Of a stretch of 32,000 nt of DNA, positions 1-32,000 are shown piece by piece. This stretch comes from Wigglesworthia glossinidia endosymbiont of Glossina morsitans morsitans (Yale colony) (lineage in GTDB: Bacteria; Pseudomonadota; Gammaproteobacteria; Enterobacterales; Enterobacteriaceae): NCBI RefSeq assembly GCF_000247565.1, contig NC_016893.1:330001-362000 (forward strand), written 5' to 3'. A program made the position numbers and the translations under genes. The notes under the pieces were generated by a model. That model ran no database searches, had not been told where the DNA came from, and saw only the letters and a list, made by a program, of their open reading frames with translations. Within the stretch, counting starts at the first letter, position 1. Each line of letters begins with the position of its first letter.

Positions 1-1703
1 CAGATTATTATTATAATAAAAATCAATCTTTAGTTGAAGATTCAGTATACGACTTTAATTTATTAAAACTAAGTAAATTAGAACATAAATACCCGTTTTT
101 ACGTTCTCAAGATTCACCTACACAAGCAATAGGACAAGATTGTAATGTAAAACTTTTACAGATACAACATAAATCTTTAATGCTATCTTTAGATAGCATT
201 TCTAACAACACAGAATTATTCAAATTCAATAAAAAAATACAAAAAATTCTCAATACCGGAGAAGAAATCACATATTGTTGCGAATTAAAAATTGACGGAT
301 TAGCTATAAATTTAACATATGAATACGGAATACTCGTTCGAGCCTCTACTCGAGGAAATGGAGTTTTTGGCGAAGATGTAACAAAAAATGCCTTAATGAT
401 GCAAACAATACCGTATAATTTAAAAACAAATGATACTGCTTGTAAATATATAGAAATAAGAGGAGAAGTTTTTATTAATAAATCCAAATTTTTCAAACTT
501 AATGAAGTAGCTAAGTTAAATAATAAAAAATTATTTTCTAATCCGCGTAACGCTGCTTCGGGTTCTTTAAGACAAATTAATCCAAAGATTACAGAAAACA
601 GATATTTAATGTTTTATGCTTATGGAATTGGCTACTCAGATGGATATAAATTACCGGATAGTCAGTATAAAAGATTAAAAATTTTGAAATTATGGAACAT
701 ACCAACTAATCATTATACAAAGATTTGCGTAGGACTACATCAAATTGTTAATTATTACAATACAATTAAAAAAATTCGAAAAACTTTAGATTTTGAAATA
801 GATGGCATTGTAATAAAAGTAGACTCTATATTACATCAAAATAAAATAGGATGTGTTGCTAAAGCACCAAAATGGGCTATCGCTTATAAGTTTCCAGCAT
901 TAGAAAAAATTACAAAAATCATAAGTGTAGATTTTACTATCGGTCGTACAGGAATTGTAACACCTATAGCTCAAATTAAACCTGTATGTTTTTTAGGTAC
1001 AATTGTAAAATTTGTTTCTTTATATAATTTTAATGAAATAAATAGATTAAATGTTATGATTAATGATACCGTAATTGTAAAACATGTAGGAGAAGTCATT
1101 CCCAAAATTTCTAAAGTAATATTTTCGAAGCGTACAAAAAATGCAAAAAAAATTATTTTTCCTAAAAAATGTAAAATCTGCGATTCAGATATTATAAGTA
1201 TTGTAGGCAAAAAAAAATGGTACTGCAGTGGAGGTATCACATGTCATGCACAAAAAAAAGCAGCTTTAATACATTTTGCTTCTCGTAATGCTTTAAATAT
1301 TCGAGGCATGGGAAAAAAAATAATTTCTAAGCTAGTAGATAAAAAAATTTTAATTACTCCGGCAGATTTTTTTCGATTAGATCTCAAAAAAATTACACGT
1401 ATTAATAAAATTCAATTGAAATCCGGAAAAAATTTAATCAATTCTATTAAAAATTCTAAAGAAGTAAAATTACATCGTCTTATATACGGCTTAGGTATTC
1501 CCCAAGTCGGATTAACAACGTCTATAAATCTTGAGAATTACTATAAAACATATTACAATTTTATAAATTCTGATTTTCATTCATTATTAAAAATAAAAGA
1601 TATAGGTCAATCTACAGCTGTATGTATTAGAAAATTTTTAGAAAATAAAAATAACATAAGTTTTATACAAGATTTATTGCAACTAAACTTAAAAATAAAA
1701 TAA
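1..1703 (+). CDS. ligA: NAD+-dependent DNA ligase LigA, 5'-partial. The frame is open from the window start (codons from nt 3), so the ATG at 180 in the ORF track is internal.
   Basis: Translation from nt 3 reads DYYYNKNQSLVEDSVYDFNLLKLSKLEHKYPFLRSQDSPTQAIG...HKSLMLSLD, matching the LigA Ia/adenylation N-terminal region. The KxDG adenylation motif CELKIDG is present (Lys codon 288-290). The four-Cys zinc finger CKICDS...CSGGITC and the HhH region follow. The stop is TAA at 1701-1703. Confidence 0.95.
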   Translation, partial: DYYYNKNQSLVEDSVYDFNLLKLSKLEHKYPFLRSQDSPTQAIGQDCNVKLLQIQHKSLMLSLDSISNNTELFKFNKKIQKILNTGEEITYCCELKIDGLAINLTYEYGILVRASTRGNGVFGEDVTKNALMMQTIPYNLKTNDTACKYIEIRGEVFINKSKFFKLNEVAKLNNKKLFSNPRNAASGSLRQINPKITENRYLMFYAYGIGYSDGYKLPDSQYKRLKILKLWNIPTNHYTKICVGLHQIVNYYNTIKKIRKTLDFEIDGIVIKVDSILHQNKIGCVAKAPKWAIAYKFPALEKITKIISVDFTIGRTGIVTPIAQIKPVCFLGTIVKFVSLYNFNEINRLNVMINDTVIVKHVGEVIPKISKVIFSKRTKNAKKIIFPKKCKICDSDIISIVGKKKWYCSGGITCHAQKKAALIHFASRNALNIRGMGKKIISKLVDKKILITPADFFRLDLKKITRINKIQLKSGKNLINSIKNSKEVKLHRLIYGLGIPQVGLTTSINLENYYKTYYNFINSDFHSLLKIKDIGQSTAVCIRKFLENKNNISFIQDLLQLNLKIK

Positions 1704-1988
1704 TTTACTTTCTTTTTCAAAGAATTAATCAACAACAACAATTATATGATATAAAATCTGAATAATAGAAAATAAAAAATTTTATATAAAATCTATTTTA
1801 CATTAAACAATTATCTTTTTAAGATAAAAATGAACAATATGCATATTAATTTATGATATGTACAGAATTTATTGAACTTCAAAAAAAATATAAGATTAAT
1901 TCTTGCAATATTTTTTATTTTTAAAATTAAAATAAATTAATGTCAAAATGTTTAACTAACTTAAAATCAATAAATACGAGATAAAAGG

Positions 1989-4900
1989 ATGGACAATAAC
2001 ATATTAGGTGTTAAATTAGACGACAAATTACTCCATCGTATCGAAAAACTATCAAATCGGTTAAATCGTACGCCGAATTGGTTAGTAAAACAAGCAATTT
2101 TTCTTCATCTTGATACGTTGGAAAAAACATTAAAATCTAATAAAAAAATTGAAAATTTAAATAATTCTGAAAACGAAAAATATTTAATAAATACAGAAAG
2201 TTTTTCGCAACCTTTTTTTGACTTTGCCCAACAAATATTACCTCAATCACATTTACGTTCACGAGTTACCAGGTCATGGAGCATTGCTGAAACTAAAATT
2301 TTGCCTAAATTGTTAGACTTAGCAAATTGCGACGAAAATACAGAACAAAAAATTTATAAATTGTCAAAAATTTTAGTAACAGGACTAAGAAAAAAGAAAA
2401 AAAGATATAACAGAGAACAAATCATACAAGATTTATTGCAAGAATTTCCATTATCTTCTCAAGAAGGCGTTGCTCTTATGTGTCTTGCAGAAGCGTTATT
2501 AAGAGTTCCAGATATTAATACTCGTGACGCTTTAATTAAAGACAAAATAAAAAATAGAAACTGGAAGAGTCATTTTGGAACAAAAAAAAGCTTATTTGTA
2601 AATTCTGCCATCTGGGGGTTATGTTTAACAAATACTATAATTCAAAAATATACAGAAGAAAATTTATCTCATGCTTTAAATAAAGTAATTAAAAGAATTG
2701 GAGAACCTATTATTAGAAAAGGCGTAAACGTAGCCATGCAATTAATGGGTAAACAATTTGTAGTAGGCGAAGATATACAACAAGCGTTAAAAAATACTCA
2801 AAATTTAGAAAAAACAGGGTTTACGTATTCTTATGATATGCTCGGAGAATCTGCAGTTACAGAAGAAGATGCGCAATCATATATGTCATCATATGAAAAT
2901 GCGATTCATTGCATCGGAAAAGCATCTTTAAAAAAAGGCATTTATCATGGATCAGGAATTTCAGTAAAATTATCTGCGCTACATCCTCGTTATTCTAGAA
3001 ACCATTATAATCAAATTATGTCCGAATTATATCCTAGATTACACACCTTAACCGTATTAGCAAAAAATTATGATATAGGAATAAACATTGATGCAGAAGA
3101 AGCTAATCGACTCGAAATATCTTTAGATCTTTTAGAACGATTATGCTGTGAACCATCATTAAGCGGATGGAATGGAATTGGTTTTGTAATACAAGCTTAC
3201 CAAAAACGCTGTATGTATGTAATTGACGAATTAGTAGATATCGCGAAACGTACAAAAAGACGCCTTATGATACGACTCGTAAAAGGTGCATATTGGGATA
3301 GTGAAATAAAAAATGCACAAATAGAAGGAATAGAAGATTATCCAGTATTTACACGAAAAGTATATACAGATGTGTCATATTTAGCATGCGCAAAAAAATT
3401 ATTGTCACAAGCGAATTACATATATCCTCAATTTGCCACACATAATGCGCAAACAGTAGCGTCTATTTATTACTTTGCAGGTAATAACTATTACCCGGGG
3501 CAGTACGAATTTCAATGTTTACATGGCATGGGAGAACAATTATATAAACAAGTTGTGGGAAAAAATAATGATAAAAAACTAAATCGACCATGTCGTATTT
3601 ACGCACCAGTCGGAACGCACAAAACATTATTAGCATATTTAGTACGTAGAATATTAGAAAATGGAGCAAATAATTCTTTTATAAATCGTATTTCAGATCA
3701 TACTATTCCAATTGAAAAACTTATTCTTAGTCCAATTTCAGAAGTCAAACAAATAGCACAAAAAGAAAATATTTTAATTGGAGCTTCGAATCCAAATATT
3801 CCTGCACCGATTCATTTATATGGATTAGAGAGAAAAAATTCTATTGGATTAAATCTTGCAAATGAAAATGTTTTAGCAAAATTATCCTCTGACTTATTTA
3901 AGAATAAAACAAATAAATGGAAAATTTATCCAAAAATTTCAGGGAAAATAGATACAGGTCCTATAAAAATTATTAAAAATCCTGCAAATAAAAATGACAT
4001 TATAGGAGAATGTCAACAAGCAACTATTCAAGATGTAGAATCTGCTTTGGTTAGTTCCGTAAAAGGAATAAAAAAATGGGCATCTATAGAACCCATAAAA
4101 AGAAGTGAAATTTTACAAGAAGCTGCTAATAAAATCGAAAATAATATAGAAATATTTATTGGATTATTAGTACGCGAAGCAGGAAAAACTTTTTCTAATG
4201 CAATTTCGGAAATTAGGGAATCTATTGATTTTTTACGATATTATGCTTATCAAATAAAAAACTTGCAAAATAAAGATTATTGTCCATTAGGGTGTGTTGT
4301 ATGTATTAGTCCATGGAATTTTCCACTTGCTATTTTTATCGGTCAACTATCAGCTGCATTAGCAGCCGGAAATGTTGTAATTGCAAAACCGGCAGAACAA
4401 ACTCCGATTGTTGCATATAAAGCAATTCAGTTAATGTTAGATTCTGGAATTCCTGAAGATGTTTTGCAATTTTTACCTGGCAGCGGCAAAATTATCGGAG
4501 AAGCTTTGTCAAAAGATCAAAGAACTCATGGCGTTATGTTCACGGGATCTACACAAGTTGCACGATTATTACAAAAAAACTTATCTGATAGATTAAGCAG
4601 TAACGGATCTCCTATCCCACTTATTGCAGAAACTGGTGGATTAAATGCTATGATTGTTGATTCATCTGCACTAACAGAACAAGTAATAAACGATGTTATT
4701 ATCTCAGCATTTGACAGTGCAGGTCAGCGTTGTTCAGCTTTACGTTTATTATGCATTCAAGAAGACGTAGCTGACCGTACTTTACATATGTTAAAAGGAG
4801 CAATTAATACCTACAATATAGGTAACCCGGAGCATCTCGATATCGATATAGGCCCAGTTATTGATAAAAATGCAAAATTTAAAATTGATCAACACGTATC

Positions 4901-5933
4901 AAATATGCAAAAAAATAACTATGTAGTATGGCAAAGTGAAGCAAATAGAAATTATTCATGTGATTTAGGAAATTTTGTTTTACCAACTTTAATAGAACTT
5001 AATAATATCAGTGAAATTAAAGAAGAAATTTTTGGTCCAGTTTTACATGTAATTAAATATAAGTATGAAGAAATGGATAAAATTATTCAAGAAATTAATT
5101 CTACTGGATATGGATTAACGCTTGGAATACATTCCCGAATAGAAGAAAAAATAGATAAAATTGTAAATTCTGTAAAAGTCGGTAATATCTATGTTAATAG
5201 AAATATTGTTGGAGCTGTAGTAGGAGTACAACCTTTCGGGGGAGAAAATCTATCTGGTACTGGACCAAAAGCAGGCGGACCATTGTATTTATATAGGTTA
5301 TTCTCTGATAGAAAAAACGAAAACTTATTATCATTAAAAAATTTAAATAAAAAAGATATTAATAAAATATACCGTAAAAAGATAGAAAATTTATCTATTC
5401 ATTTTCTTGAATGGATATCCATGAATTATCCCGAGCTAGAAAAATACTGTAGTAAATTTATAAAAATGTCAAAATCAGGAACAACATGCAATTTAATCGG
5501 TCCAACTGGAGAAGAAAATAATTATCTGCTCTTACCAAGGGAAAGAGTACTGTGTTTATCGGATAATGAACACGACTTAATAATTCAATTATCAGCGATC
5601 ACTAGTTTAGGAGGAAAATCTATTTTATCACATACACCAATAAGTCAAAAAATTTTTTCTATTTTGCCAAAATCTTTAATGCAAAATATCATTTTAGTGC
5701 CAAATTGGAAAAGAGAACATGTAAATTTTGATTCAATTTTCTTTCATGGATCTCCTGAAGATCTCAAAGATATTTTAAAATTTTTATCAGAAAGACCCGG
5801 GCCTGTTATTACAGTACATAGCCATGCTAAAGGGACAAGAAAAATATTTTTAGAACGCTTTTTAATTGAAAGAACAATCAGCACTAATACTACTGCTGCA
5901 GGAGGGAATACAACATTATTAAACATAGCATGA
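1989..5933 (+). CDS. putA: Trifunctional PutA: an N-terminal ribbon-helix-helix DNA-binding domain, proline dehydrogenase and delta-1-pyrroline-5-carboxylate dehydrogenase.
   Basis: The 1314-aa ORF is collinear with my recollection of E. coli PutA (about 1320 aa). Shared motifs include the RHH LGVKLDD...RTPNWLVKQAIF, QEGVALMCLAEALLRVPD, YSYDMLGE, LMIRLVKGAYWDSEIK, ISPWNFPLAIF, IAETGGLNAMIVDSSAL, QRCSALR and GVQPFGGENLSGTGPKAGGP. Confidence 0.97.
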   Translation: MDNNILGVKLDDKLLHRIEKLSNRLNRTPNWLVKQAIFLHLDTLEKTLKSNKKIENLNNSENEKYLINTESFSQPFFDFAQQILPQSHLRSRVTRSWSIAETKILPKLLDLANCDENTEQKIYKLSKILVTGLRKKKKRYNREQIIQDLLQEFPLSSQEGVALMCLAEALLRVPDINTRDALIKDKIKNRNWKSHFGTKKSLFVNSAIWGLCLTNTIIQKYTEENLSHALNKVIKRIGEPIIRKGVNVAMQLMGKQFVVGEDIQQALKNTQNLEKTGFTYSYDMLGESAVTEEDAQSYMSSYENAIHCIGKASLKKGIYHGSGISVKLSALHPRYSRNHYNQIMSELYPRLHTLTVLAKNYDIGINIDAEEANRLEISLDLLERLCCEPSLSGWNGIGFVIQAYQKRCMYVIDELVDIAKRTKRRLMIRLVKGAYWDSEIKNAQIEGIEDYPVFTRKVYTDVSYLACAKKLLSQANYIYPQFATHNAQTVASIYYFAGNNYYPGQYEFQCLHGMGEQLYKQVVGKNNDKKLNRPCRIYAPVGTHKTLLAYLVRRILENGANNSFINRISDHTIPIEKLILSPISEVKQIAQKENILIGASNPNIPAPIHLYGLERKNSIGLNLANENVLAKLSSDLFKNKTNKWKIYPKISGKIDTGPIKIIKNPANKNDIIGECQQATIQDVESALVSSVKGIKKWASIEPIKRSEILQEAANKIENNIEIFIGLLVREAGKTFSNAISEIRESIDFLRYYAYQIKNLQNKDYCPLGCVVCISPWNFPLAIFIGQLSAALAAGNVVIAKPAEQTPIVAYKAIQLMLDSGIPEDVLQFLPGSGKIIGEALSKDQRTHGVMFTGSTQVARLLQKNLSDRLSSNGSPIPLIAETGGLNAMIVDSSALTEQVINDVIISAFDSAGQRCSALRLLCIQEDVADRTLHMLKGAINTYNIGNPEHLDIDIGPVIDKNAKFKIDQHVSNMQKNNYVVWQSEANRNYSCDLGNFVLPTLIELNNISEIKEEIFGPVLHVIKYKYEEMDKIIQEINSTGYGLTLGIHSRIEEKIDKIVNSVKVGNIYVNRNIVGAVVGVQPFGGENLSGTGPKAGGPLYLYRLFSDRKNENLLSLKNLNKKDINKIYRKKIENLSIHFLEWISMNYPELEKYCSKFIKMSKSGTTCNLIGPTGEENNYLLLPRERVLCLSDNEHDLIIQLSAITSLGGKSILSHTPISQKIFSILPKSLMQNIILVPNWKREHVNFDSIFFHGSPEDLKDILKFLSERPGPVITVHSHAKGTRKIFLERFLIERTISTNTTAAGGNTTLLNIA

Positions 5934-6040
5934 TTCTAAAAAGTTTAATAAGATTTGAAATACCATACTTTTTAAATTTAAAATATTCGGAATTGAATCA
6001 AACGATAATATAAAATTAAAATGATAATTATGAAATTTTT

Positions 6041-6370
6041 CTAGATTTTTTTGATGTTATTTGTTTGCAAAGTTTGTGTATTATGCTCTGATATAGCACG
6101 AGAAACTGTATCTTTCAAAGACTGGATACCACGATCTATACTTACAGTATAGTTTTGAAATTTAGCTTTTTCTTGATTAAGATCGTAACATATGTTTAAA
6201 GCAGAAATAAAAAGTAATTGTTCTACATTAGAAATTTTAGTACGCTCTTTAAGTTCTTGTAATTGTTTTTCTAAATACTTTGCGGCCCGGTTAAGTTCTG
6301 CGCGTTTTTCCTCAGGGCAATTAATACGTAATGTACGTCCAAATATTTGAATATCTACCGGTTGTTCCAT
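6041..6370 (-). CDS. zapA: Cell division protein ZapA (Z-ring associated).
   Basis: The 109-aa ORF begins MEQPVDIQIFGRTLRINCP and continues LKERTKISNVEQLLFISALNICYDLNQEKAK, closely parallel to E. coli ZapA. It is divergent from pepP, as in E. coli. Confidence 0.9.
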   Translation of the reverse strand: MEQPVDIQIFGRTLRINCPEEKRAELNRAAKYLEKQLQELKERTKISNVEQLLFISALNICYDLNQEKAKFQNYTVSIDRGIQSLKDTVSRAISEHNTQTLQTNNIKKI

Positions 6371-6534
6371 GATGATAAATCCATTTTTATTAAAAAATTA
6401 TTATTTATTAAAAAAAAATTATATACTAAATTTTAACATGCAACTAACAATTAAAGTATTTAATAAATTATTTTATAATAATAGATTTTTTTTATAAAAA
6501 AATTAATTTTTAAATATAACAACTTAAATTTTAT

Positions 6535-7845
6535 ATGTATCAAGAATATCTCAATAGAAGAAAAAAATTATTTGCACAAATGGCTCCAGAAAGTGCTACT
6601 TTAATTTTTGCAGCTGCAGAGAATAACAAAAATTTTGATTATAATTTTCAGTATAGACAAGATAAAAATTTTTTTTATTTTACTGGATTTAATGAACCTC
6701 AAGCATTATTTATTTTGATAAAACGTCATAACAATAATCAATGTATAATATTTAACCAAAAAAAAAACACTAATAACAAACAATGGTTTGGGAGCAACTT
6801 AGGACAAAAATCTGCTTTAAAAAAATTATATGTTAATTATTCGTATACATGGAATGATATTGAAAATAGATTGTATTTAATTTTAAATTATTTACATGTT
6901 GTTTATTATGCAATAGGATTGAATGAAAAGTACGATAAAATATTTTTTTTAACTCTAGAAAAACTAAGATTAAAATCAAAAAAAAATAAAAAATTTTGTG
7001 CTCCAAAACGTATTTTAGATTGGAGACTGTTCGTATATAAAATGCGTTTAATTAAATCAAAACAAGAAATTTATTTTATTCAAAAAGCTTGTGATATCAG
7101 TATTCTCGCGCATATTAGGGCTATTAAATTTTGTCAACCAAAAAGATATGAATACGAATTAGTTGCAGAAATTCATCATGAATTTCTACGTAATGGTTGT
7201 CTAACTAATTCTTACAATACTATTGTAGGTAGCGGCGAGAATTCTTGCATTTTACACTATACAAAAAATAATAAAAAAATGAAAAATGGTGAATTAGTGT
7301 TGATTGATGCAGGCTGTGAATATTGTAATTATACCAGTGATATTACTAGAACCATTCCAGTGAATGGAATCTTTTTAAAAGAACAACGTATTATATATCA
7401 TATTGTACTAGATATGTTAAATCTTGCTTTAAAATTGTTTAAGCCAAACATAAAAATTAAAATAATTAATATTCAAGTAATTCAGTTACTATTATCAAAA
7501 CTTAAATCAATTGGGTTAATTAATGGCACCATAAATCAATTAATGCATACAAAAATATATAAAAAATTTTTTATGCATCGACTATGTCATTGGATTGGAC
7601 TGAGTGTACATGATTGCGAATATATGCCGTGTAATGATAATACAATTTTAAAACCTGGAATGACTCTAGCTGTAGAACCTGGAATTTATATTCCAAAAAA
7701 TAATAATATTCCATTTTTATATCGTGGAATAGGGATTCGTATTGAGGAAAATATTGTTATTACTTCTAAAGGAAACAAAATTTTTACTCAAAATTTAATT
7801 AAAACACCTAATGAAATTGAAAAACTAATGCGTAAACCTATATGA
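6535..7845 (+). CDS. pepP: Xaa-Pro aminopeptidase (aminopeptidase P, M24B family).
   Basis: The ORF is 436 aa. The M24 metal ligands are in context: LIDAGCEY..SDITRT (two Asp), HWIGLSVHD (His), LAVEPGIY (Glu) and GIRIEENI (Glu). It sits immediately upstream of ubiH, as in E. coli. Confidence 0.92.
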   Translation: MYQEYLNRRKKLFAQMAPESATLIFAAAENNKNFDYNFQYRQDKNFFYFTGFNEPQALFILIKRHNNNQCIIFNQKKNTNNKQWFGSNLGQKSALKKLYVNYSYTWNDIENRLYLILNYLHVVYYAIGLNEKYDKIFFLTLEKLRLKSKKNKKFCAPKRILDWRLFVYKMRLIKSKQEIYFIQKACDISILAHIRAIKFCQPKRYEYELVAEIHHEFLRNGCLTNSYNTIVGSGENSCILHYTKNNKKMKNGELVLIDAGCEYCNYTSDITRTIPVNGIFLKEQRIIYHIVLDMLNLALKLFKPNIKIKIINIQVIQLLLSKLKSIGLINGTINQLMHTKIYKKFFMHRLCHWIGLSVHDCEYMPCNDNTILKPGMTLAVEPGIYIPKNNNIPFLYRGIGIRIEENIVITSKGNKIFTQNLIKTPNEIEKLMRKPI

Positions 7846-9029
7846 AACTTACTATCATCGGAGGAGGTATTGTTGGACTTGTATTTGCTTTAGCGTTATC
7901 ACACCTTAGTAATAATCAAATTATTATTGATTTAGTAGAAGTTAACAAACCCGAAAATTATAATAGAAAGTTCTGTTATGATCGTACTATAGCGATATCT
8001 TATTATACATATTATGTATTAAAAGATATGAAAATCTGGAATCATTTTATCAAATACGTTACTAAAATATCCACTATAGAAGTAAGCGATCAAAATAATT
8101 TAAGTAAAATTCAAATTTTTTCTCATGATTTTTTATTACCTTTTTTTGGTTATACAATTTCTTCACAACTTATGAGATCAAAATTATTTCAATTATTAAA
8201 AACAAAAAATAATATTTACGTTCATTGCCCCGCAAAACCTATAAAAATTATCCGAGAAAAATATAACAATATTGTTCTCTTAGATAATGGAAAGAAATTA
8301 ATTAGTCAACTTATAGTAGTTGCAGATGGAATGCGTACAAATATAGCAAATCAATTTAACATTACTTATACACAATATTCTTATAAATCAATTGCTATGT
8401 CTAGTAAAATATATACTACTTTTTCTCATAATTTTTGTGCTTTTGAAAAATTTTTATCATCAGGATCTTTAGCTTTTTTGCCATTAAAATTTAATATTGG
8501 CGCTATAGTTTGGTGTTTTCCAGAAAATCAACTTAACATGATTAAATCTTGGAATAAAAAAAAATTATCACAAAAAATACAAAAGATCTTCGGATCAAGT
8601 CTTGGTGCTTTATATGTTTTTGAAAATCAACAATATGTTAATTTAAGTCTTAAAATTGCTAATCAACATATTTCACACAGATTGGTGTTAATCGGCAACT
8701 CCGCGCAAGTTATACATCCTATTGCAGGACAAGGATTAAATTTAGGTATTCGAGATGCAATATCATTGGCTAGAATATTAAGGAATGCTTCAAAAAAACA
8801 TATAGATCTTGGAAACTATAATATTTTATTAAAATATCAAAATTCAAGAAAAATAGATCAATCAAAAACGATATATATAACAAATTTTTTAATAGATCTT
8901 TTTGCTAATCGTACCCCTTATTTTGTATTAATGAGAAATTTAGGATTGTATATTTCAAATATTTTTCCTTGTTTAGTAAAACAATTTATTAAAAATATGT
9001 TTTTGAATAAAAATTTTTATTTCAATTAA
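7842..9029 (+). CDS. ubiH: FAD-dependent ubiquinone biosynthesis hydroxylase (2-octaprenyl-6-methoxyphenol hydroxylase, UbiH type).
   Basis: The ORF is 395 aa with the N-terminal dinucleotide fold IIGGGIVG. It also carries the VVADG and GNSAQVIHPIAGQGLNLGIRD motifs. There is a 4-nt ATGA overlap with pepP. Assignment to ubiH rather than ubiI or ubiF rests on the pepP-ubiH synteny. Confidence 0.85.
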   Translation: MKLTIIGGGIVGLVFALALSHLSNNQIIIDLVEVNKPENYNRKFCYDRTIAISYYTYYVLKDMKIWNHFIKYVTKISTIEVSDQNNLSKIQIFSHDFLLPFFGYTISSQLMRSKLFQLLKTKNNIYVHCPAKPIKIIREKYNNIVLLDNGKKLISQLIVVADGMRTNIANQFNITYTQYSYKSIAMSSKIYTTFSHNFCAFEKFLSSGSLAFLPLKFNIGAIVWCFPENQLNMIKSWNKKKLSQKIQKIFGSSLGALYVFENQQYVNLSLKIANQHISHRLVLIGNSAQVIHPIAGQGLNLGIRDAISLARILRNASKKHIDLGNYNILLKYQNSRKIDQSKTIYITNFLIDLFANRTPYFVLMRNLGLYISNIFPCLVKQFIKNMFLNKNFYFN

Positions 9030-9556
9030 ATTTGAATATGTATTAACTATAAAACTTAAGCTATTTTAATGATTTGAAAAATTTATTTTTTTATAATTTT
9101 ATATTGCATACAATAGAAATTGTACGATTTTACTTTTTTACTATTAAAAAAGTTATTATTTATTTTTATCACATTTTTTTATTTAATCGATTTAATAAAA
9201 TTTTGCTTTATTATTTTTTTTAAAAAATTAAAATTTATTTATTAAATAATACTTTTAATTAAATTAAATGTAGTTTATAAAAAAATAGAATTTTTATTTA
9301 ATTTATTTTCAATATTTTAGAAAAATTTTTTCAAAAAATTTAATAAAATTTTTTTGAATAAATATTACTAATATAATTAGTACATATTGTATATAAAATA
9401 TAATATACTTTAAAATTATATTTAAAATATAAAAAATGAAATTTTTAATAAAATCTTTAATTATGTGATACATACTAAATTAAAAACTTCAATTTATTAT
9501 TTTAATTTGCAGTTGCATTTAAAGTGCATTTCTAACTAATAAACATGAGAAAGTAA

Positions 9557-10204
9557 ATGAATTCATTGAAAGCACTGTATAAAGCTTTTTTAGAACAAGA
9601 TATTAATATTTTATCTCAATTAAATATAATATGGTTATTTTATTTAGTAATTTGTATCATTCTAATTTTGGAAAATGGTTTTCTTCCGGTATCTTTTTTG
9701 CCTGGAGATAGTTTGTTAATTTTATTAGGAATATTAATATCTAAAAATATATTAAATTTTTATTTTATTGTTTTTTTATTGACGATATCTGCTAGCATAG
9801 GAAGTTGGATAGGATATTTACAAGGAAAATGGTTAAAAAATACACCTATTATAAATTTATGGATATCTAAATTACCTAAAAAATATTTTGACCGTGCATA
9901 TCATTTATTTTGTTTGCATGGATTTTTTGCATTATTTATTGGAAGATTTATTGTTTTTGTAAGAACAATTTTACCAATTTTTTTTGGTTTATCCGGTTTC
10001 AAAAGTAGCAAATTTTATTTTTTCAACGTTATTAGCGCTTTTTTTTGGGTATCAATTTTAACTTTAATAGGATTTTTATTAGGTAAAACTTGGATATTTA
10101 ATAGATACGAAAATATATTTATAACAGTTTTATGTACAATTCCAACTATTATAATAATTTTCAGTATTATATATTTGTTGAAATTTTGGATAAAAAAAAA
10201 TTAG
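9557..10204 (+). CDS. DedA-family inner membrane protein (YghB/YqjA-like).
   Basis: The 215-aa polytopic membrane ORF carries the DedA signature ENGFLPVSFLPGDSLLILLG and later FIGRFIVFVRTILP. It is collinear with E. coli YghB/YqjA. A GAGAAAG Shine-Dalgarno-like sequence precedes the ATG. Confidence 0.85.
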   Translation: MNSLKALYKAFLEQDINILSQLNIIWLFYLVICIILILENGFLPVSFLPGDSLLILLGILISKNILNFYFIVFLLTISASIGSWIGYLQGKWLKNTPIINLWISKLPKKYFDRAYHLFCLHGFFALFIGRFIVFVRTILPIFFGLSGFKSSKFYFFNVISAFFWVSILTLIGFLLGKTWIFNRYENIFITVLCTIPTIIIIFSIIYLLKFWIKKN

Positions 10205-10222
10205 TATAGTAAAATTTAAGTT

Positions 10223-10792
10223 CTATTTATTTACTTTTAAATTTATAAAATATTTTCGATAATGTATTAATTCTGCAATAGATTCTCGAATGTCATTCAA
10301 AGCCGTATGCAAATTTTTTTTCTTTAATTTCAGTAAAATTTTTGGATTCCATCTTTTAACGAGCTCTTTGATACTACTTACATCTATGCAACGATAATGA
10401 AAATATTTTTCTAAATCTGTCATATAATGCAATAAAAATTGACGATCATAATATATGCTATTACCACATATTGGAGATTTTTGAGGATACGTCCATTTTG
10501 AAATAAATTTTAAAGTTTCAAACATTGCTGATTTTTCAGAATGTATGCTATTTTTTACACGTTCTATTAATCCATTTTTTGTATGTGTTAAAGTATTCCA
10601 AGAATTCATTTTTTTTAATTGTAATTCTGATTGAAAAATTGCTATAGAAGGTCCTTCTGACAATATATTTATGTTTTTATCAGTTACAATGGTAGATATT
10701 TCTATAATGCGATCATTTTTTAAGTTTAATCCTGTCATTTCTAAATCAATCCAAATAAGATTATCTTTATTTCTTTTGTTGTTGGTGTTCAT
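10223..10792 (-). CDS. orn: Oligoribonuclease (DEDDh 3'-5' exoribonuclease).
   Basis: The ORF is 189 aa. Motifs include NLIWIDLEMTGL (ExoI), SPICGNSIYYDRQFL (ExoII) and HTALNDIRESI (ExoIII with His). Confidence 0.93.
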   Translation of the reverse strand: MNTNNKRNKDNLIWIDLEMTGLNLKNDRIIEISTIVTDKNINILSEGPSIAIFQSELQLKKMNSWNTLTHTKNGLIERVKNSIHSEKSAMFETLKFISKWTYPQKSPICGNSIYYDRQFLLHYMTDLEKYFHYRCIDVSSIKELVKRWNPKILLKLKKKNLHTALNDIRESIAELIHYRKYFINLKVNK

Positions 10793-10972
10793 AAATAGTG
10801 TGAAATTTTTTATGTTGTAAATATATTTTTTATGTGTATAAAATGTACTTAATAAATTTGTATAACATAAATATATTTAAAATAATTCATTGATTAATTT
10901 TAAATTATAAATTATTTATTAAAATAAATCTAATTTCAGGTTAAATAAAATTAAAAATTTATTTTATATGAC

Positions 10973-10987
10973 TGCTAATTATTAGCA
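10973..10987. promoter_or_regulatory. Perfect 15-bp palindrome TGCTAAT-T-ATTAGCA in the divergent orn/psd intergenic region. It is a candidate operator-like site.
   Basis: Read directly from the sequence. It has 7-bp arms, each containing G and C, in a spacer that is otherwise nearly all A/T. It lies about 125 nt upstream of the psd ATG. I recognise no known regulator motif in it. Confidence 0.2.
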
Positions 10988-11112
10988 ATTTTCACTTTTA
11001 AAGTTTAATACAGATATTTTATTTTATTAAAGAGTAATTTTTTTAATAAAAAATTAAAGAATAAAATTTATATTTTTTATAAACGCTTCTACTTAAGGAG
11101 ATTAATAATAAC

Positions 11113-11988
11113 ATGTATATTATGTTGCAAAATTTTTTACCTAAACTTTGGATTACTAAATTTTTTGGATGGATTGCAGAATGCAAATGCAAAACACTAG
11201 CATATTTCAGCATTTTAATATTTATAAAAATATATAAAATTAATGTCAAAGAAATAAAACAATCAAATCTTAAATTATATTCTTCGTTTAATGAGTTCTT
11301 TTCTAGAAAGATTGATATGAATTTCAGACCTGTGCATCCTGATCCTTTAATTATTGTTTGTCCAGCAGATGGGATGTTAACACAATTTGGATATTTTGAA
11401 GAGACTAAAGAACTGCAAATAAAAAATCACGGATATACTTTAAATGCACTATTAGCTGAAAATGAAAAAATGATAAAACTGTTTCAATATGGAATTTTTT
11501 TTACTACATATTTATCTCCTAAAAATTATCATAGAGTTCATATGCCATGTGATGGAATATTACAAAAAATGTTATATGTACCAGGACAATTATTTTCTGT
11601 AAATACGAAATTTTTTAGTAAAATTCCAAATGTTTTCGCTAAAAATGAACGTGTAATTTGTTTATTTAATACGAGATTTGGACCTATGCTTCAAATATTA
11701 ATTGGATCAATAATTTGTGGTACTATCTCTACTACTTGGTTTGGAAAAGTTACGCCACCTCGAGAAGGAATTATTAAATTATGGAAGTATTCAAATAATA
11801 TGCAACAAAAAATATATTTAAATAAAGGAGAAGAGATGGGATTGTTTACGCTTGGATCTACTGTAATTACTGTTTTTACTAAAGAAAATATTCTATTAGG
11901 AGAAAATTTAAATACATATGATACTATGCGTATAGGCAATATATTAGCTTATGGAATTCAGAACAACAAAGAAAGATTTATTAATTAA
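11113..11988 (+). CDS. psd: Phosphatidylserine decarboxylase proenzyme.
   Basis: The ORF is 291 aa. Motifs include LPKLWITKFFGW, YLSPKNYHRVHMPCDG and FAKNERV. The self-cleavage LGST motif is present (FTLGSTVI). An AAGGAG sequence lies 12 nt upstream of the ATG at 11113. The ATG at 11122 is an alternative start. Confidence 0.93.
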   Translation: MYIMLQNFLPKLWITKFFGWIAECKCKTLAYFSILIFIKIYKINVKEIKQSNLKLYSSFNEFFSRKIDMNFRPVHPDPLIIVCPADGMLTQFGYFEETKELQIKNHGYTLNALLAENEKMIKLFQYGIFFTTYLSPKNYHRVHMPCDGILQKMLYVPGQLFSVNTKFFSKIPNVFAKNERVICLFNTRFGPMLQILIGSIICGTISTTWFGKVTPPREGIIKLWKYSNNMQQKIYLNKGEEMGLFTLGSTVITVFTKENILLGENLNTYDTMRIGNILAYGIQNNKERFIN

Positions 11989-14900
11989 AAAATATAAAAG
12001 TTTATATTTAATTATTTTTTTTATTTTTTATGTTTTAAGTGCATATGGTGATATTGATTTTGAAGAAAGCCAAATTAAAAAAGAACTACAACAAATTCAA
12101 AGCAATAATCGTATCTCACATCAATTAGATATTATTGTATCTTTACAATCAGCTTTAGATTTTATTACAGAAAGTAAAGCATCAATCCAAAAAATAAAAG
12201 AATATCAAAAAATTATTGAAAATTTTCCAATACTTATTAAACAAATTCAAGAAGAAAAAAAATTAAAAAATACATATTATAATGATGTCGTTATTAAATT
12301 TTCAGCTAAAGAAGTAAATCAAGAACTATTAAAAGCTAATAATCGATTAATTATTTTAGTTAATCAATTAAAACAAGAACAAGAACAGGCTCGTGTAATT
12401 GCAGATTCTGTAATGATATTGCCACATCAACAAGCAGAAGCAAGAAAAGAACTAAATAATATTGATAATTATATACATGTTATTTCTAAACCAAATTCTT
12501 TAATAGAAAAAGCACAATTTACTAATTTACGTATGCAACGTATAGCAAAAAGATTAAAAATAGAAGAATTAGATTTAGCACAACTTAGCGTAAATTATCG
12601 TCAAGAATTATCAAAAATACGTATAGATCTATTAAAGTCAAAATATAATAAAATTGATCAAGAATTACAAATTTTAAAAAACAATTTATATAATTTACGT
12701 AAACAAGAATCGGAAAAAGCATTGCATGATGCAGAAAAATCTTCTAAAGAAATTGATGCTTTTCCACAAATTGTTATTATACAATTCAAAAAAAATCATG
12801 ATCTGTCTCTTGCATTAAATCAACAATCACAAGAAATGGATTCTATAGCGTTTAAACAACGACAATCAACTAAAGATATCTTACAAGTACGCCATGCACT
12901 TAGTACCTTAATTGAGCAATCGCAATGGTTAGATGAATCTCCAATTTTAGGTGAAACATTACGATCTCAAATGTCTAAATTACCAGAAGTTCCTAAATCT
13001 CAACAACTTAATACAAATATGGTGCAAATTCGTGTTCAACGTTTATATTTTGAAGATTTAATAAACAAATTATTGTCTGAAGAATCTAATAAAAAAAAAA
13101 TTAAATTTATTCTTACAAAAGATCAATTCAAAATTTTTGAAGAACAATTGTTAATACAACGTGATTTATTAGATTCATTATTAATAGGATGTGATACTCA
13201 AATACTAGAGTTAACAAAATTAAAAGCGCTTTATGGACAATTGGAAGAAGCAATTAAAGAAGTTAAAGAAGCTTCACACAAATATTTATTTTGGGTTGCA
13301 GATACTAATTCTTTAACACCTTCGTTTATTTTATCTGTTATTCAAGATTTAAAAAAAATGTTCAATAGATATATGTTATCTCAAATTTTTAATGCAATGA
13401 AAACAATATTAACTAGCCGCAATACACTATTATTATTATTTAGCGCTTTTTTATTTTGGGGTTTTATGTTTAGTTCCCGTAAACATTATTTATCTTTTTT
13501 AAATCGATCTAGCATTCAGGTAGGAAAAGTAAATCAAGATCGATTTTCTATTACATTGAAAAATGTTTTTTGGTCTATGTTAGTTGCTGCTCCTTTCCCT
13601 ATTTTGTGGATATCTTTAGGATATGGATTTAGTCATGCATGGGCATATCCGATATCAGTAGCTTTAGGAGAAGCTATGATTTCAACATCTTTTATACTAT
13701 GGGTATTGTTGTTATGTGCATCTTTTGCTTTACCAAAAGGATTGTTTGTAATACATTTTGGCTGGAAAGTAGAACAAATACGTTGTGCACTGCGTTATTA
13801 TACTTTGTCGATTACTACAATAATACCATTAATAACAATATTAATTACTATTAATAATTATAGTGATCGTGAATTTACCAGTAGTATTGGAAGATTGTGT
13901 TTTATTTTGATTTGTATCGGTTTATCTTTAGTGACTAATAGTTTCAAACGTGCAGGATTATTATTATATCTCGATAAAATTGGTTCAAATAATAATATTA
14001 TTAATCGTTCTTTTTGGAATTTTATGATTTGTGCTCCAATACTTGCAATTATTTCTGCATCTTTAGGATACTTTTCTACTGCTCAAGTACTACTAACACG
14101 TTTAGAAACATCATTAACGATTTGGTTATTTTTATTAATTATATATCATATTATTCGTAGATGGATGTTTATTCAAAGACGTAGGATTGCATTTGAAAGA
14201 GCCAAACAACGTCGTGCAGAAATGTTAGCACAGCGTGCACGTAATACTGACGAACAAATGTTGTCACCATCTCAATTAAATGAAGTTGCTGCTGAAGTAG
14301 ATAATAAAATTTTAGATTTAGATACTATTAGCGCAAAATCTTTGCAATTAGTACGTTCTATATTAACGCTTATGGCATTACTATCTGTTATTTTATTATG
14401 GTCTGAATTGCATTCAGCTTTTTCCTTTTTAGAAAATATCACTCTGTGGGATTCTGCATCGACTCTAAAAGGAATAGACAATTTGAAACCAATTACGTTA
14501 AATTCAATTTTTATTGTTATTTTAATATTAATTATTACCACGCAAATGGTACGTAATCTTCCAGCTTTATTAGAACTTGCTTTATTACAGCATTTAAATT
14601 TAACTCCAGGTACAGGATATGCAATTACTACGCTTACTAAATATGGATTAATGTTATTAGGAGGATTAATTGGGTTTTCTATAGTTGGTATGGAATGGTC
14701 TAAATTTCAATGGTTAGCAGCGGCATTAGGCGTAGGATTAGGCTTTGGATTACAAGAAATATTTGCTAACTTTGTATCTGGATTAATTATTTTATTTGAA
14801 AAACCTATCCGAATAGGCGACACTGTTACTATTCGAAGTTTAACAGGAAGTATTACAAAAATTAACACTCGCGCTACTACAATTACTGATTGGGATAGAA

Positions 14901-15268
14901 AAGAAATTATTGTTCCAAACAAAGCATTTATTACTGAGCAATTTGTTAATTGGTCACTTTCGGATACTGTAACACGTGTAGTATTACATGTACCAGCTCC
15001 TGCAGAATCAAATATTGAAAAAATTTCTAATATTTTAGTTCAAGCAGCAATTCGTTGTCCGCTAGTTTTAGATTTTCCTATACCGGAAGCATTTTTAGTA
15101 GACATACAAAAAGGTTTGCCTTTGTTTGAATTACGTATATATGCGGCTGAGATGAGTCATCGTATGCCATTAAGGCATCAAGTGAACAAATTGATTTTAG
15201 ATTGCTATCGCGAGCACGGTATTCAGTTGCCTTATCCTCCATTTCAATTAATACATGAGTACAAGTAG
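11951..15268 (+). CDS. mscM: Large MscS-family mechanosensitive channel (MscM/YjeP type; the MscK/KefA paralog is not excluded).
   Basis: The ORF is 1105 aa. It has an N-terminal signal-like segment, a long coiled-coil-like periplasmic region and multiple transmembrane segments. The C-terminal MscS core is GVGLGFGLQEIFANFVSGLIILFEKPIRIGDTVTI. It lies directly downstream of psd, as does E. coli mscM. Confidence 0.85.
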   Translation: MEFRTTKKDLLIKKYKSLYLIIFFIFYVLSAYGDIDFEESQIKKELQQIQSNNRISHQLDIIVSLQSALDFITESKASIQKIKEYQKIIENFPILIKQIQEEKKLKNTYYNDVVIKFSAKEVNQELLKANNRLIILVNQLKQEQEQARVIADSVMILPHQQAEARKELNNIDNYIHVISKPNSLIEKAQFTNLRMQRIAKRLKIEELDLAQLSVNYRQELSKIRIDLLKSKYNKIDQELQILKNNLYNLRKQESEKALHDAEKSSKEIDAFPQIVIIQFKKNHDLSLALNQQSQEMDSIAFKQRQSTKDILQVRHALSTLIEQSQWLDESPILGETLRSQMSKLPEVPKSQQLNTNMVQIRVQRLYFEDLINKLLSEESNKKKIKFILTKDQFKIFEEQLLIQRDLLDSLLIGCDTQILELTKLKALYGQLEEAIKEVKEASHKYLFWVADTNSLTPSFILSVIQDLKKMFNRYMLSQIFNAMKTILTSRNTLLLLFSAFLFWGFMFSSRKHYLSFLNRSSIQVGKVNQDRFSITLKNVFWSMLVAAPFPILWISLGYGFSHAWAYPISVALGEAMISTSFILWVLLLCASFALPKGLFVIHFGWKVEQIRCALRYYTLSITTIIPLITILITINNYSDREFTSSIGRLCFILICIGLSLVTNSFKRAGLLLYLDKIGSNNNIINRSFWNFMICAPILAIISASLGYFSTAQVLLTRLETSLTIWLFLLIIYHIIRRWMFIQRRRIAFERAKQRRAEMLAQRARNTDEQMLSPSQLNEVAAEVDNKILDLDTISAKSLQLVRSILTLMALLSVILLWSELHSAFSFLENITLWDSASTLKGIDNLKPITLNSIFIVILILIITTQMVRNLPALLELALLQHLNLTPGTGYAITTLTKYGLMLLGGLIGFSIVGMEWSKFQWLAAALGVGLGFGLQEIFANFVSGLIILFEKPIRIGDTVTIRSLTGSITKINTRATTITDWDRKEIIVPNKAFITEQFVNWSLSDTVTRVVLHVPAPAESNIEKISNILVQAAIRCPLVLDFPIPEAFLVDIQKGLPLFELRIYAAEMSHRMPLRHQVNKLILDCYREHGIQLPYPPFQLIHEYK

Positions 15269-15296
15269 TTTAACAATAAAAAATCTTTGAATATAT

Positions 15297-16270
15297 TTAT
15301 GCACAATCGATTGAAAATAATATAACATCTTGAATTTTCTTGGCATTTAATGCAATCATAATTAATCTGTCTATTCCAACAGCAACACCGGAACAAAAAG
15401 GTATCCCGGAATTTATAGCGTGTAATAATTTTATATCGATTTCTTTTTCAGACAATCCTTTTTTTTTGCGTTGAATATTATTTAAAATAAAACGTTTATG
15501 CTGTTCTTTTGCATTTATTAACTCACAACATCCATTTGCTAGCTCAATACCGTGATAGTATAACTCGAATCTTTCAGCAAATTTATTATTTTTTAAGCAT
15601 ACTGCTGACATACTACTTTGTAGTACAGGAAAATGATGTATAAAAATTGGATGTTCTTTTCCAAGATTTGGAGATATTTTATATTCGAATAAAATTTGCA
15701 ACATTTCATCTCTGTCATGATGATTGTTATTATTGAAAATTGTGATTTTTTCGACAATTTTTCGTATTTGCTTGATTTTTGATTTAAAAGGATCAATCCC
15801 AAAATATTTTAAAAATAATTGATCATACGATATAAAACAAGATTTTTTTAATCCAGGTATAACATAATGTAAAAAATTATCTACTTCTCGAATTAACTTA
15901 AACATATTATAATGAGGTCGATACCATTCGAGCATAGTAAATTCTGGATTATGATACCGACCAATTTCAGAATTTCTAAAACTTTTGCAAATTTGAAAAA
16001 TTCCTCCAAATCCAGATGCTAAGAGTCGTTTCATATGATGTTCGGGACTCGTGATTAAGTATAATATTTTCTTTTCATCATTATAATTTTTTAGATATGT
16101 TTGAAATGAAGATAAATGTACATCGTTAGATGTTCTATAGCTTAATACAGGAGTATCGACTTCGAGTAAATTTTTTTTAAAAAAAAATTTCTAATTTTTT
16201 TAATAATTTGATTCCTTTTTATTAATATTTTTTTAGAAATGTTTGGTTTCCAATTGTGCGTTTTATTCAT
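15297..16270 (-). pseudogene. epmA: EF-P--(R)-beta-lysine ligase EpmA (PoxA/GenX/YjeA), interrupted by a single-nucleotide frameshift in a homopolymer tract.
   Basis: The 245-aa ORF at 15297-16034 starts at MKRLL, which I recall as about residue 81 of E. coli EpmA. It contains the class II aaRS-like motifs FRNSEIGRYHNPEFTMLEWY and CSGVAVGIDRL. Hand translation of the minus strand from the ATG at 16270 gives MNKTHNWKPNISKKILIKRNQIIKKIRNFFLKK. A +1 shift then gives NLLEVDTPVLSYRTSNDVHLSSFQTYLKNYNDEKKILYLITSPEHHMKRLL, collinear with the EpmA N-terminus without gaps. The span is 974 nt, one nucleotide short of 325 codons. Confidence 0.85.
16171..16187. repeat. Back-to-back homopolymers: T8 at 16171-16178 and A9 at 16179-16187 on the + strand, which read as U9 then A8 in epmA sense. 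This is the site of the epmA frame change.
   Basis: Read directly from the sequence: ...gagtaaa tttttttt aaaaaaaaa tttctaat... Confidence 0.9.
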
Positions 16271-16292
16271 ATGTTTAGAATATTTGAGTCTA

Positions 16293-16320
16293 CAGTTAAT
16301 TTTTCGATAAAAATTAATTG
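16293..16320. terminator. AT-rich inverted repeat (cag-ttaattttt / cgat / aaaaattaa-ttg) between the fldA stop and the epmA start. It may be a weak fldA terminator.
   Basis: A 9-bp perfect stem with a 4-nt loop is extendable by two more pairs across one mismatch or wobble. There is no clear U-run on the fldA-sense side, and the stem is almost entirely A/T. Confidence 0.2.
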
Positions 16321-16374
16321 TTTAAATTTTTTTAATTTTAAGTATGGAATTTATAATAATTTTTTCTTAAAGTT

Positions 16375-16896
16375 TTACTTTTCTTGAAAGTATATTATTT
16401 TTTTAATTGTTTCGATCCAATAGAATAATCTTGATTCAGTTAATTCTGGTTGTCTGTCTTCGTCTAATGCTAATCCGACGAAATATTTTTTGTTTATTAA
16501 TGCTTTAGAAGCTTCAAACTTATATCCTTTAGTTGAATGACTTCCGATCATTTTTGCTTGATTTTGTATTAAAATTTCATTTAAAATTCCCATTGCGTCA
16601 CAAAAATATTCTGAATAGTCTTCTTGATCTCCACAACCAAAAATTGCTACCATTTTATCCTTAAAGTTTATTTTTTTTAAAATAGGAAAAAAATCATCCC
16701 AGTCGCATTGGGGTTCTCCATAATACCAAGTAGGTATTCCAAATATTAATTTGTCATATTTTTCTATATCTTTTTGAGCAGTATCTGCAATATCAAAAAT
16801 GTCAGAATTACTTGGACTTAATGCTTCTTGTATTTTTTTGGCAATACTTGCTGTATTCCCCGTATCACTACCGAAAAAAATTCCTGTAGATTTCAT
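16375..16896 (-). CDS. fldA: Flavodoxin 1 (long-chain flavodoxin).
   Basis: The ORF is 173 aa. Motifs include [11 protein letters not shown] (the FMN phosphate loop), [35 protein letters not shown] and [13 protein letters not shown]. It is near-collinear with E. coli FldA. Confidence 0.95.
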
Positions 16897-17122
16897 ATAA
16901 ATACTTCCTGTGAAAATGTTAGTAAAAATTTTTTTTGTTTATAAAAATATGTTACTGAATAAATTAAATTTTACATAAAATATTTTAGTTAAAAATTTAT
17001 GCGAAATAAATTATTTTATAAAATGTTTAATATTAATAAGTCAAGAAAAATAATAAAAATTTATGAAATATGTAAAATATTTAGTATAATCTTAATACTA
17101 AAATTTAAATAATATATTTTTA

Positions 17123-18739
17123 ATGTATTTACAAAGTTTAAAATCTGGAAAAAAACCACAAAAATCTGATTTAATTTATCCCGATAAACTTATAACACAA
17201 TATTACTCTCAAATACCTTATGAAAATAAAAAATTAAAAAATATTAAATTTGGAACTTCAGGATATCGAGGAACCTCAAAAAAATTCACATTTAACGAAA
17301 TACATGTACTAGCGATTAGTCAAGCTATTGTTGAAGAAAGAAAATTACTTGGAATACATGGACCATGCTTTATCGGAAAAGATACGCATGCTTTATCCGA
17401 ACCCGCTTTTTGTTCTGTACTCGAAGTGCTTACTGCAAACAATATTGATGTTATTATACAATCAAATAATATGCATGTTTCTACTCCAATAATTTCACAC
17501 GCAATATTAAATTATAATAAAGCATCTAAAAGAAAAGCAGATGGTATTATTATTACATCTTCTCATAATCCTCCAGAATTCGGAGGAATAAAATATAATA
17601 TTTTTACTGGCGGTCCTGCAAATTTTTTTATTACAAATAAAATAGAATCTAAAGTTAATGCAATTCTGAAAAATGGAATATTTAAAATAAAAAGAATTTC
17701 TTTAATTTATGCTAAACAAATTGGTAAAATACATGAACATGACATAATACAAAAGTATATTCTAAGTTTATCTAATATAGTTAATATGCAACTTATTTCT
17801 TCTTCTCAAATTAATTTAGTAATTGATCCTTTAGGAGGTTCAAGCTTATTTTGTTGGCAATTAATTGAAGAATATTATAAATGCAATATTAAAATTGTTA
17901 ATACTAAAATAGATTATACTTTTTATTTTTTAAATCTAGATTATGACGGAATACTTCGTATAGATTGTGCATCTAAATCGACATTGAAACATTTATCTCA
18001 ATTTTCTAATCAAGCAGACTTAGGATTCGCAAATGATCCAGATGGTGATAGACATGCAATTTTAAATAAAACATGCCTTATATCTCCTAATCATTATTTA
18101 TCTATTGCTATGCATTATTTATTAAGTTACAGATCAAATTGGAGTCAAAATGTAGGTGTAGGTAAAACTTACGTTTCTAGTGTCATGATGGAAAAAATTG
18201 CTCAACATTTTAATCGTAAATTAATTAATACCCCAGTAGGATTTAAGTGGTTTTCAAATTTCTTATTTGAAGGATCTTTAGGTTTATGTGGAGAAGAAAG
18301 TTCTGGAGCTACTTTTCTATGTTTTAACGGATCTCCATGGTCGACTGATAAAGACGGCATAATTATGTGTTTATTAGCTGCAGAAATTGTAGCAAAAACT
18401 GAAAAAACATTAATAGAATACTATTCTAAATTAGAAAAAATGTTTGGATATTTTTATTATGATCGATACGAATTTCATTTTTTAAATAAAAAACAGTATT
18501 TAAAAAATAATATTAATATAGATAATCTTCAATCATGCATTATCACTGAAGATAAAATTGTTTTTTGCATTATAATTTCGTTAGAAATTTTTGTTAAATT
18601 TAAAAATGGATGGATAGCAATTAGACCGTCTGGCACAGAAAATTTGTATAGAGTATATTGTGAAAGTTTCATAGATACTGTACATTTAAAAAAATTAAAA
18701 AAATCAGCAAATAAAATTATCAAACTGCTTTTTAATTGA
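17123..18739 (+). CDS. pgm: Phosphoglucomutase (alpha-D-phosphohexomutase family).
   Basis: The ORF is 538 aa. Motifs include FGTSGYRG, the catalytic loop TSSHNPPEFGGIKYN, the Mg site FANDPDGDRH, the sugar loop GEESSGATF, and RPSGTENLYRVYCESF. Confidence 0.95.
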   Translation: MYLQSLKSGKKPQKSDLIYPDKLITQYYSQIPYENKKLKNIKFGTSGYRGTSKKFTFNEIHVLAISQAIVEERKLLGIHGPCFIGKDTHALSEPAFCSVLEVLTANNIDVIIQSNNMHVSTPIISHAILNYNKASKRKADGIIITSSHNPPEFGGIKYNIFTGGPANFFITNKIESKVNAILKNGIFKIKRISLIYAKQIGKIHEHDIIQKYILSLSNIVNMQLISSSQINLVIDPLGGSSLFCWQLIEEYYKCNIKIVNTKIDYTFYFLNLDYDGILRIDCASKSTLKHLSQFSNQADLGFANDPDGDRHAILNKTCLISPNHYLSIAMHYLLSYRSNWSQNVGVGKTYVSSVMMEKIAQHFNRKLINTPVGFKWFSNFLFEGSLGLCGEESSGATFLCFNGSPWSTDKDGIIMCLLAAEIVAKTEKTLIEYYSKLEKMFGYFYYDRYEFHFLNKKQYLKNNINIDNLQSCIITEDKIVFCIIISLEIFVKFKNGWIAIRPSGTENLYRVYCESFIDTVHLKKLKKSANKIIKLLFN

Positions 18740-18769
18740 AAAAATAACTTTATTAATTAAACATAAATT

Positions 18770-19528
18770 ATGAATTACATCACTAATACAGATCTCGAAT
18801 TTAATGTTAATCAAAAACTTAATAATAGCTTAAAAATTAAAGATTTTGCGTACAACGGATTACAAGTGAAAGGTAAAAAAATTATTAAAAAAATTATTGT
18901 CGGAGTTACTGCATGTCAAGAATTGATAGAATTTGCTATATTCACAAAATCCGACGCTATAATCGTACATCATGGATTATTTTGGAACCATGAAAATTGT
19001 ATGTTATATGGAACTAAAAAAAACAGATTAAAGAAAATTTTAGAAAATAATGTTAATCTTTACGCTTGGCATTTACCTTTAGATATACATCCAAAATTAG
19101 GAAATAATGCACAGTTAGCAAAGTTATTATCCATAGATATTAATAAAATTTTAAAACCATGTATTTTTTTTGGTACAATGAAGAATAAAATTGATTGTTA
19201 TAAATTTAAAATTTTATTAGAAAAAAAATTAAAACGTAATGTTTTACATTTTCAAAACAAAAACGCAGTTTTAACTATTGAAAAAATAGGATGGTGCACA
19301 GGATCAGGACATAAATTTTTTGAAATGGCAATTGAAGAAAATATAGATGCATTTATTAGTGGAGAAGCTTCAGAAAGTACAATTTACATTGCTAAAGAAA
19401 GATATGTACATTTTTATGAAGCAGGACATCATGCAACAGAAAGAGGAGGTATTATAGCATTAGGAAAATGGATACAAAAGAAATACTGCATAGAGACAAT
19501 TTTTTTTGATACCAATAATCCTATTTAA
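18770..19528 (+). CDS. ybgI: NIF3-family metal-binding protein YbgI (GTP cyclohydrolase 1 type 2 homolog).
   Basis: The ORF is 252 aa. Motifs include NGLQVKG, IIVHHGLFW, LYAWHLPLDIHPKLGNNAQLA and YEAGHHATERGGI. It is collinear with E. coli YbgI. Confidence 0.9.
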   Translation: MNYITNTDLEFNVNQKLNNSLKIKDFAYNGLQVKGKKIIKKIIVGVTACQELIEFAIFTKSDAIIVHHGLFWNHENCMLYGTKKNRLKKILENNVNLYAWHLPLDIHPKLGNNAQLAKLLSIDINKILKPCIFFGTMKNKIDCYKFKILLEKKLKRNVLHFQNKNAVLTIEKIGWCTGSGHKFFEMAIEENIDAFISGEASESTIYIAKERYVHFYEAGHHATERGGIIALGKWIQKKYCIETIFFDTNNPI

Positions 19529-19624
19529 CAAATTTAAATTATTTATTTTACTTACATATATACAAATTATGTATTCAAATCGATATTTTATTTTAAAATA
19601 CAACTAAATTTTTTTATTTTAATG

Positions 19625-19642
19625 ACGATAAATCATTATCGT
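19625..19642 (+). terminator. Small hairpin acgataa-atca-ttatcgt followed by a T-rich stretch (atttgtt), about 95 nt downstream of ybgI. It is a candidate intrinsic terminator.
   Basis: A 7-bp perfect inverted repeat with two G:C pairs and a 4-nt loop, read directly from the sequence. Confidence 0.25.
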
Positions 19643-19967
19643 ATTTGTTAAGTAAATATTATATAATTTTAAATAAAATATTATAAAAATCAAAAATATA
19701 TGAATAATAAAAAAAGTTTGTTCATTTTTTAATCTTATTCAGAATTAATCCGAAAATTATTTTTTTAATCAATTAAAAAATATTTCATTTTATAATTAAA
19801 AAAGTTTAGTATATCTACTAAATATATTTTAAAACATAAAACTTAATCAGATTAAAGTTATACAGCAATTAAAATTAATTCTATCAACATATTAATTTTA
19901 AAAAAAAATATAAGTAAAGTTTTTCATTTTAAGTTTTTTTTATTAATCAATATAAAATAACGGATCC

Positions 19968-19974
19968 GAGAGGA
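19968..19974 (+). promoter_or_regulatory. Shine-Dalgarno sequence GAGAGGA for sdhC.
   Basis: It lies 5 nt upstream of the GTG start at 19980. It is the only G/C-containing patch in a spacer that is otherwise almost pure A/T. Confidence 0.55.
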
Positions 19975-19979
19975 AAACC

Positions 19980-20360
19980 GTGAAAACACATAAACCTATA
20001 AACTTAAATATTTTTACAATTAAATTTATAAAAACTGCAATAGCTTCTATATTACACAGAATATCTGGAATAATCACTTTTTTAATATTTAGCGTATTTA
20101 TATATTGTTTAGAGCTATCATTATGTTCGCAAGAAAAATTTAATACTTTACAAAATTTTTTTTACGAAAACGTTCTTTTTAAATTTTTTTTATGGGCAAT
20201 ACTAACAATTTTTACATATCATACCGTATTCGGACTAAGACATATTTTAATTGATTTTAATTTTTTCAAAGAAGATCTAAAAACTGCAAAAATGACAGTA
20301 AATATAGCACTTCTAGTCACTGCAACTATTTCTATCATACTAGGATTTTTTCTATGGTAA
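19980..20360 (+). CDS. sdhC: Succinate dehydrogenase cytochrome b556 subunit (GTG start).
   Basis: The ORF is 126 aa. It contains KPINLNIFTIKF..TAIASILHRISGIITF, with the heme-ligand His in the SILHR context, and later GLRHILIDF. Confidence 0.9.
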   Translation: MKTHKPINLNIFTIKFIKTAIASILHRISGIITFLIFSVFIYCLELSLCSQEKFNTLQNFFYENVLFKFFLWAILTIFTYHTVFGLRHILIDFNFFKEDLKTAKMTVNIALLVTATISIILGFFLW

Positions 20361-20695
20361 AAAAAACGTCTGCATTCGGATTACCTGGGATTTATGAATG
20401 GCTATTATTACGTATTTCCGGATTGTTAATATTTTTATATATACTGTGTATTATCGTATTTATTATATGCAATACACCTATAAACTATGTAAAATGGCAT
20501 TGTTTTTTTGATAAAAAAACAATAAAAATATTTACAATATTAGTATTTTTATCAGTCGCTATACACGGATGGATCGGAATGTGGCAAGTAGTTACGGACT
20601 ATGTTAAACCTAAATTCATGCGCACAACAGTACAGTTAATAATATGCGCCATTTTGCTATTTTATTTAATATATGGTATTAAAATTATAATGTAA
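20354..20695 (+). CDS. sdhD: Succinate dehydrogenase hydrophobic membrane anchor subunit.
   Basis: The 113-aa ORF overlaps sdhC by 7 nt. It carries the conserved [18 protein letters not shown] motif. Confidence 0.9.
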
Positions 20696-20705
20696 GGATT
20701 GCATA

Positions 20706-22472
20706 ATGCAAATCAAAAAAAAATATTTTGACGTTATTGTAATCGGAGCAGGTGGATCTGGAATGAGATCAGCATTAGAAATTACCAAACACAACTCATC
20801 TTGTGCATTAATATCTAAAGTATTTCCTACTCGATCACACACCGTATCTGCTCAAGGGGGAATTACAGTAGCACTAGGAAATGTACACGAAGACGATTGG
20901 CAATGGCATATGTATGACACTGTCAAAGGATCTGATTATATCGGAGATCAAGATGCCATAGAATATATGTGTAAATCTGGACCTGAGGTAGTGTTAGAAT
21001 TGGAAAGAATGGGACTACCATTTTCTCGTTCTAACGATGGAAAAATATATCAACGTGCTTTTGGCGGTCAATCTATACAATATGGGAAAAAGCAAGCTTC
21101 ACGTACAGCAGCTGCTGCTGATCGTACAGGACACGCATTATTACATACTTTATATCAACAAAATATAAAACATGATACAAAAATTTACTCTGAATGGTAT
21201 GCATTGGATTTAGTAAAAAATGAAGAAAATGCCGTTGTTGGATGCACTGCGATATGCATATCAACCGGCGAAGTTGTGTATTTTAAATCACGAATTACTG
21301 TCTTAGCAACTGGAGGAGCAGGCAGAATCTACCAATCTACAACAAATGCATACATTAATACTGGAGACGGTATAGGTATGGCATTAAGAGCTGGAATTCC
21401 AGCTCAAGATATGGAGATGTGGCAATTTCATCCTACTGGTATTGCTGGTTCAGGAGTATTAGTAACTGAAGGATGCAGAGGGGAAGGAGGATATCTTTTA
21501 AATAAAAATGGAGAAAGATTTATGGAAAGATATGCTCCAAATGCAAAAGATCTAGCAAGTAGAGACATTGTATCTCGTTCTATTATGATAGAAATATTAG
21601 AAAATAGAGGGTTTAATAACCATTTAGGACCATATGTTAAGTTAAAATTAGATCATTTAGGAAGTAATTTATTAAATTCACGCCTCCCAGGAATTTTAGA
21701 ATTGTCTCGTACTTTTGCTCATGTAGATCCCATCAAAGAACCAATTCCCGTGATTCCAACTTGTCATTATATGATGGGAGGAATACCAACAAAAATTACT
21801 GGTCAGGTAATATCTATAAATAACAAAAATGAAAATATAGATATTCCTGGACTTTTTGCGATTGGAGAAAGCGCATGCGTTTCTGTGCATGGAGCTAATA
21901 GATTAGGTGGCAATTCTCTCTTAGATTTAATCGTATTTGGAAAATCGTCTGGTTTACAAATTAATAAATTATTATCTTCAGGTTATTTTCCAAAAGAAGC
22001 TAGTCAATCTGAAATTGAACGCACAATCAAAAATTATTTAAATTGGAATAACCCCAAAAATAGAGAAAATCCTATAATAATTAGAAAAGAACTACAAAAA
22101 TGTATGCAAAAATATTTTTCTGTATTTAGAAAAAAAGAAACTATGCAAAAAGGATTATGTCAATTACAAGAACTAAGAGAACGCTTATTACATGCAAAAT
22201 TAGATGATCAATCCAATCAATTCAATATCAATCGAATAGAATGTTTAGAATTAAATAATCTAATGGACGTATCTTGTGCAACCGCTTTTTCTGCTCTTTT
22301 TAGAACAGAAAGTCGAGGCGCACATCATCGAAACGATTTTCCAAATAGAGACGATAAAAATTGGTTATGTCATACTTTATATTTTCTCGAAAAAGATATT
22401 ATGAGAAAAAGAGACATTAATATGCAACCAAATTGTAGATCAGCTTTCCCACTTCAAAAAAGATCATATTAA
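20706..22472 (+). CDS. sdhA: Succinate dehydrogenase flavoprotein subunit.
   Basis: The ORF is 588 aa. Motifs include [12 protein letters not shown], the covalent-FAD His context [15 protein letters not shown], and HYMMGGIPT...[13 protein letters not shown]. Confidence 0.98.
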
Positions 22473-22473
22473 T

Positions 22474-23211
22474 ATGAAAAAAAATATTAAAATTATAATT
22501 TCTATATATCGCTATCATCCAGATCATTTAAAAGCACCTAAAATGCAAAGTTTTGATTATTCTTTGCAAGAAAATAAAGAATTAATGTTACTGGATGTGT
22601 TAATGGATTTAAAAGAACGTGATCCAACGTTAGCATTTCGTAAATCTTGCCGAGAAGGTGTCTGCGGATCTGACGGAATGAACATTAATGGAAAAAATGG
22701 ACTTGCCTGCATTACTCCAATTTCTAATCTATTAAAAAATAAACAAAAAAAAATTGTAATACGTCCTCTTCCAGGATTACCTGTGATTAGAGATCTTATT
22801 GTTGATATGAAATTATTTTTTCAACAATATAAAAAAATAAAACCATACTTAATTAATAACGAAAAAATACCAAACAAAGAACGTTTACAATCCCCTAAGC
22901 AAAGAGAAATGTTAGATGGAGCATATGAATGTATTTTATGTGCTTGTTGTTCTACTGCATGTCCATCGTTTTGGTGGAATCCAGATAAATTTATTGGACC
23001 AGCAGGATTACTATCTGCTTATCGATTTTTAGTTGATAATCGAGATACAGAAAAATCAGAAAGACTAAAGAAACTAAATGATGCGTTTAGCGTATTAAGA
23101 TGCCATGGAATTATGAATTGCGTTTCTGTATGTCCAAAAAAGTTAAATCCAACACAAGCAATAGGGCACATTAAAAATATGTTAATTAAAAAAGTATTTT
23201 GTAAAGATTAA
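22474..23211 (+). CDS. sdhB: Succinate dehydrogenase iron-sulfur subunit.
   Basis: The ORF is 245 aa. It has three Cys clusters: CREGVCGSDGMNINGKNGLAC, CILCACCSTACPS and CHGIMNCVSVCPK. Confidence 0.97.
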   Translation: MKKNIKIIISIYRYHPDHLKAPKMQSFDYSLQENKELMLLDVLMDLKERDPTLAFRKSCREGVCGSDGMNINGKNGLACITPISNLLKNKQKKIVIRPLPGLPVIRDLIVDMKLFFQQYKKIKPYLINNEKIPNKERLQSPKQREMLDGAYECILCACCSTACPSFWWNPDKFIGPAGLLSAYRFLVDNRDTEKSERLKKLNDAFSVLRCHGIMNCVSVCPKKLNPTQAIGHIKNMLIKKVFCKD

Positions 23212-23293
23212 TTGATTTAATAAGAAATTCTAAAAAAGAATTCATATTTATTTTCATGTTAATACAAGAATTATTAAACTTAAGGTATTAAGA

Positions 23294-26068
23294 ATGCAAA
23301 ATTCTAAAAATAAAAAAGATCTTTTGTTTCTTTTAAACGGAATGAACAGGTGTTACATTGAACAAATATATAAAAATTATTTAAATAATCCAAAATCTGT
23401 TAACTCTGATTGGGAAAATATTTTTCACGAATTTTTTTTAAAAAAAATTGATCAAAAATCTGTTAAAAAAAATTTTTCAGATACATCTAATATTGAATAT
23501 AAAAATGTGCAACATCATATTACTACAGAAATACAGGTATTAAATTTTATAAATTCATTTCGTAAGTACGGTCATATTATTGCCAATATAGATCCATTAA
23601 ATTTAAAAAAAATAGAAGAAGTAGAAGAATTATCTTTAAAATTTCATGGATTTTCTAATAAAATATATGATCAAAAATTTAATGCGGAAATATTTGGTAT
23701 AAAAAAAAATAATGTATCTTTTAAAGAAATTTTAAACTTCCTACGTAGCACATATTGCGGTCCAATTGGATTTGAATACATGCATCTTGATAATATAAAA
23801 GAAAAAATATGGATTCAAAAATACATTGAAAAAAATTTCAAAAAAGATTTTTTAGAAATAAAAGAAAAAAAATCTCTTTTAAAAAGCATTATAAAAGCAG
23901 AAGAAATTGAACATTTTTTAGGTAGAAAATTTCCCGGAGCAAAGCGTTTTTCCTTAGAAGGAGGAGAAAGTTTAATCCCGATGTTAAAAGAAATTATTAT
24001 GCGATCTTCACAGAAATATAACACTAAAAATATTATTTTTGGAATGTCTCATAGAGGAAGATTAAATGCTTTAATAAATATTTTTGGAAAAGATATAAAT
24101 AATATATGTCACGAATTTTCCGGAAATAGAAATCTTCCTGAAATTTATAGCGGAGATGTGAAGTATCATCAAGGTTTTGCATCAAGTATTCAAATTCAAA
24201 ATAATACTATAAATTTATTATTAGCTTTTAATCCATCTCATTTAGAAATTATAAATCCAGTTGTTATGGGAATAACAAAAGCTCAATTAGATAAAAATAA
24301 TACACAAAACAAAAATTGTACACTTTCAATAACAATACACGGAGATGCTTCAATTATTGCGCAAGGTGTAATTCAAGAAACACTTAATATGTCTAGAACA
24401 CAAGCACATCAAGTAGGAGGAACATTACGTATTGTTGTTAATAATCAAATTGGTTTTACCACAGATGTTCAAGATGCCAGATCTACTAGATATTGCACAG
24501 ACGTGGCTAAAATGATACAAGCACCTATACTTCATGTAAATGGCGACAATCCATGTGCTACTATATTCGCTACACGTTTAGCTTTAGATTTTAGAAACAA
24601 ATTTTTTCGTGATGTTTTTATTGATTTCGTATGTTATCGTCGCCACGGACATAACGAAGCCGATGAACCTAGAGTAACACAACCTATAATGTATCAAAAA
24701 ATCAAAAAACATCCCACTGTAAAAACAATATTTTCTAATGAATTAGAGCATCAAAAAATAATTTCTTCTGAAGAAATAAAAAAAATTGTTAAAAATATAC
24801 GTAAAAAAATTATTACTGAAAATAAAACTATCAGTTTTTGTCAAATAAAAAATAAAGAAAATTTATGCGCAAGCACTATAAATGAGAAAATAAATAAAAT
24901 AAATATTAGTTTTTTAAAAAAATTATCTGCAAGCATATTTAATATACCTAAAGAAATTGAAATGGAATCTAGAGTAAAAAAAATATTTTTACAAAGATAT
25001 GAAATGATGCAAGAAAAAAGATCTTTTGACTGGGGTGCAGCAGAAATGTTGTGTTATGCAACATTAATTTATGAACATGTATCGATAAGATTATCCGGAG
25101 AAGATGTTGCACGAGGTACTTTTTTTCACCGTCATGCAGTAATTTACAATCAAAAAAATAATTCTATTTATGTTCCTTTGAATACAATTAAAAATACTTT
25201 ATCAAAATTTAATGTGTGGAACACTACTTTATCTGAAGAAGCATCTTTAGCTTTTGAATATGGATATTCAATCAATACAAACAAAACTTTAGTAATCTGG
25301 GAAGCCCAATTTGGAGATTTTGCAAATGGCGCCCAAGTCGTAATCGATCAATTCATTACTTCTGGAGAACAAAAATGGGGACAAAAATCCAATTTGGTTA
25401 TGCTTTTACCTCATGGTCATGAAGGTCAAGGACCTGAACATTCATCAGCACGTTTAGAACGGTATTTGCAACTATGCGCTCAAAACAATATACAAATTTG
25501 TATTCCTTCTACACCTGCTCAGGTATATCATTTATTAAGAAGACAAGCTCAGTTTAAGATTAATTGTCCATTAATTATTTTTTCACCAAAATCTTTGCTG
25601 AGACATCCTTTAGCGACTTCTTCATTTCAAGAAATTGCAAATTATAAATTTCAAGAAATTATTTATGATCCAAATTACGAAAAAAATAATCATTGTATTA
25701 AACGTATTATTTTATGCTCTGGAAAAATTTTTTATGATTTATTTAGTATTTTGAAAAAAAATAATACTCATAACATTGCTATTTTTCGAATAGAACAATT
25801 ATATCCTTTTCCAGATTTTTTAATTAAAGAAATAATTCCTAAATATGAAAACATAAATTCGATATGTTGGTGTCAAGAAGAACCAAAAAATCAAGGAGCA
25901 TGGAATTGGATTAAAAGTTGTTTTGATTCTATTAAAACACACATAAAACTAACTTATATCGGTCGCCCCGAAGCTGCTTCAACAGCAACAGGATACTTAT
26001 CTGTATACAAAAATGAACAAAAAAAAATAATTCATAAAGCTCTCGATATTGAATATTTAAAAGGTTAA
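23294..26068 (+). CDS. sucA: 2-oxoglutarate dehydrogenase E1 component.
   Basis: The 924-aa ORF is collinear with E. coli SucA. Shared motifs include YCGPIGFEYMH, GAKRFSLEGGESLIPML, HGDASIIAQGV, YRRHGHNEADEP, WEAQFGDFANGAQ, LLPHGHEGQGPEHSSARLER and QEEPKNQGAW. Confidence 0.97.
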   Translation: MQNSKNKKDLLFLLNGMNRCYIEQIYKNYLNNPKSVNSDWENIFHEFFLKKIDQKSVKKNFSDTSNIEYKNVQHHITTEIQVLNFINSFRKYGHIIANIDPLNLKKIEEVEELSLKFHGFSNKIYDQKFNAEIFGIKKNNVSFKEILNFLRSTYCGPIGFEYMHLDNIKEKIWIQKYIEKNFKKDFLEIKEKKSLLKSIIKAEEIEHFLGRKFPGAKRFSLEGGESLIPMLKEIIMRSSQKYNTKNIIFGMSHRGRLNALINIFGKDINNICHEFSGNRNLPEIYSGDVKYHQGFASSIQIQNNTINLLLAFNPSHLEIINPVVMGITKAQLDKNNTQNKNCTLSITIHGDASIIAQGVIQETLNMSRTQAHQVGGTLRIVVNNQIGFTTDVQDARSTRYCTDVAKMIQAPILHVNGDNPCATIFATRLALDFRNKFFRDVFIDFVCYRRHGHNEADEPRVTQPIMYQKIKKHPTVKTIFSNELEHQKIISSEEIKKIVKNIRKKIITENKTISFCQIKNKENLCASTINEKINKINISFLKKLSASIFNIPKEIEMESRVKKIFLQRYEMMQEKRSFDWGAAEMLCYATLIYEHVSIRLSGEDVARGTFFHRHAVIYNQKNNSIYVPLNTIKNTLSKFNVWNTTLSEEASLAFEYGYSINTNKTLVIWEAQFGDFANGAQVVIDQFITSGEQKWGQKSNLVMLLPHGHEGQGPEHSSARLERYLQLCAQNNIQICIPSTPAQVYHLLRRQAQFKINCPLIIFSPKSLLRHPLATSSFQEIANYKFQEIIYDPNYEKNNHCIKRIILCSGKIFYDLFSILKKNNTHNIAIFRIEQLYPFPDFLIKEIIPKYENINSICWCQEEPKNQGAWNWIKSCFDSIKTHIKLTYIGRPEAASTATGYLSVYKNEQKKIIHKALDIEYLKG

Positions 26069-26074
26069 GGATAT

Positions 26075-27310
26075 ATGAAAATTATAGATATATTAGTTCC
26101 TGATCTTCCAGAGTCAGTAACAGACGCTACTGTATCAAATTGGAAAAAAAAATTAGGGGATTTTGTAGAAACAGGAGAAATTTTAGTAGAACTAGAAACT
26201 GATAAAGTTGTATTAGAAGTGCCATCTCCAAATTCAGGAAGACTAGTACAGATCTATCATAAAAATTCTGAATTAGTTTCTTCGCGTCAAAAATTAGCTA
26301 GTATAGATATTACTAAAAAAAATCAAGTTTTAATACAAGAAAAAAATACACTTGAAGAAAAAAAACACGTAAGTAAAGAAAAAAAATTATGTGAAAATTT
26401 ATCAGAAAAAAAAAGCGACATATTTTTTTCACCATCAATACGTAGATTAATTGCAAAACAAAAAAATTTTTCAGCAGATATTGTTCAAAATTATTCTATA
26501 TCATCAAATATTAAAAATTATGCTAATCAGCTCGAACTATCACGTCAGCTAAATTTAATTAAAACGGAAAATTCTGTAAACAACACTCACAAACTTGATG
26601 CAATAAATATTTGTCAAGAAAAAAGAGTCAAAATGACGCGATTAAGAAAATGCATATCAGATAGATTGTTGTATGTAAATAACAATACAGCATCTTTGAC
26701 AACTTTTAATGAAGTTAATATGCAATCTATAATAAATTTAAGAGAAAAATATCGAGATATATTTGAACAAACTCATAAAATTCGTTTAGGATATATGTCA
26801 TTTTTTGTTTCTGCCGTAATAAAAGGACTCAAAGATTTTCCAGAAATTAATGCAAATATAGACGGGGAAGATATTGTATATCACAATTATTTTAATATTA
26901 ATATAGCTGTTTCTACTCCAAAAGGGTTAGTAACTCCTGTATTAAAAAATGCAGATAAAATGAGCATTATTGAAATAGAAAAGAAAATTAAAGATTTTGC
27001 CATTCGAGGTAAAAATAATAAGTTAAATATTCATGATTTAGAAGGAGGCAGTTTTACCATTACTAATGGAGGGATATTTGGTTCTATGTTATCGACTCCA
27101 ATTATCAATCCACCACAAAGTGCAATTTTAGGAATACATGCAATAAAAGATAGAGCTACAGTAATAGATAAAAAAGTTGTTATCACACCCATGACATATT
27201 TAGCTTTATCTTACGATCATAGATTAATTGATGGTAAAGAAGCTGCTAGTTTTTTAGTTACTGTCAAAAATATGTTAGAAGATCCTATTAGGATTTTTTT
27301 AAATATTTGA
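26075..27310 (+). CDS. sucB: 2-oxoglutarate dehydrogenase E2 (dihydrolipoyllysine-residue succinyltransferase).
   Basis: The ORF is 411 aa. The lipoyl domain has [11 protein letters not shown], with the lipoyl-Lys codon at about 26204-26206. The catalytic domain has [11 protein letters not shown] and [13 protein letters not shown]. Confidence 0.95.
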
Positions 27311-27373
27311 AATCAAAATAATATAAAATTTATTTTTTTTAAATTATCCAGATATTATATACGGAAAATTATC

Positions 27374-28561
27374 ATGAACTTACACGAATATCAAGCAAAA
27401 GAACTGTTTTCTCAATATAAAATTCCAATTCCAAATGGATATAAATGTACTAAATATAGTGAAATCGAGAAAGCTGTCGTAAAATTAAATCCTGGACCGT
27501 GGGTAGTAAAATGTCAAATACATGCAGGCGGTAGAGGTAAATCCGGAGGAGTACAAACATTAAATTCTATTGATGAAATTCATAAATTTGCGAAGAAATG
27601 GATAGGAAAACGTTTAGTAACCTACCAAACAGATAATATAGGACAAACAGTAAATTCAATATTAATTGAAAGAAAAACATATATTAAAAAAGAATTATAC
27701 TTAAGCTTAGTGCTAAACAGAATACAATCTAATATATCCATACTTGCTTCTTTTACAGGCGGTATAAATATTGAAAATGATATTAAAACAAATAAAAAGA
27801 TAATCTTTAAAGAAAATTTTGATGTTTGTTGCGGATTTCAGCTGTTTAAAGCAAGAAATTTAGCATTTCAATTAAAACTATTTGGAAAACAAATAAATCA
27901 ATTTGTGACAATTTGTGAAAATTTAACATATTTATTTATCGAGAAAGATCTTACTCTTGCAGAAATTAACCCAATTGCTATTAATCAAAATGATGATTTA
28001 TTATGTTTAGACGGAAAATTAAATATAGATGAAAATGCTTTATATAGACAAGTGCATTTAAAAAAGATACATGATAATAGTCAATTAGATTCTAGAGAAG
28101 TATATGCTGAAAAGTGGGGATTAAATTATATTCCGTTACAAGGAAACATAGGCTGTATGGTTAATGGTGCAGGTTTAGCAATGGGCACTATGGATTTAAT
28201 TAAATTGCACGGCGGTAATCCAGCAAATTTTTTAGATGTTGGAGGTGATGCAACAGTAGAAAAAGTAGATCAAGCTTTTAGAATTATTATTCTTGACAGC
28301 CATGTAAAATCTATTTTAATTAATATTTTTGGAGGAATTGTTAAGTGCGATCTTATTGCTGATGGTATCATACAAGCAATTTCTAACTTACAAGTTAATA
28401 TACCAGTTATTGTACGTTTAGAAGGTAATAATTCTAAATTAGGAGCAAAAAAGTTAATAAATAGTAATTTAAATATTATTACAGCAAATTCACTAGATGA
28501 TGCGGTTAAAAAAGCAATTGAAAATATTGGGAGAAAGACTTATGTCGATTCTAATCGATAA
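27374..28561 (+). CDS. sucC: Succinyl-CoA synthetase beta subunit.
   Basis: The ORF is 395 aa. Motifs include [56 protein letters not shown] and [10 protein letters not shown]. Its 3' end overlaps sucD by 20 nt. Confidence 0.96.
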
Positions 28562-29426
28562 AAATACAAAAGTTATTTGTCAAGGATTTACTGGAAAACA
28601 AGGCACATTTCATTGCGAGAAAGCATTGCTAGAAGGTACAAAAATTGTTGGAGGAGTGACTCCCGGAAAAGGAGGAACAAAACATTTAGGATTACCAGTT
28701 TTTAATTCTGTAAAAGAAGCAAAGCTAGATACTCATGCTACAGCATCAGTAATTTATGTACCGGCAAAATTTTGCAAAGATTCTATTTTAGAAGCGATTG
28801 ACAATAATATTAAATTAATTGTTTGCATCACAGAAGGTATGCCTATACTAGATATGCTTATGGTAAAACAAAAATTAAACTTAACTAATATTACTATGAT
28901 AGGACCTAATTGCCCCGGAATTATCACACCTCATCAATGCAAAATTGGTATTATGCCGAACAACATTCATGTTCCAGGAAATATTGGCATTGTATCTCGT
29001 TCAGGTACTTTGACATATGAAGCCGTTAAACAAATTACAGACATAGGTTTAGGACAATCTACATGCGTAGGAATCGGAGGAGATCCAATTTCAGGCACTA
29101 ATTTTGTAGATATATTAAAGTTATTTGAAAAAGATCCGGAAACTCACGCAGTTTTAATCATTGGAGAAATTGGAGGAAATTCGGAAGAAATAGCAGCAAA
29201 ATTTGTTAAATCCTATATGAAAAAAAAAGTATTTGCTTATATCGCAGGTATTACGGCGCCACAAGGAAAACGAATGGGACATGCCGGAGCAATAATTGCG
29301 CAAGGTGAAGGAGGAGCTGAAGAAAAAATTAAAATGTTAAGAAAATCTGGAGTAACAGTTATTAAGAATTTGTCCGATATAGGAGTATCTATTAAAAAAA
29401 TTATTACACAAAATAAAAAAATGTGA
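28542..29426 (+). CDS. sucD: Succinyl-CoA synthetase alpha subunit.
   Basis: The homology-supported start is [18 protein letters not shown] at 28542, preceded by GGGAGA. The ATG at 28497 in the ORF track would add 15 non-homologous residues. The phospho-His context [11 protein letters not shown] is present, and so are SRSGTLTYE and GIGGDP. Confidence 0.95.
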
Positions 29427-29565
29427 TATTTAGATAATTTTTAATTTAAAATGTATTAAAAAATTAATTAAAATTTTAATCTTCAAATAAGATAGTAAAA
29501 AAATTATAAATTTAAAATAGTTAATTTTTTAAATTTTTATAAATTTTTTATTAAACAGTGCAGTA

Positions 29566-29627
29566 CTTCAAATAAACAATTTGAAGAAATTTTATTTATT
29601 ACAAATTTTGCTATTACTTATTTGTAA
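29566..29627 (+). repeat. Two adjacent 8-bp-stem hairpins in the sucD-tolQ spacer: cttcaaat/aaaca/atttgaag at 29566-29586, and ttacaaat/13 nt/atttgtaa at 29599-29627.
   Basis: Read directly from the sequence. Both stems share a CAAAT...ATTTG core. The first is followed by aaattttatttatt. They may mark the end of the suc transcript or be chance structure in AT-rich DNA. Confidence 0.2.
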
Positions 29628-29698
29628 TTAAAATTAATTAGTGCAAAAAAATAATAAAATTTTTGTCAAACTTTAAATTTTATTTTAGGGTTTTAATA

Positions 29699-30376
29699 AT
29701 GAAGAGCATGAATATATTTGATTTATTTTTAAAATCAGATTTTTTACTAAAATTTATTTTTTCTTTTTTATTATTTTTTTCTATTTTATCATGGGTAATT
29801 ATTTTTTATAAAATTTTTACATTAAGATACATTCAAAAAGAAATAGAAAATTTTGAAAATAATTTTTATTCAGACAAAAATATAAATTTTCTTTATGAAG
29901 AACAAGAACATAAACAAAATACACTAGTAGGATATGCACGAATTTTTTATTTAGGATTTAAAGAATATATGGAATTAAAACATTTAAAAAATACACCTGA
30001 ATCTATTCTTGACAGAACTAAGCACATTATGAACGTCGTAGTGAATCGAGAAATTGAAGTTTTAGAAACACATATTTCAACTTTAGGTAGTATTAGTGCT
30101 ATTAGTCCATATATCGGATTACTCGGTACAGTTTGGGGTATTATGAACATATTTTATAAAATTAATGATTATACAAATTTTACGATACAATCAATTGCTC
30201 CAGACATTTCAGATGCTTTAAGCACTACAGCTATGAGTTTATTTGTTGCAATACCAGCATTAATTTCATTCAATAAATTCAGTGTAAAATCAAATGTTAT
30301 TGCTCAAAATTATCTAAATTTTTCTGAAGAATGCGCTGCAATTTTATATCGTAAAATAATTTCTAAAAAAGATTAA
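29699..30376 (+). CDS. tolQ: Tol-Pal system protein TolQ (MotA/ExbB/TolQ proton channel family).
   Basis: The homology-supported start is MKSMNIFDLFLKS at 29699, compared with E. coli MTDMNILDLFLKA. The TTG at 29663 in the ORF track is probably not used. The conserved ISPYIGLLGTVWGIM motif is present. Confidence 0.92.
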   Translation: MKSMNIFDLFLKSDFLLKFIFSFLLFFSILSWVIIFYKIFTLRYIQKEIENFENNFYSDKNINFLYEEQEHKQNTLVGYARIFYLGFKEYMELKHLKNTPESILDRTKHIMNVVVNREIEVLETHISTLGSISAISPYIGLLGTVWGIMNIFYKINDYTNFTIQSIAPDISDALSTTAMSLFVAIPALISFNKFSVKSNVIAQNYLNFSEECAAILYRKIISKKD

Positions 30377-30398
30377 CTTTTTTTAAAAATCTATTTAT

Positions 30399-30821
30399 AT
30401 GCGTAGAAAACTATACAAAAACGTTAAATTTGATATTAACATTATTCCATTAGTAGATGTTTTATTAGTGCTTATGTTAATCTTTATGATTTTTTCGCAA
30501 GATTTTTTGCAAAAAATTACAGTTAATTTACCGAAAGAAAATTTTTATGATACACAAAATGAACAAATTGAAATTATTATTGAAATTTTAAATAAAAAAA
30601 AATATAACTTATTAACACAAAAAAATAAAGAATATAATTTAAATTTGCAACAATTAAGTATCGCAATAAAAAATAAATTTTTAAATAACCCACGAATAAA
30701 AATTTTTATAGGCGGAGAAAAAAGTATTCCATACGAAGAAATTATAAAAATTATTAGTGTTTTAAATAAGATTGGAGTGCAATCTATTGGATTAATTGCT
30801 CAATCTGATTTAATTCATTAA
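30399..30821 (+). CDS. tolR: Tol-Pal system protein TolR (ExbD/TolR family).
   Basis: The ORF is 140 aa. It has INIIPLVDVLLVLMLIFM with the conserved transmembrane Asp, and a C-terminal IFIGGEKSIPYEEIIKIISVLNKIGVQSIGL. Confidence 0.88.
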   Translation: MRRKLYKNVKFDINIIPLVDVLLVLMLIFMIFSQDFLQKITVNLPKENFYDTQNEQIEIIIEILNKKKYNLLTQKNKEYNLNLQQLSIAIKNKFLNNPRIKIFIGGEKSIPYEEIIKIISVLNKIGVQSIGLIAQSDLIH

Positions 30822-30871
30822 TATTTTTTTAAAAATTAAACAAAAAAAGTAAATTTAAGGTTATAATTACT

Positions 30872-31624
30872 GTGAAAACATCTAATTATAGAAATAAAAA
30901 TGCTAAGCTAGCGATATATTTATCGATATTTTTACACGTAATATTTATTTTATGTTTATATTTAACAGTATCTTTTACAAAAAGAAATATTAAAAATTTT
31001 TACCAAATTAATACTTTACATAAAAAAATTATAGATTCAAAAGAAAAAAATTTTTTTCAAAAAAAAATTAAAATAAATAATCAAGAGCAACTTATAAAGT
31101 TTTATTATCAAACATTAAAATTACCTGAAAATAAAAAAAATATAATCGATAAAAATTTTTCAAATAAAATAGAAAATAAAAATCAAACACTAAAAGTACA
31201 TGATACACAAATTAATCAAAAAAAAAACATAAAAAATAAACTTAAAAATAATTTTCTGTCAAAAAAATCGACAAACATTATAGACAACACAATTGAAAAT
31301 TTAAACAATACAGTACATAATAATCATGTTATTTATAATCAAAATTATACATTATCTTCTGAAATAGAAACATATAAAGAAGCGATAAAACAATCTATTA
31401 AAAATAAACTATATGACTACAACACATTTATAGGAAAAGTATGCGAATTAAATTTAGAAATTTATTCAAGTGGATCAATTAAATCAATTCGTATGATTAG
31501 CGGAGATGAATCACTATGTTATGCTGCAATTACATCTGCAAAATTAGCACGAATTCCTCCGGCACCTAATTTAGAAATTTATAAAATAGCAAAAAAAATA
31601 ACTTTGCGATTTTCTCCTGAATAG
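30872..31624 (+). CDS. tolA: Tol-Pal system protein TolA, shortened form (GTG start).
   Basis: The ORF is 250 aa. The N-terminal anchor is AIYLSIFLHVIFIL, with the conserved LHV. The C-terminal domain III, YKEAIKQSIKNKLYDYNTFIGKVCELNLEI...GDESLCYAAITSAKLARIPPAP, parallels E. coli TolA. It lies between tolR and tolB. Confidence 0.8.
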   Translation: MKTSNYRNKNAKLAIYLSIFLHVIFILCLYLTVSFTKRNIKNFYQINTLHKKIIDSKEKNFFQKKIKINNQEQLIKFYYQTLKLPENKKNIIDKNFSNKIENKNQTLKVHDTQINQKKNIKNKLKNNFLSKKSTNIIDNTIENLNNTVHNNHVIYNQNYTLSSEIETYKEAIKQSIKNKLYDYNTFIGKVCELNLEIYSSGSIKSIRMISGDESLCYAAITSAKLARIPPAPNLEIYKIAKKITLRFSPE

Positions 31625-31733
31625 TAAAATATAAATTTTAAAAATTTCATTTTAAAAATATTAATACTAAAACTGTTATTTTAAAATAAATCAATGTACA
31701 ATAAATACCTAAAAGGATCTAAAATAAATATAA

Positions 31734-32000
31734 ATGAATAAATTGTTATTAATATTTTATAGTATTTTTTTTTGTAATTCTATATTATATGCAAATATTC
31801 ATATCGATATTAATCGAGGCATAGATGTATCAACGCCAATTGGAATTTCTTCTTTCAGATGGATAGATAATCGCTCAAATAATGAATTAGAAAATATCGC
31901 AAAAGTTATTGCATGTGATCTTCAAAATAGCGGAAAATTTTCATCAATAATAATACCGGAAAAAAATAAAGAATATTCCAAGTTATTTACTCAAAAAAAT
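31734..32000 (+). CDS. tolB: Tol-Pal system periplasmic protein TolB, 3'-partial. It runs off the window end and is absent from the ORF track for that reason.
   Basis: Hand translation from the ATG at 31734 gives MNKLLLIFYSIFFCNSILYANIHIDINRGIDVSTPIGISSFRWIDN...IAKVIACDLQNSGKFSSI. This is a signal peptide followed by the TolB N-terminal motifs, compared with E. coli VRIVIDSGVDSGRPIGVVPF...IVAADLRNSGKF. The frame is open for 89 codons to nt 32000. Confidence 0.85.
   Translation, partial: MNKLLLIFYSIFFCNSILYANIHIDINRGIDVSTPIGISSFRWIDNRSNNELENIAKVIACDLQNSGKFSSIIIPEKNKEYSKLFTQKN

What the first reader, a model, noticed from the sequence alone, without database searches (positions are those of the whole stretch)
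16035..16270. epmA reading frame breaks exactly inside a T8/A9 homopolymer
The ORF track shows only the C-terminal 245 codons of EpmA. Translating the minus strand by hand from the ATG at 16270 recovers the missing N-terminus of roughly 80 residues in two frames. The first part reads MNKTHNWKPN...IRNFFLKK and the second reads NLLEVDTPVLS...SPEHHMKRLL. The two frames switch inside the run that reads U9-A8 in mRNA sense (16171-16187).

Adding one A or one T restores a gap-free alignment to my recollection of E. coli EpmA (IRRFFADRGVLEVETP) and a 325-codon gene. No other lesion is visible, and the catalytic motifs are intact.

In Buchnera and Blochmannia, frameshifts in long poly(A)/poly(T) tracts are reported to be partly rescued by transcriptional slippage (Tamas and colleagues). 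This locus fits that pattern. The alternatives are a very recent pseudogenisation of the EF-P beta-lysylation pathway, or a homopolymer sequencing or assembly error.
Basis: partly seen in the sequence, partly recalled or inferred. Interest (0 to 1): 0.7.

Follow-up and report, generated by a model that had tools for sequence, protein, structure and literature searches.

The report
Conserved homopolymer frameshift in symbiont epmA
The tsetse-fly symbiont Wigglesworthia carries a one-base deletion in a run of nine T's inside epmA (the enzyme that modifies translation factor EF-P), yet the broken gene is shared by three diverged symbiont lineages and still evolves like a working gene, so it is most likely read through by polymerase or ribosome slippage, as already described in ant and aphid symbionts.

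Summary
epmA (minus strand, 16270..15297) changes frame inside T9A8 (mRNA sense, 16187..16171). One extra T or A gives a 324-aa protein that matches EpmA end to end.

The window is Wigglesworthia glossinidia from Glossina morsitans (WGM). The break is not a sequencing error and not a fresh pseudogene:
- The same one-base-short T9 tract occurs in a close relative (L085, T9A8) and in the G. palpalis gambiensis symbiont (Wgp, T9-G-A7).
- These three assemblies come from different samples, and the two whose method is known used different chemistries.
- The G. pallidipes symbiont has T10 and is in frame.
- The G. brevipalpis symbiont (WGB) has lost the gene; only a 974-bp, 6% GC spacer remains.

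Between the two T9A8 carriers, epmA has 83 substitutions, no indels and no stops. Its dN/dS is 0.10, against 0.15 for 14 neighbouring genes and 0.9-1.5 for out-of-frame controls. Spacers predict about 14 indels in a neutral sequence of this length.

The frameshifted gene is therefore still under purifying selection, so full-length protein must be made. The likely routes are RNA polymerase slippage on the T9 run or −1 ribosomal frameshifting on U_UUU_UUU; a minority of T10 genome copies is also possible. I could not tell which.

This is a new member of the known class of conserved homopolymer frameshifts (Buchnera, Blochmannia).

The parts
15297..16270 (-). The whole epmA (poxA/genX/yjeA) gene, read in two frames. 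It is 974 nt, one base short of a 975-nt, 324-codon gene.
   Evidence: Searches give the sequence and translations. NCBIfam PRK09350 at 406 bits, full length after repair; 3a5z at E = 2.7e-101.
16172..16270 (-). The upstream (0-frame) coding part, codons 1-33: MNKTHNWKPNISKKILIKRNQIIKKIRNFF(F/L)KK. It encodes the N-terminal stretch up to the conserved R-FF / EV-TP block.
   Evidence: W7, P9, L, R, R-FF match conserved family columns. For codons 1-79, dN/dS between WGM and L085 is 0.18, p = 5e-4 against neutrality.
16179..16187 (-). The T9 run in mRNA sense (A9 on the + strand). This is where the one-base deletion lies and is the proposed slip site. In frame 0 it contains the heptamers U_UUU_UUU and U_UUU_UUA.
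   Evidence: the only 1-nt gap against the in-frame G. pallidipes lineage (T10) falls in this run. T9 is shared by WGM, L085 and Wgp.
16171..16178 (-). The A8 run in mRNA sense (T8 on the + strand). It is a second slippery stretch, with U_UUA_AAA and A_AAA_AAA in frame 0. It is not conserved: G-A7 in Wgp and AAACGAAA in the G. pallidipes lineage.
16191..16193 (-). TAG stop in the -1 frame just upstream of the tract. It sets the 5' limit of the stretch in which the frame change must occur.
   Evidence: (frame-2 translation ...*KFFFKKNLLEVDTP) and the sequence.
16142..16144 (-). TAA stop of the 0 frame, 9 codons after the tract. It sets the 3' limit of the shift stretch. Without a shift the product is a 42-aa peptide.
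   Evidence: ORF 16142..16270, 42 aa.
16035..16170 (-). -1-frame codons 34-79 (NLLEVDTPVLS...SPEHH). They lie between the tract and the first possible start codon (M80) and contain no ATG, GTG or TTG.
   Evidence: dN/dS is 0.12 for WGM-L085 (p = 0.002) and 0.085 for WGM-Wgp. This stretch is translated and under selection, which requires read-through from upstream.
15297..16034 (-). The 245-codon C-terminal ORF, which is the only part annotated (AFA41170.1, 'putative lysyl-tRNA synthetase').
   Evidence: dN/dS is 0.084 for WGM-L085.
16375..16896 (-). fldA (flavodoxin), 104 nt upstream on the same strand. No terminator-like site was detected between it and epmA, so the two may be co-transcribed. 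It served as the anchor for fetching orthologous loci.

Best explanation
epmA of Wigglesworthia glossinidia morsitans carries a real one-base deletion, T10 to T9, in the run that encodes Asn-Phe-Phe-Phe. The allele is at least as old as the split between WGM and the L085 lineage, and the G. palpalis symbiont carries the same T9. The gene is nonetheless still kept by purifying selection.

It follows that full-length EpmA must still be made. The most likely routes act at the tract during expression:
- RNA polymerase realigns on the nine-T run and adds one U (or drops two).
- Alternatively, ribosomes slip back one base on U_UUU_UUU or U_UUU_UUA. In WGM they could also slip on U_UUA_AAA or A_AAA_AAA.

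A slip within the T run gives ...IRNFFFKKNLLEVDTP..., the same Asn-Phe-Phe-Phe junction as the in-frame G. pallidipes protein; a slip in the A run gives Leu at residue 31. EpmA is an enzyme with a single substrate, EF-P Lys34, so a small corrected fraction could be enough.

Shown here: the frameshift, its conservation across lineages, and the selection on both halves of the gene. Inferred: that rescue happens, and by which molecular route.
For: 1. Identity. The repaired protein is a full-length EpmA.

2. The same lesion in three lineages.
- WGM has T9A8. It was Sanger-sequenced (PMC3280448).
- L085, from run SRR14633898 on a 417-kb contig, has T9A8.
- Wgp has T9-G-A7. It was sequenced on Illumina; only contigs with mean coverage above 1,400x were kept. 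The NCBI MAG and an independent Logan assembly are identical here.

3. Selection on the frameshifted gene, WGM versus L085.
- 83 of 974 nt differ, with 0 indels and 0 stops.
- Sd is 54.5 and Nd is 28.5, giving dN/dS 0.10 (p = 8e-21 against neutrality).
- This does not differ from 14 pooled neighbours at 0.15 (Fisher p = 0.63).
- Out-of-frame controls give 0.92 and 1.49.
- Codons 1-79, upstream of the annotated ORF, give 0.18 (p = 5e-4).

4. Neutral expectations.
- Spacers between the same two genomes carry 29 indel events in 2,018 nt.
- At that rate 974 nt should carry about 14 indels; P(0) = 8e-7.
- The chance of no stop codon after 83 random substitutions is 0.0004-0.008.

5. WGM versus Wgp gives dN/dS 0.19, against about 0.2 for neighbours.

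6. No faster protein change in frameshifted lineages than in the in-frame G. pallidipes lineage: 21 versus 17 and 19 versus 15 unique changes, p about 0.6. HMM scores are equal at 406, 394 and 398 against 392 bits.

7. A true pseudogene in the same locus looks different. Wgp dedA survives as fragments in three frames at 44-60% identity.

8. No ATG, GTG or TTG lies between the tract and M80 in WGM or L085. Codons 34-79 can only be translated by ribosomes arriving from upstream.

9. Literature.
- Runs of 9 A or T support transcriptional slippage in bacteria.
- In Buchnera and Blochmannia, 12-50% of transcripts from frameshifted genes are corrected (PMC5009743).
- Conserved homopolymer frameshifts without gene decay are described in Blochmannia (PMC3017870).
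- epmB (yjeK) is reported present in WGM (PMC3280448).
Against: - There are no transcript, protein or read-level data, so rescue is inferred from selection alone.
- From run statistics, Baranov et al. 2005 suggested that transcriptional slippage may not occur in Wigglesworthia (PMC1088944).
- U_UUU_UUU and U_UUU_UUA are weak -1 sites in E. coli (PMC5009743).
- There is no conserved downstream stimulatory structure. WGM gives z = -0.75 and L085 gives z = +0.47; only Wgp has a strong hairpin.
- The in-frame G. pallidipes lineage is nested among the frameshifted ones. Two events are needed either way, and the tract is a mutational hot spot.
- epmA and epmB were lost outright in WGB, so the pathway is not indispensable to the genus.
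- All four Wigglesworthia EpmAs deviate at 12-15 of 103 highly conserved family columns.
Confidence: 0.7

Rival explanations
1. Mixed genome copies. Wigglesworthia cells and populations carry both T9 and T10 copies because of replication slippage. Assemblies report the T9 majority, and the in-frame minority supplies EpmA and keeps the gene under selection. No RNA-level or ribosomal recoding is needed.
For: The tract flips between T9 and T10 across lineages, so it is mutable at the DNA level. Selection is clearly maintained. The WGM DNA came from about 1,000 pooled flies and the Wgp DNA from pooled bacteriomes.
Against: Three independent assemblies all settle on T9. A stable minority allele would have to persist over a divergence of dS about 0.2-0.4. 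No read-level data could be examined here. This reading does not exclude RNA-level slippage on the same tract.
Confidence: 0.12
2. Young pseudogene. The same T10-to-T9 deletion arose independently and very recently in WGM, in L085 and in Wgp. epmA is now dead in each, on its way to the complete erosion seen in WGB.
For: Homopolymers are indel hot spots. The pathway was lost in WGB. The in-frame G. pallidipes lineage is nested among the frameshifted ones. Each frameshifted clade shows one change at a 116/116-invariant column: Y212H in WGM and L085, G104S in Wgp.
Against: It needs three parallel, identical and recent events. Over that divergence dN/dS is 0.10, there are 0 indels against about 14 expected, and there are no stops (P <= 0.008). 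The relative-rate test shows no acceleration.
Confidence: 0.1
3. Sequencing or assembly artefact. The true tract is T10 in all lineages and T9 is a homopolymer under-call.
For: [quoted passage not shown] Homopolymers are a classic source of error.
Against: T9 was recovered by Sanger (WGM), by Illumina with contigs above 1,400x using two assemblers (Wgp) and in a third run (L085). A T10 was assembled without trouble in L084. In the window, 17 other A9-A10 runs sit in frame in intact genes.
Confidence: 0.03
4. Split or truncated protein. The downstream part is translated on its own, from M80 or from a non-canonical start just after the tract, and works without the N-terminal 33 residues.
For: Prodigal called a TTG start right after the tract in Wgp (P0002, 290 aa). 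GenBank annotates the 245-aa ORF in WGM.
Against: The TTG is TTA in WGM and L085, and no ATG, GTG or TTG precedes M80 there. Codons 1-33 stay open and conserved in all four lineages and carry family-conserved residues (W, P, R-FF). Codons 34-79 are under selection. The break falls between the conserved R-FF and EV-TP blocks. From general knowledge of class II synthetases, not tested here, this is the motif 1 region.
Confidence: 0.03

Closest known systems
Conserved frameshifts in poly(A)/poly(T) tracts of Blochmannia and Buchnera genes, corrected by transcriptional slippage (Tamas et al. 2008 PNAS; Wernegreen et al. 2010 MBE; Williams & Wernegreen 2010, PMC3017870)
   Same: There is a single indel inside an A/T homopolymer of at least 9 nt in an AT-rich obligate insect symbiont. 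The gene is otherwise intact. The frameshift is shared by diverged lineages. There is no rate acceleration and dN/dS is well below 1. The phylogenetic pattern needs parallel frameshifts or a reversion, as for erfK and ytfM in Blochmannia.
   Different: The genus (Wigglesworthia) and the gene (epmA) are different. The run is sense-strand poly(U) made of Phe codons, not poly(A). Corrected transcripts have not been measured. Baranov et al. 2005 had argued that slippage might be absent in this genus. Rio et al. 2012 raised the idea for other WGM pseudogenes but counted poxA as an intact WGM-specific gene.
Programmed -1 ribosomal frameshifting on X_XXY_YYZ heptamers (E. coli dnaX A_AAA_AAG; IS3-family transposases; HIV-1 U_UUU_UUA)
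   Same: The tract offers up to four overlapping in-frame heptamers (U_UUU_UUU, U_UUU_UUA, U_UUA_AAA, A_AAA_AAA). A -1 shift is exactly what is needed. The product would be the full-length protein.
   Different: There is no conserved 3' stem-loop or pseudoknot and no upstream Shine-Dalgarno-like stimulator in WGM or L085. The non-shifted product is a useless 42-aa peptide, not a second functional protein. An in-frame relative exists, so the shift is corrective rather than designed.
Transcriptional realignment used for gene expression (Thermus dnaX; IS element transposases; Shigella mxiE/spa13), as reviewed in PMC5009743 and PMC1088944
   Same: The run of 9 identical A/T bases is the length at which bacterial RNA polymerases are reported to slip.
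   Different: In those cases the slippage produces two useful products or is regulatory. Here it would only repair a lesion.
E. coli / Salmonella EpmA (PoxA, GenX, YjeA), PDB 3A5Y/3A5Z/3G1Z
   Same: It has the same length and domain (class II LysRS-like catalytic core without an anticodon-binding domain). Identity is 47-48%. It keeps the E. coli neighbourhood (psd-mscM-epmA).
   Different: The gene is frameshifted. It has 12-15 substitutions at columns conserved in at least 97% of 116 homologs, for example T49N, Y78H, E200S and F248C. Most of these, including the four named, are shared by all four Wigglesworthia lineages.

Membership tests
EpmA (EF-P--(R)-beta-lysine ligase; PoxA/GenX) | Full-length match to the curated equivalog model, above its cut-off | tested here: met
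   NF006828 scores 406 bits (cut-off 264) over residues 1-324 of the repaired protein. TIGR00462 scores 363 bits (cut-off 286.9). LysRS models score far below their own cut-offs.
EpmA (EF-P--(R)-beta-lysine ligase; PoxA/GenX) | Class II LysRS-like catalytic core alone, about 325 aa, with no anticodon-binding domain | tested here: met
   It aligns end to end with 3a5z/3a5y/3g1z (E about 1e-101). It aligns only to the C-terminal catalytic halves of LysRS chains.
EpmA (EF-P--(R)-beta-lysine ligase; PoxA/GenX) | Conservation of family-invariant residues | tested here: inconclusive
   89 of 103 columns conserved in at least 97% of homologs are kept. 14 deviate, and most of these deviations are shared by all four Wigglesworthia lineages, including the in-frame one.
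EpmA (EF-P--(R)-beta-lysine ligase; PoxA/GenX) | Partners present: epmB (yjeK) and efp with Lys34 | not testable with these tools
   Neither gene is in the window. Rio et al. 2012 list yjeK and poxA as WGM genes absent from WGB and cite efp as universal. Their sequences were not examined.
Homopolymer frameshift maintained by selection and rescued by slippage (Buchnera/Blochmannia class) | A single indel inside an A/T run of at least 9 nt, with the gene otherwise intact | tested here: met
   T9 versus T10 is the only gap. The rest of the gene has no stop or indel in WGM, L085 or Wgp.
Homopolymer frameshift maintained by selection and rescued by slippage (Buchnera/Blochmannia class) | The frameshift is conserved between diverged lineages | tested here: met
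   WGM, L085 and Wgp all have T9. EpmA identity to WGM is 91% for L085 and 77% for Wgp.
Homopolymer frameshift maintained by selection and rescued by slippage (Buchnera/Blochmannia class) | Purifying selection persists on the frameshifted gene | tested here: met
   dN/dS is 0.10 for WGM-L085 and 0.19 for WGM-Wgp, equal to neighbours. Controls are about 1. The relative-rate test shows no acceleration.
Homopolymer frameshift maintained by selection and rescued by slippage (Buchnera/Blochmannia class) | A mixed mRNA pool containing frame-corrected transcripts | not testable with these tools
   No RNA or read-level data are available. The library type of SRR5590067, the source of the T10 contig, is unknown.
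Programmed -1 ribosomal frameshift site | An in-frame slippery heptamer X_XXY_YYZ | tested here: met
   U_UUU_UUU is present in all three frameshifted lineages. WGM and L085 also have U_UUU_UUA, U_UUA_AAA and A_AAA_AAA.
Programmed -1 ribosomal frameshift site | A conserved stimulatory RNA structure 5-9 nt downstream, or an upstream SD-like element | tested here: not met
   WGM folds at -8.5 kcal/mol (z = -0.75) and L085 at -6.1 (z = +0.47). Only Wgp has a strong hairpin, at -19.6 (z = -4.4). There is no SD-like sequence within about 15 nt upstream. No Rfam frameshift element matched.
Decaying pseudogene | Multiple lesions, dN/dS near 1, and indels at the spacer rate | tested here: not met
   There are 0 extra indels against about 14 expected, no stops, and dN/dS is 0.10. 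Compare Wgp dedA, which survives in three frames, and WGB epmA, which is fully eroded.

The most novel reading that the evidence does not exclude
The T9 state is not just a tolerated lesion but a selected low-dosage setting for EpmA. It would then be a stable recoding site, decoded by -1 ribosomal frameshifting on U_UUU_UUU. Support has evolved lineage by lineage: an extended slippery U9A8 cassette in the morsitans-type symbionts, and a strong 3' hairpin built partly from synonymous changes in the G. palpalis symbiont, where the A run is interrupted. This would be a chromosomal housekeeping gene in a bacterium whose expression depends on programmed frameshifting. It would also tie the level of EF-P modification to translational fidelity.
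Probability: 0.1. Interest if true: 0.7.

Novelty: new member of a known kind. Interest (0 to 1): 0.45.

Why it matters
- **Annotation.** WGM poxA/epmA has been annotated as a 245-aa 'putative lysyl-tRNA synthetase', and the Wgp gene as a 290-aa protein. WGM poxA was discussed as an intact WGM-specific gene. In fact it is a 324-codon gene interrupted by a conserved frameshift.
- **Reach of the phenomenon.** The result extends 'selection maintains frameshifts in homopolymers' from Blochmannia and Buchnera to Wigglesworthia. An earlier genome-statistics study had suggested that transcriptional slippage might not operate in this genus.
- **A test system.** The locus offers a natural comparison for how much EF-P beta-lysylation a reduced genome needs. 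The gene is in frame in the G. pallidipes symbiont, frameshifted in the G. morsitans and G. palpalis symbionts, and lost in the G. brevipalpis symbiont.
- **A practical rule.** A single homopolymer indel in an endosymbiont gene should not be scored as gene loss in metabolic reconstructions of tsetse symbionts.

Tried and rejected
- **Genome-collection scan.** The scan with the repaired protein was swamped by the universal EFTMLEWY pattern. It returned only distant Enterobacterales at 48% identity or less.
- **Exact look-ups.** WGM FldA and the 245-aa ORF were not on record.
- **Third homology search.** A search with the N-terminal 162 aa returned no further Wigglesworthia fragments.
- **Route that worked.** FldA homologs and cluster members led to loci L081-L085.
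- **EF-P and EpmB.** No tool route reached their sequences. I rely on Rio et al. 2012 for their presence.
- **Supplements.** The supplementary tables of Rio 2012 are not held.
- **Run accessions.** Literature searches for SRR5590067 and SRR14633898 found nothing. The host of L085 and the library type of L084 therefore remain unknown.
- **Biopython YN00.** It failed, so I used NG86 and LWL85 instead.
- **WGB spacer.** tblastn of EpmA against it gave only one marginal, roughly colinear hit (E = 0.023, 29% identity). I treat this as no detectable relic.
- **Promoter/terminator and Rfam scans around the gene.** These were uninformative.
- **Split gene with internal start.** Considered and rejected. 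See the rival explanations.
- **FRNSE in place of FRNEE.** I considered whether this marks a catalytic loss. That column is variable in the family (Buchnera has RNKE), so it does not.
Full report
**1. What is there**

The window has 25.9% G+C. The 245-aa ORF at 15297-16034 is identical to AFA41170.1 of Wigglesworthia glossinidia, the endosymbiont of Glossina morsitans morsitans (WGM; 719,535-bp chromosome).

Reading the minus strand from the ATG at 16270 gives the following.
- The 0 frame reads MNKTHNWKPNISKKILIKRNQIIKKIRNFFLKK, then nine out-of-frame codons and a TAA at 16144-16142.
- The -1 frame is open from just after a TAG at 16193-16191. It reads (K)FFFKKNLLEVDTPVLS... through to the natural stop at 15297.
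- The two frames overlap only between 16190 and 16145. This stretch holds the run T9A8 (mRNA sense, 16187-16171).
- The gene is 974 nt. One extra T or A makes it 975 nt and 324 codons.

The repaired protein is a full-length EpmA.
- It matches the NCBIfam EpmA equivalog from end to end at 406 bits, against a cut-off of 264.
- It matches E. coli GenX/PoxA structures at E about 1e-101, with no gap at the junction.

**2. Related lineages**

Four other Wigglesworthia loci were recovered through the neighbouring flavodoxin gene and through cluster members.

| Lineage | Source | Tract | State of epmA |
|---|---|---|---|
| WGM (window) | G. m. morsitans; Sanger shotgun of MDA-amplified DNA | T9A8 | frameshifted |
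| L085 | Logan assembly of SRR14633898, 417-kb contig, host unknown; EpmA 91% identical to WGM | T9A8 | frameshifted, same 0-frame stop as WGM |
| Wgpal (L084 + P0361) | G. pallidipes (see below) | T10-AAACGAAAT | in frame, full length |
| Wgp (L081; L082 identical) | G. palpalis gambiensis draft genome JAVBJL01; Illumina, only contigs above 1,400x kept | T9-G-A7 | frameshifted; 0 frame stops one codon after the tract |
| WGB (L083) | G. brevipalpis, BA000021 | none | gene gone |

- **Wgpal.** L084 is a 1,174-bp Logan contig from SRR5590067. Its FldA matches, over the first 167 residues, a chimeric 'G. pallidipes' protein model (UniRef A0A1A9Z170 = P0361). That model also supplies EpmA residues 100-325. 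The junction reads NFFFKRNLVEVDTP.
- **WGB.** The fldA-mscM interval is a 974-bp spacer of 6% G+C with no detectable EpmA similarity. Rio et al. 2012 likewise list poxA and yjeK as present in WGM and absent in WGB.
- **Position of the gap.** The nucleotide alignment places the only 1-nt gap in the T run: T9 in WGM and Wgp against T10 in Wgpal.
- **Tree.** Pairwise identities give (WGB,(Wgp,(Wgpal,(L085,WGM)))).

**3. Artefact?**

This is unlikely. T9 was obtained by Sanger sequencing (WGM), by deep Illumina sequencing with two assemblers (Wgp) and in a third run (L085). A T10 was assembled normally in L084. The window also contains 17 other runs of 9-10 A in frame within intact genes.

**4. 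Pseudogene or living gene?**

WGM and L085 share the identical T9A8 lesion, so the path between them is the decisive comparison.

Results for epmA:
- 83 of 974 nt differ, with no indel and no stop codon in the two-frame reading.
- Sd is 54.5 and Nd is 28.5, so dN/dS is 0.10. The binomial p against neutrality is 8e-21.
- This cannot be distinguished from the 14 neighbouring genes pooled (0.15; Fisher p = 0.63).
- The two wrong reading frames of the same alignment give 0.92 and 1.49.
- Codons 1-79 lie upstream of the only annotated ORF. They give 0.18 (p = 5e-4).
- Codons 34-79 alone give 0.12 (p = 0.002).

Neutral expectations:
- Intergenic spacers between the same two genomes differ at 12.8% of sites and carry 29 indel events in 2,018 aligned nt.
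- At that rate a neutral 974-nt sequence should carry about 14 indels. P(0) is 8e-7.
- Eighty-three random substitutions would leave the frame free of stops in only 0.04-0.8% of simulations.

Other comparisons:
- Across the deeper WGM-Wgp comparison, dN/dS is 0.19, against about 0.2 for neighbours.
- Frameshifted lineages have not changed faster at the protein level than the in-frame G. pallidipes lineage. Unique changes are 21:17 and 19:15, p about 0.6.
- All four proteins score alike against the family model at 392-406 bits.
- In Wgp, the dedA-like gene in the same locus is a true pseudogene. It survives as three fragments in three frames at 44-60% identity. In WGB, epmA has eroded to spacer composition.

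The frameshifted epmA behaves like a gene whose whole protein sequence is still being selected.

**5. How it most likely works**

Selection on codons 34-79 needs ribosomes to reach them in the -1 frame. In WGM and L085 there is no ATG, GTG or TTG between the tract and M80. Those ribosomes must therefore come from the upstream ORF. Three routes are possible.

- **(a) Transcriptional realignment.** Nine identical A/T bases is the run length at which bacterial RNA polymerases are reported to slip. In Buchnera and Blochmannia, 12-50% of transcripts from frameshifted genes are corrected (PMC5009743; PMC3017870).
- **(b) -1 ribosomal frameshifting.** In frame 0 the tract reads AAU UUU UUU UUA AAA AAA AUU. 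This gives U_UUU_UUU and U_UUU_UUA, and in WGM and L085 also U_UUA_AAA and A_AAA_AAA.
- **(c) A minority of T10 genome copies.**

Routes (a) and (b), acting in the T run, both yield ...NFFFKKNLLEVDTP..., the same Asn-Phe-Phe-Phe junction as the in-frame G. pallidipes protein. T9 is the element conserved in all three frameshifted lineages. The A run is not conserved.

Points against a designed ribosomal signal:
- WGM and L085 have no significant downstream structure (z = -0.75 and +0.47).
- These heptamers are weak in E. coli.

Point against slippage:
- From run statistics, Baranov et al. 2005 suggested that slippage may not occur in Wigglesworthia.

I cannot separate the three routes. I favour RNA-level or translational rescue (about 0.7) over mixed genome copies (about 0.12).

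EpmA is a catalyst with one substrate, so a small corrected fraction could be enough. This last point is inference.

**6. History of the lesion**

Two events are needed under either scenario:
- an old T10-to-T9 deletion followed by a reversion in the G. pallidipes lineage; or
- parallel deletions in Wgp and in the WGM/L085 ancestor.

In both cases the lesion predates the WGM-L085 split. Three independent recent deletions would be needed to save the young-pseudogene reading. The same ambiguity between parallel frameshift and reversion was reported for erfK and ytfM in Blochmannia.

**7. Comparison with what is known**

This is the class described by Tamas et al. 2008 and Wernegreen et al. 2010, as cited. 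It consists of single indels in long A/T runs of AT-rich insect symbionts that are conserved between lineages without gene decay.

What was raised before and what is added here:
- Rio et al. 2012 raised the possibility for WGM pseudogenes in general. However, they applied a 50% truncation criterion, so poxA escaped notice and was discussed as an intact WGM-specific gene.
- New here are the gene, the genus-level comparative test, and the poly(U) rather than poly(A) sense run.
- Also new is the graded series across tsetse symbionts: in frame, frameshifted but selected, and lost.

I rate it a new member of a known kind and of moderate interest.

**8. Limits**

- There are no RNA, protein or read-level data.
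- efp and epmB were not inspected.
- The host of L085 and the library type of L084 are unknown.
- The dN/dS values are pairwise NG86 estimates.
- All Wigglesworthia EpmAs carry 12-15 substitutions at otherwise conserved columns. The enzyme's activity therefore cannot be taken for granted, even in the in-frame lineage.

Noticed in passing
L083 10514-11487 (W. glossinidia brevipalpis, BA000021.3): The fldA-mscM interval is a 974-bp spacer of 6% G+C. It is almost exactly the length of epmA and by far the longest spacer in the locus, but it has no detectable EpmA similarity. The gene seems to have eroded in place without being deleted.
   Followed up: yes
L081 10000-10070 (Wgp, immediately 3' of the T9-G-A7 tract): A strong hairpin of about 19 bp (-19.6 kcal/mol, z = -4.4; 4th most stable of 2,081 windows in the locus). 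It is absent from WGM, L085 and L084. Part of the stem is created by synonymous changes (ACU>ACA, CCU>CCA, GUA>GUG). It could be a lineage-specific stimulator of -1 frameshifting where the A run is interrupted, or it could be chance.
   Followed up: partly
L081 15906-17140 (Wgp): The dedA-like (VTT domain) gene is intact in WGM (window 9557-10204), in L085 and in WGB. In Wgp it is a decayed pseudogene, with fragments in three frames at 44-60% identity. It is a useful in-locus example of real decay.
   Followed up: partly
P0361 = UniRef100_A0A1A9Z170 ('Glossina pallidipes'): A host gene model of 394 aa is a chimera of Wigglesworthia FldA (residues 1-167) spliced to EpmA residues 100-325. Symbiont DNA in the G. 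pallidipes assembly has been annotated as a fly protein.
   Followed up: partly
window, whole (for example 6758-6767, 13091-13100, 31218-31227): Eighteen runs of at least 9 A/T lie in coding sequence (0.63 per kb, against 0.91 per kb in spacers). Seventeen are sense-strand poly(A) in frame in intact genes. The epmA T9 is the only sense-strand poly(U) run of at least 9.
   Followed up: partly
repaired EpmA residues 49, 78, 200, 219, 248 and others (window 15297-16270): All four Wigglesworthia EpmAs share substitutions at columns conserved in at least 97% of 116 homologs (T49N, Y78H, E200S, A219S, F248C and others; 12-15 of 103 columns). Buchnera deviates at about 2. This points to a burst of change in the genus ancestor followed by conservation.
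   Followed up: partly
window 9030-9556 and 19529-19979: Two long spacers (527 and 451 bp, 11-14% G+C) lie between ubiH and dedA and between ybgI and sdhC. The corresponding WGB spacers are 138 and 119 bp. They may be eroded genes.
   Followed up: no
window 15297-16034; L081 10001-10873: Public annotations split or truncate the gene. AFA41170.1 is 245 aa starting at M80. MDQ1237505.1 is 290 aa starting at a TTG just after the tract. Both are named 'putative lysyl-tRNA synthetase' rather than EpmA.
   Followed up: yes
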